A stretch of DNA of 64,000 nucleotides from NCBI GenBank assembly GCA_937885575.1, contig CALABO010000008.1:6294-70293 (forward strand). The letters are read 5' to 3'. Made by a program: the position numbers and the translations under genes. This DNA comes from an uncultured Pseudomonadota bacterium. Lineage in GTDB: Bacteria; Pseudomonadota; Alphaproteobacteria; Rs-D84. Under the pieces are notes generated by a model that was given only the letters and a program-made list of their open reading frames with translations, was not told where the DNA came from and did not search any database. This document shows positions 1 to 64,000 of this stretch, piece by piece; position 1 is the first letter of the stretch, and each line of letters opens with the position of its first letter.

Positions 1-188
1 TCTGTACTTCCGATACTTTGTCGCACCCGATTTGAACCTTTACCTGCAAGTTGAAATGTCCGCCCTGCAAAAATCACAAATGCCACCAAGAAAAGCCCAT
101 ACACAAAGCGCAAACGCCTATGTCCCGCGGCATTACCACCGCCCCCCGTAAAACCATGCTTAAAAATATCCCTTCCTACTTCAAACAT
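1..188 (-). CDS. ftsI: Peptidoglycan D,D-transpeptidase FtsI/PBP3, N-terminal fragment (gene runs off left edge)
   Basis: Manual minus-strand translation from ATG at 188 gives MFEVGRDIFKHGFTGGGGNAAGHRRLRFVYGLFLVAFVIFAGRTFQLAGKG, a short tail plus single TM anchor typical of class B PBPs. Its start overlaps the stop of the ftsL-like ORF (TAATG). Confidence 0.5.
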   Translation of the reverse strand, partial: MFEVGRDIFKHGFTGGGGNAAGHRRLRFVYGLFLVAFVIFAGRTFQLAGKGSNRVRQSIGST

Positions 189-487
189 TATTTACTGTCT
201 ATTCTATCTGGTAAATCTTGGATTTCAACAGATTTATTAAAACTTATTGGCTCTACTTTTGAAAAACCACTTATATCAATTAAATTACGCAAACTTTCAG
301 GCCGAACCCAGGCCGCAAATTCCGCCTGGGCCAATGCGATATCTTGTTGCGCATCGCGAATTTTTTCGCGCACATGGCGCCGTTCATTATTTTGCGTGCG
401 ATAACAGACCTGTAATGCAACCGTAAGCGCAACAACCAAAATCAGCATCGCCGACCCAATACGAAACATTTTTTCTTCTTCATTCAT
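188..487 (-). CDS. Small single-TM cell-division protein, FtsL-like
   Basis: 99 aa with an N-terminal TM helix (FRIGSAMLILVVALTVALQV) followed by a helical region. It is translationally coupled to the ftsI-like start. Confidence 0.5.
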   Translation of the reverse strand: MNEEEKMFRIGSAMLILVVALTVALQVCYRTQNNERRHVREKIRDAQQDIALAQAEFAAWVRPESLRNLIDISGFSKVEPISFNKSVEIQDLPDRIDSK

Positions 488-524
488 CTTTCCACCAGAA
501 TAAAATCCTTTCGCGTGTATTGTA

Positions 525-887
525 TCACAAATTTTTCAAAAAACGAATCATAGAATTGACCCCGTTCAACCGCGCCGCACCAATATTTATTTTAAGTTCC
601 AAAAACATCTTTTCCAAATCCATTTGCCGTATTTCATTCGGCACCTTGCCATCAACAATCGACAAGATTATAAACAAAATTCCACGCACAATCGCCGAAT
701 CGGCCACGCCATAGAAATTATTTTTTACCCGACAAATCTGAACAAACGATGTGCAACCGATTATTTCTGTGCACTCTGCGCCCGCCGGCACCGGCGCCAA
801 TTCTTTACCCAAATCCATAACGAATTCCAATTTTTCAACCGGGTCAATTATGGAATCCAAAGTTTTTTTTATCTGTTCAAATTTCAT
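525..887 (-). CDS. sufE: Cysteine desulfuration protein SufE
   Basis: 120 aa with the SufE-type active-site loop GCTSFVQI. It lies next to sufT and sufS. Confidence 0.8.
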   Translation of the reverse strand: MKFEQIKKTLDSIIDPVEKLEFVMDLGKELAPVPAGAECTEIIGCTSFVQICRVKNNFYGVADSAIVRGILFIILSIVDGKVPNEIRQMDLEKMFLELKINIGAARLNGVNSMIRFLKNL

Positions 888-890
888 TTT

Positions 891-1205
891 TTACCAACCA
901 CTGTTTGTAAGGTCCAATTCAATTCGCGCGGCATCGGACATACGCGACAAATCCCACGCCGGTTCCCACACCAACTCTACATTGACCGCGGCCGGCGCAA
1001 CAACCCGCGACACCGTATTTTTAACCTGATTCAAAATATCCTCCATCATCGGACAAGTTGGACTGGTAAAAGTCATTTTAATATTCACCGCATCCTTTGC
1101 AATATCAATATCATACACCAATCCCATATCCCAAATGTTCACCGGGATTTCCGGGTCATATACGGTTTTAAGCGCACCAATAATATCATCTTTTGTAAAC
1201 GCCAT
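891..1205 (-). CDS. sufT: Fe-S cluster assembly protein SufT (DUF59 family)
   Basis: 104 aa with DUF59 motifs DPEIPVNIWDMGLVY and TSPTCPM, in suf gene context. Confidence 0.7.
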   Translation of the reverse strand: MAFTKDDIIGALKTVYDPEIPVNIWDMGLVYDIDIAKDAVNIKMTFTSPTCPMMEDILNQVKNTVSRVVAPAAVNVELVWEPAWDLSRMSDAARIELDLTNSGW

Positions 1206-1207
1206 TT

Positions 1208-2323
1208 TTATTTCACTATTTTGTTTATCACATCAATTATTTTATCTATATCATCGACTGTATTCCATGAACCGACGGAAATCCGCACCGACCCCGGGAC
1301 ACCCATACGCGCATGAATCCAAGACGCGCACATATTCCCCGCGCGCATACATATATTATTCGCACCAATCAACGCACCAACATCCAACGGATGCATACCG
1401 TCAACGACGAAACTTAAAATCGCCGCATCACGCGTGGTAAGAATTTTTACCTTTGGATTTTTTTGCAATTCATCATACGCATGCTTTATCAAATCAAGAT
1501 TCGGCCGATTTTTTTCCAAATAATCAATCGCCGGCACCATTCCCGCAATCTGGGTCAGTGGCAAAGTTCCCGCCTCCCACTTATCTGGACTTGTGTATAA
1601 ATTTAGTGACGTATCTGTGACCTTGGCCACCATACCGCCACCGAATTTATCAGGGAAATATTTATCCGCATCGCGAATATATAAAATGCCAACACCGGTA
1701 TCCGCACCAATTTTGTGCCCCGAAAACACCAAGAAATCACAATCCCATTTTTTCACATCTATCTTTTCATGAACAACATATTGCGATGCATCAACAATCG
1801 TCACAACATCCGGATTTTTATTTCGCGCGGCGGCAATAATTGCACGCACATCTTGCGCCCGCCCCAAAACATTAGACATCGCGGTTATAATTAAAAAGTC
1901 GGTCTTTGGCACGGAATTTGGATTGATATCAAAATTTTCATCCAGTTCGCATTTGAACATTTCGCGAATATGGCCGTCATACATCAATTCTTGCCATGGC
2001 AATCGCGCCGAATGATGATCCAAATCGGACACCGCAAAGGTCGACATTTCCCGATACCATGGTTGCCGCGATAAAATATTCACAATACGATTCAGGCCAT
2101 CCGTCGCACCCGATGTAAAGACAACCTGATTCGGTTCGGCATTTATAAATTCCGCCACACGCCGCCGCGCGGCCGCCACCATATCATCAACCGCCACCGC
2201 CCGCGCGCAGATTCCCCGCCCCGCATTGGCATAAGAATTCCGCAGGAAATCCGCCTCTGCGCTTATAACACATTCCGGCTTTTGTGCGGTCGCCGCGGCA
2301 TCTAAGTATATGATTTTATTCAT
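1208..2323 (-). CDS. sufS: Cysteine desulfurase SufS (PLP-dependent)
   Basis: The ORF track extends to 2413. The start was moved to ATG 2323 (MNKIIYLDAAATAQKP, canonical N-terminus). An active-site Cys loop RAGNMCA lies near the C-terminus. Confidence 0.85.
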   Translation of the reverse strand: MNKIIYLDAAATAQKPECVISAEADFLRNSYANAGRGICARAVAVDDMVAAARRRVAEFINAEPNQVVFTSGATDGLNRIVNILSRQPWYREMSTFAVSDLDHHSARLPWQELMYDGHIREMFKCELDENFDINPNSVPKTDFLIITAMSNVLGRAQDVRAIIAAARNKNPDVVTIVDASQYVVHEKIDVKKWDCDFLVFSGHKIGADTGVGILYIRDADKYFPDKFGGGMVAKVTDTSLNLYTSPDKWEAGTLPLTQIAGMVPAIDYLEKNRPNLDLIKHAYDELQKNPKVKILTTRDAAILSFVVDGMHPLDVGALIGANNICMRAGNMCASWIHARMGVPGSVRISVGSWNTVDDIDKIIDVINKIVK

Positions 2324-2398
2324 TTTGCGTTTTCCCTTGCATTTTGTTCGAATTATAATACACTTGTGCAAAATATCAACCAGCAAAGGAGAAAAAAT

Positions 2399-2716
2399 AT
2401 GTCGGTAAAACACGCAACTGACGATAATTTCACCGAATCAATTGGTGGCGCATTAACACTTGTTGACTTTTGGGCACCGTGGTGCGGACCGTGCCGTATG
2501 TTTGGCCCAATATTCGAAGGTGCATCGGACAAAATGTCGGACGTGAACTTTGTTAAATTCGAAGTTAACGAAGAAAACCGTCGCACACCAACTAAATACG
2601 GCATTCGCGGAATTCCATGCGTACTGGCATTCAAAAACGGCGAATTGATAGAGGCACGTACCGGATTAATGGACGAAGAAACACTTGCCGCATGGATTGC
2701 GGAATTAAAAGGATAA
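2399..2716 (+). CDS. trxA: Thioredoxin
   Basis: WCGPC active site. An AGGAG RBS lies upstream of ATG 2399; the track start at 2366 is an upstream extension. Confidence 0.9.
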   Translation: MSVKHATDDNFTESIGGALTLVDFWAPWCGPCRMFGPIFEGASDKMSDVNFVKFEVNEENRRTPTKYGIRGIPCVLAFKNGELIEARTGLMDEETLAAWIAELKG

Positions 2717-2719
2717 AAC

Positions 2720-3148
2720 ATGGCAAAGGCAAATTATAAAACTATTAAACTTCCACCAAAATACACACCAAAAAAATCTGAACCATATATGTGTCCGGAA
2801 CATTTGGCGTATTTTTATCAATTGCTAACTGCGCAAAAGGAAGAAATCACACGCCAAAATACGGCGGCACTAAATTCTGTGACCGCAACAACGGTTGCAA
2901 ATTCTTCGATTACGGGCGACGAATTTGATAACGCGACCGCGGAACAGGAAACATCTATGACACTGCGTATGGCGGAACGCGATAATAACTTGCTTGCCAA
3001 AATAAACAACGCACTTGACCGAATCGAAAACGGCACATTTGGATACAGTGTTATATCCGGCGATGAAATCGGCCTTTCACGTATGCTGGCGCGACCACTT
3101 GCCACCATGACAATCGAAGAACAAGAAGAACACGAAAAAAGAAAATAA
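2720..3148 (+). CDS. dksA: RNA polymerase-binding regulator DksA, Cys-free variant
   Basis: 142 aa with the coiled-coil tip motif DEFDNA (DxxDxA). The C-terminal region aligns to the DksA zinc finger, but all four Cys are replaced (GYSVISG...ATMTIEEQ). Confidence 0.7.
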   Translation: MAKANYKTIKLPPKYTPKKSEPYMCPEHLAYFYQLLTAQKEEITRQNTAALNSVTATTVANSSITGDEFDNATAEQETSMTLRMAERDNNLLAKINNALDRIENGTFGYSVISGDEIGLSRMLARPLATMTIEEQEEHEKRK

Positions 3149-3160
3149 GAAAACATAAAA

Positions 3161-3190
3161 ACAGGCGACCCAAATCGCCTGTTATTTTTT
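3161..3190. terminator. Bidirectional intrinsic terminator between dksA and the convergent 3189..3662 gene
   Basis: Hairpin ACAGGCGA-CCCAAA-TCGCCTGT, followed by TATTTTTT on the plus strand and a T-rich run on the minus strand. Confidence 0.7.
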
Positions 3191-3662
3191 ATTTCTTTGG
3201 TTGTTGAACTTCAGCAGCCAACCGCGAATACACCCCCAACTTTGCCGCTTCTATCTCGGCCGCTTTTTCTTGACGTTTTCTCTCCTCTTCCGATTTACGC
3301 AGTTTTCGTTTCGCATCCTCCTGTTCATTATACAACTTTTCAACATCACGATAAATTGATTGCACAACTTCATCGTATTTGACGTTCGGCATTTGTTTTT
3401 CCCCATACTTGAACCACTCATTTGCTAGTGGTGTCCCGTCACTGAAAGCACTGAAAGCGGCCCCCACCTTAATCCATTCAATTCCGTTTTCAATAACAGA
3501 ATACCAATTCCAGTATCTATAATCTGCTACATAATCCTTTGACCTGCCCAGCCAATTCTTTTTCTGCTTTACAACAGGAACTCTTTTATGTTCATATTCA
3601 AAAACTATGCTTATCCCTTTAGCTTTTTTCTGTTCTACAATCTCCGCAAGGGTCATTTTCAT
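3189..3662 (-). CDS. Hypothetical protein with Lys/Glu-rich C-terminal tail
   Basis: 157-aa ORF with an ATG start. No family was recognised. Trp/Tyr-rich core and a charged coiled-coil-like tail. Confidence 0.5.
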   Translation of the reverse strand: MKMTLAEIVEQKKAKGISIVFEYEHKRVPVVKQKKNWLGRSKDYVADYRYWNWYSVIENGIEWIKVGAAFSAFSDGTPLANEWFKYGEKQMPNVKYDEVVQSIYRDVEKLYNEQEDAKRKLRKSEEERKRQEKAAEIEAAKLGVYSRLAAEVQQPKK

Positions 3663-3772
3663 TTTTTATCCTTTTATTAATTAGATACTGGTCTCATAGT
3701 AACACAAAACCACACAATGTCAAGAGATTGTTGAATTTTGCTTTTTCCTTTTTACTAATTTGGATAATTATG

Positions 3773-3900
3773 ACGACACCTCCCGGCGTTCCACGCCGTA
3801 CTCCTCTGGCCAGAGGAGAATTTTGCGCTCTGGAATCAAGTTCCCCTCTGGCTAGAGGGGGGTCTCGCTGTAGCGATAGCGAAAGCGGACGGGGTGTCGC
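3773..3900 (+). repeat. Family A nested-palindromic element, full copy A1
   Basis: CGACACCTCCCGGCGTTCCACGCCGTACTCCTCTGGCCAGAGGAGAA...AAGTTCCCCTCTGGCTAGAGGGG...CGGGGTGTCGC. Homologous to 5136..5253 (inverted) and 49788..49905. Confidence 0.9.
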
Positions 3901-3930
3901 AAAACATATCTACATCTAAAACCAACAACA

Positions 3931-3960
3931 CCATAAAAAACAGGCGGGTTTTACCGCCTG
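3931..3960 (-). terminator. Intrinsic terminator downstream of tatA
   Basis: Hairpin CAGGCGG-N6-CCGCCTG, followed by a T6 run on the minus strand (and also on the plus strand). Confidence 0.7.
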
Positions 3961-3964
3961 TTTT

Positions 3965-4186
3965 TTATTTCTTTTTTTGCACCCGATGCGCCGCGGGTTT
4001 CTTTTTCGGTGCGGATTTAGAATCCGCCGCTATCGCCTTTTTATCATCAGTTTTCATTTCTTTTTTGAAAACATTCAACCCATGGGCAAGGTTCCGCATC
4101 ATACCCGGAATCTTCGCGTGGCCGAACAAAATGACCAACAGTAAAACAATAACCAGTATTTCCATCCAACCCAATCTTCCAAACAT
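3965..4186 (-). CDS. tatA: Twin-arginine translocase subunit TatA/E
   Basis: MFGRLGWMEILVIVLLLVILFG TM helix followed by an amphipathic helix. An AAGGAG RBS lies 6 nt upstream of ATG 4186; the track start at 4201 is a GTG extension. Confidence 0.85.
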   Translation of the reverse strand: MFGRLGWMEILVIVLLLVILFGHAKIPGMMRNLAHGLNVFKKEMKTDDKKAIAADSKSAPKKKPAAHRVQKKK

Positions 4187-4198
4187 ATCAAACTCCTT

Positions 4199-4229
4199 CA
4201 CTAACCACTAACACTTACACTAACCACTA
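4199..4229 (-). repeat. Family B heptamer tract B1 (GTTAGTG-like units)
   Basis: The minus strand reads TAGTGGTTAGTGTAAGTGTTAGTGGTTAGTG. The tract contains the TAG stop of the SPOR gene and abuts the tatA RBS. Confidence 0.85.
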
Positions 4230-5066
4230 TTTTGCGACATAACAATCAAGTCCATCGGACTTTGCATTGCGACAGAACCCATTTGCATCACCCGAAGACG
4301 CAAACGCAATACGCAAACGATATGTCGTCGTTCCGTTCGGCAATACCGCGGCCAATATCACGAACTGTTTGCCCACGAACAAGTTTTGATGTCCGGCGCG
4401 AATCTTTTTCTCGGCGGCTTCGGCGGCGGCGCGTGTGCCATATGAACCAAATTGCACATACCAACCACCATTTGCAACCTTTTGCGCGGCGGGCTTTGGC
4501 GCCGGTTTCGGTTTTGCCGGTGTTTTAACTTCCTTTGGTGCGGGTGCCGGAACAGGTTTCGGTGTCACAGTCGCACGCTCTGGATTAAACGTCACATCTT
4601 TTCTATCCTCTATCACACGAACATTTTGATTCGGTTGCGGCGCAACCTCCACCGGTTGTGGTGCGGGCTGAACAACCTGAACCGGTTGCGGTGCAACCTG
4701 GACGGGCTGTGGCACAGGCGCGGGCCGCATATCACCCACCGGCATTTGCTGCACAGGCATAGTTTGCACCTGTACCGGCTGTGGCACCGGCATCGGACGC
4801 GGCGCGGGCATAATCATTTCCGGTTCGCGTTCTTCGACCATAACGGGCGCACCAAGGTCAACTTCTATCGAAGACGATGAATTATTGCTTACCACGCGGA
4901 CAATGATAACGACCGCCAAAACGATAATTGCAACCCCAATCGCCAACAGCAACCAAGGCCGATGTGGCCGCGGCGTTACGAAAGGCACCGCATCAGGCAA
5001 ACCCTCGTCCGCCGTACCATCGGCATCGTCCAAATCCAAAAGTTCTAATTCTTCTGTATCACTCAT
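4227..5066 (-). CDS. SPOR domain-containing membrane protein with Pro-rich repeats
   Basis: N-terminal acidic tail, one TM helix, PQPVQV-type Pro-rich repeats, and a C-terminal SPOR-like domain (GGWYVQFGSYGTRAAAEAA...RLRIAF). Confidence 0.75.
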   Translation of the reverse strand: MSDTEELELLDLDDADGTADEGLPDAVPFVTPRPHRPWLLLAIGVAIIVLAVVIIVRVVSNNSSSSIEVDLGAPVMVEEREPEMIMPAPRPMPVPQPVQVQTMPVQQMPVGDMRPAPVPQPVQVAPQPVQVVQPAPQPVEVAPQPNQNVRVIEDRKDVTFNPERATVTPKPVPAPAPKEVKTPAKPKPAPKPAAQKVANGGWYVQFGSYGTRAAAEAAEKKIRAGHQNLFVGKQFVILAAVLPNGTTTYRLRIAFASSGDANGFCRNAKSDGLDCYVAK

Positions 5067-5093
5067 GATATTTTTCTCCCTTTGATACAGGAT

Positions 5094-5104
5094 ATTATAT
5101 CATA
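5094..5104 (-). promoter_or_regulatory. Extended -10-like element TATGATATAAT upstream of the SPOR gene
   Basis: The minus strand reads TTGTGA-N16-TATAAT about 30 nt upstream of ATG 5066. The same motif recurs upstream of several genes. Confidence 0.4.
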
Positions 5105-5135
5105 AAAAAACAATATCACAAAAATTATTTTTTTC

Positions 5136-5253
5136 GCGACACCCCGCCCTACAGGCACCCCTCTAGCCAGAGGGGAACTTGGGCCACAACAAGACAAGAA
5201 CAAAATTCTCCTCTGGCCAGAGGAGTACGACGTGGAACGCCGGGAGGTGTCGC
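5136..5253 (-). repeat. Family A element, full copy A2 (inverted relative to A1)
   Basis: Its reverse complement is near-identical to 49788..49905. Termini are GCGACACC...GGTGTCGC. Confidence 0.9.
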
Positions 5254-5291
5254 AATTACAAAATATCCAATTTTAATTACACATCAACAAA

Positions 5292-5435
5292 TTATTTTGT
5301 GGGACGCGCACCAAAGTTTGGTGGCACAATCAGTTTATGATTTTGTTCGACAATCGGTTCGGTTTCGCAAGACCGCGTGCACGCGCCCAACACAACCGGC
5401 ATCAACATAACAAAAGCTAAAATTATTTTTTTCAT
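5292..5435 (-). CDS. Small putative lipoprotein (47 aa; below ORF-track cutoff)
   Basis: Manual translation gives MKKIILAFVMLMPVVLGACTRSCETEPIVEQNHKLIVPPNFGARPTK with an LGAC lipobox. ATG start and TAA stop. Confidence 0.45.
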   Translation of the reverse strand: MKKIILAFVMLMPVVLGACTRSCETEPIVEQNHKLIVPPNFGARPTK

Positions 5436-5458
5436 ATCCTTTCCTTTTTTATAATTAT

Positions 5459-5480
5459 GCCCCAATCAAACGATTGGGGC
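5459..5480. terminator. Hairpin downstream of thrS (possible terminator)
   Basis: GCCCCAATC-AAAC-GATTGGGGC. The T-run is clear only on the plus strand, so its function for minus-strand thrS is uncertain. Confidence 0.35.
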
Positions 5481-5503
5481 AACGATTTTTTATCACACAG
5501 GAA

Positions 5504-7261
5504 TTATATATCCAAGTCCCTGTTCTTAATTTTACTTTTAAGGTTTTGAATAAAATCATCCAATTGGACATTAAATTCCTGTTTCCCATCACGACGTCTT
5601 ACAGATATTGTTTGCGATTCTAATTCTTTATCACCAACAATAATCATGTAAGGAATCTGTTTCAGTTGTGCATTACGTATCTTTTTCTGCATACTTTCCG
5701 AAGAATAATCTTTCTTGATACGCAAGCCCGCCGTAGCAGTTTTTATTTCTACATTTTGCAACTTTTCTGCGATACTGTCCGCGTACACTTTGCAACGGTC
5801 AGAAATCGGAATAATTACCGCATGCACCGGCGACAACCAAACCGGCAATTTTCCGGCCAAATGTTCCAACATCAGCCCCATAAACCGCCCCAAAGAACCG
5901 TAAACAGTCCGGTGAATAAGAATCGGTGTCTTCTTATTGCCATCTTTATCTATGTACACACAGTTAAAGTTTCGTGGCAATTGAAAATCCAATTGAATAG
6001 TCCCAGTTTGCCATTCACGTCCCAAACTATCAACCATTTGAATATCTAACTTTGGACCATAAAACGCACCATCTTTTTCCTTGATTCCGAATCCATTATT
6101 TCCGAATCGGTTAACCAAGATTTTTTTCAAAATGGTTTCTGCCTTGTTCCAAGTTTCAATATCACCCATAAAGTCATCAGGTCTTGTTGATAATTTGATA
6201 AAATATTTCATATCAAACAACTTATAGTAATATTGAATTATATCAATAATACGATTATATTCGTCTTCTATCATATCTTCACTGATGAAAATATGTGCAT
6301 CGTCTTGATTAAATTCATATGTTCTAAACAAGCCGTTTAAAGCCCCTGAATTTTCATAACGATAAAGCATATCTGCATCAGCCATACGCCAAGGCAAATC
6401 ATGATAACTGCGTGGTTCATGTTGGTACGCGACAATAGAATTTGGACAAGACATAGGTGCCAAAGCAAAAACATTATTGTCGTCTTCTTTGAACACAAAC
6501 ATACTATCCTTATAGTGATCCCAATGTCCACTTGTTTCATACAATTCTTTTTTGTTCATGAGTGGTGAACGGAATTCAAAATAACCGTGTTTTTCATGAT
6601 ATTCCGACCAAAAGTTATACAACTCACGATAAACAATCCACCCACCCGGCATATAGTACGGAACACCAGGCGATCTTTCATCAAAGAAAAACAAACCCAA
6701 CGCCGGCCCAATTTTTCTATGGTCGCGTTTTGCGGCTTCTTCTTGCATTTTAAGGAAGTTATCCAATTCTTCTTTACTTGCAAACGCGTCAACATAGATA
6801 CGTTGCAACATTTTATTTTTCGAATCGCCCTTCCAATACGCGCCGGCGACACTGCGAATCTTGAAACCATCACGCGGCAAATCTTTGGAACTTTCCACAT
6901 GCGGCCCGCGACACAGATCGGTAAAATCGCGGAAAGTATAAATCGACAGTTTTTCGCCCGCCGCATCGTATTCGTTCAACCATTCCATTTTATACGGCTG
7001 GTCCGCAAAGATTTTTTTCGCTTCGTCCAGGTCGACAATTTTCTGTTCAAAACGACCGTTTGATTTAATCAATTCGCGCATTTCCCGTTCAATCTTTTCA
7101 AAATCTTCTTCGGAAAAGCGATAATCGGTATCAAAGTCGTAATAGAATCCGTTTTCAATCGCCGGCCCACCCGCAAACTTTACATCCGGGTGCAGTTTTT
7201 GCACCGCCGCCGCCATCACGTGCGCCAACGAGTGCCTAATCATTTCAATTGGATATGACAT
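5504..7261 (-). CDS. thrS: Threonine--tRNA ligase (no TGS domain)
   Basis: 585 aa. It starts at the editing-domain motif RHSLAHVM (HxxxH) and also has CRGPH, a class II core and a C-terminal anticodon-binding domain. Confidence 0.9.
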   Translation of the reverse strand: MSYPIEMIRHSLAHVMAAAVQKLHPDVKFAGGPAIENGFYYDFDTDYRFSEEDFEKIEREMRELIKSNGRFEQKIVDLDEAKKIFADQPYKMEWLNEYDAAGEKLSIYTFRDFTDLCRGPHVESSKDLPRDGFKIRSVAGAYWKGDSKNKMLQRIYVDAFASKEELDNFLKMQEEAAKRDHRKIGPALGLFFFDERSPGVPYYMPGGWIVYRELYNFWSEYHEKHGYFEFRSPLMNKKELYETSGHWDHYKDSMFVFKEDDNNVFALAPMSCPNSIVAYQHEPRSYHDLPWRMADADMLYRYENSGALNGLFRTYEFNQDDAHIFISEDMIEDEYNRIIDIIQYYYKLFDMKYFIKLSTRPDDFMGDIETWNKAETILKKILVNRFGNNGFGIKEKDGAFYGPKLDIQMVDSLGREWQTGTIQLDFQLPRNFNCVYIDKDGNKKTPILIHRTVYGSLGRFMGLMLEHLAGKLPVWLSPVHAVIIPISDRCKVYADSIAEKLQNVEIKTATAGLRIKKDYSSESMQKKIRNAQLKQIPYMIIVGDKELESQTISVRRRDGKQEFNVQLDDFIQNLKSKIKNRDLDI

Positions 7262-7303
7262 AATAAATTCCTTTTTTTATTGTAAGATTTTCAAACTGTT
7301 TGA

Positions 7304-7332
7304 TTATATTCGTGCGCCATAAAAAACGCAAA
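7304..7332 (-). promoter_or_regulatory. Sigma70-like promoter for thrS
   Basis: The minus strand reads TTGCGT-17 nt-TATAAT about 40 nt upstream of ATG 7261. Confidence 0.5.
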
Positions 7333-7442
7333 TAGAAATTACCGTACCCCCGCGGGGGTCGTTGTGGTCGTGGTTGTGAAAAAGAACAAAAATTGCTTCA
7401 TAACGACCGCATTATATTACAACCGAATCGAAAAGTCAACCG

Positions 7443-8189
7443 CTATACATCCAATATCGCACCGTACAGAACTGCAAAGAAAAAACACACTGTTCCGGCG
7501 ATTACAAATAAATGCCAAATCGCATGCGAAAACTTTAATTTCCGCCAAAGGTAAAATACCACCCCAATCGAATACGAAAGCCCGCCGGCAAGGATAAACC
7601 ACAATCCCCGCGCCGGCACACGTGCCAACATAATCGGCAAAATAAATATCAATGTCCACCCCATCAACAAATAAAGCGCAACAACCCATTTGGGCTGTTG
7701 CCGGGGATTACGAATTTTGACTATTGCGCCAAAAATTACAATCGCCCATAAAATTCCGAACACCGTCCAACCCAAACCGCCACGCAAATTCACCAACAAA
7801 AACGGCGTGTATGTGCCGGCAATCAATGCATAGATGGCAACACTGTCCCACACTTCGAAAAAACATTCGCCACGCCGCCCAATAAGTGCATGGCACATTG
7901 TTGAACCAAAATAAAGCGTGAACATAGTGAACCCAAAAATCGCACACGACACAACCGACCAAGCGTTTCCGTAAATTGCCGCGAACACCACAAGCAATGT
8001 TAAACCCGCAATCGCAAGCCCAATACCAATTCCATGCGTTAGGATATTCAACACTTCTTCGCCATGCGTCGACCGCCGTTCCCATCGAAAAAGCCCTGTC
8101 GCGCGCAGACACCGCAACAACCGCGACGCATGCCGGTCGCCACGAACCCGCTTTAATTTCGTTCTAACAATTTTACGATTTTTGGTCAT
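7443..8189 (-). CDS. Hemolysin III family (PAQR) membrane protein
   Basis: 248 aa with multiple TM helices, a basic N-terminal extension, and an ATGA overlap with the gltX stop. Confidence 0.75.
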   Translation of the reverse strand: MTKNRKIVRTKLKRVRGDRHASRLLRCLRATGLFRWERRSTHGEEVLNILTHGIGIGLAIAGLTLLVVFAAIYGNAWSVVSCAIFGFTMFTLYFGSTMCHALIGRRGECFFEVWDSVAIYALIAGTYTPFLLVNLRGGLGWTVFGILWAIVIFGAIVKIRNPRQQPKWVVALYLLMGWTLIFILPIMLARVPARGLWFILAGGLSYSIGVVFYLWRKLKFSHAIWHLFVIAGTVCFFFAVLYGAILDV

Positions 8190-9760
8190 AATACGGCCTT
8201 TATCCTTTTAATTACCCTATCCTTGCCCATGACTTGCATGATAGAATAAAGGTCCGGCGTGTTTGTGCGACCCGAAAGGGCGACACGCAAATCCATCGCA
8301 ACATCACCATTTTTAACACCAAATTTTTCGGCAATCGCGACAATTTTATTCCACCACGTATCTTTGTCATCGGCAATATCAAACGTTTCCAAAAACGCCC
8401 GCAACACGTCCGCATTATATTTGTATTCCGTATTCGGCACAAACAATTCGTCAAAGAAAAATTCTTCAATGCCAAGTGTCTGTTTCCAAGTAATAAAATC
8501 TTTACGTATACGCCGGGGATTGTCGCGTTCAATGGCCAAAACCGCCGTCAAATAATCTTGGTTGGCAACCTGCATCTTTTGTTTTTCATCACCGTATTCA
8601 TTTGCCCATGTCACCACAGATTTTACCAAATCGGAAACCGTCATCGCGCCGATATACTCTTTGGCCCACCATTCCAATTTCTTCATATCGAACAGTGCAC
8701 CAGACATCGGAATTTTTTTTGGTTTCATTTCATATTCCCAGAAATTTTTCACCGCACCTTTTAACTTTGCCTCTTCATAACCCGATGCCAAAATGTTGCC
8801 AAGGTATTCCATCACCGATTCCACCGGCCAACCTTCCTGTAAAAAGAACGCGACATTACATTCAGGGTCTTTGCGTTTGGACATCTTGCGTTGCTTTCCC
8901 GTTTCCGCATCAATTTTATCAAGTGTTGCCGTATGAATATACACCGGTGGCGTCCATTCCATCATACGAAACAACTGATAGTGCATAGGCAGCGACGGCA
9001 ACCATTCTTCGCCACGCACAACATGCGTTGTCCGCATAAAGTGGTCATCGACCAAGTGCGCAAAATGATATGTTGGCAAACCATCATTTGATTTTATCAA
9101 AACCAAATCTTCATTACTTTCTGGAAACCCAATTGACCCACGCACCGCATCTTTACAGAAAATGCGTTTGCCGGGGTCGCCCGTCGAATACAGCCGAATC
9201 GTCGGCACTTCGCCATTATCCAAATGACGAATAATTTCGTCCGACGTTATATCGCGGTCACGTGCGAATTCGCCGTATACGCCGGTTCCAAAGCCCGCCG
9301 CAGTTTGTTCGGCACGTATTTTTTCCAAATCATTTGCGGTCAAAAAGCATGGATATGCACGTCCAGTCCGCAATAATTCCGCCGCCACACTATGGTAAAT
9401 ATCTTTACGTTGCGATTGATAATATGGACCATATTTTTCATCGTTGTTATATTTCAAACCAAAGTCACTCATCGCCCTTTTAACAACATCGACCGCACCA
9501 GACACTTCGCGCTTGGTATCCGTATCTTCAATACGCAACATAAAGACACCACCCGATTGCGACGCCAATTTATAATCAATCAACGCACCATACAAATTTC
9601 CAATATGCATAAAGCCCGTCGGGCTGGGCGCAAAACGCGTCACCATCGCGCCATCGGGCAATGCACGCGGCGGGAATTTTGCCTCTAATTCCGCCAAAGT
9701 ATATTTCGGTGCGGCGCCCAAAACGCGTGCGATTAAATCTTCGGTCAAACCTGTCCTCAT
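8186..9760 (-). CDS. gltX: Glutamate--tRNA ligase
   Basis: Class I signatures HIGN and KMSKR. The start was moved to ATG 9760 (AAGGA RBS 6 nt upstream); the track start is 9790. Confidence 0.85.
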   Translation of the reverse strand: MRTGLTEDLIARVLGAAPKYTLAELEAKFPPRALPDGAMVTRFAPSPTGFMHIGNLYGALIDYKLASQSGGVFMLRIEDTDTKREVSGAVDVVKRAMSDFGLKYNNDEKYGPYYQSQRKDIYHSVAAELLRTGRAYPCFLTANDLEKIRAEQTAAGFGTGVYGEFARDRDITSDEIIRHLDNGEVPTIRLYSTGDPGKRIFCKDAVRGSIGFPESNEDLVLIKSNDGLPTYHFAHLVDDHFMRTTHVVRGEEWLPSLPMHYQLFRMMEWTPPVYIHTATLDKIDAETGKQRKMSKRKDPECNVAFFLQEGWPVESVMEYLGNILASGYEEAKLKGAVKNFWEYEMKPKKIPMSGALFDMKKLEWWAKEYIGAMTVSDLVKSVVTWANEYGDEKQKMQVANQDYLTAVLAIERDNPRRIRKDFITWKQTLGIEEFFFDELFVPNTEYKYNADVLRAFLETFDIADDKDTWWNKIVAIAEKFGVKNGDVAMDLRVALSGRTNTPDLYSIMQVMGKDRVIKRIKAVL

Positions 9761-9804
9761 ATCAAATCCTTGTATTTTTAATATATGCATTTTATACTAA
9801 ATAT

Positions 9805-10434
9805 ATGGAAAAACAAGAAATAAGAACATTTGGCCGTCGCCACGGCAAAAAATTATCCGCCCGCAAAGAATCACTGGTTCGTGACACCTTGCCGGCGCTT
9901 TGCCCGCGCGCGAATGAAAAAATCGATATACTTGAAATCGGTTTCGGTTCGGGCGAACACGTGCGTGAATTGGCCATTGCAAACCCGAACTGTATCATAC
10001 TTGGCGCCGAACCGTTTATGAACGGCGTTGCCGCCCTGCTCTCTGGCATTTGCGATGAAAATGGCGCGGTATTGGACGAATACAAAAACATACGAATTTT
10101 TCCGGACGATGTGCGAATCGTTTTGAACGGCGGCGAATTTGGGTTTTCCGAAATCTGGATTTTGCACCCCGACCCGTGGCCCAAGGCACGCCATGAAAAG
10201 CGCCGATTGCTAAACGCGAATTTCCTAAATTTATTATCAAAAAATTTGGCGACGGACGGTAAAATTATAATCGGCACCGACCATTGGGAATACTATGATT
10301 GGATTCTGGCGCAGGTAAAAAACACGAACCTTTGCGAAACGAATTTATCGCACAACATTATCCAAACGCGTTATCAAAAAAAGAATATGGCCGGCACCGC
10401 CGAACCAAAATATATCATCCTTTCACGCCGGTAA
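9805..10434 (+). CDS. trmB: tRNA (guanine-N7)-methyltransferase TrmB
   Basis: SAM-binding motif ILEIGFGSGEH and HPDPWPK. The start is at ATG 9805; the track ORF from 9661 overlaps gltX. Confidence 0.8.
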   Translation: MEKQEIRTFGRRHGKKLSARKESLVRDTLPALCPRANEKIDILEIGFGSGEHVRELAIANPNCIILGAEPFMNGVAALLSGICDENGAVLDEYKNIRIFPDDVRIVLNGGEFGFSEIWILHPDPWPKARHEKRRLLNANFLNLLSKNLATDGKIIIGTDHWEYYDWILAQVKNTNLCETNLSHNIIQTRYQKKNMAGTAEPKYIILSRR

Positions 10435-11095
10435 ACGCACGCATATTTTGAACCAAGTCCGGTTGGATTTTTTGACACAGGCGTAAAACCTGACTTACGC
10501 GGAACATATTTTTTCCAAACCACAAATGCAAATCTGATTTCAAATTCCAATTATTTAGCATATCAAAAATAATTCCAACGAAATCAGAATTTGCATCAAA
10601 CGAATCGCCATGCGCCATTATCAAAATCGTATCGGGCGCAATCGCGCGCAACGCATCAAACACCACCGACCAACTTTGACCACGCATTTCATCAATATCA
10701 ATCGCAACCGAAAAAGTTTTATCAAAAAACAAATCATTTCGCACGGGTTTCATCGCATCGCAAAATTGCGACAAATCCGGAACATGAACAAAAACCTGGG
10801 CACCGACCGCACCGGACCTGAACGCACCCGTCACAGATTTTGCCAATTCCGACACCGTATCAATCACATCTTTATCGATAACAAAATCAAAACGATTCAC
10901 AATTTTGATATTATTTTTTTCAACCCACGGCCAAATTTCACCAGTTGCCGCACATGGCGCAGAAATTACCGATACTCCGGATTCCAACACCGCGTCCGCC
11001 ACCGCCGCCAAATCCGACGCATCGGTCGCCGAATCATCAATCCACCACGCCCGCATTTCCGACACATCATCAAAAAGATAATTCAGGTTCATCAT
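10415..11095 (-). CDS. Hypothetical protein
   Basis: 226-aa ORF with no recognised motif. Its 3' end overlaps the trmB 3' end by 20 nt (convergent). Confidence 0.5.
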   Translation of the reverse strand: MMNLNYLFDDVSEMRAWWIDDSATDASDLAAVADAVLESGVSVISAPCAATGEIWPWVEKNNIKIVNRFDFVIDKDVIDTVSELAKSVTGAFRSGAVGAQVFVHVPDLSQFCDAMKPVRNDLFFDKTFSVAIDIDEMRGQSWSVVFDALRAIAPDTILIMAHGDSFDANSDFVGIIFDMLNNWNLKSDLHLWFGKNMFRVSQVLRLCQKIQPDLVQNMRAFTGVKG

Positions 11096-11110
11096 AACAC
11101 TTTCTACTTT

Positions 11111-11129
11111 ATCACAATTGTGATATAAT
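11111..11129. promoter_or_regulatory. Palindromic divergent promoter region ATCACAATTGTGAT + TATAAT
   Basis: A perfect 14-bp palindrome at 11111..11124 gives TGTGATATAAT toward the plus gene and TGTGATAAAGT toward the minus gene. Both ATGs are within about 10 nt of the -10 element. Confidence 0.45.
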
Positions 11130-11138
11130 TTGAACGCG

Positions 11139-12095
11139 ATGAAAAGATTTTTTGAAAAATTTTTATGGGGTATTTTATGGCTATTGTCGATTACGCTTGT
11201 GACGACACTCTGGATGAATACAAATTATGGGTTTGATATGTTATCGGCAGCACATTGGGAATACCTTGGCACACTCCAAGCGAACCGTTCAGAAGTTAAG
11301 CCGGATTTTTACATATCACTTATTGGCGCATTATTCATTGCGCTAATTGGGCTATATTTGATTATGCGTCCACGCACACGGCGCATAAAACCAACCGAAC
11401 CCGCAAAATCAAATATAATTATTGTTTCGCAACAGCCCGTGGTTCAACCTGCACCAAAACCCGAACCCCCAAAACAGGAAAAAACAGAAACTAAAATTGA
11501 AAGAGGCGAACAAACTTTTACACCGCGTCCCGCGCCGGCAATATCTTTGAGCAACCGACCGATATCGCCGATGGGACTGCGCCCCCCAACCCAACAAAGG
11601 CCAACCACAACTGTGCCGACACCGCCACTGCAACCAACGCCAAAAATAAATACAAACGCGCCAGTCGCCCAAAATACAAATTCACCGGAAATTCAGCGCG
11701 CACTTGAATCATCCGGATACATCATTAAAAAGTGCGACCGAATTGGGAAATTGCAAAACCCAACGGTTGCCATCGCATACGACCAATCGGTATGGATTAT
11801 CGCAACCAAGGCATCGCCCGATACAATGGTTGATGCGATTCAGACACTTGTCACAATATTTGATGATACACTTGGCGAAACGGCAAACGACATCAAACTT
11901 CGTGGATTTATAATTGAACCCACCGAACCCGTAAAGCGCAGCGACAACATAATCATAACATTTGACAATACGGCCGATTTTGTGAAATATGTGAACGAAC
12001 ACAAAAACACAAAACCCGACGATTACGATGCCGAATTGTTCGAAGCGTTTTCTACTTACATCAGCACCGTAACCGGATATATTGGAAAATCATAA
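11139..12095 (+). CDS. Membrane protein with Pro-rich linker, hypothetical
   Basis: Two N-terminal TM helices, a Pro/Thr/Gln-rich linker and a C-terminal globular region. ATG 11139 is preferred over the track TTG at 11130. Confidence 0.55.
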   Translation: MKRFFEKFLWGILWLLSITLVTTLWMNTNYGFDMLSAAHWEYLGTLQANRSEVKPDFYISLIGALFIALIGLYLIMRPRTRRIKPTEPAKSNIIIVSQQPVVQPAPKPEPPKQEKTETKIERGEQTFTPRPAPAISLSNRPISPMGLRPPTQQRPTTTVPTPPLQPTPKINTNAPVAQNTNSPEIQRALESSGYIIKKCDRIGKLQNPTVAIAYDQSVWIIATKASPDTMVDAIQTLVTIFDDTLGETANDIKLRGFIIEPTEPVKRSDNIIITFDNTADFVKYVNEHKNTKPDDYDAELFEAFSTYISTVTGYIGKS

Positions 12096-12601
12096 TGCAA
12101 TGGAACCAATCAATTGCGGAAAAAAGATTATCTGACATGAAAATGCCGGACATGCCGGTTACCCCGATACAGCCAAAAATTGCCGCGGTCCCGGCGGATT
12201 GGTTTCCACAATATAAAAAACTATGTCACGAATTTATGCGTTCATTATCGGACTGTGTCCAAGAACTTGCGTTAATGAACCTTGGACGCGATGAATTTAT
12301 GGATTTATTGATGGGCCGCGCGTTGCCCGACAACCTGTCATTTCGATTCCGCGTTCCACTTATTTGGGGCGGCAAATTAGAAACCGAAAATATGTTTATG
12401 TGTTTCACATTTCCACAATCGCAAAACCTTGACCGATTTATCATCGAACAATACGGAAACGAAACAATCTGGTTGCCAAATCCTGAAAAGAAAATTTACC
12501 TACCGATACATTCAACTATTAGTGGCACCGGTGGCAACGCAACCGCCGACCGGCTTAGTCAATTCGCCGCAACAATGAACACCGGACGCAACCAATCATA
12601 G
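12095..12601 (+). CDS. Hypothetical protein with degenerate HNH-like segment
   Basis: 168 aa. The start overlaps the previous stop (TAATG). The segment FRVPLIWGGKLETENMFMC matches HNH spacing (PxxxGG-x5-N-x3-C) but lacks the His residues. Confidence 0.5.
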   Translation: MQWNQSIAEKRLSDMKMPDMPVTPIQPKIAAVPADWFPQYKKLCHEFMRSLSDCVQELALMNLGRDEFMDLLMGRALPDNLSFRFRVPLIWGGKLETENMFMCFTFPQSQNLDRFIIEQYGNETIWLPNPEKKIYLPIHSTISGTGGNATADRLSQFAATMNTGRNQS

Positions 12602-12611
12602 TGGGGGAAAT

Positions 12612-13040
12612 ATGAATCAACTGCTTGAATCTTTGAAACAACATGGCGCATTTTTTGCACCGGCCACATCGGCGGGTCAGATTACTATTTTAAATATGAA
12701 CCTGCAAAAAATTCGCGCCGCGATGTTACCAAACGAATTCATAAAGTTCTATCAAATTTGTGGCGGAATTAAACTTGGCAACGGATATATCTTTGGGCCC
12801 AACGAATACAAAACCGGGCGCGCGCACCCAATCCCCGACATATTGGCAATAAATCAAGAATTGACCAATATCCCATCCATGCGTGGCAAAACCGTATTTG
12901 GCCGAAATGATTTATTTTGGTTTGCATTCGACACATCGGGAAAGTGTATGATGATGGACAATATCGGACTACAAACATTGCGCCGATATGACGATATCTA
13001 CCGTGCAATATATGAATGTCTTGCCGGGGGAAAAATCTAA
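12612..13040 (+). CDS. SMI1/KNR4 (SUKH-1) family protein, putative immunity-type protein
   Basis: 142 aa. LPNEFIKFYQICGGIKLGNGYIFGP matches the SUKH LPxxYxxFL..NGG signature. GGGGGAAA RBS. Confidence 0.5.
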   Translation: MNQLLESLKQHGAFFAPATSAGQITILNMNLQKIRAAMLPNEFIKFYQICGGIKLGNGYIFGPNEYKTGRAHPIPDILAINQELTNIPSMRGKTVFGRNDLFWFAFDTSGKCMMMDNIGLQTLRRYDDIYRAIYECLAGGKI

Positions 13041-13041
13041 G

Positions 13042-13245
13042 ATGAAAAAATTATCTATATCTTTATCGGGGCATCAAACAAGCATTTCACTGGAAGACGA
13101 ATTCATCACCGCCCTGCACGAGATTGCACATAAAATCAAAAAGCCCGTTGCAAAAATCATCGATGAAATCGATGAAAAACGCGGCATAGGGACAAATCTT
13201 TCATCCGCGGTGCGCATTTATATTTTGAAATACTATCGTAAATAA
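13042..13245 (+). CDS. Ribbon-helix-helix protein (RHH_4-like)
   Basis: 67 aa. SISLSGHQTSISLEDEFITAL...NLSSAVRIYIL matches the alphaproteobacterial RHH_4 pattern. Confidence 0.6.
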   Translation: MKKLSISLSGHQTSISLEDEFITALHEIAHKIKKPVAKIIDEIDEKRGIGTNLSSAVRIYILKYYRK

Positions 13246-13249
13246 TTTT

Positions 13250-15262
13250 TTACTTTTTCCGTGTCACACCCGCAATCCATATCGTCCCCAAACACGAAAC
13301 GACAAGAATAATTATCATCCACATATCACGACCAAATTTTCTATACGCCGTCCTGTGCGCGCCACAAACCGTGCCGTCAATATGACCCGCGACACCAATC
13401 GGAATCGATGCCTCGACATTTCCGTCCGCGGCCACAAATGCACTTATACCCGAATAATCTGACCGCACAATCGGCACACCTGATTCAATCGCGTAACGCC
13501 GCACCATATCCAAATGCTGGTATGTCCCTGGCGTTTTTCCAAACCAATTATCATTTGTGATATTCACAATCGCGTTTGGTATTTTACCACGCGGAACAAG
13601 TGAATCTGAAAAAATAACCTCGTAACAAATCGCGGGCGCAAATGTAAAATTCTTGCCCGACAAATTCATTGTTATAAGTTCCGGCCCATCACCCGCCGTC
13701 AATTGTCCGGGCGTTGGAATTAAATCACCGAACGGTCGATATTCCCCAAACGGCACAAGGTGCGATTTGCTGTATACGCCGGAAACCGTGGCATCCGGAT
13801 TCACAATCAACATAGAATTATATAATTTTCCGTCATCAAAATAATTTGCACCAATCACCATAGGTTTATCTAAAACGCGCGCCATCGAAATAATATCCCC
13901 TGGCATCATAACAAACGGATACGCCGTTTCCGGGAACACAACCAAATCATATTCACCTTCGGCCGACGCAATTTCGGTCATCAGATTTATATTATGGTTC
14001 GCATTTTGCAACGCAGCCGCACGTGAATGTGTGGCTTTTTGCGCGGCACTTTGCGCCGGTTGCACAATCCTTATAACCGGCCGCGGCAAGACATCACAAT
14101 TATTTTGAACAAGGGTTATATTCCGCCGGCCATACAAAATTCCAACCACACCAAACATCAAAAAACATAGCAACACGAACCAATTTAATCCATCGCGCCT
14201 GTTTTTTATAATTTCACAAACCGCCGCAATAACACCAACAATTACAAAGGTAAGTCCCAGCGCACCATAAAGCGACATTGAATTTGCAACATATAAATTT
14301 TGCAACGATATATTCGCAATCGGGTTCCACGGAAACCCGGCGAACAACCATTCGCGCAACCATAAAACCAATGTCCAAACCGACGCGAACAAAAACGGTC
14401 TACACGCCGGATTTAGCCGTATAGAAGAAATTGCCAAAAATGGCGGTGTAAAAATAATTCCGCCCACAATACCGATTCCAACAATTCCGGGAATCGTCCA
14501 AATTGCAAATTGACTTGCTAATTCTGGCACAACATAAATACTGTTCAACACCCACCAAAACATAGCGATTGCATAAACCGCACCAAACGGGAAAACCCGC
14601 CAAAATTTTCGCCACGCCGAAACACCAACTAAATTTTTCAAAGACAATAAATACGCGCCACCAATACCAATCACCGTTGCCCACCAAAAATTAAATGGCG
14701 CAAACCCAAAACTTGCCACCACCGCACACAACGAATAAACTATTGTTCGACCAAAAGCCCCACGAAAGAACTTTTTCAAATTCATAACAAACCTTCCACC
14801 AGGACAACACGATTCATCGCTGCATACGCCGGATTCCGCCGTATAGGGATTTTTATACCCCAATTTTTTTAATATTGCCGTTTCCTTTTTTTCCATTTTT
14901 TCCGCATCTTTATCGTTCAAATGGTCATATCCCAAAAGATGTAAAACACCATGCACAACCATATGCGCCGTATGTTCTTCTAATGATATATTTTCACGCT
15001 TCGCCTCACGACGAACGGTGTCCAGTGATATAAAAATATCGCCCAACAAAACATCATCACCCAATTCAAAAGAAAGAACATTTGTCGGCTTATTTATCTC
15101 ACGATATTTTTTGTTTATCTTTTTTATTTCTGCATCATTCACCAGTGTAATTGACATCTCTGAATTCTTGTATACGGCCGTCACCGCGGCATTGGCGATT
15201 TTTTCGAAATCAATTTTATATTTTTTCCAACGTTTATCTTCGGTATTTACAAAAACGCGCAT
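13250..15262 (-). CDS. Fusion: rRNA maturation endoribonuclease YbeY + apolipoprotein N-acyltransferase Lnt
   Basis: Residues 1-140 are YbeY (HGVLHLLGYDH). After a Cys-rich linker (VCSDESCCPGG) comes a full Lnt with multiple TM helices and a CN-hydrolase domain. There is no stop between them. A GGGGGAA RBS precedes ATG 15262, and an internal ATG lies at 14785. Confidence 0.75.
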   Translation of the reverse strand: MRVFVNTEDKRWKKYKIDFEKIANAAVTAVYKNSEMSITLVNDAEIKKINKKYREINKPTNVLSFELGDDVLLGDIFISLDTVRREAKRENISLEEHTAHMVVHGVLHLLGYDHLNDKDAEKMEKKETAILKKLGYKNPYTAESGVCSDESCCPGGRFVMNLKKFFRGAFGRTIVYSLCAVVASFGFAPFNFWWATVIGIGGAYLLSLKNLVGVSAWRKFWRVFPFGAVYAIAMFWWVLNSIYVVPELASQFAIWTIPGIVGIGIVGGIIFTPPFLAISSIRLNPACRPFLFASVWTLVLWLREWLFAGFPWNPIANISLQNLYVANSMSLYGALGLTFVIVGVIAAVCEIIKNRRDGLNWFVLLCFLMFGVVGILYGRRNITLVQNNCDVLPRPVIRIVQPAQSAAQKATHSRAAALQNANHNINLMTEIASAEGEYDLVVFPETAYPFVMMPGDIISMARVLDKPMVIGANYFDDGKLYNSMLIVNPDATVSGVYSKSHLVPFGEYRPFGDLIPTPGQLTAGDGPELITMNLSGKNFTFAPAICYEVIFSDSLVPRGKIPNAIVNITNDNWFGKTPGTYQHLDMVRRYAIESGVPIVRSDYSGISAFVAADGNVEASIPIGVAGHIDGTVCGAHRTAYRKFGRDMWMIIILVVSCLGTIWIAGVTRKK

Positions 15263-15342
15263 AGCACATTCCCCCATATTTTATATTTGCCAATCAAATG
15301 TTTATTTTCTATGATTATACCATAAAACACGGAATAAATAAA

Positions 15343-16629
15343 ATGCAGAATAATTCACGTCCACTTGCCGATTTAATGCGCCCGAACACAATCGATGACG
15401 TTGTGGGGCAAACGGCGCTGCTTGGTGAAAACGGCATAGTCCGCCGTATGGTCGCGGCACATAAACTTTCGAACCTGTTGCTGTGGGGGCCGCCGGGCTG
15501 TGGCAAGACGACAATTGCGCGCGCACTTGCAAATTCGGTTGATATGGATTTTGTTCCCATGTCCGCGGTTTTTTCCGGCACGGCGGACATAAAAAAAACG
15601 ATGGAGGTTGCACGCACAAACGCGGCCCTTGGTCGTGGGACGCTTTTGTTTATCGATGAAATTCATCGGTTTAACAAAACGCAACAGGATACATTGTTAC
15701 CATACCTTGAAGACGGCACGGTGGTCTTTATCGGTGCAACCACCGAAAACCCAAGTTTTAACTTGAACAACGCGTTATTATCACGTTGCCATATTGGTGT
15801 ATTGGAACCGCTGAATACGGCGGATTTAGCGACACTAATTGAACGCGCGGAAAAATTTATCGGCAAAAAATTACCGCTAAGCGCGGATGCAAAAAAACAC
15901 CTTGCGGAAATTTCCGACGGCGATGCGCGATTCTTGCTAAACACGGTTGAATACCTGGTAAATGCAAAATTCAAAAAAAACCTTGGCCCCGACGAACTTG
16001 ATAACGTGATTCAAAAGCGCGCACCGCTTTCGGACAAAACCGGCGATGAACATTACAATATGATTTCCGCCGTGCATAAATCATTGCGCGCAAGTGATAC
16101 AGACGCGGCGCTTTATTGGGTTGCGCGCATGATGACCGCGGGCCAGGACCCAATGTACATTTTCCGCCGTCTTACAAGATTCGCAATGGAAGATGTTGGC
16201 CTTGCCGACCCGAATGCGATGCAAATTGCACTTGCCGCATGGCAGGTTTACGAACGCATGGGCAGCCCCGAAGGCGACCTTGCCCTTACCGAACTTGTAA
16301 TATACCTTGGGACGGCACCCAAAAGTGTTTCGGTTGACCGTGCGAAAATGGCATCTTATGCGGTGGCAAAACAAACATCAAACCTTATGCCGCCAAAGAA
16401 TATTTTAAACGCGCCAACAAAAATGATGCGTGAAATGGGATACGGCAAAGGTTATATCTATGACCCGGACACGGAATCGGGGTGCAGCGGGCAAAATTGT
16501 TTTCCCGAAAGTATGCAACGCCAAAGTTTCTATCATCCAATTGAACGCGGATTTGAACGCGAAATTAAAAAGCGACTTGAATACTGGAACGCATTACGCG
16601 CCCGTGCAAATAAAGATTCCGAAAGTTAG
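15343..16629 (+). CDS. rarA: Replication-associated recombination protein RarA/MgsA
   Basis: Walker A GPPGCGKTT and an MgsA C-terminal domain. The start is at ATG 15343 (MQNNSRPLADLMRP). Confidence 0.9.
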   Translation: MQNNSRPLADLMRPNTIDDVVGQTALLGENGIVRRMVAAHKLSNLLLWGPPGCGKTTIARALANSVDMDFVPMSAVFSGTADIKKTMEVARTNAALGRGTLLFIDEIHRFNKTQQDTLLPYLEDGTVVFIGATTENPSFNLNNALLSRCHIGVLEPLNTADLATLIERAEKFIGKKLPLSADAKKHLAEISDGDARFLLNTVEYLVNAKFKKNLGPDELDNVIQKRAPLSDKTGDEHYNMISAVHKSLRASDTDAALYWVARMMTAGQDPMYIFRRLTRFAMEDVGLADPNAMQIALAAWQVYERMGSPEGDLALTELVIYLGTAPKSVSVDRAKMASYAVAKQTSNLMPPKNILNAPTKMMREMGYGKGYIYDPDTESGCSGQNCFPESMQRQSFYHPIERGFEREIKKRLEYWNALRARANKDSES

Positions 16630-17333
16630 AACAAGATATTTATTTTTAGTCCGGTCGTAAACTTTTCCGATTCAAACGAATAATCGAAATGCCCAACATA
16701 TTGCGTTCGGCCATATTGCCGAACGATGCGTCCACCAACGGTTTCTTCGTCATAACATTTATCGGTCGCCTTGCGCAATGTTGCACCAACACCGACCCGC
16801 CAATCCGCCGTCACACGCAAATATAAATCAGGCGAAAAATCAATAAACGCAATTCCATGTTCATTGTTAAAAATCCAACTTGATTTCACGGTCGCGGCAA
16901 GTGTCACATGTTCATATTGTTGACCAAACCTGAACCCAAGGTAATAAACCGAATCCGCAAAATCCGGCGAACGCAACCGATGCGAACCACCAAACTTTAC
17001 ACCACCCAACATATCATAAATCAAATGATTATCCGCCGAATTCGCAATACGATAAAGCGCGTTCAAATCCGCACTTGAAAAACCACTTTCATCCCCATCA
17101 AAATCACGTTGGTAATAAAAATTCCCACCAACAACCAAACCATCAACAATACCATAGTTCAAATACTGACCCACACGCAAACCATTTTCAAAATAATCAA
17201 ACAATGTCTGGGACAATAACCGCCCGCGCGCCGTCAAAAATAATGGGTCGGACGTATCATCAACCAAACCTTCGGCCCGCGCACCGGTGCACCAAACCAA
17301 AGACATCAAAAACGCATAAAGAATTTTTTTCAT
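16626..17333 (-). CDS. Putative outer-membrane beta-barrel protein
   Basis: Signal peptide MKKILYAFLMSLVWCTGARA, alternating aromatic/Gly beta-strand pattern and a C-terminal Phe (KINILF). Confidence 0.55.
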   Translation of the reverse strand: MKKILYAFLMSLVWCTGARAEGLVDDTSDPLFLTARGRLLSQTLFDYFENGLRVGQYLNYGIVDGLVVGGNFYYQRDFDGDESGFSSADLNALYRIANSADNHLIYDMLGGVKFGGSHRLRSPDFADSVYYLGFRFGQQYEHVTLAATVKSSWIFNNEHGIAFIDFSPDLYLRVTADWRVGVGATLRKATDKCYDEETVGGRIVRQYGRTQYVGHFDYSFESEKFTTGLKINILF

Positions 17334-17353
17334 GTTTTTTATTCCCAGAAAAC

Positions 17354-17379
17354 AACCGGCGACATTCACGCCGCCGGTT
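17354..17379 (-). terminator. Intrinsic terminator after the 418-aa OMP gene
   Basis: Minus-strand hairpin AACCGGCG-N10-CGCCGGTT followed by GTTTTCT. Confidence 0.5.
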
Positions 17380-17391
17380 CAAACGCACGAA

Positions 17392-18648
17392 TTAAAAGTA
17401 GAATATAATCCGACCCCCAACCGACATTTCTTTATATTTATCAACTTTGGCTTTGCCAAGCTCGCCCCATTTCTTTAACGCTGGGTCAACCGATTCGTCA
17501 TAATATGTCGCATACGCATCTAACTTTTGACCATCGGCGGTATCAAAGAACGATGTTTTCCCATACAGTGTCAACGCAAACCAATCATTCGGTTGCCACC
17601 CCAGTTCCGCCTTTATCGATGCCTGGCCATGCCAGTCATAGTGACCGTATATGGCTTCCAAATTCAATGTCCAATCTTCCTCTAATACACTAAATACGCC
17701 AAGGCCACCTTCAATGAAAAACGTTGTCTGTGTATCACCATTATATGCAACGAACAAAGACGCCGGTCTCCCCTCTTCATCATGGCCATCAATGCCATTG
17801 CCGTAATATTTGTCATCAAAACTTACCAACCATCCACGCAGCAAACCATATATTGTCGATTTTGAAACTTTATATCCACCCTTTAAATCCAAAACAAATT
17901 CATTGGCAACATCTTGCTGACGTTCATAATACAGTGACGCATCCGCAATCCATTCCGCATTATCGACAAAGCGCCATTGCAACCCGGCACCATAGATATT
18001 TAGCCCGCTATCTTTCATTTCATCATCCGGCGCACTGGACCAATCAAACTTATATTTTGTGGAATCAAAACGCCCCATCAGCAAAACCGCAAGCCGATCG
18101 GTAATACCATAACTTAAATCTTCTTTGACGGCAAACCCACGCGCACTCCACTTTGCCTTGGTATCAAAGTTGGGATTTTTCGCTATCAAATCCGGCAACA
18201 GGAAAAAATCCAAATTATACGAAGATGTATTATACGAAATATCAGTTATCGACCCAAACTTTCCTTCGGTTGGTTGAAAGAACGGATGCGCCAAATAATA
18301 TTTCCGCTTTACCTGACTGCGCACCACGGACGAACGATTATATGTCGACACTGCGGACGAACCGGCGTTATTATTATAATACACCTGGCCACGATTGACC
18401 GGCGTATAGTAATTATTGGTTGTCGTTGTATATCCAACATTTGACTGACGCACTGGCACCGCATAGGTCCGCGTTGTTGTCCGTGTTTCATACTTTTGAT
18501 AATTCACATTTGGATTTTCACGCACCGCGGGTGTTGTGGTATTCAGGTTCGCCGCCGATGCACCGCCCATACCGAAATTCGTCGCCGCAAACGCGGGCGC
18601 GCCCCCAACAAACGCCACCAAAGCAAATACAGACAAATATCCTTTCAT
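17392..18648 (-). CDS. Putative outer-membrane beta-barrel protein/porin
   Basis: Signal peptide ending AFA, an Asn/Tyr/Thr-rich N-terminal region, a beta-strand pattern and a C-terminal Phe (RIIFYF). Confidence 0.55.
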   Translation of the reverse strand: MKGYLSVFALVAFVGGAPAFAATNFGMGGASAANLNTTTPAVRENPNVNYQKYETRTTTRTYAVPVRQSNVGYTTTTNNYYTPVNRGQVYYNNNAGSSAVSTYNRSSVVRSQVKRKYYLAHPFFQPTEGKFGSITDISYNTSSYNLDFFLLPDLIAKNPNFDTKAKWSARGFAVKEDLSYGITDRLAVLLMGRFDSTKYKFDWSSAPDDEMKDSGLNIYGAGLQWRFVDNAEWIADASLYYERQQDVANEFVLDLKGGYKVSKSTIYGLLRGWLVSFDDKYYGNGIDGHDEEGRPASLFVAYNGDTQTTFFIEGGLGVFSVLEEDWTLNLEAIYGHYDWHGQASIKAELGWQPNDWFALTLYGKTSFFDTADGQKLDAYATYYDESVDPALKKWGELGKAKVDKYKEMSVGGRIIFYF

Positions 18649-18677
18649 TTATTTTTCTCCTTAGTTTTATAACCGAA

Positions 18678-18688
18678 TTATATCACAA
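18678..18688 (-). promoter_or_regulatory. Extended -10 element TGTGATATAAT upstream of the OMP gene
   Basis: The minus strand reads TGTGATATAAT about 30 nt upstream of ATG 18648. Confidence 0.45.
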
Positions 18689-18714
18689 AAAATCCCATTT
18701 ACAAAGCATAAAAA

Positions 18715-20934
18715 TCACAATATATGCCGTTTGCCGTTCGGGTCGGGCGCACTGACGATACCTTCCTGTTCCATGCGTTCCATAAAGCCCGCGGCCTTGT
18801 TATAACCAACACTTAAACGCCGTTGAATATAAGATATTGTCGGCTTTTTATCACGGACAACATATTCTTTGGCCTGGGCATACAGGTCGGCATCTTTATC
18901 GCCCGTACTGGCGGGCATGCCCGGCACCGCGCCGCCGGCGGCCGCGCCACCATCTTCGCCATCAATAACACCCGCCACATATTCGGGTTCGCCCTGCGCG
19001 CGCAGGAAATCCGCCACACGCGTCATTTCCGCCGGTTCAATAAACGCACCATGTATACGTACCGGAACACGGCCGGCCTCGCTAAACAACATATCACCAC
19101 ACGCAAGTAAATTTTCCGCACCCTTTTCGCCCAATGTCGTCATACTGTCGATATTACTGCGCGCCTGGAAAGAAATACGCGTTGGGAAATTCGCCTTGAT
19201 AACGCCAGTAATCGTTGTCGCATCGGGACGCTGGGTCGCCATAACAAGGTGGATTCCGGCGGCGCGCGCCTTTTGCGCCAAACGTTGAACACAGGCCTCG
19301 ACCTCTTTACGGGCAACACCCATCAAATCGGCAACCTCATCAATAACTATCACCAAATACGGCATATCAGACAAATCGACCGTCTGCGTTTCGTATTCTA
19401 ATTCACCGGTTTCTTCGTTTGTGCCAACGGCGACCTGCTTTGTCACAACCTCACCCGACGCACGTTTTGCGGCGACCGCCTCGTTATACGCCTCTATATT
19501 TTGCACACCGAAATCCAACAGGCGTTTATACCGCAATTCCATTTCTTGGACCGACCATTTAAGCCCGTTTACCGCCGCATTCGGATCAAGTTTTATAATC
19601 GGCGTAATAAGGTGCGGTATATCGTCCCAAAATCCAAAGTCAACACCTTTGGGGTCAATAATCATAAGTTTACATTTGTCCGGCGTAAAGTGATACAGCA
19701 CCGACATAATTATCGATTGCACAAAAACGGACTTACCCGAACCGGTGCGCCCCGCAATCAGAACATGCGGCATCTTGGCCAAATCGAAATACATCGGATT
19801 GCCACCGATATCCACACCCAACGCAAGTGGTATTTTATATTTAGAATTCACAAACGCATCATCCGCAACAAGTCCCTGGAACCGGACCGTTTGCCGATTA
19901 AGGTTCACCATTTCAACACCAATAAGTTCCGTGCGCGGAATATGCGCGATACGAATATTTTCGGTCGCCATCGCGCGCGTCATATCTTTGACGGTTTTAT
20001 TGATATCGACCATACGAACACCACTGTCGGGCTTGAATTCATACAGCGTCACAATCGGCCCAGGCCGAATTCCAACAACATGACCGTTCACACCATATTC
20101 GGCAAAATGAATTTCCATCGCACGCGCATTTTGTTTTAACTCTGGGGTCACGATACTTTTACCAAAGTTAGATTTTTCCAAAAATTCTGGGTCGGGCAAT
20201 TCGTATTCTATTACTTCCGCACTTTTTGATACGGCGCGCCGACGTGCGGGCTTGCGACGCGGTTTCGGTTTTTCTTCTTCCTCTTCATCCTCCACTTCTT
20301 CTTCAACCTCTTCTTCTGCTTCTTCCTCATCTTCCTCTATCGGTTTCATCAAATGGAACGCGGTCAGCACCCACCGCACCGCACCAATAACATTACGAAC
20401 AATTCGAATAACATCGGCAAAACTTATATGCAATAAAATTCCCGCAATCATAAAGAACCCACACAAACACAAAACACCAATAACTATCGCGCCAACACCA
20501 CCCGCCAAATTCGAAATATCCGCCGCCGCAACGGCCCCAAGCATTCCGCCATATGTCGTCCGTGGTGCAATTAAACCAAACCCGGCCGCGCCCAAACAAA
20601 TCGCAACAAAACCACGCAATATATTATATTCTGGCGTTCCATCACGCACCGCCCCAGACATCAAAATCAAACCAAATCGCGCAATACACAAAAATAAAAA
20701 TAATGTCGGCACATATCCAATTGCATACCTAAACACACCAACAAAATTTCCCATCAAACTTTGCGTGCCGAAATTTCCCGCCGCCGCAATTCCATCTAAA
20801 TAAGGGTCATGAAATAACAACGCAATAATCGACCAAGCCGCAAAAATCAAAACGGCAAAACCACACAACTTTGCGCAAAGCCCACGCAAAGCCCCCGAAA
20901 CACTTTCCGGTAAAAATCTTGACTGACCACTCAT
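18715..20934 (-). CDS. ftsK: DNA translocase FtsK
   Basis: N-terminal TM helices, a highly acidic then basic linker, Walker A GRTGSGKS, and a C-terminal gamma domain (ISYIQRRLSVGYNKAAGFME). Confidence 0.95.
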   Translation of the reverse strand: MSGQSRFLPESVSGALRGLCAKLCGFAVLIFAAWSIIALLFHDPYLDGIAAAGNFGTQSLMGNFVGVFRYAIGYVPTLFLFLCIARFGLILMSGAVRDGTPEYNILRGFVAICLGAAGFGLIAPRTTYGGMLGAVAAADISNLAGGVGAIVIGVLCLCGFFMIAGILLHISFADVIRIVRNVIGAVRWVLTAFHLMKPIEEDEEEAEEEVEEEVEDEEEEEKPKPRRKPARRRAVSKSAEVIEYELPDPEFLEKSNFGKSIVTPELKQNARAMEIHFAEYGVNGHVVGIRPGPIVTLYEFKPDSGVRMVDINKTVKDMTRAMATENIRIAHIPRTELIGVEMVNLNRQTVRFQGLVADDAFVNSKYKIPLALGVDIGGNPMYFDLAKMPHVLIAGRTGSGKSVFVQSIIMSVLYHFTPDKCKLMIIDPKGVDFGFWDDIPHLITPIIKLDPNAAVNGLKWSVQEMELRYKRLLDFGVQNIEAYNEAVAAKRASGEVVTKQVAVGTNEETGELEYETQTVDLSDMPYLVIVIDEVADLMGVARKEVEACVQRLAQKARAAGIHLVMATQRPDATTITGVIKANFPTRISFQARSNIDSMTTLGEKGAENLLACGDMLFSEAGRVPVRIHGAFIEPAEMTRVADFLRAQGEPEYVAGVIDGEDGGAAAGGAVPGMPASTGDKDADLYAQAKEYVVRDKKPTISYIQRRLSVGYNKAAGFMERMEQEGIVSAPDPNGKRHIL

Positions 20935-20943
20935 ACCGCGGAC

Positions 20944-20954
20944 ATTATATCATA
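20944..20954 (-). promoter_or_regulatory. Extended -10-like element TATGATATAAT upstream of ftsK
   Basis: The motif lies on the minus strand 10-20 nt upstream of ATG 20934. Confidence 0.35.
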
Positions 20955-20986
20955 AAAAAAGTGAAAAAGCACCCCGAAACAAAATA

Positions 20987-21637
20987 TTATTTGTTGCGTG
21001 CAACAACGGCCCGAACAATGTCCGCCGCAATCATACCGATAAATGCGCCAAGTATAACATCAGACGGCCAATGCGCACCGACACAAACACGCGACACACC
21101 AATTACAACCGCAAGTGTCCACGTGAACCACTTTGCGCGCGGCACCAACATCCCAATCATAACCAGTCCTGCAAACGACGCCATCGTATGTCCCGAAGGC
21201 ATAGAATGAAACGCCCAATCACGCGCAAACGGATAAAAGCCGGTCATATTCAACGCCTCGTAAAAAACCGGCCGCGCGCGCCCTATTAAAACTTTCAAAA
21301 TTATTCCAACAAATGATGCAAGGAATACAGACGCAAAAACCATAAACGCATAACTATTTTTTATACGACCATAAATATTACTAAAAAAATTTTTTTCTTT
21401 TGAATGCAAAAATTTCCGAATGTAAAAAACACAAAGCACAACAAACGAAACAACCAACCAAACTTTGGCCGCAAAAATTTTCCCAATATATTCGCAAAAT
21501 ATACAATCAAACCGCCGCAAGAAATTAAACACCGGAATATCAAACCAGAAAATTCCCGCAAACACCAACCCAAGTGTCACAATCGCACCAATCAAAATCC
21601 GCATCCAATTTAATTTATTTTCACGTGTGATAAACAT
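20987..21637 (-). CDS. PAP2 family lipid phosphatase
   Basis: Acid-phosphatase motifs KVLIGRARP, PSGH and SRVCVGAHWPSD, with multiple TM helices. Confidence 0.8.
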   Translation of the reverse strand: MFITRENKLNWMRILIGAIVTLGLVFAGIFWFDIPVFNFLRRFDCIFCEYIGKIFAAKVWLVVSFVVLCVFYIRKFLHSKEKNFFSNIYGRIKNSYAFMVFASVFLASFVGIILKVLIGRARPVFYEALNMTGFYPFARDWAFHSMPSGHTMASFAGLVMIGMLVPRAKWFTWTLAVVIGVSRVCVGAHWPSDVILGAFIGMIAADIVRAVVARNK

Positions 21638-21648
21638 ATCAAAACCTT

Positions 21649-23163
21649 TTATTCTTCGTAATTCAATAATCGACTATACACTTTCGAATCAGTCAAAATC
21701 TGTACCGCCACGGACATAGCCAACAAATCTTCATCCTCACCATTTGTGATTGTCGGGCAACCGCGCCGCACCGAATCGGCACTAATATTTTTATCCGCGT
21801 TATAGTCATGCCAACGGAAATCCCCATTGACAACATTTATAAAGAATGCACTCTGTTGCGCGCCGGTGCGAATATTAGACAAACACACCACCGGGAATAT
21901 ACCCCGTCCATCAATCTTGCGCCCCATGCCGGTTTTCACAGATTTATTTAACAATCGCAAACCACCACCGTCACTAAGTGGCAATGTCGATGCAATTCGC
22001 GCCGCGCCCGATGTCGGTGTTCCAATCAAAACCCCACGACCGTTTTCATAGAACGCCGCAGCAATTGCCTCTGCGGTGCCACGCGTCATATTTGAAACGA
22101 CGACAACGACATGCGCATCTGTCACCGCATTATCAGCCGGCACAACTTCGATTTCATCAGTTGTATTTTCAATGATACGCATAATCGGCCGCGCCCCAAT
22201 AAACAGCCCCGCCAACTTTGCCGCCGCGCGTTCATCGTCACCATCGGCCGCACGCAAATCCAAAATGACACCGGAAACATCAGGATGTTTTTTTAACGCC
22301 TCACTAATAATCGCAACCGCACTATTCGATATTTTATTCACAATGATATTAAGTATCCCACCATTTACATCGTCCATAAATACAACATCCGCATCGGCGA
22401 TAACAATTGTTGCACGCCGGACAACAACGCGCCGCTGGCCCGCGGGCGTAAGCAACGTCATCTTTACCGTTCCCGAATTAAACCCGGACATCATCGATGC
22501 CAACGCCGAATCAGAAATCTCTGAAACCAAAGTCCCGTTTATTTCACCAATCAAATCGCCGTCACTTATACCCGCATTATCGGCCGGCGAACCACGATAC
22601 ACCCCCAACACCCGAAAGTTTCCGCGTTCATCACGCGCGCCTTCGATACCAACACTGGTAAGTATTCGTCCATCATTCAGTGGCGATGTTTCGTCCGCCA
22701 AAACATAGCGACCATTTTCATCAATTCCGCGCATTAGTGAATCAACAACCGCACGATAAATATCCGATTCGCTTGCCGCCGCCATAGACATATCACGTTC
22801 GCGCATCTTTAACACCAACGCCGTTGTAATTTCACCATACGCATTCCAATCACGCGGCCCCGGTGCCGGGAAATTTCCAACGATCGTGTCACCCCAAACC
22901 AAGACAACACGTTCATCGGTCGCCGCAATGTGTGCGTCCGGATGCAGGTTTTCCAAACCTTCGATTGCAACCTTTATATTTTTTCCGCCCCAACTAACGC
23001 CGGCCAATTTTTCATATATTTCGGCAAACCCACGCGACATATCAAAAACATTTATTCCATTTTGAATCGGTTCATCTTCGAAAAACAAACTGTCGGCGCG
23101 CACCCCCGCCATAACCGACAGAAAAAGAAAACCACCCAAAAAGATTTTCAACAATTTTTTCAT
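21649..23163 (-). CDS. S41 (C-terminal processing peptidase)-like protein with PDZ domain, probably catalytically inactive
   Basis: Signal peptide from ATG 23163, a PDZ-like segment (GSPADNAGISDGDLIGEING) and an S41 core. SASASE is replaced by TRGTAE and TFGKG by TSGAA. Confidence 0.65.
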   Translation of the reverse strand: MKKLLKIFLGGFLFLSVMAGVRADSLFFEDEPIQNGINVFDMSRGFAEIYEKLAGVSWGGKNIKVAIEGLENLHPDAHIAATDERVVLVWGDTIVGNFPAPGPRDWNAYGEITTALVLKMRERDMSMAAASESDIYRAVVDSLMRGIDENGRYVLADETSPLNDGRILTSVGIEGARDERGNFRVLGVYRGSPADNAGISDGDLIGEINGTLVSEISDSALASMMSGFNSGTVKMTLLTPAGQRRVVVRRATIVIADADVVFMDDVNGGILNIIVNKISNSAVAIISEALKKHPDVSGVILDLRAADGDDERAAAKLAGLFIGARPIMRIIENTTDEIEVVPADNAVTDAHVVVVVSNMTRGTAEAIAAAFYENGRGVLIGTPTSGAARIASTLPLSDGGGLRLLNKSVKTGMGRKIDGRGIFPVVCLSNIRTGAQQSAFFINVVNGDFRWHDYNADKNISADSVRRGCPTITNGEDEDLLAMSVAVQILTDSKVYSRLLNYEE

Positions 23164-23189
23164 ATGCCCCTCTCCCTCTTGCAATGCGT

Positions 23190-24053
23190 TTAGTATTTTG
23201 TTTCACGCAAATTAAAGTGATACAAAATAACATTTGAAATATACATACTGGTCAACGTCCCCATCACAATCGAAAATCCCATGGCCAGTGCAAATTCTTG
23301 CAACGCAAGTCCCCCGAACACATACAGGCCGACCAATGCCAACATTGTTGTAATACTGGTCATCATTGTTCGCGACAACATCTCATTGACCGACAAATCA
23401 ATCAGTTCATCCATAGGCATTTTATGATACTTTTTTATGTTTTCATCGATTCGGTCATAGTTCACAACTTTATCATTGATGGAATACCCGACACCCATCA
23501 AAACAACCGCAATCGCCGTCTGATTAAATTCAAGTCCCGTCACCGAAAAGAACCCAAACATCAACACAAAGTCGAACACCAACGACACAAACGACCCGAC
23601 CGCATAGCCACCGCGATACCGTATCCAAATATACACCGCCATCAAAATAAAGGACACCAACACCGCCAAAATACCACCGCGCACCAATTCACCACCAATC
23701 TTTGGTCCGACAATTTGCACCTGGGTATATTCAACACGATTCCCAAGAATATCCTTGATTTCGCGTACGCGTTCATTTTGTTGTGCATCGGTCGCGCCCT
23801 TTGGCAACCCAACACGAATCAGAATCGCGTTATCGTCCACCGATTGCAATTCCGGATTAAACGCGGCCAAGTCATGACGCATTTTATCCACAGTATAGTC
23901 CGATTCGGTTGATACAACCTCCATCGAAATACCACCGGCAAAATCGATACCATAGTTCAAACCGCGGAACCACAGCGATAAAATCGAACCCAAAATCAAC
24001 GCACCCGAAATCCAATACGACAATTTCCGATACTTCATAAAATGCAGTTTCAT
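23190..24053 (-). CDS. secF: Protein translocase subunit SecF
   Basis: GIDFAGG motif and six TM helices. ATG 24053 has an AGGGG RBS; the track start at 24059 is TTG. Confidence 0.9.
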   Translation of the reverse strand: MKLHFMKYRKLSYWISGALILGSILSLWFRGLNYGIDFAGGISMEVVSTESDYTVDKMRHDLAAFNPELQSVDDNAILIRVGLPKGATDAQQNERVREIKDILGNRVEYTQVQIVGPKIGGELVRGGILAVLVSFILMAVYIWIRYRGGYAVGSFVSLVFDFVLMFGFFSVTGLEFNQTAIAVVLMGVGYSINDKVVNYDRIDENIKKYHKMPMDELIDLSVNEMLSRTMMTSITTMLALVGLYVFGGLALQEFALAMGFSIVMGTLTSMYISNVILYHFNLRETKY

Positions 24054-24064
24054 AACCAAACCCC

Positions 24065-25621
24065 TTACTTTTTCACATAACCAATTTTTTTATTTTTTCC
24101 ATGCATATAGAAATCAATCAGCACGCGCGACAACCATATACACGTAAATAACGTTGTAATAACACCGATGGAAAGTGTCACCGCAAATCCACGAATCGGA
24201 CCCGCACCGAATTGGAACAAAATAAGCGAACAAATAAGGTTCGTAAGTTCCCCGTCCAATACGGTCTTCATCGAACGATTAAATCCGGAATCCACCGCAC
24301 GCAAAGGCGTTGCGCCCGACCGAATTTCATCACGAATTCTTTCAAACGGCAAAATGTTCGCATCGACTGCCATACCCAATGTCAACACGATACCCGCAAT
24401 TCCGGGCAATGTTAGTGTCGCCCCCATCAACGCGGACACACCGATAATCATCGCCAAATTCACCAGTAAAACAATGTCGGCAATCAAACCAAACGCGCGA
24501 TACACAATTATCATAAACAGCATAATAAGAATCACACCAACCAAACACCCAACCTTGCCCTGGGCAATTGTATCGGCACCCAACCCCGCGCCGACAGTGC
24601 GTTCTTCGATGACCTGTAACGGCGCCGGCAATGCACCACTGCGCAACAACACCGCCAAATCTTTTGCACCTTGCAACGTGAATCCGCCGGAAATCTGACC
24701 ACGGCCACCCGGAATCGGTTCACGAATCGTCGGTGCAGACAAAACCTTGCCATCCAAAACAATTGCGAATCGTTCATTCACATGTTCGGTGGTCAGTTTT
24801 GCAAATCGCCGCGCCCCAGTTGCATCAAACACTGTCGTCACAACCGGCATATTATTTTGGTCAAAGTCCGCCTGGGAATCTTTCAAACTTTCACCCGAAA
24901 CTTCTATGCGCGAATACACCGGCACAGTCGACCACGGGCTTTCCATATACGGCAAAAATTCCGTTCCCGCCGGCGCAACGCCCGACGCCAATTGTTCCGG
25001 CGTGATATTTTCGTTCACCAAATGAAAGGTCATCTTGGCGGTCTTGCCAATCAATTCTTTAATATGTTCGGGATTATCAACACCCGGCAATTGCACCAGG
25101 ATATATTTTCCGCCCTGACTTTGAATAGACGGTTCCTTGGTTCCCAACGCATCGATACGCCGCCGCACGATTTCGATACTGCGCGCCAACGCGTCCTGTA
25201 TCATTTCTTCGCGTTGTTTATCCGAATACGAAAGCGTTATCGTATTCCCCGATGAAGAAATATCGACCGTATCCCCAAGGACGCTTTTCAACCGCCCCTT
25301 GGCCTTGGACACTTCGTCATCTTCACGCACAACCAACGACACAACACCGTCGACATTTTTAAGGCCCGAAAAACGAATCATACCCTTTGACCGGTCAATC
25401 ATCGCACTGCGCACTTCGTCATACAGTTGCACCGACTTTTCATCGAACATCGTTTTGGTATCAACCTCAAGCAATAACTGCGCGCCACCTTTCAAATCCA
25501 ACCCCAACGATATCGGGTGCATAAACGACGGGAAATACTTCGCCGCGTTCGGAAACATTGTCGGCACCGAAAGCAACACACCAAATATCGCCACAAAAAC
25601 AATCAGCAATTTTTTAAACAT
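24065..25621 (-). CDS. secD: Protein translocase subunit SecD
   Basis: 520-aa SecD architecture with a large periplasmic domain and C-terminal TM helices. ATG 25621 is preferred to the GTG at 25627. Confidence 0.9.
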   Translation of the reverse strand: MFKKLLIVFVAIFGVLLSVPTMFPNAAKYFPSFMHPISLGLDLKGGAQLLLEVDTKTMFDEKSVQLYDEVRSAMIDRSKGMIRFSGLKNVDGVVSLVVREDDEVSKAKGRLKSVLGDTVDISSSGNTITLSYSDKQREEMIQDALARSIEIVRRRIDALGTKEPSIQSQGGKYILVQLPGVDNPEHIKELIGKTAKMTFHLVNENITPEQLASGVAPAGTEFLPYMESPWSTVPVYSRIEVSGESLKDSQADFDQNNMPVVTTVFDATGARRFAKLTTEHVNERFAIVLDGKVLSAPTIREPIPGGRGQISGGFTLQGAKDLAVLLRSGALPAPLQVIEERTVGAGLGADTIAQGKVGCLVGVILIMLFMIIVYRAFGLIADIVLLVNLAMIIGVSALMGATLTLPGIAGIVLTLGMAVDANILPFERIRDEIRSGATPLRAVDSGFNRSMKTVLDGELTNLICSLILFQFGAGPIRGFAVTLSIGVITTLFTCIWLSRVLIDFYMHGKNKKIGYVKK

Positions 25622-25633
25622 CTGCACAACCCT

Positions 25634-25960
25634 TTATTTTGCCTCTACACTTGCGACGGCGTTCTTGCTAACCTCTATCACAACACCAGGCGCGATTTCC
25701 ATTTCAATCGTCCGTTCGCCAATTTTTTTAACCGTTCCATAAATTCCGGCGGCCAAAATACGATTTCCCACCTGAATACCATCCACCATTTTTTGATATT
25801 CCGCCATACGCTTTTTGTTTGGCCGTACCATAAACAAATAAATCACCGCAAACACAATCAGACAGTACAGCAACATACCGCCCCAACCGCCTTGCTGTGC
25901 GGGCTGTGTGGCATTATCCGCAACCGTTTGCACCGTTTCAACAACTGCTGTTTTGTCCAT
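25634..25960 (-). CDS. yajC: Preprotein translocase subunit YajC
   Basis: Single TM helix followed by the motif RPNKKRMAEYQKMVDGIQVGNRILAAGIYG. AAGGAG RBS before ATG 25960. Confidence 0.85.
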   Translation of the reverse strand: MDKTAVVETVQTVADNATQPAQQGGWGGMLLYCLIVFAVIYLFMVRPNKKRMAEYQKMVDGIQVGNRILAAGIYGTVKKIGERTIEMEIAPGVVIEVSKNAVASVEAK

Positions 25961-26042
25961 AGAAATTTCTCCTTTTTTATTATTTATGGTCAGAGAATAG
26001 AAAAAAAAACAGCGAAAGTAAAGGAAATAGTGGCGGGTGTAA

Positions 26043-26089
26043 AGTTCCCCTCCTGTGGAGGGGTGGCGCCGAACGGCGACGGGGTGGTC
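26043..26089 (+). repeat. Family A half-element A4 (right-half type)
   Basis: AGTTCCCCTCCTGTGGAGGGGTGGCGCCGAACGGCGACGGGGTGGTC, between the P1 stop and the yajC start. Confidence 0.8.
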
Positions 26090-26094
26090 TTTTA

Positions 26095-27258
26095 TCAATT
26101 ATTCACACAAGTCTTAAACTCATCGGGGTCAGTTCTCATAAAACACGCCCGCATTTTCTCTTTGGTGATTTTTTGCATACGAACACACCTTTGTTCTTTT
26201 TTGTAATAAAATTCGTTTTCTCCATCACAATCTAAACAAGCACCATTTACACCTATTCCTTTTTTTTCTAATGATTTACCACTACCACACGGGACACATT
26301 TTTTGTTAGGCCATGTTTCAAATCCATAATTTTCATTTTTACAGCGAAATTGTTTGCAGCCCCCAACAGAAACCAATTTATGTTGTGTTTCATCGTATTT
26401 AGAATCATCCCATGATGTGCACCAATTTTGATTGGTTATACTCTCGGCACATTCCGGCGCCATTACACAATCATCATGGGTGCTATTTTCAGTATATCCC
26501 GGCGCGCACAACACTTTGTAAGAATCTTTTTTTGAAAATGCTTTTGTAATAGTATTTTTATTTGCACTAACTTTCGTTGGTCCAACAATAAGCGCATGAG
26601 GTTTTATCTCAATAACTGCTAATACCACCGAATAATGGTCATTTGTTGTAGAATCGCTAAAATTCCCCTCCGGAAGCTTATTTGAACGCCCCTGATAACC
26701 ATCAAGATAATCAAAAACATCTATCTCAGATGTAATCCGACCATCTTGTTCCCCACTAAGAATTCTATATTTACCATCCAAAGGATTATTTAATTCTGTT
26801 TTATAATCGATACTCAAACCGGAACAGTCATATTCATGTTTTTCACACTTAGTACCAGACCAGCCAGATTCACACACAACCTGTCGCTTATATTCGTCAC
26901 TATCAAAGAAATCAATCCATCGTGGTTGCCCTGTTCCTGACTTATTTGTCCATGCCGCTTGCATTTGTGTCATGCCGAAACACCCACCATGTTCATAGAT
27001 TTCGTGTGCAATAACCGGGATAATAGAACCTTCATCATCGCTACTTCCATATCCAAAAGTGCCGGTTTTATCATTGTAAAAACTCGTTGGAGAAATTTTT
27101 TCGCTCACCTTGGTCGGATAGGCAAAACTATTTGACCACCCCCACGCATTTTGTATTCTGTCTGCTACCACATTAGGATGTTCATATGTACGATTCTCTG
27201 CACCCATCGCACCGCCGGCCAACATTACACCGCAAATTGCAACCATGATTTTTTTCAA
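26095..27258 (-). CDS. Secreted Cys-rich hypothetical protein (P1)
   Basis: TTG start at 27258 with an AGGGAGGA RBS. Signal peptide LKKIMVAICGVMLAGGAMGA. About 24 Cys, concentrated in the C-terminal third. No family recognised. Confidence 0.6.
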   Translation of the reverse strand: MKKIMVAICGVMLAGGAMGAENRTYEHPNVVADRIQNAWGWSNSFAYPTKVSEKISPTSFYNDKTGTFGYGSSDDEGSIIPVIAHEIYEHGGCFGMTQMQAAWTNKSGTGQPRWIDFFDSDEYKRQVVCESGWSGTKCEKHEYDCSGLSIDYKTELNNPLDGKYRILSGEQDGRITSEIDVFDYLDGYQGRSNKLPEGNFSDSTTNDHYSVVLAVIEIKPHALIVGPTKVSANKNTITKAFSKKDSYKVLCAPGYTENSTHDDCVMAPECAESITNQNWCTSWDDSKYDETQHKLVSVGGCKQFRCKNENYGFETWPNKKCVPCGSGKSLEKKGIGVNGACLDCDGENEFYYKKEQRCVRMQKITKEKMRACFMRTDPDEFKTCVNN

Positions 27259-27283
27259 TGAATCCTCCCTTGGTATCAAAACA

Positions 27284-27470
27284 AAAACCACCGAATTACT
27301 TCAAGTGGTTGGAGGTTAACGACAATTTTAGCGAAATTGTGCGCTTATTTTATCGGGAATCCCCGATATTATTCACGGCCCTCCAACCACTTTCGGTTGG
27401 AGTTTTCGTCGACCGAAATCGACATCGCTAAAAAGGGTCGTTACACCCCATCGACGGAACACCCATCGAC
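27284..27470 (-). promoter_or_regulatory. Family D conserved structured 5' leader, copy 1 (candidate cis-regulatory RNA)
   Basis: Three blocks are shared with 44652..44830 in the same orientation and position relative to a secreted-protein gene. It has hairpins H1-H3 with alternative pairings. Confidence 0.45.
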
Positions 27471-27515
27471 AATTTTACTTTAATAAATTATAAAACCGAA
27501 AAGCAAGAAGAAATT

Positions 27516-27544
27516 GTTAGTGGTAAGTGTTAGTGGCTAGTGAG
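27516..27544 (+). repeat. Family B heptamer tract B2
   Basis: GTTAGTGGTAAGTGTTAGTGGCTAGTGAG. Confidence 0.85.
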
Positions 27545-27560
27545 AAATTCCAGAGTGCAA

Positions 27561-27611
27561 AGTTCCCATCCTGTGGAGGGGTGGCCGCGAACGCGGACGG
27601 GGTGGTCTTTC
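27561..27611 (+). repeat. Family A half-element A5a (right-half type)
   Basis: AGTTCCCATCCTGTGGAGGGGTGGCCGCGAACGCGGACGGGGTGGTCTTTC. Confidence 0.8.
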
Positions 27612-27637
27612 ATAAATATAAAATTTCCGGAAAACGC

Positions 27638-27684
27638 GAAAGACCACCTCCCCCTTCGGGTACTCCTCCGCAGGAGGAGAACTT
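27638..27684 (+). repeat. Family A half-element A5b (left-half type)
   Basis: GAAAGACCACCTCCCCCTTCGGGTACTCCTCCGCAGGAGGAGAACTT. Its terminus is the inverted repeat of the A5a terminus. Confidence 0.8.
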
Positions 27685-27691
27685 AGTCCGC

Positions 27692-27716
27692 AAAAAACAC
27701 GGGTGCGAACGCGCCC
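27692..27716 (-). terminator. Intrinsic terminator downstream of mutL
   Basis: Minus-strand hairpin GGGCGCG-TT-CGCACCC (one mismatch) followed by GTGTTTTTTG. Confidence 0.55.
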
Positions 27717-27750
27717 ACACTAACACTAACCACTTACACTACCTACTAAC
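27716..27750 (-). repeat. Family B heptamer tract B3
   Basis: The plus strand reads CACACTAACACTAACCACTTACACTACCTACTAAC. The tract contains the mutL TAG stop (27746..27748). Confidence 0.85.
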
Positions 27751-29503
27751 TCCTCTCAAACCATCCGTCAATTTGTGTAATCGGGATAAACTTATAAACC
27801 GGGCGGCCATGATTGCATTCCGCGCCTCGTTCTGTTTTTTCAATATCACGCAACAACGCGTTCATTTGTTCCATATTCAACTTTTGCCCCGCACGCACCG
27901 AATGATGACACGCATAGTTCGCAAGTTTAAGATGCAATTTTTCTTTTATCTGACTTGAATGTCCGTATGCGCGAACCTCGTCCGCAATCGCGTGCAATGC
28001 GGCGACCCAGTCCATATCCCAATCTGCGGGCTTTTCAAAAATCGCAATTGCATCATCACCAAACGAATCGATGGCAAGTCCGCTTTCGCGCAAATCATCC
28101 GCAATCGACAACACCGCAACAACATCTTCGGCGCGCAGCCGCACCACAATCGGTGTCAGCAATGGTTGCGATTTTATCGCATGCGCGCGCAATTTTTCAT
28201 ATGTAATCCGTTCATGCGCCGCGTGTTGGTCCACGACAACCAAACTGTCCGCCGTCGCGGCAAGAATATATTTATTCGCAATTTGCCCAATCACGCGCCC
28301 AAGTGGCATATTATCAAAAATATCATCAACATTTTCTTGCACCGGTGCGGTTTCCATTTTTTGTATCGCACCAAAATCAGACATTAAACTTTGTGCAAAC
28401 AGATTTTGTGTTTTATTCGGCGAATGCACCATTGGTGCCGATGACACAGGGCGCAAGTGCGGTGTTAAAATCGGTGCATTATTAAATGAAATCTTTTCCG
28501 CAAAATTTTGCGCAGGCACCGCGGGCGCATCCACCATATTTTGGGCCAACACATCGCGCAACGCCTTGATAATAAACGCGCGCACATGCGACGGTTCCAA
28601 AAAGTGCACATCGTTTTTCGTTGGTGACACATTGACATCTACATTCGCCGGCGGCAAAGTCAAATATAACGCGCACAACGGAAATTCCCGTGCATGCATA
28701 ACGTCCATATACGCGGCACGCAGCGCACCAACCAAAACTTTATCTTTGACCGGCCGACCATTTACAAACAAAAATTGATCCACCGATGACGCCCGCCGCA
28801 GTGTCGGTTCGGAAATATAACCAGATAACTTCATCGCACCCGACGAAGATTCCGCGGAAACCGCGCGCATACGCCCGCGCACATCATCACCCATCACCGC
28901 CACGATTCGGTCAATCAGCGGTTGCCCCTTTGGAAAACGCCATTTGTTATTCAGCACAAACCCAACATCCGTTCGCGCCATACTAAGGCGTTTTATTACG
29001 TCCAAAATCGCCATAGTTTCAACACGGTCGCTGCGCAAAAATTTCAGTCGCGCCGGCGTTTTTGCAAACAAATTCTGCACACGAATACGCGTTCCGCTTT
29101 GCCAATCGGACGGTTTTATTTCACCACTATTACAATCCAAATGCCAACCATTTGCGTCCGCACCATTGCATGTATCAATCGACATATCGGACACAGATGC
29201 AATCGACGGCAATGCTTCGCCACGGAATCCCATAAAATTTATATTCATCAAATCATCATCGGGCAACTTTGATGTCGCATGCCGCATAGTGCAATTTTTC
29301 AAATCGTCCGCGGACATCCCGCATCCATCATCGACAACATTTATCAATGTTCGTCCGCCATCAACAACATCAACAATAATCTGATTTGCACCCGCGTCCA
29401 GCGCATTTTCAACCAATTCTTTGACAACACTTGCGCCATTTTCAACAACTTCGCCGGCGGCGATTTGATTGACCAAATAATCGGGCAAAAGCCGTATGGA
29501 CAA
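27746..29503 (-). CDS. mutL: DNA mismatch repair protein MutL
   Basis: N-terminal GHKL ATPase motifs (QIAAGEVVENGASVVKELVENALDAG). TTG start at 29503 with a GGGGG RBS. Confidence 0.9.
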   Translation of the reverse strand: MSIRLLPDYLVNQIAAGEVVENGASVVKELVENALDAGANQIIVDVVDGGRTLINVVDDGCGMSADDLKNCTMRHATSKLPDDDLMNINFMGFRGEALPSIASVSDMSIDTCNGADANGWHLDCNSGEIKPSDWQSGTRIRVQNLFAKTPARLKFLRSDRVETMAILDVIKRLSMARTDVGFVLNNKWRFPKGQPLIDRIVAVMGDDVRGRMRAVSAESSSGAMKLSGYISEPTLRRASSVDQFLFVNGRPVKDKVLVGALRAAYMDVMHAREFPLCALYLTLPPANVDVNVSPTKNDVHFLEPSHVRAFIIKALRDVLAQNMVDAPAVPAQNFAEKISFNNAPILTPHLRPVSSAPMVHSPNKTQNLFAQSLMSDFGAIQKMETAPVQENVDDIFDNMPLGRVIGQIANKYILAATADSLVVVDQHAAHERITYEKLRAHAIKSQPLLTPIVVRLRAEDVVAVLSIADDLRESGLAIDSFGDDAIAIFEKPADWDMDWVAALHAIADEVRAYGHSSQIKEKLHLKLANYACHHSVRAGQKLNMEQMNALLRDIEKTERGAECNHGRPVYKFIPITQIDGWFERS

Positions 29504-29512
29504 TAACGCCCC

Positions 29513-29983
29513 CTATTCTTTGAATTTAACCTCTAAGATTTCATATTCACGTTCGCCGGACGGCAACCGCACAATGCAGGTATCACCAACGCACCGCCCA
29601 ATGAGAGCCCTTCCCACCGGCGAAGTGCATGATATAATCTGTTTCCCGTCCGATTCGATATCAGACAAAATTCGACATTGCATACGGTTTCCATCTTCGT
29701 CTTCACACACAACGCGCGCACCAAAGACAACGCGGTCACCCGACAAAGAATCAATATCAATAACCGCGGCGTTGTTTATAAAATCTTCCAAATATTGAAT
29801 CCGCTTGTCAATTTGTCGTTGTTTTTCGCGGGCGGCACTGTAATCCGCATTTTCCGACAAATCGCCCAATGACCGCGCCCACTGCACGGTTTTAAGGATT
29901 TCCGGACGCTGCACTTCCTTCAAATCTTTTAGTTCATTCAGAAGGTTTTCAAAACCCTGTTTTGATATTGGTTTTTTATCCAT
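29513..29983 (-). CDS. greA: Transcription elongation factor GreA
   Basis: 156 aa with a coiled-coil N-terminus carrying the acidic tip (GDLSENADY) and a C-terminal FKBP-like domain. Confidence 0.9.
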   Translation of the reverse strand: MDKKPISKQGFENLLNELKDLKEVQRPEILKTVQWARSLGDLSENADYSAAREKQRQIDKRIQYLEDFINNAAVIDIDSLSGDRVVFGARVVCEDEDGNRMQCRILSDIESDGKQIISCTSPVGRALIGRCVGDTCIVRLPSGEREYEILEVKFKE

Positions 29984-30086
29984 TTTGCACTTCCTATTTC
30001 TTTTGCCTGCCTATTATAAATATTCATTTTAATTTTGCAATCGGGAAATAAACAGGGTATACTTTCCGAACAGGTGACAAATAAAA

Positions 30087-31145
30087 ATGGCACACAGTCG
30101 TATTCTTTCAAGATTTTTATTCAAACGCTTTTTTATGGGCGTTGGTTTGGTGCTGTTGATTGTATGCGGAATTATATTCGCGGTCACCTTTGTCGAAAGG
30201 TTGCCCGGGTACCCGACGGCACTGCTTGCATTAAACGACGCATGGATACGACTTGTTGAATATGTGCCGATGTTTTTACCACTTGCGGTTTTTATGGGAA
30301 CATTGGTCGCATACTATAACCTTACGCGGTCCAGTGAAGGTGTCATAATTTCCGGCGCGGGACTGTCGCCGTATCAAATGGCGCGACCATTCTTGCTTGG
30401 TGCATTTATAATCGGCGTTTTCGCAACAACAATTATAAATCCATACGCGGTGAATCTGCGTTCAAAAAATATAAGTTCTGAATACCTTAAACTGGTTGAC
30501 GGGAAAATATGGGTGCGTGATTTTTCCGATGATGAATACACAACAATTACGGCGAAAAATGTAACCCAAGATAACAAAGATTTAATCTTTCACGATGCGA
30601 TAATTTTCGTCCAAGATTCTAATTTTAGGTTGAACACTCGTATTGATACCGCGCATGTGACACTTTCGGAAAACACGCTTGCAACCGATGCGGCAAACAT
30701 ATTTGACACAACCGGCCAATCGCACAGTGGCACGTGGACACGCGAAACAAAAATAACACCAAAAACCATACTTGACCGATACCTGCAACCGGATCAGATT
30801 TCTTTTTGGCAATTGCCAGAGTTTATTAAAAAAATGTCTGCAGTTGGGGTTCCAGTGCGCGGACATATCATACAATTTTGGACACTGTTGTTTTTACCAC
30901 TTAGTATGATTGCAATGGCGACATTGGGCGTGGCATTTTCACAAACACACCAACGCCGCAACCACAGTTTCGGAACAAAATTCGCAATCGGAATACTTAC
31001 GTGCTTTGTTTTATATTTTCTGTTGAATATATTTAGTGCACTTGGCGCAAACGGAACATTACCACCACTGCTTGCCATCATTGCACCACCACTAATTATC
31101 ATCGCCGCCGCGGGCGTATTCATCGCTGGATTTGATACAATATAA
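30087..31145 (+). CDS. lptG: LPS export ABC transporter permease, LptF/LptG (YjgP/YjgQ) family
   Basis: 352 aa with 6 TM helices and a central periplasmic beta-jellyroll region. The F versus G assignment is tentative. Confidence 0.65.
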   Translation: MAHSRILSRFLFKRFFMGVGLVLLIVCGIIFAVTFVERLPGYPTALLALNDAWIRLVEYVPMFLPLAVFMGTLVAYYNLTRSSEGVIISGAGLSPYQMARPFLLGAFIIGVFATTIINPYAVNLRSKNISSEYLKLVDGKIWVRDFSDDEYTTITAKNVTQDNKDLIFHDAIIFVQDSNFRLNTRIDTAHVTLSENTLATDAANIFDTTGQSHSGTWTRETKITPKTILDRYLQPDQISFWQLPEFIKKMSAVGVPVRGHIIQFWTLLFLPLSMIAMATLGVAFSQTHQRRNHSFGTKFAIGILTCFVLYFLLNIFSALGANGTLPPLLAIIAPPLIIIAAAGVFIAGFDTI

Positions 31146-31163
31146 AAAAAAGGGGAAAAGCAA

Positions 31164-31295
31164 ATGCCACTGCGTAAAAAAAGTTCAAACCCATGGAAAT
31201 TTATTTTACTGATTGTTATCATCACACTTGTCGTTTTGATGATAGTATATTTTCCACCAACCAATAATGTAACCGAAGTTGTATTATACGAATAA
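31164..31295 (+). CDS. Small membrane protein (43 aa; below ORF-track cutoff)
   Basis: Manual translation gives MPLRKKSSNPWKFILLIVIITLVVLMIVYFPPTNNVTEVVLYE. AGGGGAAAAG RBS. Its stop overlaps the xerD start (TAATG). Confidence 0.45.
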   Translation: MPLRKKSSNPWKFILLIVIITLVVLMIVYFPPTNNVTEVVLYE

Positions 31296-32167
31296 TGAAC
31301 TATATTGATGTTTTCTTAGAGGCACTGTCCGCCGAAAAAGGCCGCAGCAAAAATACATTGGTTTCATACGCCAATGATTTGCGCGCGGCGAATGCGGCTA
31401 TAAATGGGGGATTGGTAAATGCCACCGATGCGGATATACAAAAATACCTTGGCGAACTTAGCGCATGCCCGACATCCATCGCCCGCAAGGCGAGTGCCTT
31501 GCGCGGATTTTATAAATTCCTAATGTTGGAACATATCATCACAAAAAATCCCGCAACAAATATCGAACTGCCCAAACGGCCAAAGCCATTACCAAAATTA
31601 CTTTCCACCGATGAAATTGAATTACTTATATCTTCGGCGGGCGATGTCCGAAACGCGACCCGCCTGCGCGCGATGATAGAATTGATTTACGCATCGGGAC
31701 TGCGCGTGTCGGAACTTTGCGAATTGCCAATGACCGCGATACTTGGCGACCGGCTTTTGATACATGGCAAGGGTTCCAAGGAACGCATAGTCCCCATGCA
31801 TGCCGAGGCACAAACCGCACTAACCCGATGGCTGCGCATGCGCGATGCGGATGAATCAAAATACGTTTTTCCATCACGCGGCGCATCGGGCCACATAACG
31901 CGCGACGGTTTTTTTAAGTTATTAAAAAAGTGTGCCACGCTTGCTGGAATTTCGCCCGCGCGTGTTGGCCCGCACGTTTTGCGACATTCGTTTGCATCGC
32001 ACTTGCTGTCGCACGGTGCGAATTTGCGTGCAATTCAAACTATGCTTGGGCACGAAGACATATCGACAACACAAATTTATACGCATGTCTTGCCGGAAAA
32101 ATTACAGCAAGTTGTCACCGAACATCACCCATTATCGGACCAAAAAGGACACGCAACAAATGATTAA
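31295..32167 (+). CDS. xerD: Site-specific tyrosine recombinase XerD
   Basis: 290 aa with catalytic motifs RLRAMIELIYASGLRVSE, LRHSFASHLL and the nucleophile Tyr in TQIYTHV. Confidence 0.8.
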   Translation: MNYIDVFLEALSAEKGRSKNTLVSYANDLRAANAAINGGLVNATDADIQKYLGELSACPTSIARKASALRGFYKFLMLEHIITKNPATNIELPKRPKPLPKLLSTDEIELLISSAGDVRNATRLRAMIELIYASGLRVSELCELPMTAILGDRLLIHGKGSKERIVPMHAEAQTALTRWLRMRDADESKYVFPSRGASGHITRDGFFKLLKKCATLAGISPARVGPHVLRHSFASHLLSHGANLRAIQTMLGHEDISTTQIYTHVLPEKLQQVVTEHHPLSDQKGHATND

Positions 32168-32654
32168 AAAATGCGATTTTCCGGGCTGTACCCGGGCCGG
32201 GACTTGCCGTGCGCCAAAAACGCGCGACCTGAAAGAATATTGGTCTTTTTGCCGTGAACACGCCGCAGAATACAATAAAAATTGGAATTATTACGCAAAT
32301 ATGTCCGCCGATGAAATCGAAGAAGATTGGGAACGCCAAACATTTGGTGAACCAATCGGCAAACGGTCAAAGCAAGACACCGCCGATTACATAAAATTCC
32401 TTAATGACTTTTTAACCGGTCGCGCAAGTTTTGATAAAATGCCACCAAAGAAATCTCTGCCGTCGGCAATCGTTGCGGCGTTCAAAACACTTGAATTGCC
32501 AATTACTGCATCGTGGCGCGAAATCGGCGCAAAATACCGCGTGCTCGCCAAGAAATATCACCCGGACACGGCAAAAAGTTCGGATTCGTCGGGTACCGAA
32601 TTTGCAAAAATTTCCGCCGCATATCAAACACTAAAAAAACATTTCGGCAAATAA
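32160..32654 (+). CDS. J-domain protein with N-terminal Cys-rich motif
   Basis: C-terminal J domain with HPD (KYRVLAKKYHPDT). N-terminal CDFPGCTRAGTCRAP...FCREH. ATG 32160 overlaps the xerD end by 8 nt. Confidence 0.7.
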   Translation: MIKKCDFPGCTRAGTCRAPKTRDLKEYWSFCREHAAEYNKNWNYYANMSADEIEEDWERQTFGEPIGKRSKQDTADYIKFLNDFLTGRASFDKMPPKKSLPSAIVAAFKTLELPITASWREIGAKYRVLAKKYHPDTAKSSDSSGTEFAKISAAYQTLKKHFGK

Positions 32655-32750
32655 GAATTTTGCTCTAATTCATTTAATGCTGCATTCAACCGAATATCAT
32701 AAAAATATTGAAAAACAGTGTAACATGAAGTATATTAAAAGAAAGAGGTT

Positions 32751-32975
32751 ATGAAAATGAAATTTGTAGAAACTTATCGTTGTTATAATATCGGAGCAGA
32801 CAATGGCCTGTTTTATGGATTTGATTTTGGTAACGTTTTTCCCAAAACATTCAAAACAAACTCATTACAGAATGCCAGAAATATTGTTGATATGGCTGTA
32901 TATTTTGCCACAAAAGATCTTTTAGACGCAACATTCCAACATAAACTGGAAGAAGAACTTGGAATAAGAAATTAA
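32751..32975 (+). CDS. Hypothetical small protein
   Basis: 74-aa ORF with an AGAGG RBS, in an AT-rich intergenic island. No recognised family. Confidence 0.35.
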   Translation: MKMKFVETYRCYNIGADNGLFYGFDFGNVFPKTFKTNSLQNARNIVDMAVYFATKDLLDATFQHKLEEELGIRN

Positions 32976-33060
32976 TATTCGTTTTTCACTTAGGCTTAAT
33001 TTTTTATGGCACATCCAATGAATTTGTGCTATGTTATGACCCACAAAAAGGATTTTTTGC

Positions 33061-33963
33061 ATGTATGATGTTGTTATTTTGGGTTCTGGGCCGGCGGGAT
33101 TGACCGCGGCGCTGTATTGTGGACGCGCGAACAAAAACGCGCTTGTTATGGGTGGCGACACACTGGGCGGTCAAACCGCGGGAATCGCAACACTTGAAAA
33201 TTATCCGGGGTTCCGGGGAAGCGGTTTCGACCTTATTCAATTTATGAAGGCCCAGGCCGAATCTTTCGGTGCAAAGATTGAAATGAACACCATCGCACAT
33301 ATTGAAAACGGCGAAAACAATACCTTTACATTGACCGACACACATGGAAAAAAATACGACACGCGCGCCGTTATTTTGGCCACAGGTGCAAGCCCACGAA
33401 AACTTGAAATCGCGGGCGCACGCGAATTCTTTGGCCGCGGCGTTTCATATTGCGCAACATGTGATGGTTTTTTCTATGGCGGGAAAACGGTGCTTGTTAT
33501 CGGCGGTGGCAATGCGGCATTAAACGACGCACTGTATTTGGCGGACATCGCAAAAACGGTAAAAATCGTTTATCGCAAATCGGCTTTCACCCGGGCGGAG
33601 GCAATTATTCGCGAACGCGTTGCGGAAAAGTCAAACATCGAATGCATATTTAACACGGAATTAAAATCTATATCGGCGCGACCAAATTCCGAAAGTGGCG
33701 AACTGATTGCAACGACAATGAATGATGAACAAATAATTTGTGACGGAATTTTCGTTGCGATTGGCCACGAAGCAAACACCGATTATCTAAGCGAAGATAT
33801 AAAGCGCGATGACCTTGGCCGGATTGCACCGGACGCGTTACCACGCGGAATGTTTGTCGCCGGCGATGTTCATTCGAATATAAAAATGCAAATTGCAACT
33901 GCGGTCGGCACGGGATGCACCGCGGCGATGGACGCAATCGCATACCTTAACGCAAACGCATAA
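33061..33963 (+). CDS. trxB: Thioredoxin-disulfide reductase
   Basis: FAD motif ILGSGPAGLTAA, redox-active CATCDG and NADPH motif GGGNAA. Confidence 0.9.
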   Translation: MYDVVILGSGPAGLTAALYCGRANKNALVMGGDTLGGQTAGIATLENYPGFRGSGFDLIQFMKAQAESFGAKIEMNTIAHIENGENNTFTLTDTHGKKYDTRAVILATGASPRKLEIAGAREFFGRGVSYCATCDGFFYGGKTVLVIGGGNAALNDALYLADIAKTVKIVYRKSAFTRAEAIIRERVAEKSNIECIFNTELKSISARPNSESGELIATTMNDEQIICDGIFVAIGHEANTDYLSEDIKRDDLGRIAPDALPRGMFVAGDVHSNIKMQIATAVGTGCTAAMDAIAYLNANA

Positions 33964-33980
33964 GTAAAAAAGGATGAAAA

Positions 33981-35261
33981 ATGTTGGATATGAAATTTAT
34001 TCGTGAAAACCCAGAAATTGTGAAAAACGCATGCCGCGTGAAAAACTTTCCGGATGTTGTCGATGACATTTTATCATTGGATGTGCGCGTTCGCGAATTA
34101 AAGACAATCACACAAACAAAAACCGCCGAAAAAAATAAACTTTCGCGCGAAATTCCAACCGCCACGGACAAGGCACCACTTATCGCAAAATCCAAACAAA
34201 TTGGCGAAGAGATTGCAAACGATTTGGCGGAACTGGATGAAAAAGAAGCAAAGTTAAATGACCTTTTGCACCGCGTCCCACAAATCCCGTCGGCCGACGC
34301 ACCCGTTGGTGCGGACGATTCCGCAAACATAGAGGTTCGCCGTGTCGGTACACCGCGCACATTTGATTTTACCCCGCGGCCCCAGTGGGAATTACTTGAT
34401 ATGAATGGTTGGTGGATGCCGGAAAAAATCGCAGGTGTTTGTGGCACACGCACATATTGCCTGTGTGGTGAATTGGCGGAATTATCGTTGGCAATTCAAA
34501 CATACGTAATTCAAAAATTGATTAGTAAAGGTTTCAAATATATCGAATGCCCGCCCGTCACAAAGCCCCAGGCTGTATTTAATGCGGGCCATTTTATGGG
34601 TTCGGATTTATCAATCATGAATGACGATGTTTTCATGCTTTCGGGCACAGACCGTTGTTTGGCGGCGACCGCGGAAATAATTTTGAATTCATTGCATGCG
34701 GACGACATTTTAACCGAAAACGAATTGCCAATAAAGTATGCCGGATTTTCCACATGTTTCCGTAAAGAGGCCGGTGCCGCCGGTCGTGACACGCGCGGAC
34801 TGGTGCGGTTTCATCACTTTGACAAAGTCGAACAATATATTTTCTGTCGTCCCGAAGAAAGCGATGAAATGCATGAATTTTTGTTAAACAACCTGTGCGA
34901 AGTCGTTGGCGATTTGGAATTGCCGTATCGCGTAATCGCAAATTCCACCGGCGATATGGGATTTAACAAAGTAAAACAAAACGATGTAGAGGCATGGTTT
35001 CCATCCGAAAACGCGTATCGGGAATTGGGGTCTTGTTCATCAATTGGTCAGTTTCAGGCCCGCCGCACAAACACACGCTATCGCGAAAACGCAACCGGCG
35101 AAGTGAAATTTGTTGCGACACTCAACAACACTGGAATTGCCCTGCCCCGCGCATTGGTGCCGGTGATTGAAAACCACCAAAACGCCGATGGGTCTGTGAA
35201 CATTCCGAAAAAACTGCAACCATTAATGGGCGGAAGAACGAAAATCGGGGGTAAACACTAG
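33981..35261 (+). CDS. serS: Serine--tRNA ligase
   Basis: 426 aa with an N-terminal coiled-coil arm and a class II catalytic core. Confidence 0.9.
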   Translation: MLDMKFIRENPEIVKNACRVKNFPDVVDDILSLDVRVRELKTITQTKTAEKNKLSREIPTATDKAPLIAKSKQIGEEIANDLAELDEKEAKLNDLLHRVPQIPSADAPVGADDSANIEVRRVGTPRTFDFTPRPQWELLDMNGWWMPEKIAGVCGTRTYCLCGELAELSLAIQTYVIQKLISKGFKYIECPPVTKPQAVFNAGHFMGSDLSIMNDDVFMLSGTDRCLAATAEIILNSLHADDILTENELPIKYAGFSTCFRKEAGAAGRDTRGLVRFHHFDKVEQYIFCRPEESDEMHEFLLNNLCEVVGDLELPYRVIANSTGDMGFNKVKQNDVEAWFPSENAYRELGSCSSIGQFQARRTNTRYRENATGEVKFVATLNNTGIALPRALVPVIENHQNADGSVNIPKKLQPLMGGRTKIGGKH

Positions 35262-35310
35262 CGGACCTGTCTCGCTGTAGCGAAACGAAAGCGAATTTAG
35301 CGGGGTGACG
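35262..35310 (+). repeat. Family A fragment A7 (variant of the A1 3' arm)
   Basis: GACCTGTCTCGCTGTAGCGAAACGAAAGCGAATTTAGCGGGGTGACG resembles GGTCTCGCTGTAGCGATAGCGAAAGCGGACGGGGTGTCGC of A1. It starts right after the serS stop. Confidence 0.6.
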
Positions 35311-35316
35311 TTGTTT

Positions 35317-35360
35317 CTCACTAACCACTCACACTAGCCACTCACACTAGCCACTAACAC
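35317..35360 (-). repeat. Family B heptamer tract B4
   Basis: The plus strand reads CTCACTAACCACTCACACTAGCCACTCACACTAGCCACTAACAC. Confidence 0.85.
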
Positions 35361-35422
35361 TTTTTGTTGAAAATCCAAAAATATAGTGTATTCTATACCT
35401 TTAGGGCAAAAAAGGGCTAAAT

Positions 35423-37261
35423 ATGAAGATTCGTAACATTGCGATTATTGCGCACGTTGACCACGGAAAAACGACCCTGGTGGATAACATGCTAAAACAG
35501 GCGGGAACTTTCCGCGAAAACGAACGCGTCGAAGACCGCGTCATGGACAGTGGCGACATCGAACGCGAACGCGGCATTACTATTTCCGCAAAGCCAACAT
35601 CGGTTCTGTGGCACGATTACAAGATAAATATTGTCGATACACCCGGTCACGCGGACTTTGGCGGCGAAGTCGAACGTATTTTGTCGATGGTTGACGGTGT
35701 GGTGCTGCTGGTCGATAGTGCCGAAGGCCCCCTGCCCCAAACGAAATTTGTTCTTTCAAAAGCCCTAAAACTTGGCTTACGTCCTATTGTTTGTATCAAC
35801 AAGGTTGACCGTGGCGACGCCCGCCCGGACGAGGTTTTATCCGAAACTTTTGACCTGTTCGATAAATTGGGGGCGGACGATGCACAACTTGATTTTCCAT
35901 ACCTTTATGCGGTTGGACGCGACGGTTGGGCGGTGCGCGATTTGAACGACGAACATAAAGACCTGACGCCATTGTTCCAACTGATTGTTGACCATGTGCC
36001 GGCACCGGATTGCAATGGTTCGCGTTGCCAATTGGATGCACCGTTCACAATGCTTGCCACGACATTGGAATCGGACCCGTATGTTGGGCGCATTTTAACC
36101 GGAAAAATCGAATCAGGCACCGTACGCGTTGGACAAAGTGTCAAGGCAATAAATATGAACGGCGAATTTGTTGAAAATGCCAAAATCACAAAGATTATCG
36201 AACACCGCGGAATTGAAAAGATTTCCCGCGAAAGCGCATCGGCCGGCGACATTGTCGTCGTTGCCGGATTCACCAAGGCAACCGTTGCGGACACTCTGTG
36301 CGACCCGTCGGTCACCGAACCAATTCCCGCAATGCCGATTGACCCTCCAACCCTTACCATGACATTTTTCGTGAACACATCGCCACTTGCGGGGAAAAGC
36401 GGTAAAAAACTTACATCGCGTATGATTGGCGAACGCCTTTTCAAAGAAGCCGAAACAAACATCGCACTAAAAGTCACACAAAGTGAAAACAAAGAATCTT
36501 TCGAAGTTTCCGGCCGTGGCGAATTGCAATTGGGGATTTTGATTGAAACAATGCGCCGCGAAGGTTTTGAACTTTCGGTGTCGCGTCCGCGCGTCGTTAT
36601 GCACACCGGCGACAACGGCGAAATGTTGGAACCAATCGAAGAAGTCGTTGTTGATGTCGATGATGAATTCAGTGGCGTTGTTATTGAAAAGATGACAAAG
36701 CGCAAGGCAACTATTACCGAAATGAAGGCGTCCGGCGGCGGCAAAACGCGCATTGTGTTTTCTGCGCCGTCACGCGGACTTATCGGATACCTTTCGGAAT
36801 TCAGGACCGACACGCGTGGCACCGGAATTATGAACCGCGTGTTTGATAAATACGGTCCATATCGCGGCCCAATCGTGCAATATCGTCCGGGCGTTTTGGT
36901 TTCCATGGAAAATGGTGTCACAGCAACATACGCACTGCATAACCTTGAACCGCGTGGCGTTTTATTTGTTGGCCCACAAACCGAAGTTTATTCCGGTATG
37001 ATTATCGGCGAACACAGCAAAGAAAATGATTTGGAAGTCAACCCGATAAAGGGCAAAGAACTTACCAATGTGCGCAGTGTAACGGCGGATGAAAAATTGT
37101 TCCTTGCGCCACCGCGCAAAATGTCGTTGGAAGAAGCGTTATCATATATCCAAGATGATGAATTGGTCGAAGTCACGCCGGCGACAATCCGTCTGCGCAA
37201 GAAAGAATTGGACAGCGGGAAACGAAAAAAACTTGCCCGCGGCAAAGATGAGACACTATAA
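35423..37261 (+). CDS. typA: Translational GTPase TypA/BipA
   Basis: 612 aa with G1 AHVDHGKTT and G3 DTPGHADF, and EF-G-like domains. Confidence 0.95.
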   Translation: MKIRNIAIIAHVDHGKTTLVDNMLKQAGTFRENERVEDRVMDSGDIERERGITISAKPTSVLWHDYKINIVDTPGHADFGGEVERILSMVDGVVLLVDSAEGPLPQTKFVLSKALKLGLRPIVCINKVDRGDARPDEVLSETFDLFDKLGADDAQLDFPYLYAVGRDGWAVRDLNDEHKDLTPLFQLIVDHVPAPDCNGSRCQLDAPFTMLATTLESDPYVGRILTGKIESGTVRVGQSVKAINMNGEFVENAKITKIIEHRGIEKISRESASAGDIVVVAGFTKATVADTLCDPSVTEPIPAMPIDPPTLTMTFFVNTSPLAGKSGKKLTSRMIGERLFKEAETNIALKVTQSENKESFEVSGRGELQLGILIETMRREGFELSVSRPRVVMHTGDNGEMLEPIEEVVVDVDDEFSGVVIEKMTKRKATITEMKASGGGKTRIVFSAPSRGLIGYLSEFRTDTRGTGIMNRVFDKYGPYRGPIVQYRPGVLVSMENGVTATYALHNLEPRGVLFVGPQTEVYSGMIIGEHSKENDLEVNPIKGKELTNVRSVTADEKLFLAPPRKMSLEEALSYIQDDELVEVTPATIRLRKKELDSGKRKKLARGKDETL

Positions 37262-37267
37262 CAACGA

Positions 37268-37290
37268 AACCGGCAATAGCCGGTTTTTTT
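37268..37290 (+). terminator. Intrinsic terminator after typA
   Basis: AACCGGC-AATA-GCCGGTT followed by TTTTT. Confidence 0.8.
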
Positions 37291-37342
37291 CATGATTGAT
37301 ACAATTGTTGCAAAATATAAAATAAATATGTAAATTAAAACT

Positions 37343-38203
37343 ATGAAAAGTTTAATTTCAAACCATAAAAGATTATTCTTAATCGCAGGTTACGACAAAA
37401 ACGGGAAAATAAATTCCGCATTGTTGCACCTGGTAAAATCTCTTGCAAAATACGGCGATTGCGTTTTGGTTATGGATTCTGATTGCGATGAATCTGAACT
37501 AAAAAAAATAAAACCATACTGCCTATATGTCGCCGGCGTGCGCCATGGCGAATATGATTTCGGTTCATACAAACGCGCATATATTTGGGCAACCGAAAAT
37601 ACGAATTTATCAAACTATGATTTTATGTATATGGTAAACGACAGCGTATACGGCCCATTATTTGATATTGGCGATTACCTGAACAAAATGGAATCATTGG
37701 GAACCGATGCATTCGGTATGGTCAAAAAAACTGGTGGTAAATTTGAACACATACAATCTTGGTTTATCGGTATGAACAAACAAGTTTTCCTGTCAAAATG
37801 GTTTAGCGATTTCATAATGTCGGTAAGAAAAGTTGAGAAAAAAACCGCCGTCACCGCACTTTATGAAAATGGTTTTACGCGCAAACTAAACGAAAATAAA
37901 ATCGCGTGGCGATGCCTTTACAACATATACAATCGCGGGGTTTATAATCGTATCCGCCACCTTTATAAAATCCGCATGCCGTTCATCAAGAAACTTTCCT
38001 TTACGCGGCATTTTGGCGCATACGGGAATCAGATTTTATATGTCATGAACCATATTCCGGAAAAATTGCGCGATGATATTTTGTCCACCGCGCGTGAAAC
38101 ATTTGGTGATAAATATATGGATTGGCTTTTAACAAAAAATCCTGTTAAAATTTTACTCCGTAAAACAAAATATGTTATATCGAGGTTGCTGTGCAAAAAC
38201 TAA
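37343..38203 (+). CDS. Polysaccharide biosynthesis protein, rhamnan synthesis F (RgpF)-like
   Basis: 286 aa. The DFGSYK...MVNDSVYGP pattern resembles the RgpF family. First gene of the glycan cluster. Confidence 0.55.
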   Translation: MKSLISNHKRLFLIAGYDKNGKINSALLHLVKSLAKYGDCVLVMDSDCDESELKKIKPYCLYVAGVRHGEYDFGSYKRAYIWATENTNLSNYDFMYMVNDSVYGPLFDIGDYLNKMESLGTDAFGMVKKTGGKFEHIQSWFIGMNKQVFLSKWFSDFIMSVRKVEKKTAVTALYENGFTRKLNENKIAWRCLYNIYNRGVYNRIRHLYKIRMPFIKKLSFTRHFGAYGNQILYVMNHIPEKLRDDILSTARETFGDKYMDWLLTKNPVKILLRKTKYVISRLLCKN

Positions 38204-39027
38204 AAAAAGTTGCGGCCATCACAATGGCGCGGAACGATGAATTTTTTTTGGAACGATGGGTCGCCTATTACGGCCACGAATTGGGCACCGAAAACCTTTA
38301 TATAATTCTTGACGGAACCGACCAAGATGCGCCAAAAAACGCGGACGACGCAAATATAATAAAACTGCCACACGTGGACATGTCACGCGTCGCCGGCGAC
38401 AAATATCGAATCGGAAAAATCTCGGATTTGGCAAACGAACTGTTCAAAAAATATGACATAGTAATCGGTTGCGACAGCGATGAATTTTTGATTGTTGACC
38501 CCGCGATAAAAAAATCTTTACGCGAATATTTATCATCGATAAAAATCAAAACAACTGTTTCTGGACTTGGGCTTGACATCGGGCAAAATATGAAAACAGA
38601 AAAACAAATCGACCAATCAAAACCAATGTTGGAACAACGCGGCTACGCCCTACTTTCAACCCGTTATACTAAACCGGTTGTTCTGTCGCAACCCGCCCGT
38701 TGGGGCAGTGGTTTTCACCATGTCAAAGGTCACAATTTCCACATTGATAAAAATTTATATTTGTTACACTTTGGCGCGGTTGATATGGAAATGCTGATTA
38801 AAAAGGCGGAAAAGCGCGGTGCTGATTGGGTGAACCATTTGCGCCGCCGTGGAAACGGAACGATAAATACGGTCACGAAAAAAACCGCGCATGGCACGGG
38901 TTATATAAAAACCGCTCGCATTATGCAACGCATATTCCGTCCAATCTATGCGCCCGGCAAACCCGGAATGATGGGATTAAAGTGGGTTGTAAAAATTCCA
39001 CAAAGATTCAAAAAATCGAGGATATAA
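38191..39027 (+). CDS. Glycosyltransferase family 2-like protein (Glyco_tranf_2_4 type)
   Basis: GTG start with a GAGG RBS. AAITMARNDEFFLERWVAYYG...ILDGTDQD and a DSDEF (DxD-like) motif. Confidence 0.6.
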   Translation: MQKLKKVAAITMARNDEFFLERWVAYYGHELGTENLYIILDGTDQDAPKNADDANIIKLPHVDMSRVAGDKYRIGKISDLANELFKKYDIVIGCDSDEFLIVDPAIKKSLREYLSSIKIKTTVSGLGLDIGQNMKTEKQIDQSKPMLEQRGYALLSTRYTKPVVLSQPARWGSGFHHVKGHNFHIDKNLYLLHFGAVDMEMLIKKAEKRGADWVNHLRRRGNGTINTVTKKTAHGTGYIKTARIMQRIFRPIYAPGKPGMMGLKWVVKIPQRFKKSRI

Positions 39028-39029
39028 AA

Positions 39030-40040
39030 ATGCCAAAGAAAAAAATAGATATTGTTTATTTATGGGTTGACGGGGCCGATAAAAAATGGCGTGCCGAAAA
39101 AGACAAATGGTTCAAAAAAATAAACGGTGTAAACCCGATATATAAAGGCGCGGCCGATGTTGAGCGTTTCCGCGACAACGGTGAATTTTTATATTCTTTG
39201 CGCAGTGTTGCCGAATGCGTACCATGGATAAACCACATTTATATTATCACAGGATTTAACCAAGTTCCAAAATGGTTAAACACAAACCACCCCAAAATAA
39301 CCATTATTCCGCACGAACAAATCATACCTGCCCATGCACTACCCACATTTAACGCGACATCCATTGAAATGTGCATACCAAATATCAAAGAACTATCTGA
39401 ACATTTTTTGTTGATGAACGACGATATATTTTTCAATAAAAAAATTTCACCAGATTTCTTTTTCAACAGACGCGGTCAAACAATTGTCCGATATAATTCT
39501 TACACCAAACATCCATCCAACATTAACAAATGGATAGGTTCCGTAGATGATTATACCCAAACATTGATTTTATCATCTAAGATATTAGAAGATACATTCG
39601 ATAAAAAATTGTATTTTGGTCGCCCATCACACGGGGTCGACCCTTACCTCAAAACTTCTATCAAAGAATGTATGAACATACCACAAATAAAAAAGCAAAT
39701 TAATAACCAAGTTTCAAATAAATTTAGAACAAACACAGAAATTCAAAGATGGACATTCAACCTGTATGATTTTATAAAAAAGCGAGCAATATTCAAACAT
39801 GCACGTGCACGTAAATACACACGGCATAAAATTTTAAATTTTATTTATAACACATTGCACTTCATAGGAATCCGTAATTCTAATGTTGTGTGTACGAATG
39901 TTACGGATTGTGCCGATGCCATATCCCGTGCCCCAACATTTTGTATAAACGATGCATCAGACAACACACCGGAAATACTGAAAAAAAACCGTGAATTTTT
40001 GGAACAACGTTTCCCAAACAAATGCGAATTTGAAAAATAA
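39030..40040 (+). CDS. Stealth family capsular polysaccharide phosphotransferase
   Basis: CR1 is IDIVYLWVDGADKKW. CR2 is RFRDNGEFLYSLRSV..PWINHIYIITGFNQVPKWL...LPTFNATSIE...LMNDDIFF. ATG 39030 is preferred to the overlapping track start at 38826. Confidence 0.85.
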   Translation: MPKKKIDIVYLWVDGADKKWRAEKDKWFKKINGVNPIYKGAADVERFRDNGEFLYSLRSVAECVPWINHIYIITGFNQVPKWLNTNHPKITIIPHEQIIPAHALPTFNATSIEMCIPNIKELSEHFLLMNDDIFFNKKISPDFFFNRRGQTIVRYNSYTKHPSNINKWIGSVDDYTQTLILSSKILEDTFDKKLYFGRPSHGVDPYLKTSIKECMNIPQIKKQINNQVSNKFRTNTEIQRWTFNLYDFIKKRAIFKHARARKYTRHKILNFIYNTLHFIGIRNSNVVCTNVTDCADAISRAPTFCINDASDNTPEILKKNREFLEQRFPNKCEFEK

Positions 40041-40052
40041 AAATGGCGCCGA

Positions 40053-41069
40053 TTACAAACCCAAAAATGTATAAATCTGATTTCGCAATTCAAACCAATT
40101 ATTCGGCACATCATCAAACACACCCATGTCTTTCAACTTCATAAATGTTTCACGTGCGATATTCAATTCATCATCGGTCTTCAAATATTTTATTTTTCGA
40201 AAAGCCCAATTTATAAAATACCACATAAATTGTTCTTGCCATTTTTTCATCTGATAATCTGTTGCAGATTTTTTATAAATGCTGTATGCGTGGGAAATCC
40301 CCGTACACAGCGATTGCATAATGCGCAACTGTTTCGCCGAAAGCACAATTCCACCAAAGTTCGGAATATAATAATACAGTGGCAAATTTATAATCGACAC
40401 GCGCGGATTTTTTAACATAACCTCACTCCACCACGGAAAATCTTCAAACAAAATCCCTTTGATAAAAGCTATGTCCACAATCAGTTCCCGCCGATACATA
40501 TTTTTCCAAACCTGACAATGTTTAACCAGCCACTTGCGATTTTTATTCATCATATTATGCGCGCGTTCCGTTGCATATTCGAACACATCGTCCGTCACAA
40601 GTGATTTTACTTTCTCACTATTATATTTTTTTCTAATCCCCAGTGGCCGAACATTATCAGTATTCAAACCCAACTTATGATACACCATCAATTGCGGACG
40701 GTAAAATCGGTCGTATGTGTATGCCACAATATCCGCCCTATCCCGCCGTGCCACCGCATACGCGATTTCCATTGTTTGCGGATGAATAAAATCATCACTG
40801 TCCAAAAACATAACATATTCGCCATTTGCATACGGCATACCGGCATTTCGTGCATCCGAAAGTCCCCCATTTTCCTTGTGCACAACGACAAACCGATTAT
40901 CGCGCGCCGCATATTCTTCGGCAATTTTGCCGGAATTATCGGGCGACCCATCATCAACACAAATCGCCTGAAAATCAGCAAAGGTCTGATTTTGCACACT
41001 GTCCAAACACCGGCGCAGGTATTTTTCGACATTATACATCGGAATAATTATCGATATCTTTGGTTGCAT
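40053..41069 (-). CDS. Glycosyltransferase family 2
   Basis: ISIIIPMYNVEKYLRRCLDSVQNQTF..VDDGSPD and LDSDD motifs. Confidence 0.9.
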   Translation of the reverse strand: MQPKISIIIPMYNVEKYLRRCLDSVQNQTFADFQAICVDDGSPDNSGKIAEEYAARDNRFVVVHKENGGLSDARNAGMPYANGEYVMFLDSDDFIHPQTMEIAYAVARRDRADIVAYTYDRFYRPQLMVYHKLGLNTDNVRPLGIRKKYNSEKVKSLVTDDVFEYATERAHNMMNKNRKWLVKHCQVWKNMYRRELIVDIAFIKGILFEDFPWWSEVMLKNPRVSIINLPLYYYIPNFGGIVLSAKQLRIMQSLCTGISHAYSIYKKSATDYQMKKWQEQFMWYFINWAFRKIKYLKTDDELNIARETFMKLKDMGVFDDVPNNWFELRNQIYTFLGL

Positions 41070-41081
41070 AACAACACCTTT

Positions 41082-41969
41082 TTACATTTTACATATCGCC
41101 TCGGCAAAGGTTCCCGGCAACGGCGCATCCGCATAGGCACATTTTTGAAAGAACGCATCCGCGGTCAATTTTTTGAATAACTTTTCATCATACGGTTTAT
41201 GTTTATATATATGCCACAACGCATGTGTCGGATCTTGGTCAATGTGCGGCATTTCCGCGAAATATTTCTTTGCCCTTTCGTCATTTTCAACCAAAGTTTT
41301 AAACAACAATTGATGCATAAAATAATCAAAGCAATGATTTTCATGCATCCAGTAATCAAGTATCATCGCACGCCACGCGGCCAACAAATACGCCCCCCGG
41401 CGCGCACGAATAAAGCAGTTCTGCATATAAGAATACTTTTGACCAACATTACCAACCATATAAACAAAGAAATCTAAATCGATAATCCATTGCGGTATCG
41501 GCGCGGTCACAAACGCCGTTGAATCCAACCAAATTCCACCGTGTTCATACAGCAATTCCACCCGAACAATATCCGCAAAATGCGCGCGCCTTATTTTACC
41601 GGCACGATATTTTTCAACTATTTCGCGCGGCAAATTTACATACTGTTCAAAATTGTTATCGTCCAAGACAATCAATTCTTGTTTACAGTGCCGCCGAATA
41701 CTGCGATAGCACGCCTTTACTAAATCCGGCGCGTTTTCTTCACCTTGTTGCCACATTGTAAAGATTTTTTCATTATCATCATCTTTTATAATTGGCATCT
41801 CTTTCACAGCGGCGGCCGCGGGCAAATACCGCTTAAAATAACGCACCGCAACATCGGAAAAAACATCGCATCGAACCGCACTGCGCACCGCACGCGGCCG
41901 CCACAACCAATTCAGTACATGCGCGCGCACAACAATTTGTGTTAACGCCCACATTTTCGCAATATTCAT
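41082..41969 (-). CDS. Capsular polysaccharide synthesis protein (Caps_synth / GT32-like)
   Basis: IFTMWQQGEENAP...AHFADIVRVELLYEHGGIWLDST pattern. ATG 41969 is preferred to the GTG at 41975. Confidence 0.7.
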   Translation of the reverse strand: MNIAKMWALTQIVVRAHVLNWLWRPRAVRSAVRCDVFSDVAVRYFKRYLPAAAAVKEMPIIKDDDNEKIFTMWQQGEENAPDLVKACYRSIRRHCKQELIVLDDNNFEQYVNLPREIVEKYRAGKIRRAHFADIVRVELLYEHGGIWLDSTAFVTAPIPQWIIDLDFFVYMVGNVGQKYSYMQNCFIRARRGAYLLAAWRAMILDYWMHENHCFDYFMHQLLFKTLVENDERAKKYFAEMPHIDQDPTHALWHIYKHKPYDEKLFKKLTADAFFQKCAYADAPLPGTFAEAICKM

Positions 41970-41986
41970 TCCCACCCCCTTTGGTT

Positions 41987-42013
41987 AAAACACCGGGCGA
42001 CAAACGCCGCCCG
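41987..42013 (-). terminator. Intrinsic terminator after recA
   Basis: Minus-strand hairpin CGGGCG-N8-CGCCCG followed by GTGTTTT. Confidence 0.55.
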
Positions 42014-42019
42014 AAAAAT

Positions 42020-43090
42020 TTATTCTTCTATATTTCCATCTTCTTCATCCGCCGGCCCGGTTGTCATTTCTTCGGCGATACCGCCCGCACGCGCCATAAT
42101 TTTTTCAAGCAATTCTTGTTGCGCCTCTGGGTGGTCTTTTAACCACTGACGCGCGTTCGCCTCACCCTGACCTATGCGTTCATTGTTGTACGAATAGAAA
42201 CTGCCCGCCTTGTCGATAAAGTCATATTTCACACCCATATCTAAAATCTCGCTAATACGGGAAATACCTTCGCCATACATAATTTTGAAATCAACCGTCC
42301 GGAAAGGCGGCGCAACTTTGTTTTTAACAACCTTGACCCGCGTTTCGTTTCCGATAACATTTTCTTTATCTTTGATTGCCCCGGTGCGACGAATATCCAA
42401 ACGAACCGATGCATAGAATTTCAGCGCGTTACCACCACTGGTCGTTTCGGGATTTCCAAACATCACGCCAATCTTCATACGAATCTGATTGATAAAGATA
42501 AGCAATGTATTACTGCGCGACACAGACCCTGCAAGTTTTTTCAGCGATTGACTCATAAGACGCGCGGTCGTTCCAACAAAACTGTCGCCAATGTTACCCT
42601 CCAATTCCGCCTTGGGCACCAGTGCCGCAACCGAATCGATAACCACAACATCAACCGCACCGGATTTAATAAGTGTATCCGCAATTTCCAACGCCTGTTC
42701 CCCGGAATCGGGTTGCGATATAATAAGGTTTGCAACATCAACGCCCAACTTTTTCGCATAACTTGGGTCCAGTGCATTTTCCGCATCAATATAGGCGCAC
42801 GTGCCACCTTTCTTTTGCGCCTCGGCCACGGCATGCAGGGCAAGTGTCGTTTTACCCGAACTTTCCGGGCCATAGATTTCAACGATTCGCCCACGCGGAT
42901 AACCACCAATCCCAAGCGCAATATCCAACCCCAACGACCCGGAAGAAATCGCCTCTATATTCTGTTGGGAACCATCGCCCATTTTCATAATTGCTTCTTT
43001 GCCGAATTGCTTTTGAATTTGCGCAAGTGCCGATTCAAGTGCCGGATTTTTCGCGCCCGTCGTGGCCGCCGCCGTTTCTTTCTTTGCCAT
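42020..43090 (-). CDS. recA: Recombinase RecA
   Basis: Walker [11 protein letters not shown]1/L2 loops and an acidic C-terminus. The start is at ATG 43090 (MAKKETAAA). Confidence 0.95.
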
Positions 43091-43233
43091 TATAACTTCC
43101 TTTTCTATACGCCCCGTATGATACCGCAAAAAAAACACTATGCAATTTATTTTTTGATTACCATATATAATTACTTAATTTCCATTGACAATTTTTCATT
43201 TTGCGCTACCTTCTTAATAAAAAAGGCAGAACG

Positions 43234-43677
43234 ATGAACTTTCCTATACTTGATGCAGATGCTTTAATAATAAACGAAAATGATATCACGACATTTTATG
43301 GTCGCCCAACGTATTATTACCGTGGTGTTGAAATAGGACACAGACAATATGTAATAAAAAAATTCCAAGAACTGCGGGACATTATATTCAACGAAACAAG
43401 AAAAAACATAACAGAAATTCATTTAATAACAACAAAGACCGGTGGTACAAAAGTCAATTTCCCGTGCGGTTCGCTTACATATCCATCTTTAAAACCGGGA
43501 TACAATGTGTGTTGTCGTGTAAAATTTAGTGATGGGACATTTGGTTCTGGTACAATGTGGGTATACCATCGCCGCAGCACCACAACAGATGGCGCCGCGG
43601 TATATTGCGCAAAACATTTCATAGACGACGCACTAAACAACCCAGTTTTCCGTAAATCACTAACCACCAGCCACTAA
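43234..43677 (+). CDS. Hypothetical protein
   Basis: 147-aa ORF from ATG 43234 with no recognised family. The last six codons (SLTTSH) and the TAA stop lie inside heptamer tract B5. Confidence 0.45.
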   Translation: MNFPILDADALIINENDITTFYGRPTYYYRGVEIGHRQYVIKKFQELRDIIFNETRKNITEIHLITTKTGGTKVNFPCGSLTYPSLKPGYNVCCRVKFSDGTFGSGTMWVYHRRSTTTDGAAVYCAKHFIDDALNNPVFRKSLTTSH

Positions 43678-43685
43678 CACTAACT
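43658..43685 (-). repeat. Family B heptamer tract B5
   Basis: The plus strand reads CACTAACCACCAGCCACTAACACTAAC, between convergent genes. Confidence 0.85.
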
Positions 43686-43689
43686 TTCA

Positions 43690-44625
43690 TTAATCATCTG
43701 GAAAATCCCAAAGCCAACAATAATCCGGATCATTTTCATGCCCGGTTTCATACCCGGCACAGGTGCGTTTTTTCTGGCGGGTGTCAACGGCGGCAATGGT
43801 TGCGATATTTGCGCCGTTTTCCAATTCGCCGGTTGTCGCATTATGCGTTGGCGCATTTGCGGTCGCAACCCCATTGCCCAGCGCGCCATTTGCGCCATAA
43901 TTTGCAAGTGTGTTCGGCGTGCCGGTGGGCGCGGCATTTTGAATTTCATTATGCAACGCACTATACACATCCTTTAACAGTTCCAATGAAACCAATGCAC
44001 CCTTGATATAGTTTAGACTTGTGGTTGCGTTACCACTGGTTCCACCAAAGTTTGATGTTTCATACTGTGCCAATGTTTTTGTTCCGTTGATATACAATAT
44101 AACATTATCCGCGCCGGATTTTTGGGTAAGTGGTTGCGACCCACCCGCGGTGATATAACGACGACCAACGACCCCCGAGTTCGCCCCCAAATCAATTGTT
44201 TGCCCACCGGTGGAGGCCATGAGATAGTAGATTGTTGTGCTTGTCCATGCTGCCGGAAGTTTATTTTGTTTTGCCGCTAATCCTTCTGCCACGGCACGAA
44301 CGGTTGGAACATAATTATCCATTTCGGAACCGTATGCACTACCACCATATACAGACAAATCACCCTCATCATCCGAAATTGTTTGCGCATCTAAAATACC
44401 TATCTTATTACCAACAAGTCCACTTGTAGAATCATATGTTGTAATCGCCGGCAACATAAGTTCAGGATTGCCATTAAACTCCACTAACCCGGTTGTGATT
44501 TTATCCTGTTTCGTATCGACATAGGCCTTAGATGCCACGGTTTTCTTGTCCAATTCGGTTGGTTCCGCAAATGACGGCATTGTAAACAATGTTGCAAATA
44601 CAGATAACACGATAAATTTTTTCAT
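43690..44625 (-). CDS. Secreted hypothetical protein (P2), tail-fibre/adhesin-like N-terminal motif
   Basis: ATG 44625 with an AGGGGGA RBS. Signal peptide MKKFIVLSVFATLFTMPSFA. VASKAYVDTKQDKI motif, a Gly/Asn/Thr-rich body and a C-terminal Cys-DPD-Cys loop. Confidence 0.6.
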   Translation of the reverse strand: MKKFIVLSVFATLFTMPSFAEPTELDKKTVASKAYVDTKQDKITTGLVEFNGNPELMLPAITTYDSTSGLVGNKIGILDAQTISDDEGDLSVYGGSAYGSEMDNYVPTVRAVAEGLAAKQNKLPAAWTSTTIYYLMASTGGQTIDLGANSGVVGRRYITAGGSQPLTQKSGADNVILYINGTKTLAQYETSNFGGTSGNATTSLNYIKGALVSLELLKDVYSALHNEIQNAAPTGTPNTLANYGANGALGNGVATANAPTHNATTGELENGANIATIAAVDTRQKKRTCAGYETGHENDPDYCWLWDFPDD

Positions 44626-44651
44626 ATATTTTCCCCCTTTTTTATGTAACA

Positions 44652-44830
44652 AAAAACCACCGAATTCACTTCAAGTGGTTGGAGGTTCAAGACTATGTTC
44701 CGAGAAAATAGTGGGTTTATTCTTTATATTCACCGCCCTCCAACCACCCTGGGTTGGAGGTGTTTTTTGTCCCCACGGACATCCGGAACCACGGGTCTTG
44801 ACACCCCATCGATGGAACACCCATCGATAC
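44652..44830 (-). promoter_or_regulatory. Family D conserved structured 5' leader, copy 2
   Basis: Same three blocks as 27284..27470: AAACCACCGAATT.ACTTCAAGTGGTTGGAGGTT, ATTCAC.GCCCTCCAACCAC...GGTTGGAG and ACACCCCATCGA.GGAACACCCATCGA. Confidence 0.45.
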
Positions 44831-44894
44831 AAATATTTTATCAAAACATGGGTATAAAAAACAAGCGAAAAAAGTATCGGCAACAAAAAACGGG

Positions 44895-44994
44895 CGCATC
44901 CGTCTTCGCTACCGCTCCGTCGCGACCAGACGCACCAACACCAAGCCAGGGCAAAGCCCCAGCGCAGTCTCGGCACCGCACCAGCGGTGACGGA
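44895..44994 (-). repeat. Family C structured repeat, copy C1
   Basis: The core AACACCAAGCCAGGGCAAAGCCCCAGCGCAGTCTCGGC...GGTGACGGA is shared with 46321..46399. Confidence 0.8.
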
Positions 44995-45020
44995 TAACCA
45001 CCAGCCACTAACAATTACAC
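44994..45020 (-). repeat. Family B heptamer tract B6
   Basis: The plus strand reads ATAACCACCAGCCACTAACAATTACAC. The tract contains the MFS TAA stop (45015..45017). Confidence 0.75.
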
Positions 45021-46205
45021 TCTTTTTCTTGCCATCAATACCGCAATCGAAATCACGCCTATTATGGCCGTCACCCACCAAACCGCCGCGGTCGTTCCAA
45101 ACACAGTAATAAATGCCGCACCAATGCCGGGCGCAATCACACTTGGCAAATTGCAACTTGTGCGAAACACGCCATAAAACTTTGTTTGCTGTGCCGGTTT
45201 TGTTCCATCAAAGAACAACAAATCATGCACCGGTTCCATCAGTGCGCCTGAAATCTGCCACAATACAAATATGGCAAGCAGTGGGAAACCGGTCGCAAAT
45301 GTCGCCCACACCGAAAACGCCGCAAACGACCCGAACCCAAGCACAAGCCAAATACTTTTTCCGAATCGCCGCACAAGGTGCCCCATAATTTCCGACAAAA
45401 TCAAATACGGCACGATACCGAAACTTAACACCAAACCCAATGTATCCTTGGTAAACCCGGCCTCTATCACGACAATCGGCACATATAAATACCGCATCGC
45501 GCGCAGCGAATAATAACCAAAGTTCACGATATACGCGCGCTTCATTCCGGGCGTTTTGAAAAATTCCATAGTATTGCGCCAAAGCGCGCGAACGGTGCGC
45601 CGCGGACTGACGGGTTTTATAACTTTGTCTTCTTGGGTCAAATGAAAATACCTAAAAAACACCCAGGCCCCCAAATAAATCGCCGATGACAAAAAGAACG
45701 CCGACCGATTACCGAATCGGGTCGCAACCATCACCGCCAACATCGGCGCGAACAGCGCACCAATATTCATCCACAAATGATACCGCGAATTTAGCCGCGC
45801 CATACCAACATCACGCGAAAAATCTGACATAAACAGTGGCACCAACATCGCGGTAAGCGTGATTGCAAAACCACTGGTGTAATCAAGGACGATAAATGTT
45901 CGTGGCAATACTGAAAAACCCATCATCGCATAGCACACGACCAACATTAACAGTGCAAAATAGAAAACCTTGGTCTTGGAAAATTGGCGAAAAATCTCGT
46001 GCGCGAACAACGCGACAATCATACAGAACACCGAATAAATCGCGACATAGACACCAACAACCGCGGAATTCATAAAGATTTCGAGTATAACCAATGAATA
46101 AACGGCATTATAAATTCCATCGGCAAATCCGGTAAAAATCCCAAGATTCGCGAACGAAAACCCACTAAGCGAACTTCGCATAGAGATATATTTATCTTTG
46201 GCCAT
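45015..46205 (-). CDS. MFS transporter
   Basis: About 396 aa from ATG 46205 (GGGGGGAAAG RBS), with about 12 predicted TM helices. Confidence 0.8.
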   Translation of the reverse strand: MAKDKYISMRSSLSGFSFANLGIFTGFADGIYNAVYSLVILEIFMNSAVVGVYVAIYSVFCMIVALFAHEIFRQFSKTKVFYFALLMLVVCYAMMGFSVLPRTFIVLDYTSGFAITLTAMLVPLFMSDFSRDVGMARLNSRYHLWMNIGALFAPMLAVMVATRFGNRSAFFLSSAIYLGAWVFFRYFHLTQEDKVIKPVSPRRTVRALWRNTMEFFKTPGMKRAYIVNFGYYSLRAMRYLYVPIVVIEAGFTKDTLGLVLSFGIVPYLILSEIMGHLVRRFGKSIWLVLGFGSFAAFSVWATFATGFPLLAIFVLWQISGALMEPVHDLLFFDGTKPAQQTKFYGVFRTSCNLPSVIAPGIGAAFITVFGTTAAVWWVTAIIGVISIAVLMARKRV

Positions 46206-46233
46206 TAAACTAACTTTCCCCCCTACCCTGATA

Positions 46234-46244
46234 AATATATCACA
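46234..46244 (-). promoter_or_regulatory. Extended -10-like element TGTGATATATT upstream of the MFS gene
   Basis: The motif lies on the minus strand about 30 nt upstream of ATG 46205. Confidence 0.4.
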
Positions 46245-46267
46245 AAAACGACCGAATCGCAAAAAAT

Positions 46268-46297
46268 GGTTAGTGTTAATGTAAGTGGTTAGTGGTA
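46268..46297 (+). repeat. Family B heptamer tract B7
   Basis: GGTTAGTGTTAATGTAAGTGGTTAGTGGTA. Confidence 0.85.
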
Positions 46298-46320
46298 TCT
46301 GGAATTTGTTCGTAATTACT

Positions 46321-46399
46321 AACACCAAGCCGGGGCAAAGCCCCGGCGCAGTCTCGGCGTAGTCGCGTCACCGCTGTGCGGTGACGGACGAAGACGGAT
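46321..46399 (-). repeat. Family C structured repeat, copy C2
   Basis: AACACCAAGCCGGGGCAAAGCCCCGGCGCAGTCTCGGC...GTCACCGCTGTGCGGTGACGGACGAAGACGGAT, with two perfect 8-bp hairpins. Confidence 0.8.
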
Positions 46400-46405
46400 A
46401 AAAAA

Positions 46406-46427
46406 ACGCACCTTCCGGTGCGTTTTT
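46406..46427. terminator. Bidirectional intrinsic terminator after secB
   Basis: ACGCACC-TTCC-GGTGCGT flanked by an A7 run (5' side) and a T5 run (3' side). Confidence 0.75.
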
Positions 46428-46428
46428 C

Positions 46429-46869
46429 TTATTTTGCTTCGGCTTGCTTTTGATTCCGCTTTTCATATAAATCTGCGAAATCAACCATCTGCATTGCGAA
46501 CGGTGGGAACCCAGATTCAGCGGTTAAACGTGTCACCAGCGCGCGCACCGCCGGGAACAACAATGTCGGCACATCAATCAGCAAAGTGCGCTTTTTCTTT
46601 TCTTCGTCTTTTTCTTCTTCCATCTGAACAAGGCCGGAATAAGTCGTTTCTATCAAAAATATAGTTTTCGAATCGGCCTTTAACTTTGAATGAATTTTCG
46701 TAATCAAATCAACCATAAACAGGTTCTTTTCCGACCCTTTGACCTGCATATCTATATTGATTTCCAATTCGGCCTGGCCATTATCCTGCTTAAAGAATAA
46801 ATCCGGCACATTTGGGCTTTCGAAAGAAATGTCTTTCAAAAATTGAGATATAATATTGAACTTTGCCAT
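46429..46869 (-). CDS. secB: Protein-export chaperone SecB
   Basis: 146 aa from ATG 46869 (MAKFNIISQFLKDISFESPN), with a typical SecB N-terminus and an acidic/basic tail. Confidence 0.85.
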   Translation of the reverse strand: MAKFNIISQFLKDISFESPNVPDLFFKQDNGQAELEINIDMQVKGSEKNLFMVDLITKIHSKLKADSKTIFLIETTYSGLVQMEEEKDEEKKKRTLLIDVPTLLFPAVRALVTRLTAESGFPPFAMQMVDFADLYEKRNQKQAEAK

Positions 46870-46949
46870 ACGATTGCTCCTTTTTTTATGACTCGTTTTA
46901 TGATAATATAGCACAGAGGGGACGTTTTACAAGTGGGGGAATAAAAAAA

Positions 46950-48053
46950 ATGACAACAAACATAATTAAACTGGTAAAAAGGGGAATTTTACTGGTTATC
47001 GCGGGCGCGGTGCTGGCGTCTTGCGATGTTTCAACGCCGACACATACGGGTGACGATTCGACAATTCCGTCCGGAAATTTGAAAAAAGTATCGTATTCGG
47101 ACCTGCCGGGATGGCGGGATGACGATGTGCGATATGCACTCCAGGCGTTTCGTAATTCGTGCAAGGCAAAAATTCAATACAAGGGTCGCATAATACCCGA
47201 CCGTGCGTTATTCGAAGAAAAATGCAATATGCTGCCCAGCGCCAGTGCCGACAACGAAACGGTGCGCGCATGGTTTGAATCGCACTTTCAACCGTACAAG
47301 ATATATAATGACAACGGCACGACCAAGGGGACATTTACGGGATACTATTCACCAATAATCCCGGCGTGCCGCAAGAAAACCGCCGAATGCAACGAACCAC
47401 TGATGGGCGTACCAACAAACGGACAAAATTTTCGCGGCGTGCCAAAGGAAAAAATCGTAAAGGATAAAATCGGTCGCGTGCTGTATTGGGCAAATATAGT
47501 CGATGTCCAAAACATCCAAATCCAAGGCAGCGGTATGTTAAAACTTGAAGACGGCACAATGGTGAAACTGAACTTTGCCGCCGTGAACGACATGCCGTTC
47601 AAATCCATCGGCGAACAACTGCGCAACCGTGGCATAAAACCCGAAGGCGGATATTCTGCGGACGCGGTTTGGAAGCATCTAAAGAAAAATCCAAAACTGG
47701 CACGCGAAGTAATCTATAACAATCCTCGGTATGTATATTTCTATGAATCTGTGCCACCGGATGTAATTGGAAAACTTGGGACACCGCTTTCAAAAATACG
47801 CAGTATCGCGATGGACGATTCGCTGTATACGTTGGGTTTGCCCGTATACATCGATACGAACCTTTCGAACGGACAGAAATTTAGACGCCTTATGATTGCC
47901 CAAGATACCGGCAGTGCGATACGCGGTTTCGTGCGCGCCGATATATTCTTTGGCAAAGGTGACGAAGCGTATCAATACGCGCACGGTCAACATTCCCAAG
48001 GCGAAATGTATATCCTTATGCCGAAAGAATATGTCTATGTCAAACCAAAATAA
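46950..48053 (+). CDS. mltA: Membrane-bound lytic murein transglycosylase A
   Basis: Lipoprotein-type signal (LVIAGAVLASC), an MltA-specific domain and a 3D domain. ATG 46950 with a GGGGGAA RBS. Confidence 0.8.
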   Translation: MTTNIIKLVKRGILLVIAGAVLASCDVSTPTHTGDDSTIPSGNLKKVSYSDLPGWRDDDVRYALQAFRNSCKAKIQYKGRIIPDRALFEEKCNMLPSASADNETVRAWFESHFQPYKIYNDNGTTKGTFTGYYSPIIPACRKKTAECNEPLMGVPTNGQNFRGVPKEKIVKDKIGRVLYWANIVDVQNIQIQGSGMLKLEDGTMVKLNFAAVNDMPFKSIGEQLRNRGIKPEGGYSADAVWKHLKKNPKLAREVIYNNPRYVYFYESVPPDVIGKLGTPLSKIRSIAMDDSLYTLGLPVYIDTNLSNGQKFRRLMIAQDTGSAIRGFVRADIFFGKGDEAYQYAHGQHSQGEMYILMPKEYVYVKPK

Positions 48054-48369
48054 AAACGATTTTTCCAAACGCGCAAAACGCCCACAAACCATTGCGGGCG
48101 CGCTTGGGGGACTGATGAAAATTTTTGGTGTTCGCGCATCAGATTCCGACCTTGTTGCGCGTTGGCCGGAAATAATCGGCCCGGAAATTTCAAACCTTGC
48201 CGACATTTGTGCGATAAAAAAGCAACGCGACGGAACATATAATATCGTCTTGCGACCACGGAATCCGGCGTATACATTAAATCTGTCCTATATGGTTCCG
48301 GACATAACAAAGAAAATAAATAAATACTTTGGCACCGAATGTGTCGGAAAAATAAGTTTCAGGAAATAA
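48031..48369 (+). CDS. DUF721 (DciA-like) domain protein
   Basis: 112 aa from ATG 48031, overlapping the mltA end. The pattern ...LVARWPEIIGPEISNLA...LRPRNPAYTLNLSYM is typical of DUF721. Confidence 0.55.
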   Translation: MSMSNQNKNDFSKRAKRPQTIAGALGGLMKIFGVRASDSDLVARWPEIIGPEISNLADICAIKKQRDGTYNIVLRPRNPAYTLNLSYMVPDITKKINKYFGTECVGKISFRK

Positions 48370-48373
48370 CAAA

Positions 48374-48871
48374 ATGACGAAACGAATACTTGGCATTGAC
48401 CCCGGACTTTTACATACTGGATGGGCAATCATCGACACAAACGGCAACGAAAGAAAATATGTGGCCAGTGGTGTTATCTTGCCACGAAAAACTGGCGCGC
48501 TTGCAGAACGACTTGCGATTATATTTAACGGTGTCACAAAACTTTGCGAAACATTTGAACCGAACGAATGCAGCATGGAAATAACGTTCGTGAACAAAAA
48601 CCCAACAACCACACTGATTCTGGGGCACGCACGCGCGGCGGCAATGGTTGCGGTGTCTGTGCGCGATATTCCAGTATTTGAATACGAACCAAACAAAGTA
48701 AAAAAGATTCTAACCGGTGCGGGCCATGCGGATAAAACCGCGGTCGATAAAATGGTGCGAATATTACTGCCGGCGGCCGCACCAAAAACGCCGGACGAAA
48801 GCGACGCCATCGCAATCGCCCTGGCCCACGCCAACACAACAAGGTTTGAAAAATTTATTGAAACACCATAG
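48374..48871 (+). CDS. ruvC: Holliday junction resolvase RuvC
   Basis: ILGIDPGL, catalytic acidic residues and C-terminal DESDAIAIALAH. Confidence 0.9.
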   Translation: MTKRILGIDPGLLHTGWAIIDTNGNERKYVASGVILPRKTGALAERLAIIFNGVTKLCETFEPNECSMEITFVNKNPTTTLILGHARAAAMVAVSVRDIPVFEYEPNKVKKILTGAGHADKTAVDKMVRILLPAAAPKTPDESDAIAIALAHANTTRFEKFIETP

Positions 48872-48911
48872 CGGTTTTGATAACATACTTACCATAATCA
48901 AGGAGTTTTTA

Positions 48912-49385
48912 ATGCCAAACGAAACCAACATACTGGATAAAATGGAAAAGCTTAAAAAATTACGGCGCTCTCATCTTAATGCATTGCGCTATATTATAGA
49001 ATATCGCGAAGACAACATATCTTCACCACGGTTAAAAAAAGAAACCGGCCGTGGGAATAGTTTTTTTGAATCAAGATTTACTTACATATTTGTGCGACCA
49101 AGTATAAACGGATTGAATGAAGACCCATTGACTGTGGTACAGACCATATATAAATTATATGGAATAGAAACAAAAAAACATACAACACATCTTGACGACA
49201 TAGAAAGAGAAATTCTTTATGTTGTCCAACCATATGACCAGCTAAGCGACGAGCAACGCAAATTCCTCAACGAATCGTGTTCAAGCAAATCGGAAATAAT
49301 GGACACATTATCTGAAATAATAACACAAATGCCAAAACAACCAGAAAACAACTTTTTGTTTTCGGGCCAAGGTATAAAACGGTAA
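48912..49385 (+). CDS. Hypothetical protein
   Basis: 157 aa from ATG 48912 (AGGAG RBS). No recognised family. Confidence 0.5.
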   Translation: MPNETNILDKMEKLKKLRRSHLNALRYIIEYREDNISSPRLKKETGRGNSFFESRFTYIFVRPSINGLNEDPLTVVQTIYKLYGIETKKHTTHLDDIEREILYVVQPYDQLSDEQRKFLNESCSSKSEIMDTLSEIITQMPKQPENNFLFSGQGIKR

Positions 49386-49451
49386 AGATACGCAACAAAA
49401 GCGAACCCGCCGATAATTCGGCTGGTTCACTGACTCCTAACGCCAATCCAC

Positions 49452-49745
49452 ATGCCATCAAGCAAAGAATTTTTGGATTTCATCCTTGGCCAATTATCCG
49501 CGTTGCCAGACATAACATATCGCGCGATGATGGGCGAATACATTATTTATTATCGCGGGAAAATCATCGGCGGAATTTATGATAACAGATTCTTGGTCAA
49601 ACCAACCGCGGCGGCACAAAAAATTATTCCAAACACAACAAAGGAAATCCCATACCCCGGCGCAAAACCAATGCTGTCGTTTCCCGATATCGAAAACACA
49701 GAATTATTGGTAAAATTATTCAACGCGATGTATGGGGAATTGTAA
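49452..49745 (+). CDS. TfoX N-terminal domain protein
   Basis: 97 aa. FLDFILGQL...MMGEYIIYYRGKIIGGIYDNRFLVK matches the TfoX_N pattern. Confidence 0.65.
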   Translation: MPSSKEFLDFILGQLSALPDITYRAMMGEYIIYYRGKIIGGIYDNRFLVKPTAAAQKIIPNTTKEIPYPGAKPMLSFPDIENTELLVKLFNAMYGEL

Positions 49746-49787
49746 TCGCCACTTCCAACAAAGTCGGTAATTTCTATGACAAGATTA

Positions 49788-49905
49788 GCGACACCTCCCG
49801 GCGTTCCACGCCGTACTCCTCTGGCCAGAGGAGAACTTTGTTCTCGTCCTGTTGCAGTCCAAGTTCCCCTCTGGCTAGAGGGGTGCCCGCAGGGCGGGGT
49901 GTCGC
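49788..49905 (+). repeat. Family A element, full copy A3
   Basis: GCGACACCTCCCGGCGTTCCACGCCGTACTCCTCTGGCCAGAGGAGAAC...AAGTTCCCCTCTGGCTAGAGGGGTGCCCGCAGGGCGGGGTGTCGC. Confidence 0.9.
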
Positions 49906-49929
49906 AAAAAACGCGGGGCGACGCCCCGC
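49906..49929 (-). terminator. Intrinsic terminator downstream of yebC
   Basis: Minus-strand hairpin GCGGGGCG-T-CGCCCCGC followed by GTTTTTT. Confidence 0.7.
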
Positions 49930-49930
49930 G

Positions 49931-49961
49931 CACTAGCACTGACCACTTACACTAACCACTA
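49931..49961 (-). repeat. Family B heptamer tract B8
   Basis: The plus strand reads CACTAGCACTGACCACTTACACTAACCACTA. The tract contains the yebC TAG stop (49959..49961). Confidence 0.85.
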
Positions 49962-50675
49962 ATTTGCGCCGGTAAACACCTTTTGCACATCGTCATTATC
50001 GTCCAACGCGTCAACCAGGCGTTCAACCTTGTCCCATGTTTCTTCGTCCACGTCCACCGGCATATTCGGAACCCATGTCAATTCCGCATTTTCCGGTTCG
50101 CCCAAAACATCGGCAATCTTTTTCTGCACATTCATAAAGTCATCAGGTTTGGTTGTGATAATAAATCCCTCGTCAGTTTTTTCCAAATTATCGGCATCCG
50201 CATCCATAATAATTTCCATCATTTCATCTTCAGTTTTGCCAACGGATGTCGGATAGAAAATTTGCCCAACGCGAGTAAACATAAACGCGACACTGCCCTC
50301 TTCGCCCATATTACCGCCGTGCTTGGAAAAAATATTCCGCACCTCTGGCACAGTGCGCCGCGGGTTGTCGGTCAGCGCCTCTACAATAATCGGCACCGCA
50401 CCAGGGCCGTAACCTTCGTACCGCACCGCCACATAACTTTCGGTGTTTGCACCCGACGCTTTATCAATTGCGCGTTTAATATTATCGTTCGGCATAGAAT
50501 TCTTGCGCGCCTGCAAAATTGCAAGCCGCAACCGCGGGTTATTGTCCGGATTCTTGTCGCCCAGTTTCGCCGCCATCGTGATTTCGCGTGCAAGTTTCGT
50601 GAACAATCCACTGCGTGCCGCGTCGGCAAGACCCTTTTTATGTTGAATGTTGTGCCATTTGCTATGTCCGCTCAT
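49959..50675 (-). CDS. yebC: YebC/PmpR family DNA-binding transcriptional regulator
   Basis: The start is at ATG 50675 (MSGHSKWHNIQHKKG, canonical N-terminus). Confidence 0.9.
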   Translation of the reverse strand: MSGHSKWHNIQHKKGLADAARSGLFTKLAREITMAAKLGDKNPDNNPRLRLAILQARKNSMPNDNIKRAIDKASGANTESYVAVRYEGYGPGAVPIIVEALTDNPRRTVPEVRNIFSKHGGNMGEEGSVAFMFTRVGQIFYPTSVGKTEDEMMEIIMDADADNLEKTDEGFIITTKPDDFMNVQKKIADVLGEPENAELTWVPNMPVDVDEETWDKVERLVDALDDNDDVQKVFTGAN

Positions 50676-50726
50676 GATTTGACCTTTTGATTTAATTAGA
50701 TTAAAATTACCGGCAAAGGATAGCAA

Positions 50727-51302
50727 ATGATTGGAAAATTGCAAGGCATTGTTGATTATATTGGTGACGGGTTCATTATTTTGATGGCTGGCCCCGTCGG
50801 GTACAAGGTCTATACGCCGGAAACATTGACATTGGGGACGAACATATCGCTGTGGATTGAAACGGTCGTGCGCGAAGATTCGATTCGTTTGTTCGGGTTT
50901 GGAACGCCCGCGGCCCAGAATTTATTCAATATGCTAAACGGCGTATCGGGCGTCGGGCCAAAGGTTGCCATGGCGATAATGGGCACGATAAAGACCGATA
51001 CGCTCCTGACCGCAATCGCAACTGGCGATGCAAAAACTATTGCAACCGCGCCGGGTGTCGGCAAAAAGGTCGCGGAAAAAATCATTGTTGAATTAAAGTC
51101 CAAGGTTGGCGGTGCATCGTTTGCGTTTGATACCGGCGGCGACACGGGCGCCCTGCCCGATTTGTTGGCGGCATTGGAAGCATTGGGATATCGGCGCATG
51201 GATATTATCGAAATGGCACAAAAACTTGTTGCACAAAATCCAGACGCCGGCGTATCAAAACTGGTCCCGATGGCATTGAAAGAAATAAGTGGAAATAGAT
51301 AA
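50727..51302 (+). CDS. ruvA: Holliday junction DNA helicase subunit RuvA
   Basis: MIGKLQG N-terminus, HhH motifs (GVGPKVA, GVGKKVAEKI) and a C-terminal domain III. Confidence 0.9.
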   Translation: MIGKLQGIVDYIGDGFIILMAGPVGYKVYTPETLTLGTNISLWIETVVREDSIRLFGFGTPAAQNLFNMLNGVSGVGPKVAMAIMGTIKTDTLLTAIATGDAKTIATAPGVGKKVAEKIIVELKSKVGGASFAFDTGGDTGALPDLLAALEALGYRRMDIIEMAQKLVAQNPDAGVSKLVPMALKEISGNR

Positions 51303-51303
51303 G

Positions 51304-52626
51304 ATGAATAACAACGACACAATCTTTGCATTATCATCTGGGCATGGGAAATCCGGCGTTGCGGTGATTCGCATATCGGGCAACAATTTACACGATTTTG
51401 CAAAAAAAATTATTGGCCGTACGCCAGTACCCCGACATGCGTATTTCACAAACTTGCGCGATGACAATGGTGAAATTATTGACCAATGCGTTGTTATTTA
51501 TTTTGCCGCGCCGCACAGTTTCACCGGCACAGACATCATTGAAATTCAGTGCCACGGCGCGCCGGCGGTGATAAATAAAATCTTTGAATTTTTGCGCGGG
51601 CATAATATGCGGGTCGCCACGCCCGGCGAATTTTCGCGCCGCGCATTTTACAACGGCAAAATGGATTTGTCGGATGTAGATGGACTAATCGCGTTGCTTG
51701 ATGCCCAGACGGACAAACAGCGCGCCGCGGCCCTGCGTTCCATGATGGGCGGCGACAGTGCCGTCTATGAAAATTGGCGCGACCAAATGTTGGAAATATC
51801 CGCATACGCCGCCGCAATGACGGACTATGACGCCGACGATTTACCGCCAAACATTTCTGATATAATTTTGGAACATATAAAAACGCTCTATACGGCGGTT
51901 TCCGGCGTATTGGGCAATTACAAAGTTTCACGTGCAATAATGTGCGGAATAAATATCGCAATCGTTGGCGAAACAAATGTCGGAAAATCTTCGTTATTCA
52001 ATCGCATCGTTGGCGCAAACCGCGCCATAGTATCCGATATCCCCGGCACAACGCGCGATGTCGTGTCCGCACAAATGGACATTGACGGATACATGGTAAA
52101 TTTATCTGATACGGCCGGCCTGCGCAATACGGTGGATTTTGTGGAAAAAATCGGAATTGAACGAACAAATACCGAAATCGCCAACGCCGATATAGTTTTA
52201 CATGTCATCGATGCCACTAGTTCCCCTTCGCCAGCGAAGGGGTGGCGGGTAGCACCTGACGGGGTAGTGGAAATTCTAATTGTAAATAAATCTGACACAA
52301 TCGATTCACGCGACATACGCGGCGCAATCTATGTTTCCGCCAAGACTGGTGCGGGCTTGCCGGAACTTATGCACGAAATCCGGAACCGAATCGCCGAAAT
52401 CACAAACAACGGCGAAAGCACGGTCATGATAAACGCACGCACATACGACCTGTTGATGACCGTGCGCGATGAATTGTTTGCGGCATTGAACAATTTTAAT
52501 GGCGACTATGATATTTTATCTGAACAGGTGCGATACGCGGCGGACGCAATTGGACGAATACTCGGCACAATCGGCACCGCCGAAATACTTGATAAGACCT
52601 TTTCACAATTGTGTTTGGGAAAATAA
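51304..52626 (+). CDS. mnmE: tRNA modification GTPase MnmE (carries an in-frame repeat insertion)
   Basis: N-terminal domain IFALSSGHGKSGVAVIRISG, G domain GETNVGKSS/DTAG/NKSD and a C-terminal CLGK. ATG 51304. Confidence 0.9.
   Translation: MNNNDTIFALSSGHGKSGVAVIRISGNNLHDFAKKIIGRTPVPRHAYFTNLRDDNGEIIDQCVVIYFAAPHSFTGTDIIEIQCHGAPAVINKIFEFLRGHNMRVATPGEFSRRAFYNGKMDLSDVDGLIALLDAQTDKQRAAALRSMMGGDSAVYENWRDQMLEISAYAAAMTDYDADDLPPNISDIILEHIKTLYTAVSGVLGNYKVSRAIMCGINIAIVGETNVGKSSLFNRIVGANRAIVSDIPGTTRDVVSAQMDIDGYMVNLSDTAGLRNTVDFVEKIGIERTNTEIANADIVLHVIDATSSPSPAKGWRVAPDGVVEILIVNKSDTIDSRDIRGAIYVSAKTGAGLPELMHEIRNRIAEITNNGESTVMINARTYDLLMTVRDELFAALNNFNGDYDILSEQVRYAADAIGRILGTIGTAEILDKTFSQLCLGK
52219..52270 (+). 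repeat. Family A half-element A6 embedded in frame in mnmE
   Basis: AGTTCCCCTTCGCCAGCGAAGGGGTGGCGGGTAGCACCTGACGGGGTAGTGG has the same architecture as 26043..26089 and 27561..27611. It encodes SSPSPAKGWRVAPDGVV between the G3 and G4 motifs. Confidence 0.75.
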
Positions 52627-52661
52627 GTGTTAGTGGTTAGTGTTAGTGTAAGTGGTTAGTG
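52627..52661 (+). repeat. Family B heptamer tract B9
   Basis: GTGTTAGTGGTTAGTGTTAGTGTAAGTGGTTAGTG immediately after the mnmE TAA. It has TAG/TAA in all three frames. Confidence 0.9.
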
Positions 52662-52685
52662 CGGGTGCGAATGCACCCGTTTTTT
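52662..52685 (+). terminator. Intrinsic terminator after mnmE
   Basis: CGGGTGC-GAAT-GCACCCG followed by TTTTTT. Confidence 0.8.
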
Positions 52686-52687
52686 AT

Positions 52688-52717
52688 AACTAACCACTAG
52701 CCAATTACACTAATCAC
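52688..52717 (-). repeat. Family B heptamer tract B10
   Basis: The plus strand reads AACTAACCACTAGCCAATTACACTAATCAC. The tract contains the TGA stop of the acyl-CoA ligase gene (52714..52716). Confidence 0.8.
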
Positions 52718-54297
52718 TCTTTCCTATCTGGATATTTGCCATCAATCAAATTCTGACGCACGATGTGGTGTTTGACCTTTTGCGTGCTGGTCATCGGCAG
52801 GGGTTCGGTCGTCATGGCATAGTGCGTCACCCATTTATAGGACGCGACCTTTTTATTCGCCGCCGCAATCGCCGCCGACAATTGTTCCATGGTCATACCC
52901 TCTTCCACGCTAAACACCCCGTATGCGACGGTTTTATCCTTTACCCGATGTTCAAAGACCGCAACATTTTTCACGCCAGGAATCGTGATAAACAGACCTT
53001 CCAGTTCGTCCGGATAAACATTTTTACCACTGTCCAAAACAATCACCTGTTTCTTGCGACCGGCAAAGTGCAATTCGCCGTTTTTATCCATCGACACCAT
53101 ATCGCCGGTATTAAAGAATCCGCGGTCATCGAATGCCTGTTTATTCGCATCGTCATTATTTAGATACCCATTGAAAATCTGATTCCCGCGCAGCCATAAA
53201 ATACCAACACCGTCTTCATTTTTATCGCGAATTTCAACCTCGTTATTCGTGGTCGGCGCACCAAAGGCGAACGGAATCCGCCCCTTGCACGGTTTGGAAA
53301 TGCAAATTGGCCCGACCGTTTCGGTCATACCATAGCCCTGAATAAACCCAAGGCCCAGCGCAACAAAGAAATTTTCAATTTCGGGTTTTGTCGCCGCACC
53401 GCCGGCAATCATCAACTTTACGCGGCCGCCGAACACATCCAAAACCGGCTTTGTCACCATATCCACCAACTTGCGCAGGCCGATTTTCTTCAGCAAATCC
53501 GCATTTTTCAACACGAACGAAAACAGCCACCATTTATGCTGTGACTTTACACCGTCAATTATCTTATTACGAAAAACCTCAAACAACCGTGGCACCGCCG
53601 GAATAACATGCGGGCGATAGCGTTTGAAATCCGCCAAAATTTCCTTTGGATTGACGGTCGGTTGCAACAACACACCCGCGCCGTATTGCAATGTCGCAAG
53701 TATTTCCACCGCAAACCCGAAAATATGATACATTGGCAAAAATCCATACATGACATCGCCAACTTCAAACCATTCGCGCATATCCAACAACGAATTTGCA
53801 CATTCCAACAAATTATAGTGCGAAAGTGGCACAACCTTTGGCGTGCCGGTCGAACCCGATGTGAACGACAATGTTGCGATATCCGTCGGCTTTAATTCCG
53901 CCGGTTTCAAATCCGGATTTTCCGCTTCGTCCGGCGCCGTAATATCAACAAACTGAAACACATCGGTTTTATAAAAGAACGATTTTTCCGCGCAGACATA
54001 TTTGCACTTTGTAATTTGCGCCATATTATCGTATTCGAACGGCGTCAAATTCGTATCCAGCAACAGCACCGTCCCACCCAAATACCAAATCGCAAACAGC
54101 GTTATCGGAAACGCCGGTATATTGTGCGACAAAATTCCAACCACATCGCCCGGCTTCACACCTAAGGAGTGCAAAGTCGCCGCGCGCGCCCGCACCATCC
54201 GCATAAAGTCCGAAAACGTGACATTTTCGCGCACCAAATATATGCCGTTCGGCCATTTCTTAACCGCACTTTCCAAAAATTGAAACATATTGTTCAT
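52714..54297 (-). CDS. AMP-dependent synthetase / long-chain fatty acid--CoA ligase
   Basis: AMP-binding motif SFTSGSTGTPKVV and the later TGD motif (FFNTGDMV). Confidence 0.8.
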   Translation of the reverse strand: MNNMFQFLESAVKKWPNGIYLVRENVTFSDFMRMVRARAATLHSLGVKPGDVVGILSHNIPAFPITLFAIWYLGGTVLLLDTNLTPFEYDNMAQITKCKYVCAEKSFFYKTDVFQFVDITAPDEAENPDLKPAELKPTDIATLSFTSGSTGTPKVVPLSHYNLLECANSLLDMREWFEVGDVMYGFLPMYHIFGFAVEILATLQYGAGVLLQPTVNPKEILADFKRYRPHVIPAVPRLFEVFRNKIIDGVKSQHKWWLFSFVLKNADLLKKIGLRKLVDMVTKPVLDVFGGRVKLMIAGGAATKPEIENFFVALGLGFIQGYGMTETVGPICISKPCKGRIPFAFGAPTTNNEVEIRDKNEDGVGILWLRGNQIFNGYLNNDDANKQAFDDRGFFNTGDMVSMDKNGELHFAGRKKQVIVLDSGKNVYPDELEGLFITIPGVKNVAVFEHRVKDKTVAYGVFSVEEGMTMEQLSAAIAAANKKVASYKWVTHYAMTTEPLPMTSTQKVKHHIVRQNLIDGKYPDRKE

Positions 54298-54366
54298 GAC
54301 ACAAAATCCTTGTTGTTTTTAGAACATATTGTCATTATTATACTTATAAAAGGAAATATTGCAAAT

Positions 54367-55134
54367 ATGAAAATACTAACCATCAACATCAATTCGATTC
54401 GCGCCCACGCGGAAAGTTTTATAAAAATCCTTGAATCGGGCGAATATGACACAATACTGGTCCAAGAATTAAAGGTTGAAACCGCCGGTTTTCCGCACAA
54501 CATATTCGAAGAATACGGATACAATATAAAGGTTTTCGGACAAAAAAGTTGGAACGGCGTTGCAACTTTTTCAAAATTTTCTATCGAAGACACCGTCCGC
54601 GGAATACCGAACTATACCGATATAAACGCGCGATTTTTGGAAACCGTGATTGATGGACGCATCCGTGTTATAAATGTCTATATGCCGAACGGCGAATCTG
54701 AAACATCGCCCAAATTCGAATATAAAATTGATTGGATGCGCGCATTTGGCGAATACATAAAACAATACATTGATTCACCCGAATCGGTAATAATCGGCGG
54801 TGATTTTAATGTGGCAATTGCCGACCGCGATATTTGGAAACCGGAAAACTATGTGGGGTCCAGTATTTCTGCACCCGCCGCACGCGAAATCTTGCAATCT
54901 TGGTTTGATGACGGTTGGACCGATGTGTGGCGCAAAATGCACCCGGACGAAATCGGATACACTTGGTATGGATATCGCCAGCGCAGTTTTGAAAACAAAC
55001 ACGGCCTGCGCCTTGACTATTTTATGGCAAACAAAACCGCCGCGAAAATGATTACAAAATGCGAAATTGACTGTGGTCCGCGCAGTGGCGAAAAACCGAC
55101 CGACCATTGCGGATTGATGATAAAGATTGATTAG
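54367..55134 (+). CDS. xthA: Exodeoxyribonuclease III
   Basis: The start is at ATG 54367 (MKILTININSIRA). EEP-family motifs QELK, GDFNV and a C-terminal DHCGL. Confidence 0.9.
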   Translation: MKILTININSIRAHAESFIKILESGEYDTILVQELKVETAGFPHNIFEEYGYNIKVFGQKSWNGVATFSKFSIEDTVRGIPNYTDINARFLETVIDGRIRVINVYMPNGESETSPKFEYKIDWMRAFGEYIKQYIDSPESVIIGGDFNVAIADRDIWKPENYVGSSISAPAAREILQSWFDDGWTDVWRKMHPDEIGYTWYGYRQRSFENKHGLRLDYFMANKTAAKMITKCEIDCGPRSGEKPTDHCGLMIKID

Positions 55135-57656
55135 TCGCGTTCGTCCGCCCGCGCAAAGTCATCGTATTCTTGATATTTTTGTTCACCGGTTCGGCGATAT
55201 TCGTATTCCGCGCCGCCCGCCGAATACATATTAAACAATTCCGTAACCTTGCTATACGCCGCATTTATTGCCGTTGCGGTTTCTTCCACATCGTATTTTA
55301 TTATTTTTGCATCGCCGGATTTAAGTTGCAAAAATTGCATAATCGGCATTTCACTTTTGACGGTTGTCCGAAAACGAAAGCCGGCATTTTGCAGCATATA
55401 CGCCTCTAACGGCAACTGTGGCATTGTCCCGTCCAAAAGTTGCTTTTTACTTGGTGTGGCACCCGTTTTTATATCCAGCACCCCACCGTCCCAAATTCTA
55501 TCGGCACGCGCGCGAACATTACGACCGGCAATATTTGCCATGCCTTCAATTTCAACAAACGCGCCACGTGTGTCCCGCAACATTTGCAGTGCGATTGGTG
55601 CAATTTCCATGAACCGCCGATGCCAGAAATAAAATATAAGGTTATTATTACCCAACACTTCCAACGCGCGTCTGTCCATTTCCGCAATCAGCCACTGTTC
55701 GGTCGCGCCCGCGGGCGCACTTTCCAATACCGCATGAACCAATGTCCCAAAATCACGCACATCGGCCCCAACCCAATAATCATCCGTTCGGCGCAAACGC
55801 AGTATATGCCGCACATAGAACGCATATGGATTATGTATCAACAATTCCAAACTTGTGACATATACATCAGACCAATCTGCGGGCGGTTGCGGGTTGGCAT
55901 AACAAAGTGGCCTTGATTCAACCACATCACGCGAACGCACAACATTTAATATGTCATTTGCCGCATCTGTATCAAACCGACCACGTGCAACAATAACACG
56001 TGAAATAAATCGCGATTCTTGTGTTTGCACACCACCCGAAACCTTGCTGCGCAACCAATACACTTCGCATCCACATGACAAATTCATAAAATCAAGTGCC
56101 ATCAGTGACACCTTGTGATTCGGTGATGGCAACCCAATTTTATTCGATATTTGCCGTGGCAACCACGGGTTTTCGTACCCGGTTGCCGGAAACATACCTT
56201 CGTTTAATCCGGTAAGTATAACCACGTCCGCCGTTTGCATACGCGATTCTATTGTTCCCAAAACACAGACGCTTGCCGTATCATTCATCGGCGGTCGCAC
56301 ACGAACACCGCCAAGGGTATCCGCAATAAACGCACGCGCATCGGTCAAACTAACCTGTATACTTTTACCCGTCAAACAATCGGAAAGTTTTTTTATCGCC
56401 GTCCAAATCGCAACAGATTCGGAACTTTCAACATCAAACTGTGGTGCAAAACTTTCGGCATATTTATCAACAATTTCCGCAACCGTATCAAACAAATTAG
56501 AATTATTACGCGAATAAATTTCTTCAAAATAATTAGTGCCATTTTCAATCCAATCATCAAACAAATTCAAAATCGCGCGCCCCGCCGCGGTCATTGTACC
56601 GGACAGGCCACCCGAAAAATCTGCATCAATGTTTCGCCGTTCAAATTCGCTTTTCAATCGTTGGTTTCCCGCCGCATCGGGCGTTATAATTAAAACCGTT
56701 TTTTTATCGCGAATTGCACGCGCCGTAATTTCGGCGGCGGCGGACGCTTCTTCGGATTCACGCGCGGCCTCTATTAAATGACAATTCGATAAATCACAAC
56801 CACTTAAATCGCTGTATACGTTGGAAAACGCCGTATTCATAAAATCAATATGCGACGCGCCGACATCAATTTCTTGGACATCTAATATATCAACACCGAT
56901 TGCCGACAAAAATTTATATTCTGAATTATATGGGTTTGTATCCAATTCAAAATCTTCCTTTTGTCCGGAAATCCGCCCCGGCAAAATTATCCGACCATTT
57001 GGCAACGATGCGATTACCGACATTAAATCACGCGTGACCGGCACACTTGCGGTTGACCCACAAACAATAACCAACGATTTTTTCGCGTCCATATTTTTCA
57101 CATAATCACACCACGCGTATACGTCAAAATTCCGGCGTTTTGTTTCGGTATCACGCCCACCAAAAATTTCATTTTGCACCCGCGACAGCACCGATAAAAT
57201 TTGCGCCTTGTCTTGAAAATGTTTTGCATATTTATCATCAACCAATGTCGTCCAATCAATTGTGGCAATATCAACAGAACTATTTTCCAAATAATCCTGC
57301 ATAGTAATAAGTGTTCGCGCAACCGGCAACGCATTTGATATATTTTTAATTGTCGGAATTGACGCCAACAAATACGCAGTTGCGACAACGCGTTCCAATG
57401 TTGAAACAACGCCAAATTTTTCATCATCCAAATCTGTATCTTCAACCCCTTCGCCCAACGGCACAAGGCGCGGCAACAGTGTCGCATATCCAACTTTATC
57501 AACAATCATTTTTTCAACACTGCGCACCGCACGCCGATTTGGTAAAAAAATCAGCATATCCGTTAAATTGATTCCGGATTCGCCCATCAGCACCCAAAGA
57601 CCATCCAAAATCTTTGCCGGATTCGAAACATAAAAGATATTTTCATTTAATGCCAA
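55131..57656 (-). CDS. addB: Double-strand break repair protein AddB (alpha-type, PD-(D/E)XK nuclease C-terminus)
   Basis: 841 aa with a TTG start. The C-terminal nuclease motif is GRNVRARADRIWDGGVLDIKTG. The inactivated helicase-like N-terminus has no Walker A motif. Confidence 0.6.
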   Translation of the reverse strand: MALNENIFYVSNPAKILDGLWVLMGESGINLTDMLIFLPNRRAVRSVEKMIVDKVGYATLLPRLVPLGEGVEDTDLDDEKFGVVSTLERVVATAYLLASIPTIKNISNALPVARTLITMQDYLENSSVDIATIDWTTLVDDKYAKHFQDKAQILSVLSRVQNEIFGGRDTETKRRNFDVYAWCDYVKNMDAKKSLVIVCGSTASVPVTRDLMSVIASLPNGRIILPGRISGQKEDFELDTNPYNSEYKFLSAIGVDILDVQEIDVGASHIDFMNTAFSNVYSDLSGCDLSNCHLIEAARESEEASAAAEITARAIRDKKTVLIITPDAAGNQRLKSEFERRNIDADFSGGLSGTMTAAGRAILNLFDDWIENGTNYFEEIYSRNNSNLFDTVAEIVDKYAESFAPQFDVESSESVAIWTAIKKLSDCLTGKSIQVSLTDARAFIADTLGGVRVRPPMNDTASVCVLGTIESRMQTADVVILTGLNEGMFPATGYENPWLPRQISNKIGLPSPNHKVSLMALDFMNLSCGCEVYWLRSKVSGGVQTQESRFISRVIVARGRFDTDAANDILNVVRSRDVVESRPLCYANPQPPADWSDVYVTSLELLIHNPYAFYVRHILRLRRTDDYWVGADVRDFGTLVHAVLESAPAGATEQWLIAEMDRRALEVLGNNNLIFYFWHRRFMEIAPIALQMLRDTRGAFVEIEGMANIAGRNVRARADRIWDGGVLDIKTGATPSKKQLLDGTMPQLPLEAYMLQNAGFRFRTTVKSEMPIMQFLQLKSGDAKIIKYDVEETATAINAAYSKVTELFNMYSAGGAEYEYRRTGEQKYQEYDDFARADERD

Positions 57657-58197
57657 TTATCGCCCTTAGGTTATCAATGCCATATTTTTTTTCGGCCGAT
57701 GTTTCAATAATATCATCAACCATCGCGGGATGGTCATTTGCGCAAATTGTGGTTTGCTCTTTTTCGCGCACCCGCTTATCTTTTTTCGTATAAACGATTT
57801 GATAAGATATCCCGTTCGCATCACAAAATTGCATAAGTTCCAAATCAGAATCGCGTGGTCCGATACGCGAATCGATTAAAACAAACAAACGCTTTAATTG
57901 TCGCCGCGTCATAATATATTCTTGGAATCGCAACAACCACCGCATCGCATCCGCCCGTGACACACGCGCATATCCATACCCCGGCAAATCAAGAATTATT
58001 ATTTTATCGTTCACATTAAACATATTCAGTGTCTGTGTCCGTCCCGGCGTATTCGATGTCCGCGCAACATTTTCACCCAGCACCGCATTGATAAGCGAAG
58101 ATTTTCCAACATTACTGCGCCCCGCAAAAGCGTATTCTGCAAATTGCGTTTCCGGCAAATCACGGACATTTTCAAAACCGCCAACAAATTTTATCAT
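57643..58197 (-). CDS. engB: Ribosome biogenesis GTPase YihA/EngB
   Basis: G1 motif GRSNVGKSSLIN and DLPGYGY. Its 3' end overlaps the addB start by 14 nt. Confidence 0.9.
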   Translation of the reverse strand: MIKFVGGFENVRDLPETQFAEYAFAGRSNVGKSSLINAVLGENVARTSNTPGRTQTLNMFNVNDKIIILDLPGYGYARVSRADAMRWLLRFQEYIMTRRQLKRLFVLIDSRIGPRDSDLELMQFCDANGISYQIVYTKKDKRVREKEQTTICANDHPAMVDDIIETSAEKKYGIDNLRAIIGIK

Positions 58198-58201
58198 GTG
58201 T

Positions 58202-58990
58202 TTAGTCCTTTTTAATCAAACGCTGATACGCTTCTTTTTTTGAAATTCCCGCACGCGCCGCCAAATCGCTTGCCGCGGCCTTGGTTGAATTTGCAACAAC
58301 ATCGTTCACGATTTCCGATATTTCCGCATCAGACATTTTGTGTTCCGGCGCCGGCGCAATCACGATAACTATTTCCCCACGTGGCGGTTCGATGTTTTTC
58401 AATTCCGCCGGATATCCGATTATCGCCTGTTCGTGAATTTTTGTTATTTCGCGCACAATTGCGATTTGCCGTTCCGGCATAACCCGCGCAATCGCATCAA
58501 TGGTATTCATAATCCGATTCGGACTTTCATAGTAAACAATCGTATGACGAATTTTGTTATCATCGCGCAGTTTTTTTTCATCAAAGAACCCACAAAAAGT
58601 GAACCTATCGGTCGGAAACCCACTAAGCACCAACGCAGATATCACCGCCGTTGGCCCCGGCACAACATATACCGGCACCCCCGCATCACGCGCCGCCCGA
58701 ACGATTCGGAATCCCGGGTCACTGATACCCGGCATACCGGCATCGGTCACAACCGCAACCGATTCGCCATTTTGAATTTTTTCTATCAATCCGCCAATAA
58801 CATCGCGCTCATTATGCTCGTGACACGACACGCGCCGCGTCTTTATGTCAAAGTGCGATGCGATTTTCGCAAAAACGCGAGTATCTTCGGCGGCGACCAA
58901 ATCGACATTTTTCAAAACATCAACCGCCCGCGGCGACATATCACCCAGATTTCCAATAGGTGTACCAACAATATAAAGCCCCGTTTGCAT
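58202..58990 (-). CDS. rsmI: 16S rRNA (cytidine1402-2'-O)-methyltransferase RsmI
   Basis: LYIVGTPIGNLGDMSPRA and AAEDTR motifs of the tetrapyrrole-methylase-fold RsmI. Confidence 0.9.
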   Translation of the reverse strand: MQTGLYIVGTPIGNLGDMSPRAVDVLKNVDLVAAEDTRVFAKIASHFDIKTRRVSCHEHNERDVIGGLIEKIQNGESVAVVTDAGMPGISDPGFRIVRAARDAGVPVYVVPGPTAVISALVLSGFPTDRFTFCGFFDEKKLRDDNKIRHTIVYYESPNRIMNTIDAIARVMPERQIAIVREITKIHEQAIIGYPAELKNIEPPRGEIVIVIAPAPEHKMSDAEISEIVNDVVANSTKAAASDLAARAGISKKEAYQRLIKKD

Positions 58991-59011
58991 TTATGAATCC
59001 TTTGTAGTAAA

Positions 59012-60649
59012 ATGATACAGAATAAAATGGATATTTCAATGCATATTATAAAACAGATTTTTGGATTAACTTGCCTTGCGGTGTTACTTTCATCGTGTCA
59101 TGGCAACAAGGGTTCTTCGGCGTGGCGTTCGGAATATACTGATGTTCCGGTCACCGCACCGACCCAATTGCAATATGGAACATATTCGTTTGGGATGTAT
59201 GGCGGTGAATCCGATGCGGCACACAGTATTGCTGTTTTGATTCCAACAAGTGGTGCAAACGCAAAAATCGGTAAATCGATTCGTTTGGGGGTTGAGGCCG
59301 CGACCATGCAATTCGCGCCCGATGGATTGCAGGTAAGGTTTTTTGACACCGGGACCGGCGACACAAATGAAACAATTGAACGCGCACTGGCATCAAATCC
59401 GGAAATAATAATTGGGCCGGTCTTTGCGGACAACGCGCGCCTGCTGCGCGATAAAAAACCATCGGCTATACCGGCGCTTTCGTTCACTTCTGATGTGTCC
59501 GCGGTTGGCGATGGGGTAATCAGTATGGCGGTTATGCCAACAAATGTTGTTGAATCGGCTATTGCTGAAATGTCTGCGAACGGTGCGAAAAACTTTATTG
59601 TAATTGCACCAAACAATACTTCTGGCCCGGTTATGGCGGGTGCGGCGAACGCGATTGCTGATTTCTATAATTTAGGAAATGTCGGTATATTTTATTACAA
59701 CGAACGCGACACCGATTCGATAAAGTCCGCGGCATTATCGGCATCTATGTATAACGCGCGCAATGCGGCAAACATACGCGCCAAGGAAATTTTGTCTGCG
59801 ATAATAAATCACGAAAGTTTAAGTGGTTCGGAAAAATATTCACTGGCGCGCCAATTGGATAACCTGAACAAGGTTGATACATTGGGCGATTTGCCATACG
59901 ATTCGATTTTATTCTTGGGCGATGGTAATGACACAAAGTCCGTGGCATCATTCTTGCGCTATTATGGTGTTGGCGCGCGTGATGTAAAATTTTATGGCAC
60001 CCCGCTTTGGGAAGATAGCGATATCGCATCTGATTTAACAATGATGGGGTCTGTATACGCCACGTTACCTGACATTCCAGAAAACTTCCGCAACGCTTAT
60101 TCAATCGCGACCGGAACATATCCAACCCGCATGTCAACAATCGGATACGAATCAACACTGCTTGCCATCGGCACATTGTATTCGCACGATGATATTCGCG
60201 CACATTTAATGAGCCCCAGCGGTTATACCGGCATAAACGGCCTGTTCAGGTTGCATACCGACGGCACAAACGAACGTGCATTGCGCATTATGCGCCTTAA
60301 TGGTGACGGCACAACATCTGTTGCCCGCACCGAACCCGCGGCATTCACCATTCCGATTTATCGCACGGGTGGAACATATATGTCGGCCGTTGAAAATATG
60401 CCACTGTATTCGGACGGCGTAAACCCGATGGATTACATAAAAATTCCTGAACGATTCCGTGGAAAATATAACGCAAAAACATACGGTGTAAATCACTCCG
60501 AAGAACCAAAGACATTTGAACCGATATTCCATACATCGACTATATTGCCAATAAACGATTCTGAATCCATAACGTCCGAAGATTATCAACCTGTGCCACT
60601 GGACAACATAAGTCGCACATATATTGATTCAGTTGAAATCACAGAATAA
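59012..60649 (+). CDS. LpoA/LppC-like lipoprotein (periplasmic-binding-protein fold)
   Basis: Lipobox LLSSC. An alternative start at ATG 59039 gives a cleaner signal peptide. It is divergent from rsmI, as lpoA (yraM) is from rsmI (yraL) in E. coli. Confidence 0.6.
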   Translation: MIQNKMDISMHIIKQIFGLTCLAVLLSSCHGNKGSSAWRSEYTDVPVTAPTQLQYGTYSFGMYGGESDAAHSIAVLIPTSGANAKIGKSIRLGVEAATMQFAPDGLQVRFFDTGTGDTNETIERALASNPEIIIGPVFADNARLLRDKKPSAIPALSFTSDVSAVGDGVISMAVMPTNVVESAIAEMSANGAKNFIVIAPNNTSGPVMAGAANAIADFYNLGNVGIFYYNERDTDSIKSAALSASMYNARNAANIRAKEILSAIINHESLSGSEKYSLARQLDNLNKVDTLGDLPYDSILFLGDGNDTKSVASFLRYYGVGARDVKFYGTPLWEDSDIASDLTMMGSVYATLPDIPENFRNAYSIATGTYPTRMSTIGYESTLLAIGTLYSHDDIRAHLMSPSGYTGINGLFRLHTDGTNERALRIMRLNGDGTTSVARTEPAAFTIPIYRTGGTYMSAVENMPLYSDGVNPMDYIKIPERFRGKYNAKTYGVNHSEEPKTFEPIFHTSTILPINDSESITSEDYQPVPLDNISRTYIDSVEITE

Positions 60650-60661
60650 ACGGTGAACGCA

Positions 60662-60910
60662 ATGAAGACAAAATATAAAATCATTATCGCATGTTTAATT
60701 ACCTGTATTGCGACCGCATTCGCAACCGTATATGTGATGAATCATAATATTTTTGGCCTATACACATCCGAAGAATTTATCTGTAAAGACGGCGCAAATC
60801 CCGACGAACACGGTTGCTGTCCTGGGGAACTTTATACAAACCTTTGGGACCAAGGCCCGGCCTGTTGTCCAACAACTGGTGGCGATTGTTTTCCACCACT
60901 TGAAAAATAG
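60662..60910 (+). CDS. Small membrane-anchored Cys-rich protein
   Basis: 82 aa from ATG 60662, with an N-terminal TM helix and then 7 Cys, including two CC pairs (GCCPGE, ACCPTTGGDC). Confidence 0.45.
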   Translation: MKTKYKIIIACLITCIATAFATVYVMNHNIFGLYTSEEFICKDGANPDEHGCCPGELYTNLWDQGPACCPTTGGDCFPPLEK

Positions 60911-60912
60911 AA

Positions 60913-62283
60913 TTAACCAAGGTTTTGTAAACTCACATTTTCGCCGTCAACAACAACGATGTTTCCTTTGCTAATTTCGGCATTATGTGCAACGGCAACA
61001 AAATCGCGCTGTGCGAACAAATCCGGCGTATAGACCGGGAACACACCACGCACCAAACACAATTGATTTGCAACAATTTCATCATCGCACACGGCAATTA
61101 TTTTTGTATCCGGTCGCCGACAAGAAATCTTTATCGCCGATTCAGTATCGCGCGCGAAAACAATTATCGCAATCGCTTTATTAAGATACGCCATTGAAGA
61201 AATTGACCGCGACCAATCATTTTCTTGCGTATTTTCGTTGCGCACCCAATCACTTGGATTTTCCATCGCATCATTATCTGAATACGCCAAAATTTTCGCC
61301 ATAGTTTCGATAACATTTAACGGATTTGCACCGATCGTTGTTTCTTCGGATGTCATAGTTGAATCTACACGCAGATATGCGGCATTTGCAACATCACTTA
61401 TTTCTGCACGCGTTGGAAATTCACTTTCCACCATCGACCCCAGCATTTGCGTTGCCATAACAACCGGTCGATTTAACCGCCGACATTCGCGTATAATATG
61501 TCGTGAAATCGCCGGCACCTGTTCATACGGCAATTCAACCGCCATATCACCACGCGCAATCATAATTCCGTCCGCCGCGCGTGCAATTTCATCAATTTGT
61601 TCAACCGCACTTTTGCGTTCTATCTTGGCCATTATTTTAACCGGCCGCGCGGTATGCGCGGTAATAAAGTCACGCACTTCGGATATGTCTTCGGGGCGTT
61701 GCACAAAAGAAACCGCCACCCAATCCGGATTTTTCGTCAGGGCATATTTCAAATCTGCCCTATCCTTTTCCGTTAGAACCGATGTATCAACAATCGTGTC
61801 TGGCAAATTAAATCCGCGGCGCGACCAAATTTCCGTTCCACGAATTACCTTTGTTTTAACCGAATCGGGTAAAACATCGGTCACCTGCATTTCTATCTTG
61901 CCATCATTTAATAGAATTCTTTCCCCAACCCGCAAAGACCGCATAACATCCGCGTCCGGCAACTGAACCCGCCGCGAATCGCCCGGCGCCGGATTTGAAT
62001 CAAATGTAAATGTTTGCCCAACCGAAATCGGATATTTTTCTTCGGTTTTGAAATTACCGATTCGGTGCTTTGGTCCCTGTAAATCCACCAATACCCCAAC
62101 GGGCACATTTAATTCCGCTGATATTTTCCGAATCGCATCAATCTTTTTCCCCTGGGCCGCACCAGTGTCATGACTAAAATTCATACGACACACATTTACG
62201 CCGGCCAAAATCATTTTTCGCAAAACCGCGACACTTTCACAACTTGGACCAATTGATGCAGTTATTTTTGTAAATCTTGTCAT
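60913..62283 (-). CDS. pyk: Pyruvate kinase
   Basis: TKITASIGPS and NVCRMNFSHD N-terminal motifs; 456 aa. Confidence 0.9.
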   Translation of the reverse strand: MTRFTKITASIGPSCESVAVLRKMILAGVNVCRMNFSHDTGAAQGKKIDAIRKISAELNVPVGVLVDLQGPKHRIGNFKTEEKYPISVGQTFTFDSNPAPGDSRRVQLPDADVMRSLRVGERILLNDGKIEMQVTDVLPDSVKTKVIRGTEIWSRRGFNLPDTIVDTSVLTEKDRADLKYALTKNPDWVAVSFVQRPEDISEVRDFITAHTARPVKIMAKIERKSAVEQIDEIARAADGIMIARGDMAVELPYEQVPAISRHIIRECRRLNRPVVMATQMLGSMVESEFPTRAEISDVANAAYLRVDSTMTSEETTIGANPLNVIETMAKILAYSDNDAMENPSDWVRNENTQENDWSRSISSMAYLNKAIAIIVFARDTESAIKISCRRPDTKIIAVCDDEIVANQLCLVRGVFPVYTPDLFAQRDFVAVAHNAEISKGNIVVVDGENVSLQNLG

Positions 62284-62361
62284 AATTTTACAATCTCTCG
62301 GTTGATTTTTACGTTTTATTGTATATCATAAAAAGGTCACTTTAACAAGGGGAAAACATCA

Positions 62362-62610
62362 ATGAAAAATGCAAACCACGGAAGTTTTGATAACCAGCAA
62401 TTGCTTGGTATCATCGAACGAATCGAAAAACTAAACGAAGACAGCGCGGCCATCGCTGCGGATATCAAGGAAATTTTTGCGGAGGCCAAATCCGCCGGAT
62501 ATGACCCAAAATACATTCGGCAAATGATTCGCCTGCGCAAAATGGACCCGGACGAATTGGACGAAACGGACGAATTGACCAAGATGTATCGCAACGCACT
62601 TGGCCTGTAA
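62362..62610 (+). CDS. gapR: Nucleoid-associated protein GapR (DUF2312)
   Basis: 82 aa. QLLGIIERIEKLNEDSAAIAADIKEIFAEAKSAGYDPKYIRQMIRLRK closely parallels the Caulobacter GapR core. Confidence 0.85.
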   Translation: MKNANHGSFDNQQLLGIIERIEKLNEDSAAIAADIKEIFAEAKSAGYDPKYIRQMIRLRKMDPDELDETDELTKMYRNALGL

Positions 62611-62618
62611 TTTTGCAA

Positions 62619-62933
62619 ATGAAAAAATTCACAAAAACCGTTGAAGATTTTGTTTGCGCCCATTGTGGGGCAACCGTCGTGGGCAATGGATACACAAACC
62701 ATTGCCCAAAATGTTTGTGGTCGCGCCATGTTGATAATAACCCTGGCGACCGCGCCGCAATATGTGGCGGTATGATGGAACCAATTTCCGCCGAACCCGA
62801 CAGGGGTGGATACATTATCACCCACAAATGTCAAAAATGCGGAAAAACGATTCGACAACACACATCCGAAGACGATGACATTGAAGAAATCATCAAAATA
62901 TCATCGAATTCGGATTTTATATTCGGTAAGTAA
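62619..62933 (+). CDS. RNHCP domain protein (zinc-ribbon)
   Basis: CAHCG...YTNHCPKCLWSRH...KCQKCG motifs. ATG 62619 is preferred to the TTG at 62613. Confidence 0.7.
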   Translation: MKKFTKTVEDFVCAHCGATVVGNGYTNHCPKCLWSRHVDNNPGDRAAICGGMMEPISAEPDRGGYIITHKCQKCGKTIRQHTSEDDDIEEIIKISSNSDFIFGK

Positions 62934-64000
62934 TTACTTGTCTTTTGCCGCGGCAACAAAGGCATTGAACAACGGATGTCCGGTAAAAGGATTACTCTGA
63001 AATTCCGGATGGAATTGCCCCGCGACAAAGAACCTATGCGACGGTATCTCTATCATTTCTGGCAATTTACCGTCTGGCGACATTCCCGAAATAACCATAC
63101 CGTTTTTTTCCAATACGCCTTTATATTCGATGTTTACTTCGTACCTGTGCCGATGCCGTTCGGAAATATGATTTGAACCATAGATTTTTTCCGCCATTGT
63201 CCCGGATTTAATCTCACACGGGTACGCACCCAAACGCAAAGTTCCACCCATATTTTCCGCGTCGCAATCGCGCATAATATCTATGACCGGCGTGCAATTT
63301 TTTGTAAATTCCGTAGAATTTGCGCGTTCGTCCCCAACAACATTTCGCATAAATTCTATGACGGCGACCTGCATTCCCAAACAAATCCCCATATACGGAA
63401 CATTATTTTCACGCGCATACCGCGCCGCGGCAATTTTGCCTTCGACCCCACGCACCCCAAAACCACCTGGCACAAGAATCGCATCAACATCCGCGCAATC
63501 TGCGTCTGAAAAATTTTCTGCATCTATCTTTTTTATTTTTACGCGCACATTGTTTTGAATTCCTGCATGAAACAACGCCTCGTTCAGTGATTTATACGCA
63601 TCCGCCACATCAAAGTATTTTCCAACCATACCAATCGTGCACACCGGCAAATCCGCATTCAAATACTGTTCTATTTTTTTAATTTTCGACATATCACCGG
63701 CGGCCTCGGGCAAACCAAAGTGTTGCGCCATTATGTTAAACACATCCTGTCCGTCATACACCAACGGAATTTTATAGATATTATCAACATCCATACTGGT
63801 AATAACGTTTTTCGCCGGCAAATTACAGAACATACCAATCTTTGCGCGTTCATCCGCGGTCAACATACGCGGCGACCGTACGAATAAAACATCCGCCTGA
63901 ATCCCGTTTTCAAGCAACCGCCGCACAGACATTTGCGTTGGCTTTGTCTTTAATTCGCCACTTTGTTCCAAATATGGCGCAAGTGTTAAATGTGCAAACA
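62934..64000 (-). CDS. pyrG: CTP synthase, C-terminal two-thirds (gene continues beyond the right edge)
   Basis: GELKTKPTQ motif and the glutamine amidotransferase domain (GICLGMQ, HRHRYEVN). The frame stays open upstream to 64000 (..FAHLTLAPYLEQSGELKTKPTQ). Confidence 0.9.
   Translation of the reverse strand, partial: FAHLTLAPYLEQSGELKTKPTQMSVRRLLENGIQADVLFVRSPRMLTADERAKIGMFCNLPAKNVITSMDVDNIYKIPLVYDGQDVFNIMAQHFGLPEAAGDMSKIKKIEQYLNADLPVCTIGMVGKYFDVADAYKSLNEALFHAGIQNNVRVKIKKIDAENFSDADCADVDAILVPGGFGVRGVEGKIAAARYARENNVPYMGICLGMQVAVIEFMRNVVGDERANSTEFTKNCTPVIDIMRDCDAENMGGTLRLGAYPCEIKSGTMAEKIYGSNHISERHRHRYEVNIEYKGVLEKNGMVISGMSPDGKLPEMIEIPSHRFFVAGQFHPEFQSNPFTGHPLFNAFVAAAKDK

Follow-up and report, generated by a model that had tools for sequence, protein, structure and literature searches.

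We propose that the short GTTAGTG-type tracts at gene ends in the window, by which we mean the whole 64-kb stretch of DNA that was analyzed, are lineage-specific, slippage-prone repeat arms of mosaic intergenic elements and are tolerated at gene ends, a reading to which we give an even chance of being correct. Such an element would be laid out as a 5'-G arm, a palindromic core and a C arm-3', with one of the arms often missing. The place of the core could be taken by a GC terminator hairpin, by a 42-nt TCTGGAAT...ATTCCAGA palindrome, by nested MITE-like repeats and, in occasional elements, by a tRNA gene or a small ORF. The G-rich strand would be found after stop codons and the C-rich strand before start codons because the unit of the element is an inverted repeat, and the most economical reading is that this inverted G...C architecture alone explains the polarity of the tracts toward genes. 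The tract family is restricted to a single lineage of gut bacteria with small genomes and, judging from orthologous sites, tracts are gained, lost and resized rapidly between relatives.

Tracts and repeat units

All ten tracts (B1 to B10) that an earlier sequence-only reading had placed in the window were recovered at the same positions (Table 1), and none of the ten lies inside a gene, as that reading had also held. In the window the motif GTTAGTGGTTAGTG has 19 matches with up to two mismatches where 0.26 are expected, a count that was reached by none of the shuffles, a periodic [AG]GTG regular expression has seven matches where 0.15 are expected, and Tandem Repeats Finder reports arrays with periods of 6, 7, and 13. 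The further claims that, at most sites, the tracts follow the stop codon of the adjacent gene in G sense and precede its terminator hold up with corrections. Seven of the ten (B1, B3, B5, B6, B8, B9, and B10) lie in G sense at a same-strand stop codon or within 4 nt of it, but B2, B4, and B7 have no preceding same-strand gene and are C-sense or outer arms of G...C brackets; similarly, B3, B8, and B9 run straight into a GC hairpin with a T-run, a clear terminator at each of the three, the tract itself lying outside the hairpin, but there is no terminator at the B1 site (4199-4229). B10 lies beyond the B9 hairpin, from which an A-run leads to it, and lacks a T-run. Of the terminators in the window, no more than about one in four has a tract.

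Table 1. Positions and settings of the ten tracts, and of the core between the last two, in the window.
Feature	Position	Strand	Setting
B1	4199-4229	-	G sense; fills the spacer from the TAG stop (4229-4227) of an FtsN/SPOR-like gene to the Shine-Dalgarno sequence and ATG of tatA
B2	27516-27544	+	Outer G arm of a G...C bracket with B3 as partner; the bracket contains two MITE-like repeats and the mutL terminator
B3	27716-27750	-	G sense; first TAG (27748-27746) is the mutL stop codon; leads directly into a hairpin with T-run at ~27696-27715
B4	35317-35360	- (G strand)	C sense relative to serS-typA; precedes the typA start by 61 nt
B5	43658-43685	-	G sense; 4 nt past the TGA stop of a 320-aa gene upstream of recA
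B6	44994-45020	-	Degenerate, G sense; overlaps the TAA stop (45017-45015) of an MFS transporter gene
B7	46268-46297	+	Inner-right arm of a mosaic insertion that separates the secB terminator from the MFS promoter; C sense relative to the MFS gene; adjoins the -35 hexamer at 46262
B8	49931-49961	-	G sense; first TAG (49961-49959) is the yebC stop codon; followed by a hairpin (49931-49911) and T-run
B9	52627-52661	+	G sense; directly 3' of the mnmE TAA stop (52624-52626)
Core between B9 and B10	52661-52686	+	GC hairpin (GCGGGTGCGAATGCACCCGT) and T-run
B10	52688-52717	-	G sense for the convergent AMP-dependent ligase gene, overlapping its TGA stop (52716-52714); C arm on the + strand

Related loci were obtained by a scan for AGTGTTAGTGGYYAGTG, a 17-mer, in 185,579 species genomes, one per species of bacteria and archaea, which gave at least 119 stretches of 8 kb each, and every 8-kb locus was chosen for containing a tract. 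Among the matches listed, about 90 stretches are from Candidatus Enterousia or from rumen/gut alphaproteobacterial MAGs, and the remaining ones are single, mostly coding or chance matches together with heptamer arrays in heterocystous cyanobacteria, including (GGTTAGT)n arrays at Stigonema and Fischerella loci. Candidatus Enterousia is a gut alphaproteobacterium of the order Rs-D84, with genomes that are mostly below 1 Mb and have a coding density of ~90% in the tabulated MAGs. The window is from Candidatus Enterousia or a near relative. Its MnmE protein is 69-96% identical to proteins from MAGs of uncultured Alphaproteobacteria, and a contig of Candidatus Enterousia sp. (GCA_045646605.1) is syntenic with the window, with an MnmE identity of 92%. 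The matched stretches, the window and three syntenic loci together form a sample of ~0.8 Mb with 767 provisional genes (heuristic calls from ORFs and a codon score), and this sample contains ~174 tracts. Mobile DNA, represented by a prophage-like contig and a primase/recombinase element, contains tracts with an identical architecture. Rfam returned no match in the window and only a tRNA from the related loci.

The tracts had been described as heptamer repeats, which is correct for the 7-mers GTTAGTG, GCTAGTG, and GATAGTG, but these alternate with the 6-mers TTAGTG and TAAGTG and the repeat is not a pure one. The unit is xTAGTG, 6 and 7 nt long by turns, which gives a 13-nt period (340 alternating vs. 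94 non-alternating spacings) in which a conserved TAGTG core is followed by one or two variable bases, and in the corresponding RNA UAG or UAA recurs every 6-7 nt. The G strand is 40% G, 38% T, 21% A, and 1.8% C; one strand of the tract is C-free (C 0.018) and its complement is G-free. The most frequent size is five units, or ~30 nt (73 of 173 tracts), and the inner end is anchored, the last unit being GTTAGT[GA] in 96 of the 173, while nearly every tract sequence is otherwise unique. A single tract has a minimum free energy of 0 on folding and is not palindromic, and none of the 173 fits the canonical G4 motif, with one of them fitting a G2 motif with loops of up to 7 nt.

Head-to-tail copy number differs between close relatives, as it would in a repeat made by slippage. 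Simple slippage also predicts locally homogeneous units, and what is seen is a mixture of TTAGTG, TAAGTG, GATAGTG, and GCTAGTG in most tracts, with homogeneous units only in long arrays (one array, at locus L018, is longer than 150 nt), together with the TAGTG core, the mode of five and the anchored GTTAGT[GA]. On the evidence of these sequences, the mixed units, conserved core, size mode and anchored unit look more like a constrained motif.

Gene-boundary polarity, paired arms and their cores

A single rule describes the placement of the tracts in the ~0.8-Mb sample, namely that the G-rich strand points away from the nearest gene boundary (93 vs. 9, within 30 nt). The gene-end location and the orientation claimed by the sequence-only reading are backed by counts from the sample, with 67 tracts in G sense within 10 nt of a same-strand stop codon vs. 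0 of 91 in C sense, and essentially none intragenic. On the 5' side, 25 C-sense tracts precede a start codon by no more than 30 nt, those of lepA, rpoC, obg, infA, and typA among them, and the few G-sense tracts near starts are mostly artefacts of the ORF caller, in which a GTG within the tract is taken as the start. A replication-strand bias was considered as well and rejected because B9 and B10 trail genes on opposite strands and the pairs are symmetric.

The existence of inverted pairs, which had been claimed for the window, extends to the whole sample, in which neighboring tracts within 300 nt of each other are arranged as 5'-G...C-3' in 35 of 35 cases and never as C...G or in the same orientation. 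The G...C intervals are non-coding, except for three orthologous ones with a small ORF and one with a tRNA gene, and all other combinations of consecutive tracts enclose genes. In this sample, which was chosen by tract presence, tracts are found in 36% of convergent spacers and in 12% of co-directional or divergent ones, and spacers are ~200 nt long with a tract vs. 18-91 nt without. About 60% of the tracts are solo, and the complementarity of partner arms (0.674) shows no pair-specific matching when compared to that of non-partners (0.702; permutation p = 0.97), two observations that stand against reading the tracts as arms. Selected pairing within pairs and recent palindromic duplication were both rejected, as partners are no more complementary than non-partners.

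A GC hairpin with a T-run follows the G arm within 22 nt in 59 of 172 cases, the 42-nt palindrome follows in 28 of 172, and the remaining G arms lead to other small repeats or plain spacer. Between the two arms of the close pairs are terminator hairpins, the palindrome and other small repeats, and in a single case a tRNA gene. Terminators of the form CGGGCGC-loop-GCGCCCG adjoin a G arm with zero gap in 13 of 16 cases, and the hairpins adjoining tracts vary in sequence from site to site. The palindrome almost always has a G arm on its left and a C arm on its right, and one MAG (L026) contains two near-identical copies of the palindrome element. The unit formed by B9, its hairpin and B10 folds with -45.4 kcal/mol (z = -8.4), with a similar value for the opposite strand, and in read-through transcripts the two arms can pair and thereby extend the terminator to a long stem. 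It had been suggested that the tracts are a preferred target for the other repeat families; other repeats are indeed found inside G...C brackets and the palindrome is flanked by arms, but this arrangement fits the arms of a mosaic element better than a target.

Whether tracts are kept at orthologous sites, a comparison that the sequence-only reading had called for, was examined in nine syntenic loci with MnmE identities of 69-96%. A tract at the 3' end of yebC is present in five lineages (18-31 nt, with differing units) and absent in two, the 3' end of the AMP-ligase gene has 2-5 units in nearly all lineages, and the syntenic region is almost free of tracts in the relatives nearest to the window (95-96% MnmE identity). 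Nothing is inserted in the secB-MFS spacer of L124 and L125, which are the most distant of the lineages; the same spacer has a G...mosaic...C insertion, located between terminator and promoter, in the window, L003, and L123. At the MFS stop codon an insertion begins in an A-run, and L003 keeps the old stop downstream of it. At the AMP-ligase and yebC 3' ends the motifs persist down to 69-75% MnmE identity, where the neighboring spacer can no longer be aligned by eye, and this persistence suggests selection or continuing homogenization.

If the tracts are arms of mosaic elements, their length and sequence would be altered by slippage and recombination, they would spread or vanish together with the elements, and their survival precisely at gene ends would be owed to the small amount of harm that they cause in such places. 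This tolerance is probably due to three properties, in that a nearby stop is always supplied by the C-free strand, no starts occur on the G-free strand, and neither strand folds by itself. The C-free strand presents TAG or TAA in rotating frames, often serving as the stop codon of the gene, the G-free strand can hold no ATG, GTG, TTG, or Shine-Dalgarno sequence, and the sequence shows an unstructured spacer of ~30 nt between stop codon and terminator hairpin. The tracts and the MITE-like palindromes fill expanded spacers in genomes of less than 1 Mb and ~90% coding density, where non-coding DNA would be expected to be scarce, and these repeat families make up much of the difference between close strains in these intergenic regions.

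Other explanations for the tracts

The sharp mode at five units, the fully unstructured tract and the conserved core with its variable spacer and free unit order are also properties that would be expected of a periodic RNA-binding array, in which UAGUG pentamers, one or two variable bases apart and typically five in number, are the target of a protein, either oligomeric or with several domains, that binds single-stranded RNA and tunes the use of the adjacent terminator or start, much as TRAP and HutP act on (G/U)AG repeats by a terminator, or ribosomal protein S1 or cold-shock (Csp) proteins on leaders. A protein-binding array was among the roles suggested by the sequence-only reading, and the analysis neither backs nor contradicts that suggestion. 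Terminator hairpins directly adjoin the tracts, the motif is kept at orthologous sites, similar ideas have been proposed for the TAACTGA repeats discussed below, and Nostoc heptamer repeats are reported in a preprint to affect expression. No candidate protein turned up, tblastn with HutP and TRAP, as with Hfq and RNase III, giving no match in ~0.8 Mb of clade DNA, a sample too partial for this result to be informative. We nevertheless consider this explanation unlikely, given that only ~25% of terminators in the window have a tract, that most tracts are missing in the closest relatives, and that the complementary C arms at start codons would need a second explanation.

A classical transposase-driven MITE family, with the tracts as terminal inverted repeats and the solo tracts as decayed half-elements, seems to us comparably improbable. 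Length and unit order differ from arm to arm, with no matching between partners, the cores are mutually unrelated (terminators, a tRNA gene, a small ORF), no consistent target-site duplications surround the G...C elements, no transposase is present among the annotated genes of the syntenic loci, no master copy was found, and the genome is smaller than 1 Mb. The exclusive G...C polarity, the almost invariably two-armed palindrome core with its near-identical copies in one genome, the filled and empty states at orthologous sites and the tracts in mobile-element contigs are nonetheless what such a family would produce. Of the features by which MITEs are recognized, inverted repeats with a non-coding core, multiple copies and presence/absence polymorphism are observed, and a target-site duplication and a shared consensus are not. 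The missing duplication, master copy and transposase, and the near uniqueness of the tract sequences, also weigh against the tracts being arms of mosaic elements.

The RNA sites that stimulate Rho, known as rut sites, are ~60-80 nt long, rich in C, poor in G and unstructured. The G-free strand of the tracts (38% C by unit) might be rut-like on every transcript entering a gene, and the tracts would then be Rho-loading gates with a selected polarity, covering both antisense RNA entering 3' ends and untranslated leaders at 5' ends. It is attractive that one factor would serve both the 3' and the 5' polarity, that the C strand is unstructured with zero G, and that Rho is encoded in the clade (tblastn, ~0.8-Mb sample), but a tract is only ~30 nt long and offers a single YC dimer in every 13 nt, many C arms are located ahead of the promoter and not within the leader, and close relatives do not conserve the tracts. 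The polarity is the same in Nostoc, moreover, and cyanobacteria to our knowledge lack Rho, and we consider a gate of this type very unlikely.

The sequence-only reading had itself named a three-frame stop cassette as one possible role; a dedicated cassette would be under selection to stop ribosomes that have read through or shifted frame before they reach the terminator. The offsets given in that reading for the stops in B9 (5, 12, 18, 23, and 31) are confirmed and fall in all three frames, and in G sense all three frames are stopped in 109 of 173 tracts (63%), with the modal five units lying just over the minimum that such coverage needs; full coverage is missing, however, in the other 37%. 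A tract's own TAG or TAA is the stop codon of the gene in about half of the stop-adjacent cases, and TAG is the stop in 41 of 67 tract-adjacent genes vs. a background of 22%. The complementary strand also supplies stops, as had been stated, with TAA in two or three frames and all three frames stopped in 72 of 173 tracts, yet this TAA-bearing C strand is never the one placed after a stop codon (0 of 91), most genes and most terminators have no tract, and the Xanthomonas and Nostoc units, which obey the same positional rule, hold no stop codons by inspection. Three-frame stopping is hence a weak candidate for the main function of the tracts, and a cassette dedicated to it is in our view quite improbable.

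The G...C geometry corresponds to the active orientation of Chi around a central break, as known for RecBCD and AddAB. That the tracts are DNA-level recombination signals, either Chi-like arrays oriented such that they stop the resection by AddAB that follows a break in a palindromic core, or inverted repeats that would let the core invert, is hardly credible even so, as the motif k-mers outside the tracts are neither over-represented nor unusually skewed (G-rich vs. other strand in the 64-kb window, AGTGG 48 vs. 35, TAGTGG 8 vs. 6, and GTTAGTG 3 vs. 1, none of these being among the most skewed words, contrary to a Chi-like sequence) and inversion was not directly observed, despite the E. coli Chi octamer GCTGGTGG in B5 and B6, an AddB-like gene in the window, and a module of GGTTAGTG, hairpin and T-run that has the strand of mnmE in the window but that of the ligase gene in L123. 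DNA uptake sequences were rejected, as these are single motifs that also occur inside genes and the tracts are tandem and excluded from genes.

Comparison with known repeat families

Correia/nemis, ERIC and REP/BIME sequences are small non-coding inverted-repeat elements at gene ends that are co-transcribed, form long hairpins, build mosaics and vary between strains, and all have a defined consensus; Correia elements duplicate a TA target, and REP sequences have a GTAG head, a palindrome of their own and a RAYT transposase. The tracts of the Enterousia lineage resemble these elements in forming gene-end inverted repeats, in building mosaics with other motifs and in their strain variation, but their arms are degenerate tandem arrays without a master copy, and they have no GTAG head with a conserved imperfect palindrome of its own. 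The TRAP and HutP sites of Bacillus consist of UAG or GAG triplets every 5-7 nt in unstructured RNA by a terminator, and they are single operon sites with a known protein, whereas the Enterousia tracts number about a hundred per genome (as extrapolated from 10 per 64 kb) and no cognate protein was found in the partial ~0.8-Mb sample.

The STRR sequences of cyanobacteria are heptamer tandem repeats. Long simple sequence repeats of prokaryotes are lineage-specific and have units of 5-11 nt, among which heptamers dominate, and an origin by slippage has been proposed (Mrazek, 2007, as summarized in later work). General repeats of this type are not known to form arms around palindromic cores or to obey a strict gene-boundary polarity, unlike the Enterousia tracts. 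In the full-text papers searched, the exact motif GTTAGTG/CACTAAC matched primers and unrelated sequences only.

The statement of the sequence-only reading that the tracts have no described counterpart is nevertheless wrong, as shown by the work of Rehm et al. (2015; PMC4692102) and MacGregor (2015; PMC4679880). The latter described TAACTGA direct repeats in marine Beggiatoaceae, cyanobacteria and Bacteroidetes, which form arrays of 2-6 units at ~170 intergenic sites, are strongly oriented with respect to genes and adjoin start codons, often in place of a Shine-Dalgarno sequence, with the stops within the unit limiting where they can be located (PMC4679880). Both these arrays and the Enterousia tracts are short, oriented, intergenic heptamer arrays with stop codons in the unit, but the TAACTGA arrays are mostly upstream of starts in one orientation, have inverted pairs at 1 of 170 sites, and have no link to terminators.

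The closer likeness is to the repeats of Rehm et al. (2015), namely GGGAATC in Xanthomonas and GGGGA(T/C)T in Nostoc, which are ~90% intergenic and follow the rule that the G-rich strand is sense within 50 bp past a stop codon or antisense just upstream of an ORF (PMC4692102). The repeats overlap stop codons and form 70-75 convergent inverted pairs per Xanthomonas genome, four units are preferred, and length and sequence differ between relatives; the authors credit quadruplex formation for the features of the repeats and did not assign a function (PMC4692102). The Enterousia tracts share the intergenic location, the positional rule, the convergent pairs, the overlap with stop codons, a preferred number of units (five rather than four) and the variation in length and sequence between relatives, and a counterpart therefore exists. 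They have the G-vs.-C asymmetric units of ~7 nt at many spacers, the stop/start polarity, the convergent pairs and the preferred unit number that define this class, but not its G-quadruplex potential (at least four G3 runs), and the most economical reading is that they are a lineage-specific member of the class of polar G-rich heptamers described by Rehm et al. (2015). They differ from the Xanthomonas and Nostoc repeats in having a compound 6+7 unit that is dense in stops, in adjoining terminator hairpins and MITE-like palindromes, and in being hosted by a reduced genome of less than 1 Mb.

For over ten years polar heptamer repeats have been recognized at the gene boundaries of bacteria without agreement on their function, and the leading idea, from Xanthomonas and Nostoc, is the G-quadruplex. 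Since the units of Xanthomonas, Nostoc and Enterousia are unrelated, shared descent from one element cannot explain the polarity, and the conserved pentamer, the size mode, the anchored unit, the persistence at old sites and the polarity in three lineages leave a real cis-acting function an open possibility. One form that it might take, which we put forward as a doubtful proposal, is that the tracts and the Xanthomonas and Nostoc heptamers are a single, quadruplex-independent gene-boundary signal that is read by a conserved host factor. Transcripts leaving a gene would then carry a C-free, G/U-rich periodic tract and those entering one would carry its G-free complement, and a host factor, which might be a component of termination, decay or translation, would read this asymmetry and insulate neighboring transcription units. 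If so, Enterousia would be the cleanest system for such a factor, because its tracts form no quadruplexes and sit on terminator hairpins. In any event, the Enterousia tracts obey the same rule as the Xanthomonas and Nostoc repeats without quadruplexes, and the rule must therefore stem from something else, such as strand composition, the start and stop codons that the arrays contain or lack, a factor that binds single strands, or the process by which arrays of this type originate.

Gene content around mnmE, and a leader-like sequence

The spacer between the convergent mnmE and AMP-dependent ligase genes is a hotspot of both gene gain and gene loss, as seen when the window is compared with the orthologous spacers of related-genome stretches (L001, L002, L003, L123, L124, L125 and L139). 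A 76-aa gene is present in L001, L003 and L139, and unrelated genes of 370-459 aa are found in L002, L123 and L124, while in the window and L125 the spacer consists only of the tract-hairpin-tract module, in which GTTAGTG-type repeat arrays (tracts) lie on both sides of a hairpin. In the closest relative (L138; 96% MnmE identity) ruvA and mnmE are separated by an inserted Peptidase_S8 gene, which neither the window nor the other loci contain.

Upstream of variable genes whose products apparently have signal peptides lies a conserved leader-like sequence, gatgggaatctggttcgggg...gtcgtaatcc...ccccgac. Although this sequence resembles a riboswitch, its comparison with Rfam gave no significant family, the top match being sRNA-Xcc1 (E = 0.69).

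Other repeats and Chi octamers in the window

Several further MITE-like repeat families, including the ccgtcaccgc...gcggtgacgg and ctcctctggccagaggag types, occupy spacers of the window, where they lie within the tract brackets (5'-G...C-3' pairs of tracts) or adjoin them, and because of these repeats the spacers are much longer than those of tract-poor relatives. The E. coli Chi octamer, GCTGGTGG, occurs within two of the tracts, B5 and B6, and the window also contains an AddB-like PDDEXK gene.

Locations of features in the window and in related or similar loci
Feature	Location	Strand	Remark
mnmE/AMP-ligase spacer	window:52627-52713
Peptidase_S8 gene	L138:4854-6008
Leader-like sequence	L002:11380-11600; L123 ~7750-7850 and 11330-11560; L069 near 4300
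Other MITE-like repeats	window:27545-27715, 44900-44990, 46300-46400, 49750-49910
Chi octamer	window:43665-43672 (B5) and 45000-45007 (B6)	minus	exact match
AddB-like PDDEXK gene	window:55131-57656
Tract pair around tRNA gene	L120:6436-6661
Long single array	L018:5293-5445
Repeat arrays of mobile-element contig	L128:630-800, 1225-1320, 6070-6170
(GGTTAGT)n arrays	L019 (Stigonema); L079 and L114 (Fischerella); L122 (cyanobacterium); L073 (Planctomycetota)

Tract arrangements and distribution beyond the window

In the related locus L120 a tRNA gene, together with the terminator belonging to it, is exactly bracketed by a C-free tract (G arm) and a G-free one (C arm), and L018 carries a single array of >150 nt and >20 units with a clear 13-nt periodicity, which has a stop codon immediately 5' and a terminator 3'. 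L128, a human-associated mobile-element contig with genes for a primase and a serine recombinase, contains both long GTTAGTG/GTTAGTT arrays and another C-free heptamer, AAAGTGA/AGAGTGA, directly 3' of the stop codons of successive genes.

Contigs from a Saccharibacteria bin (L010) and a Prevotellaceae bin (L068) also have either a G...C pair or the stop codon, tract and terminator in their typical order; they may be mis-binned Enterousia contigs or may hint at a wider distribution of the tracts. Pure (GGTTAGT)n heptamer arrays are found in heterocystous cyanobacteria and one planctomycete, and thus the unit of the Enterousia tracts exists as a simple repeat beyond this clade.
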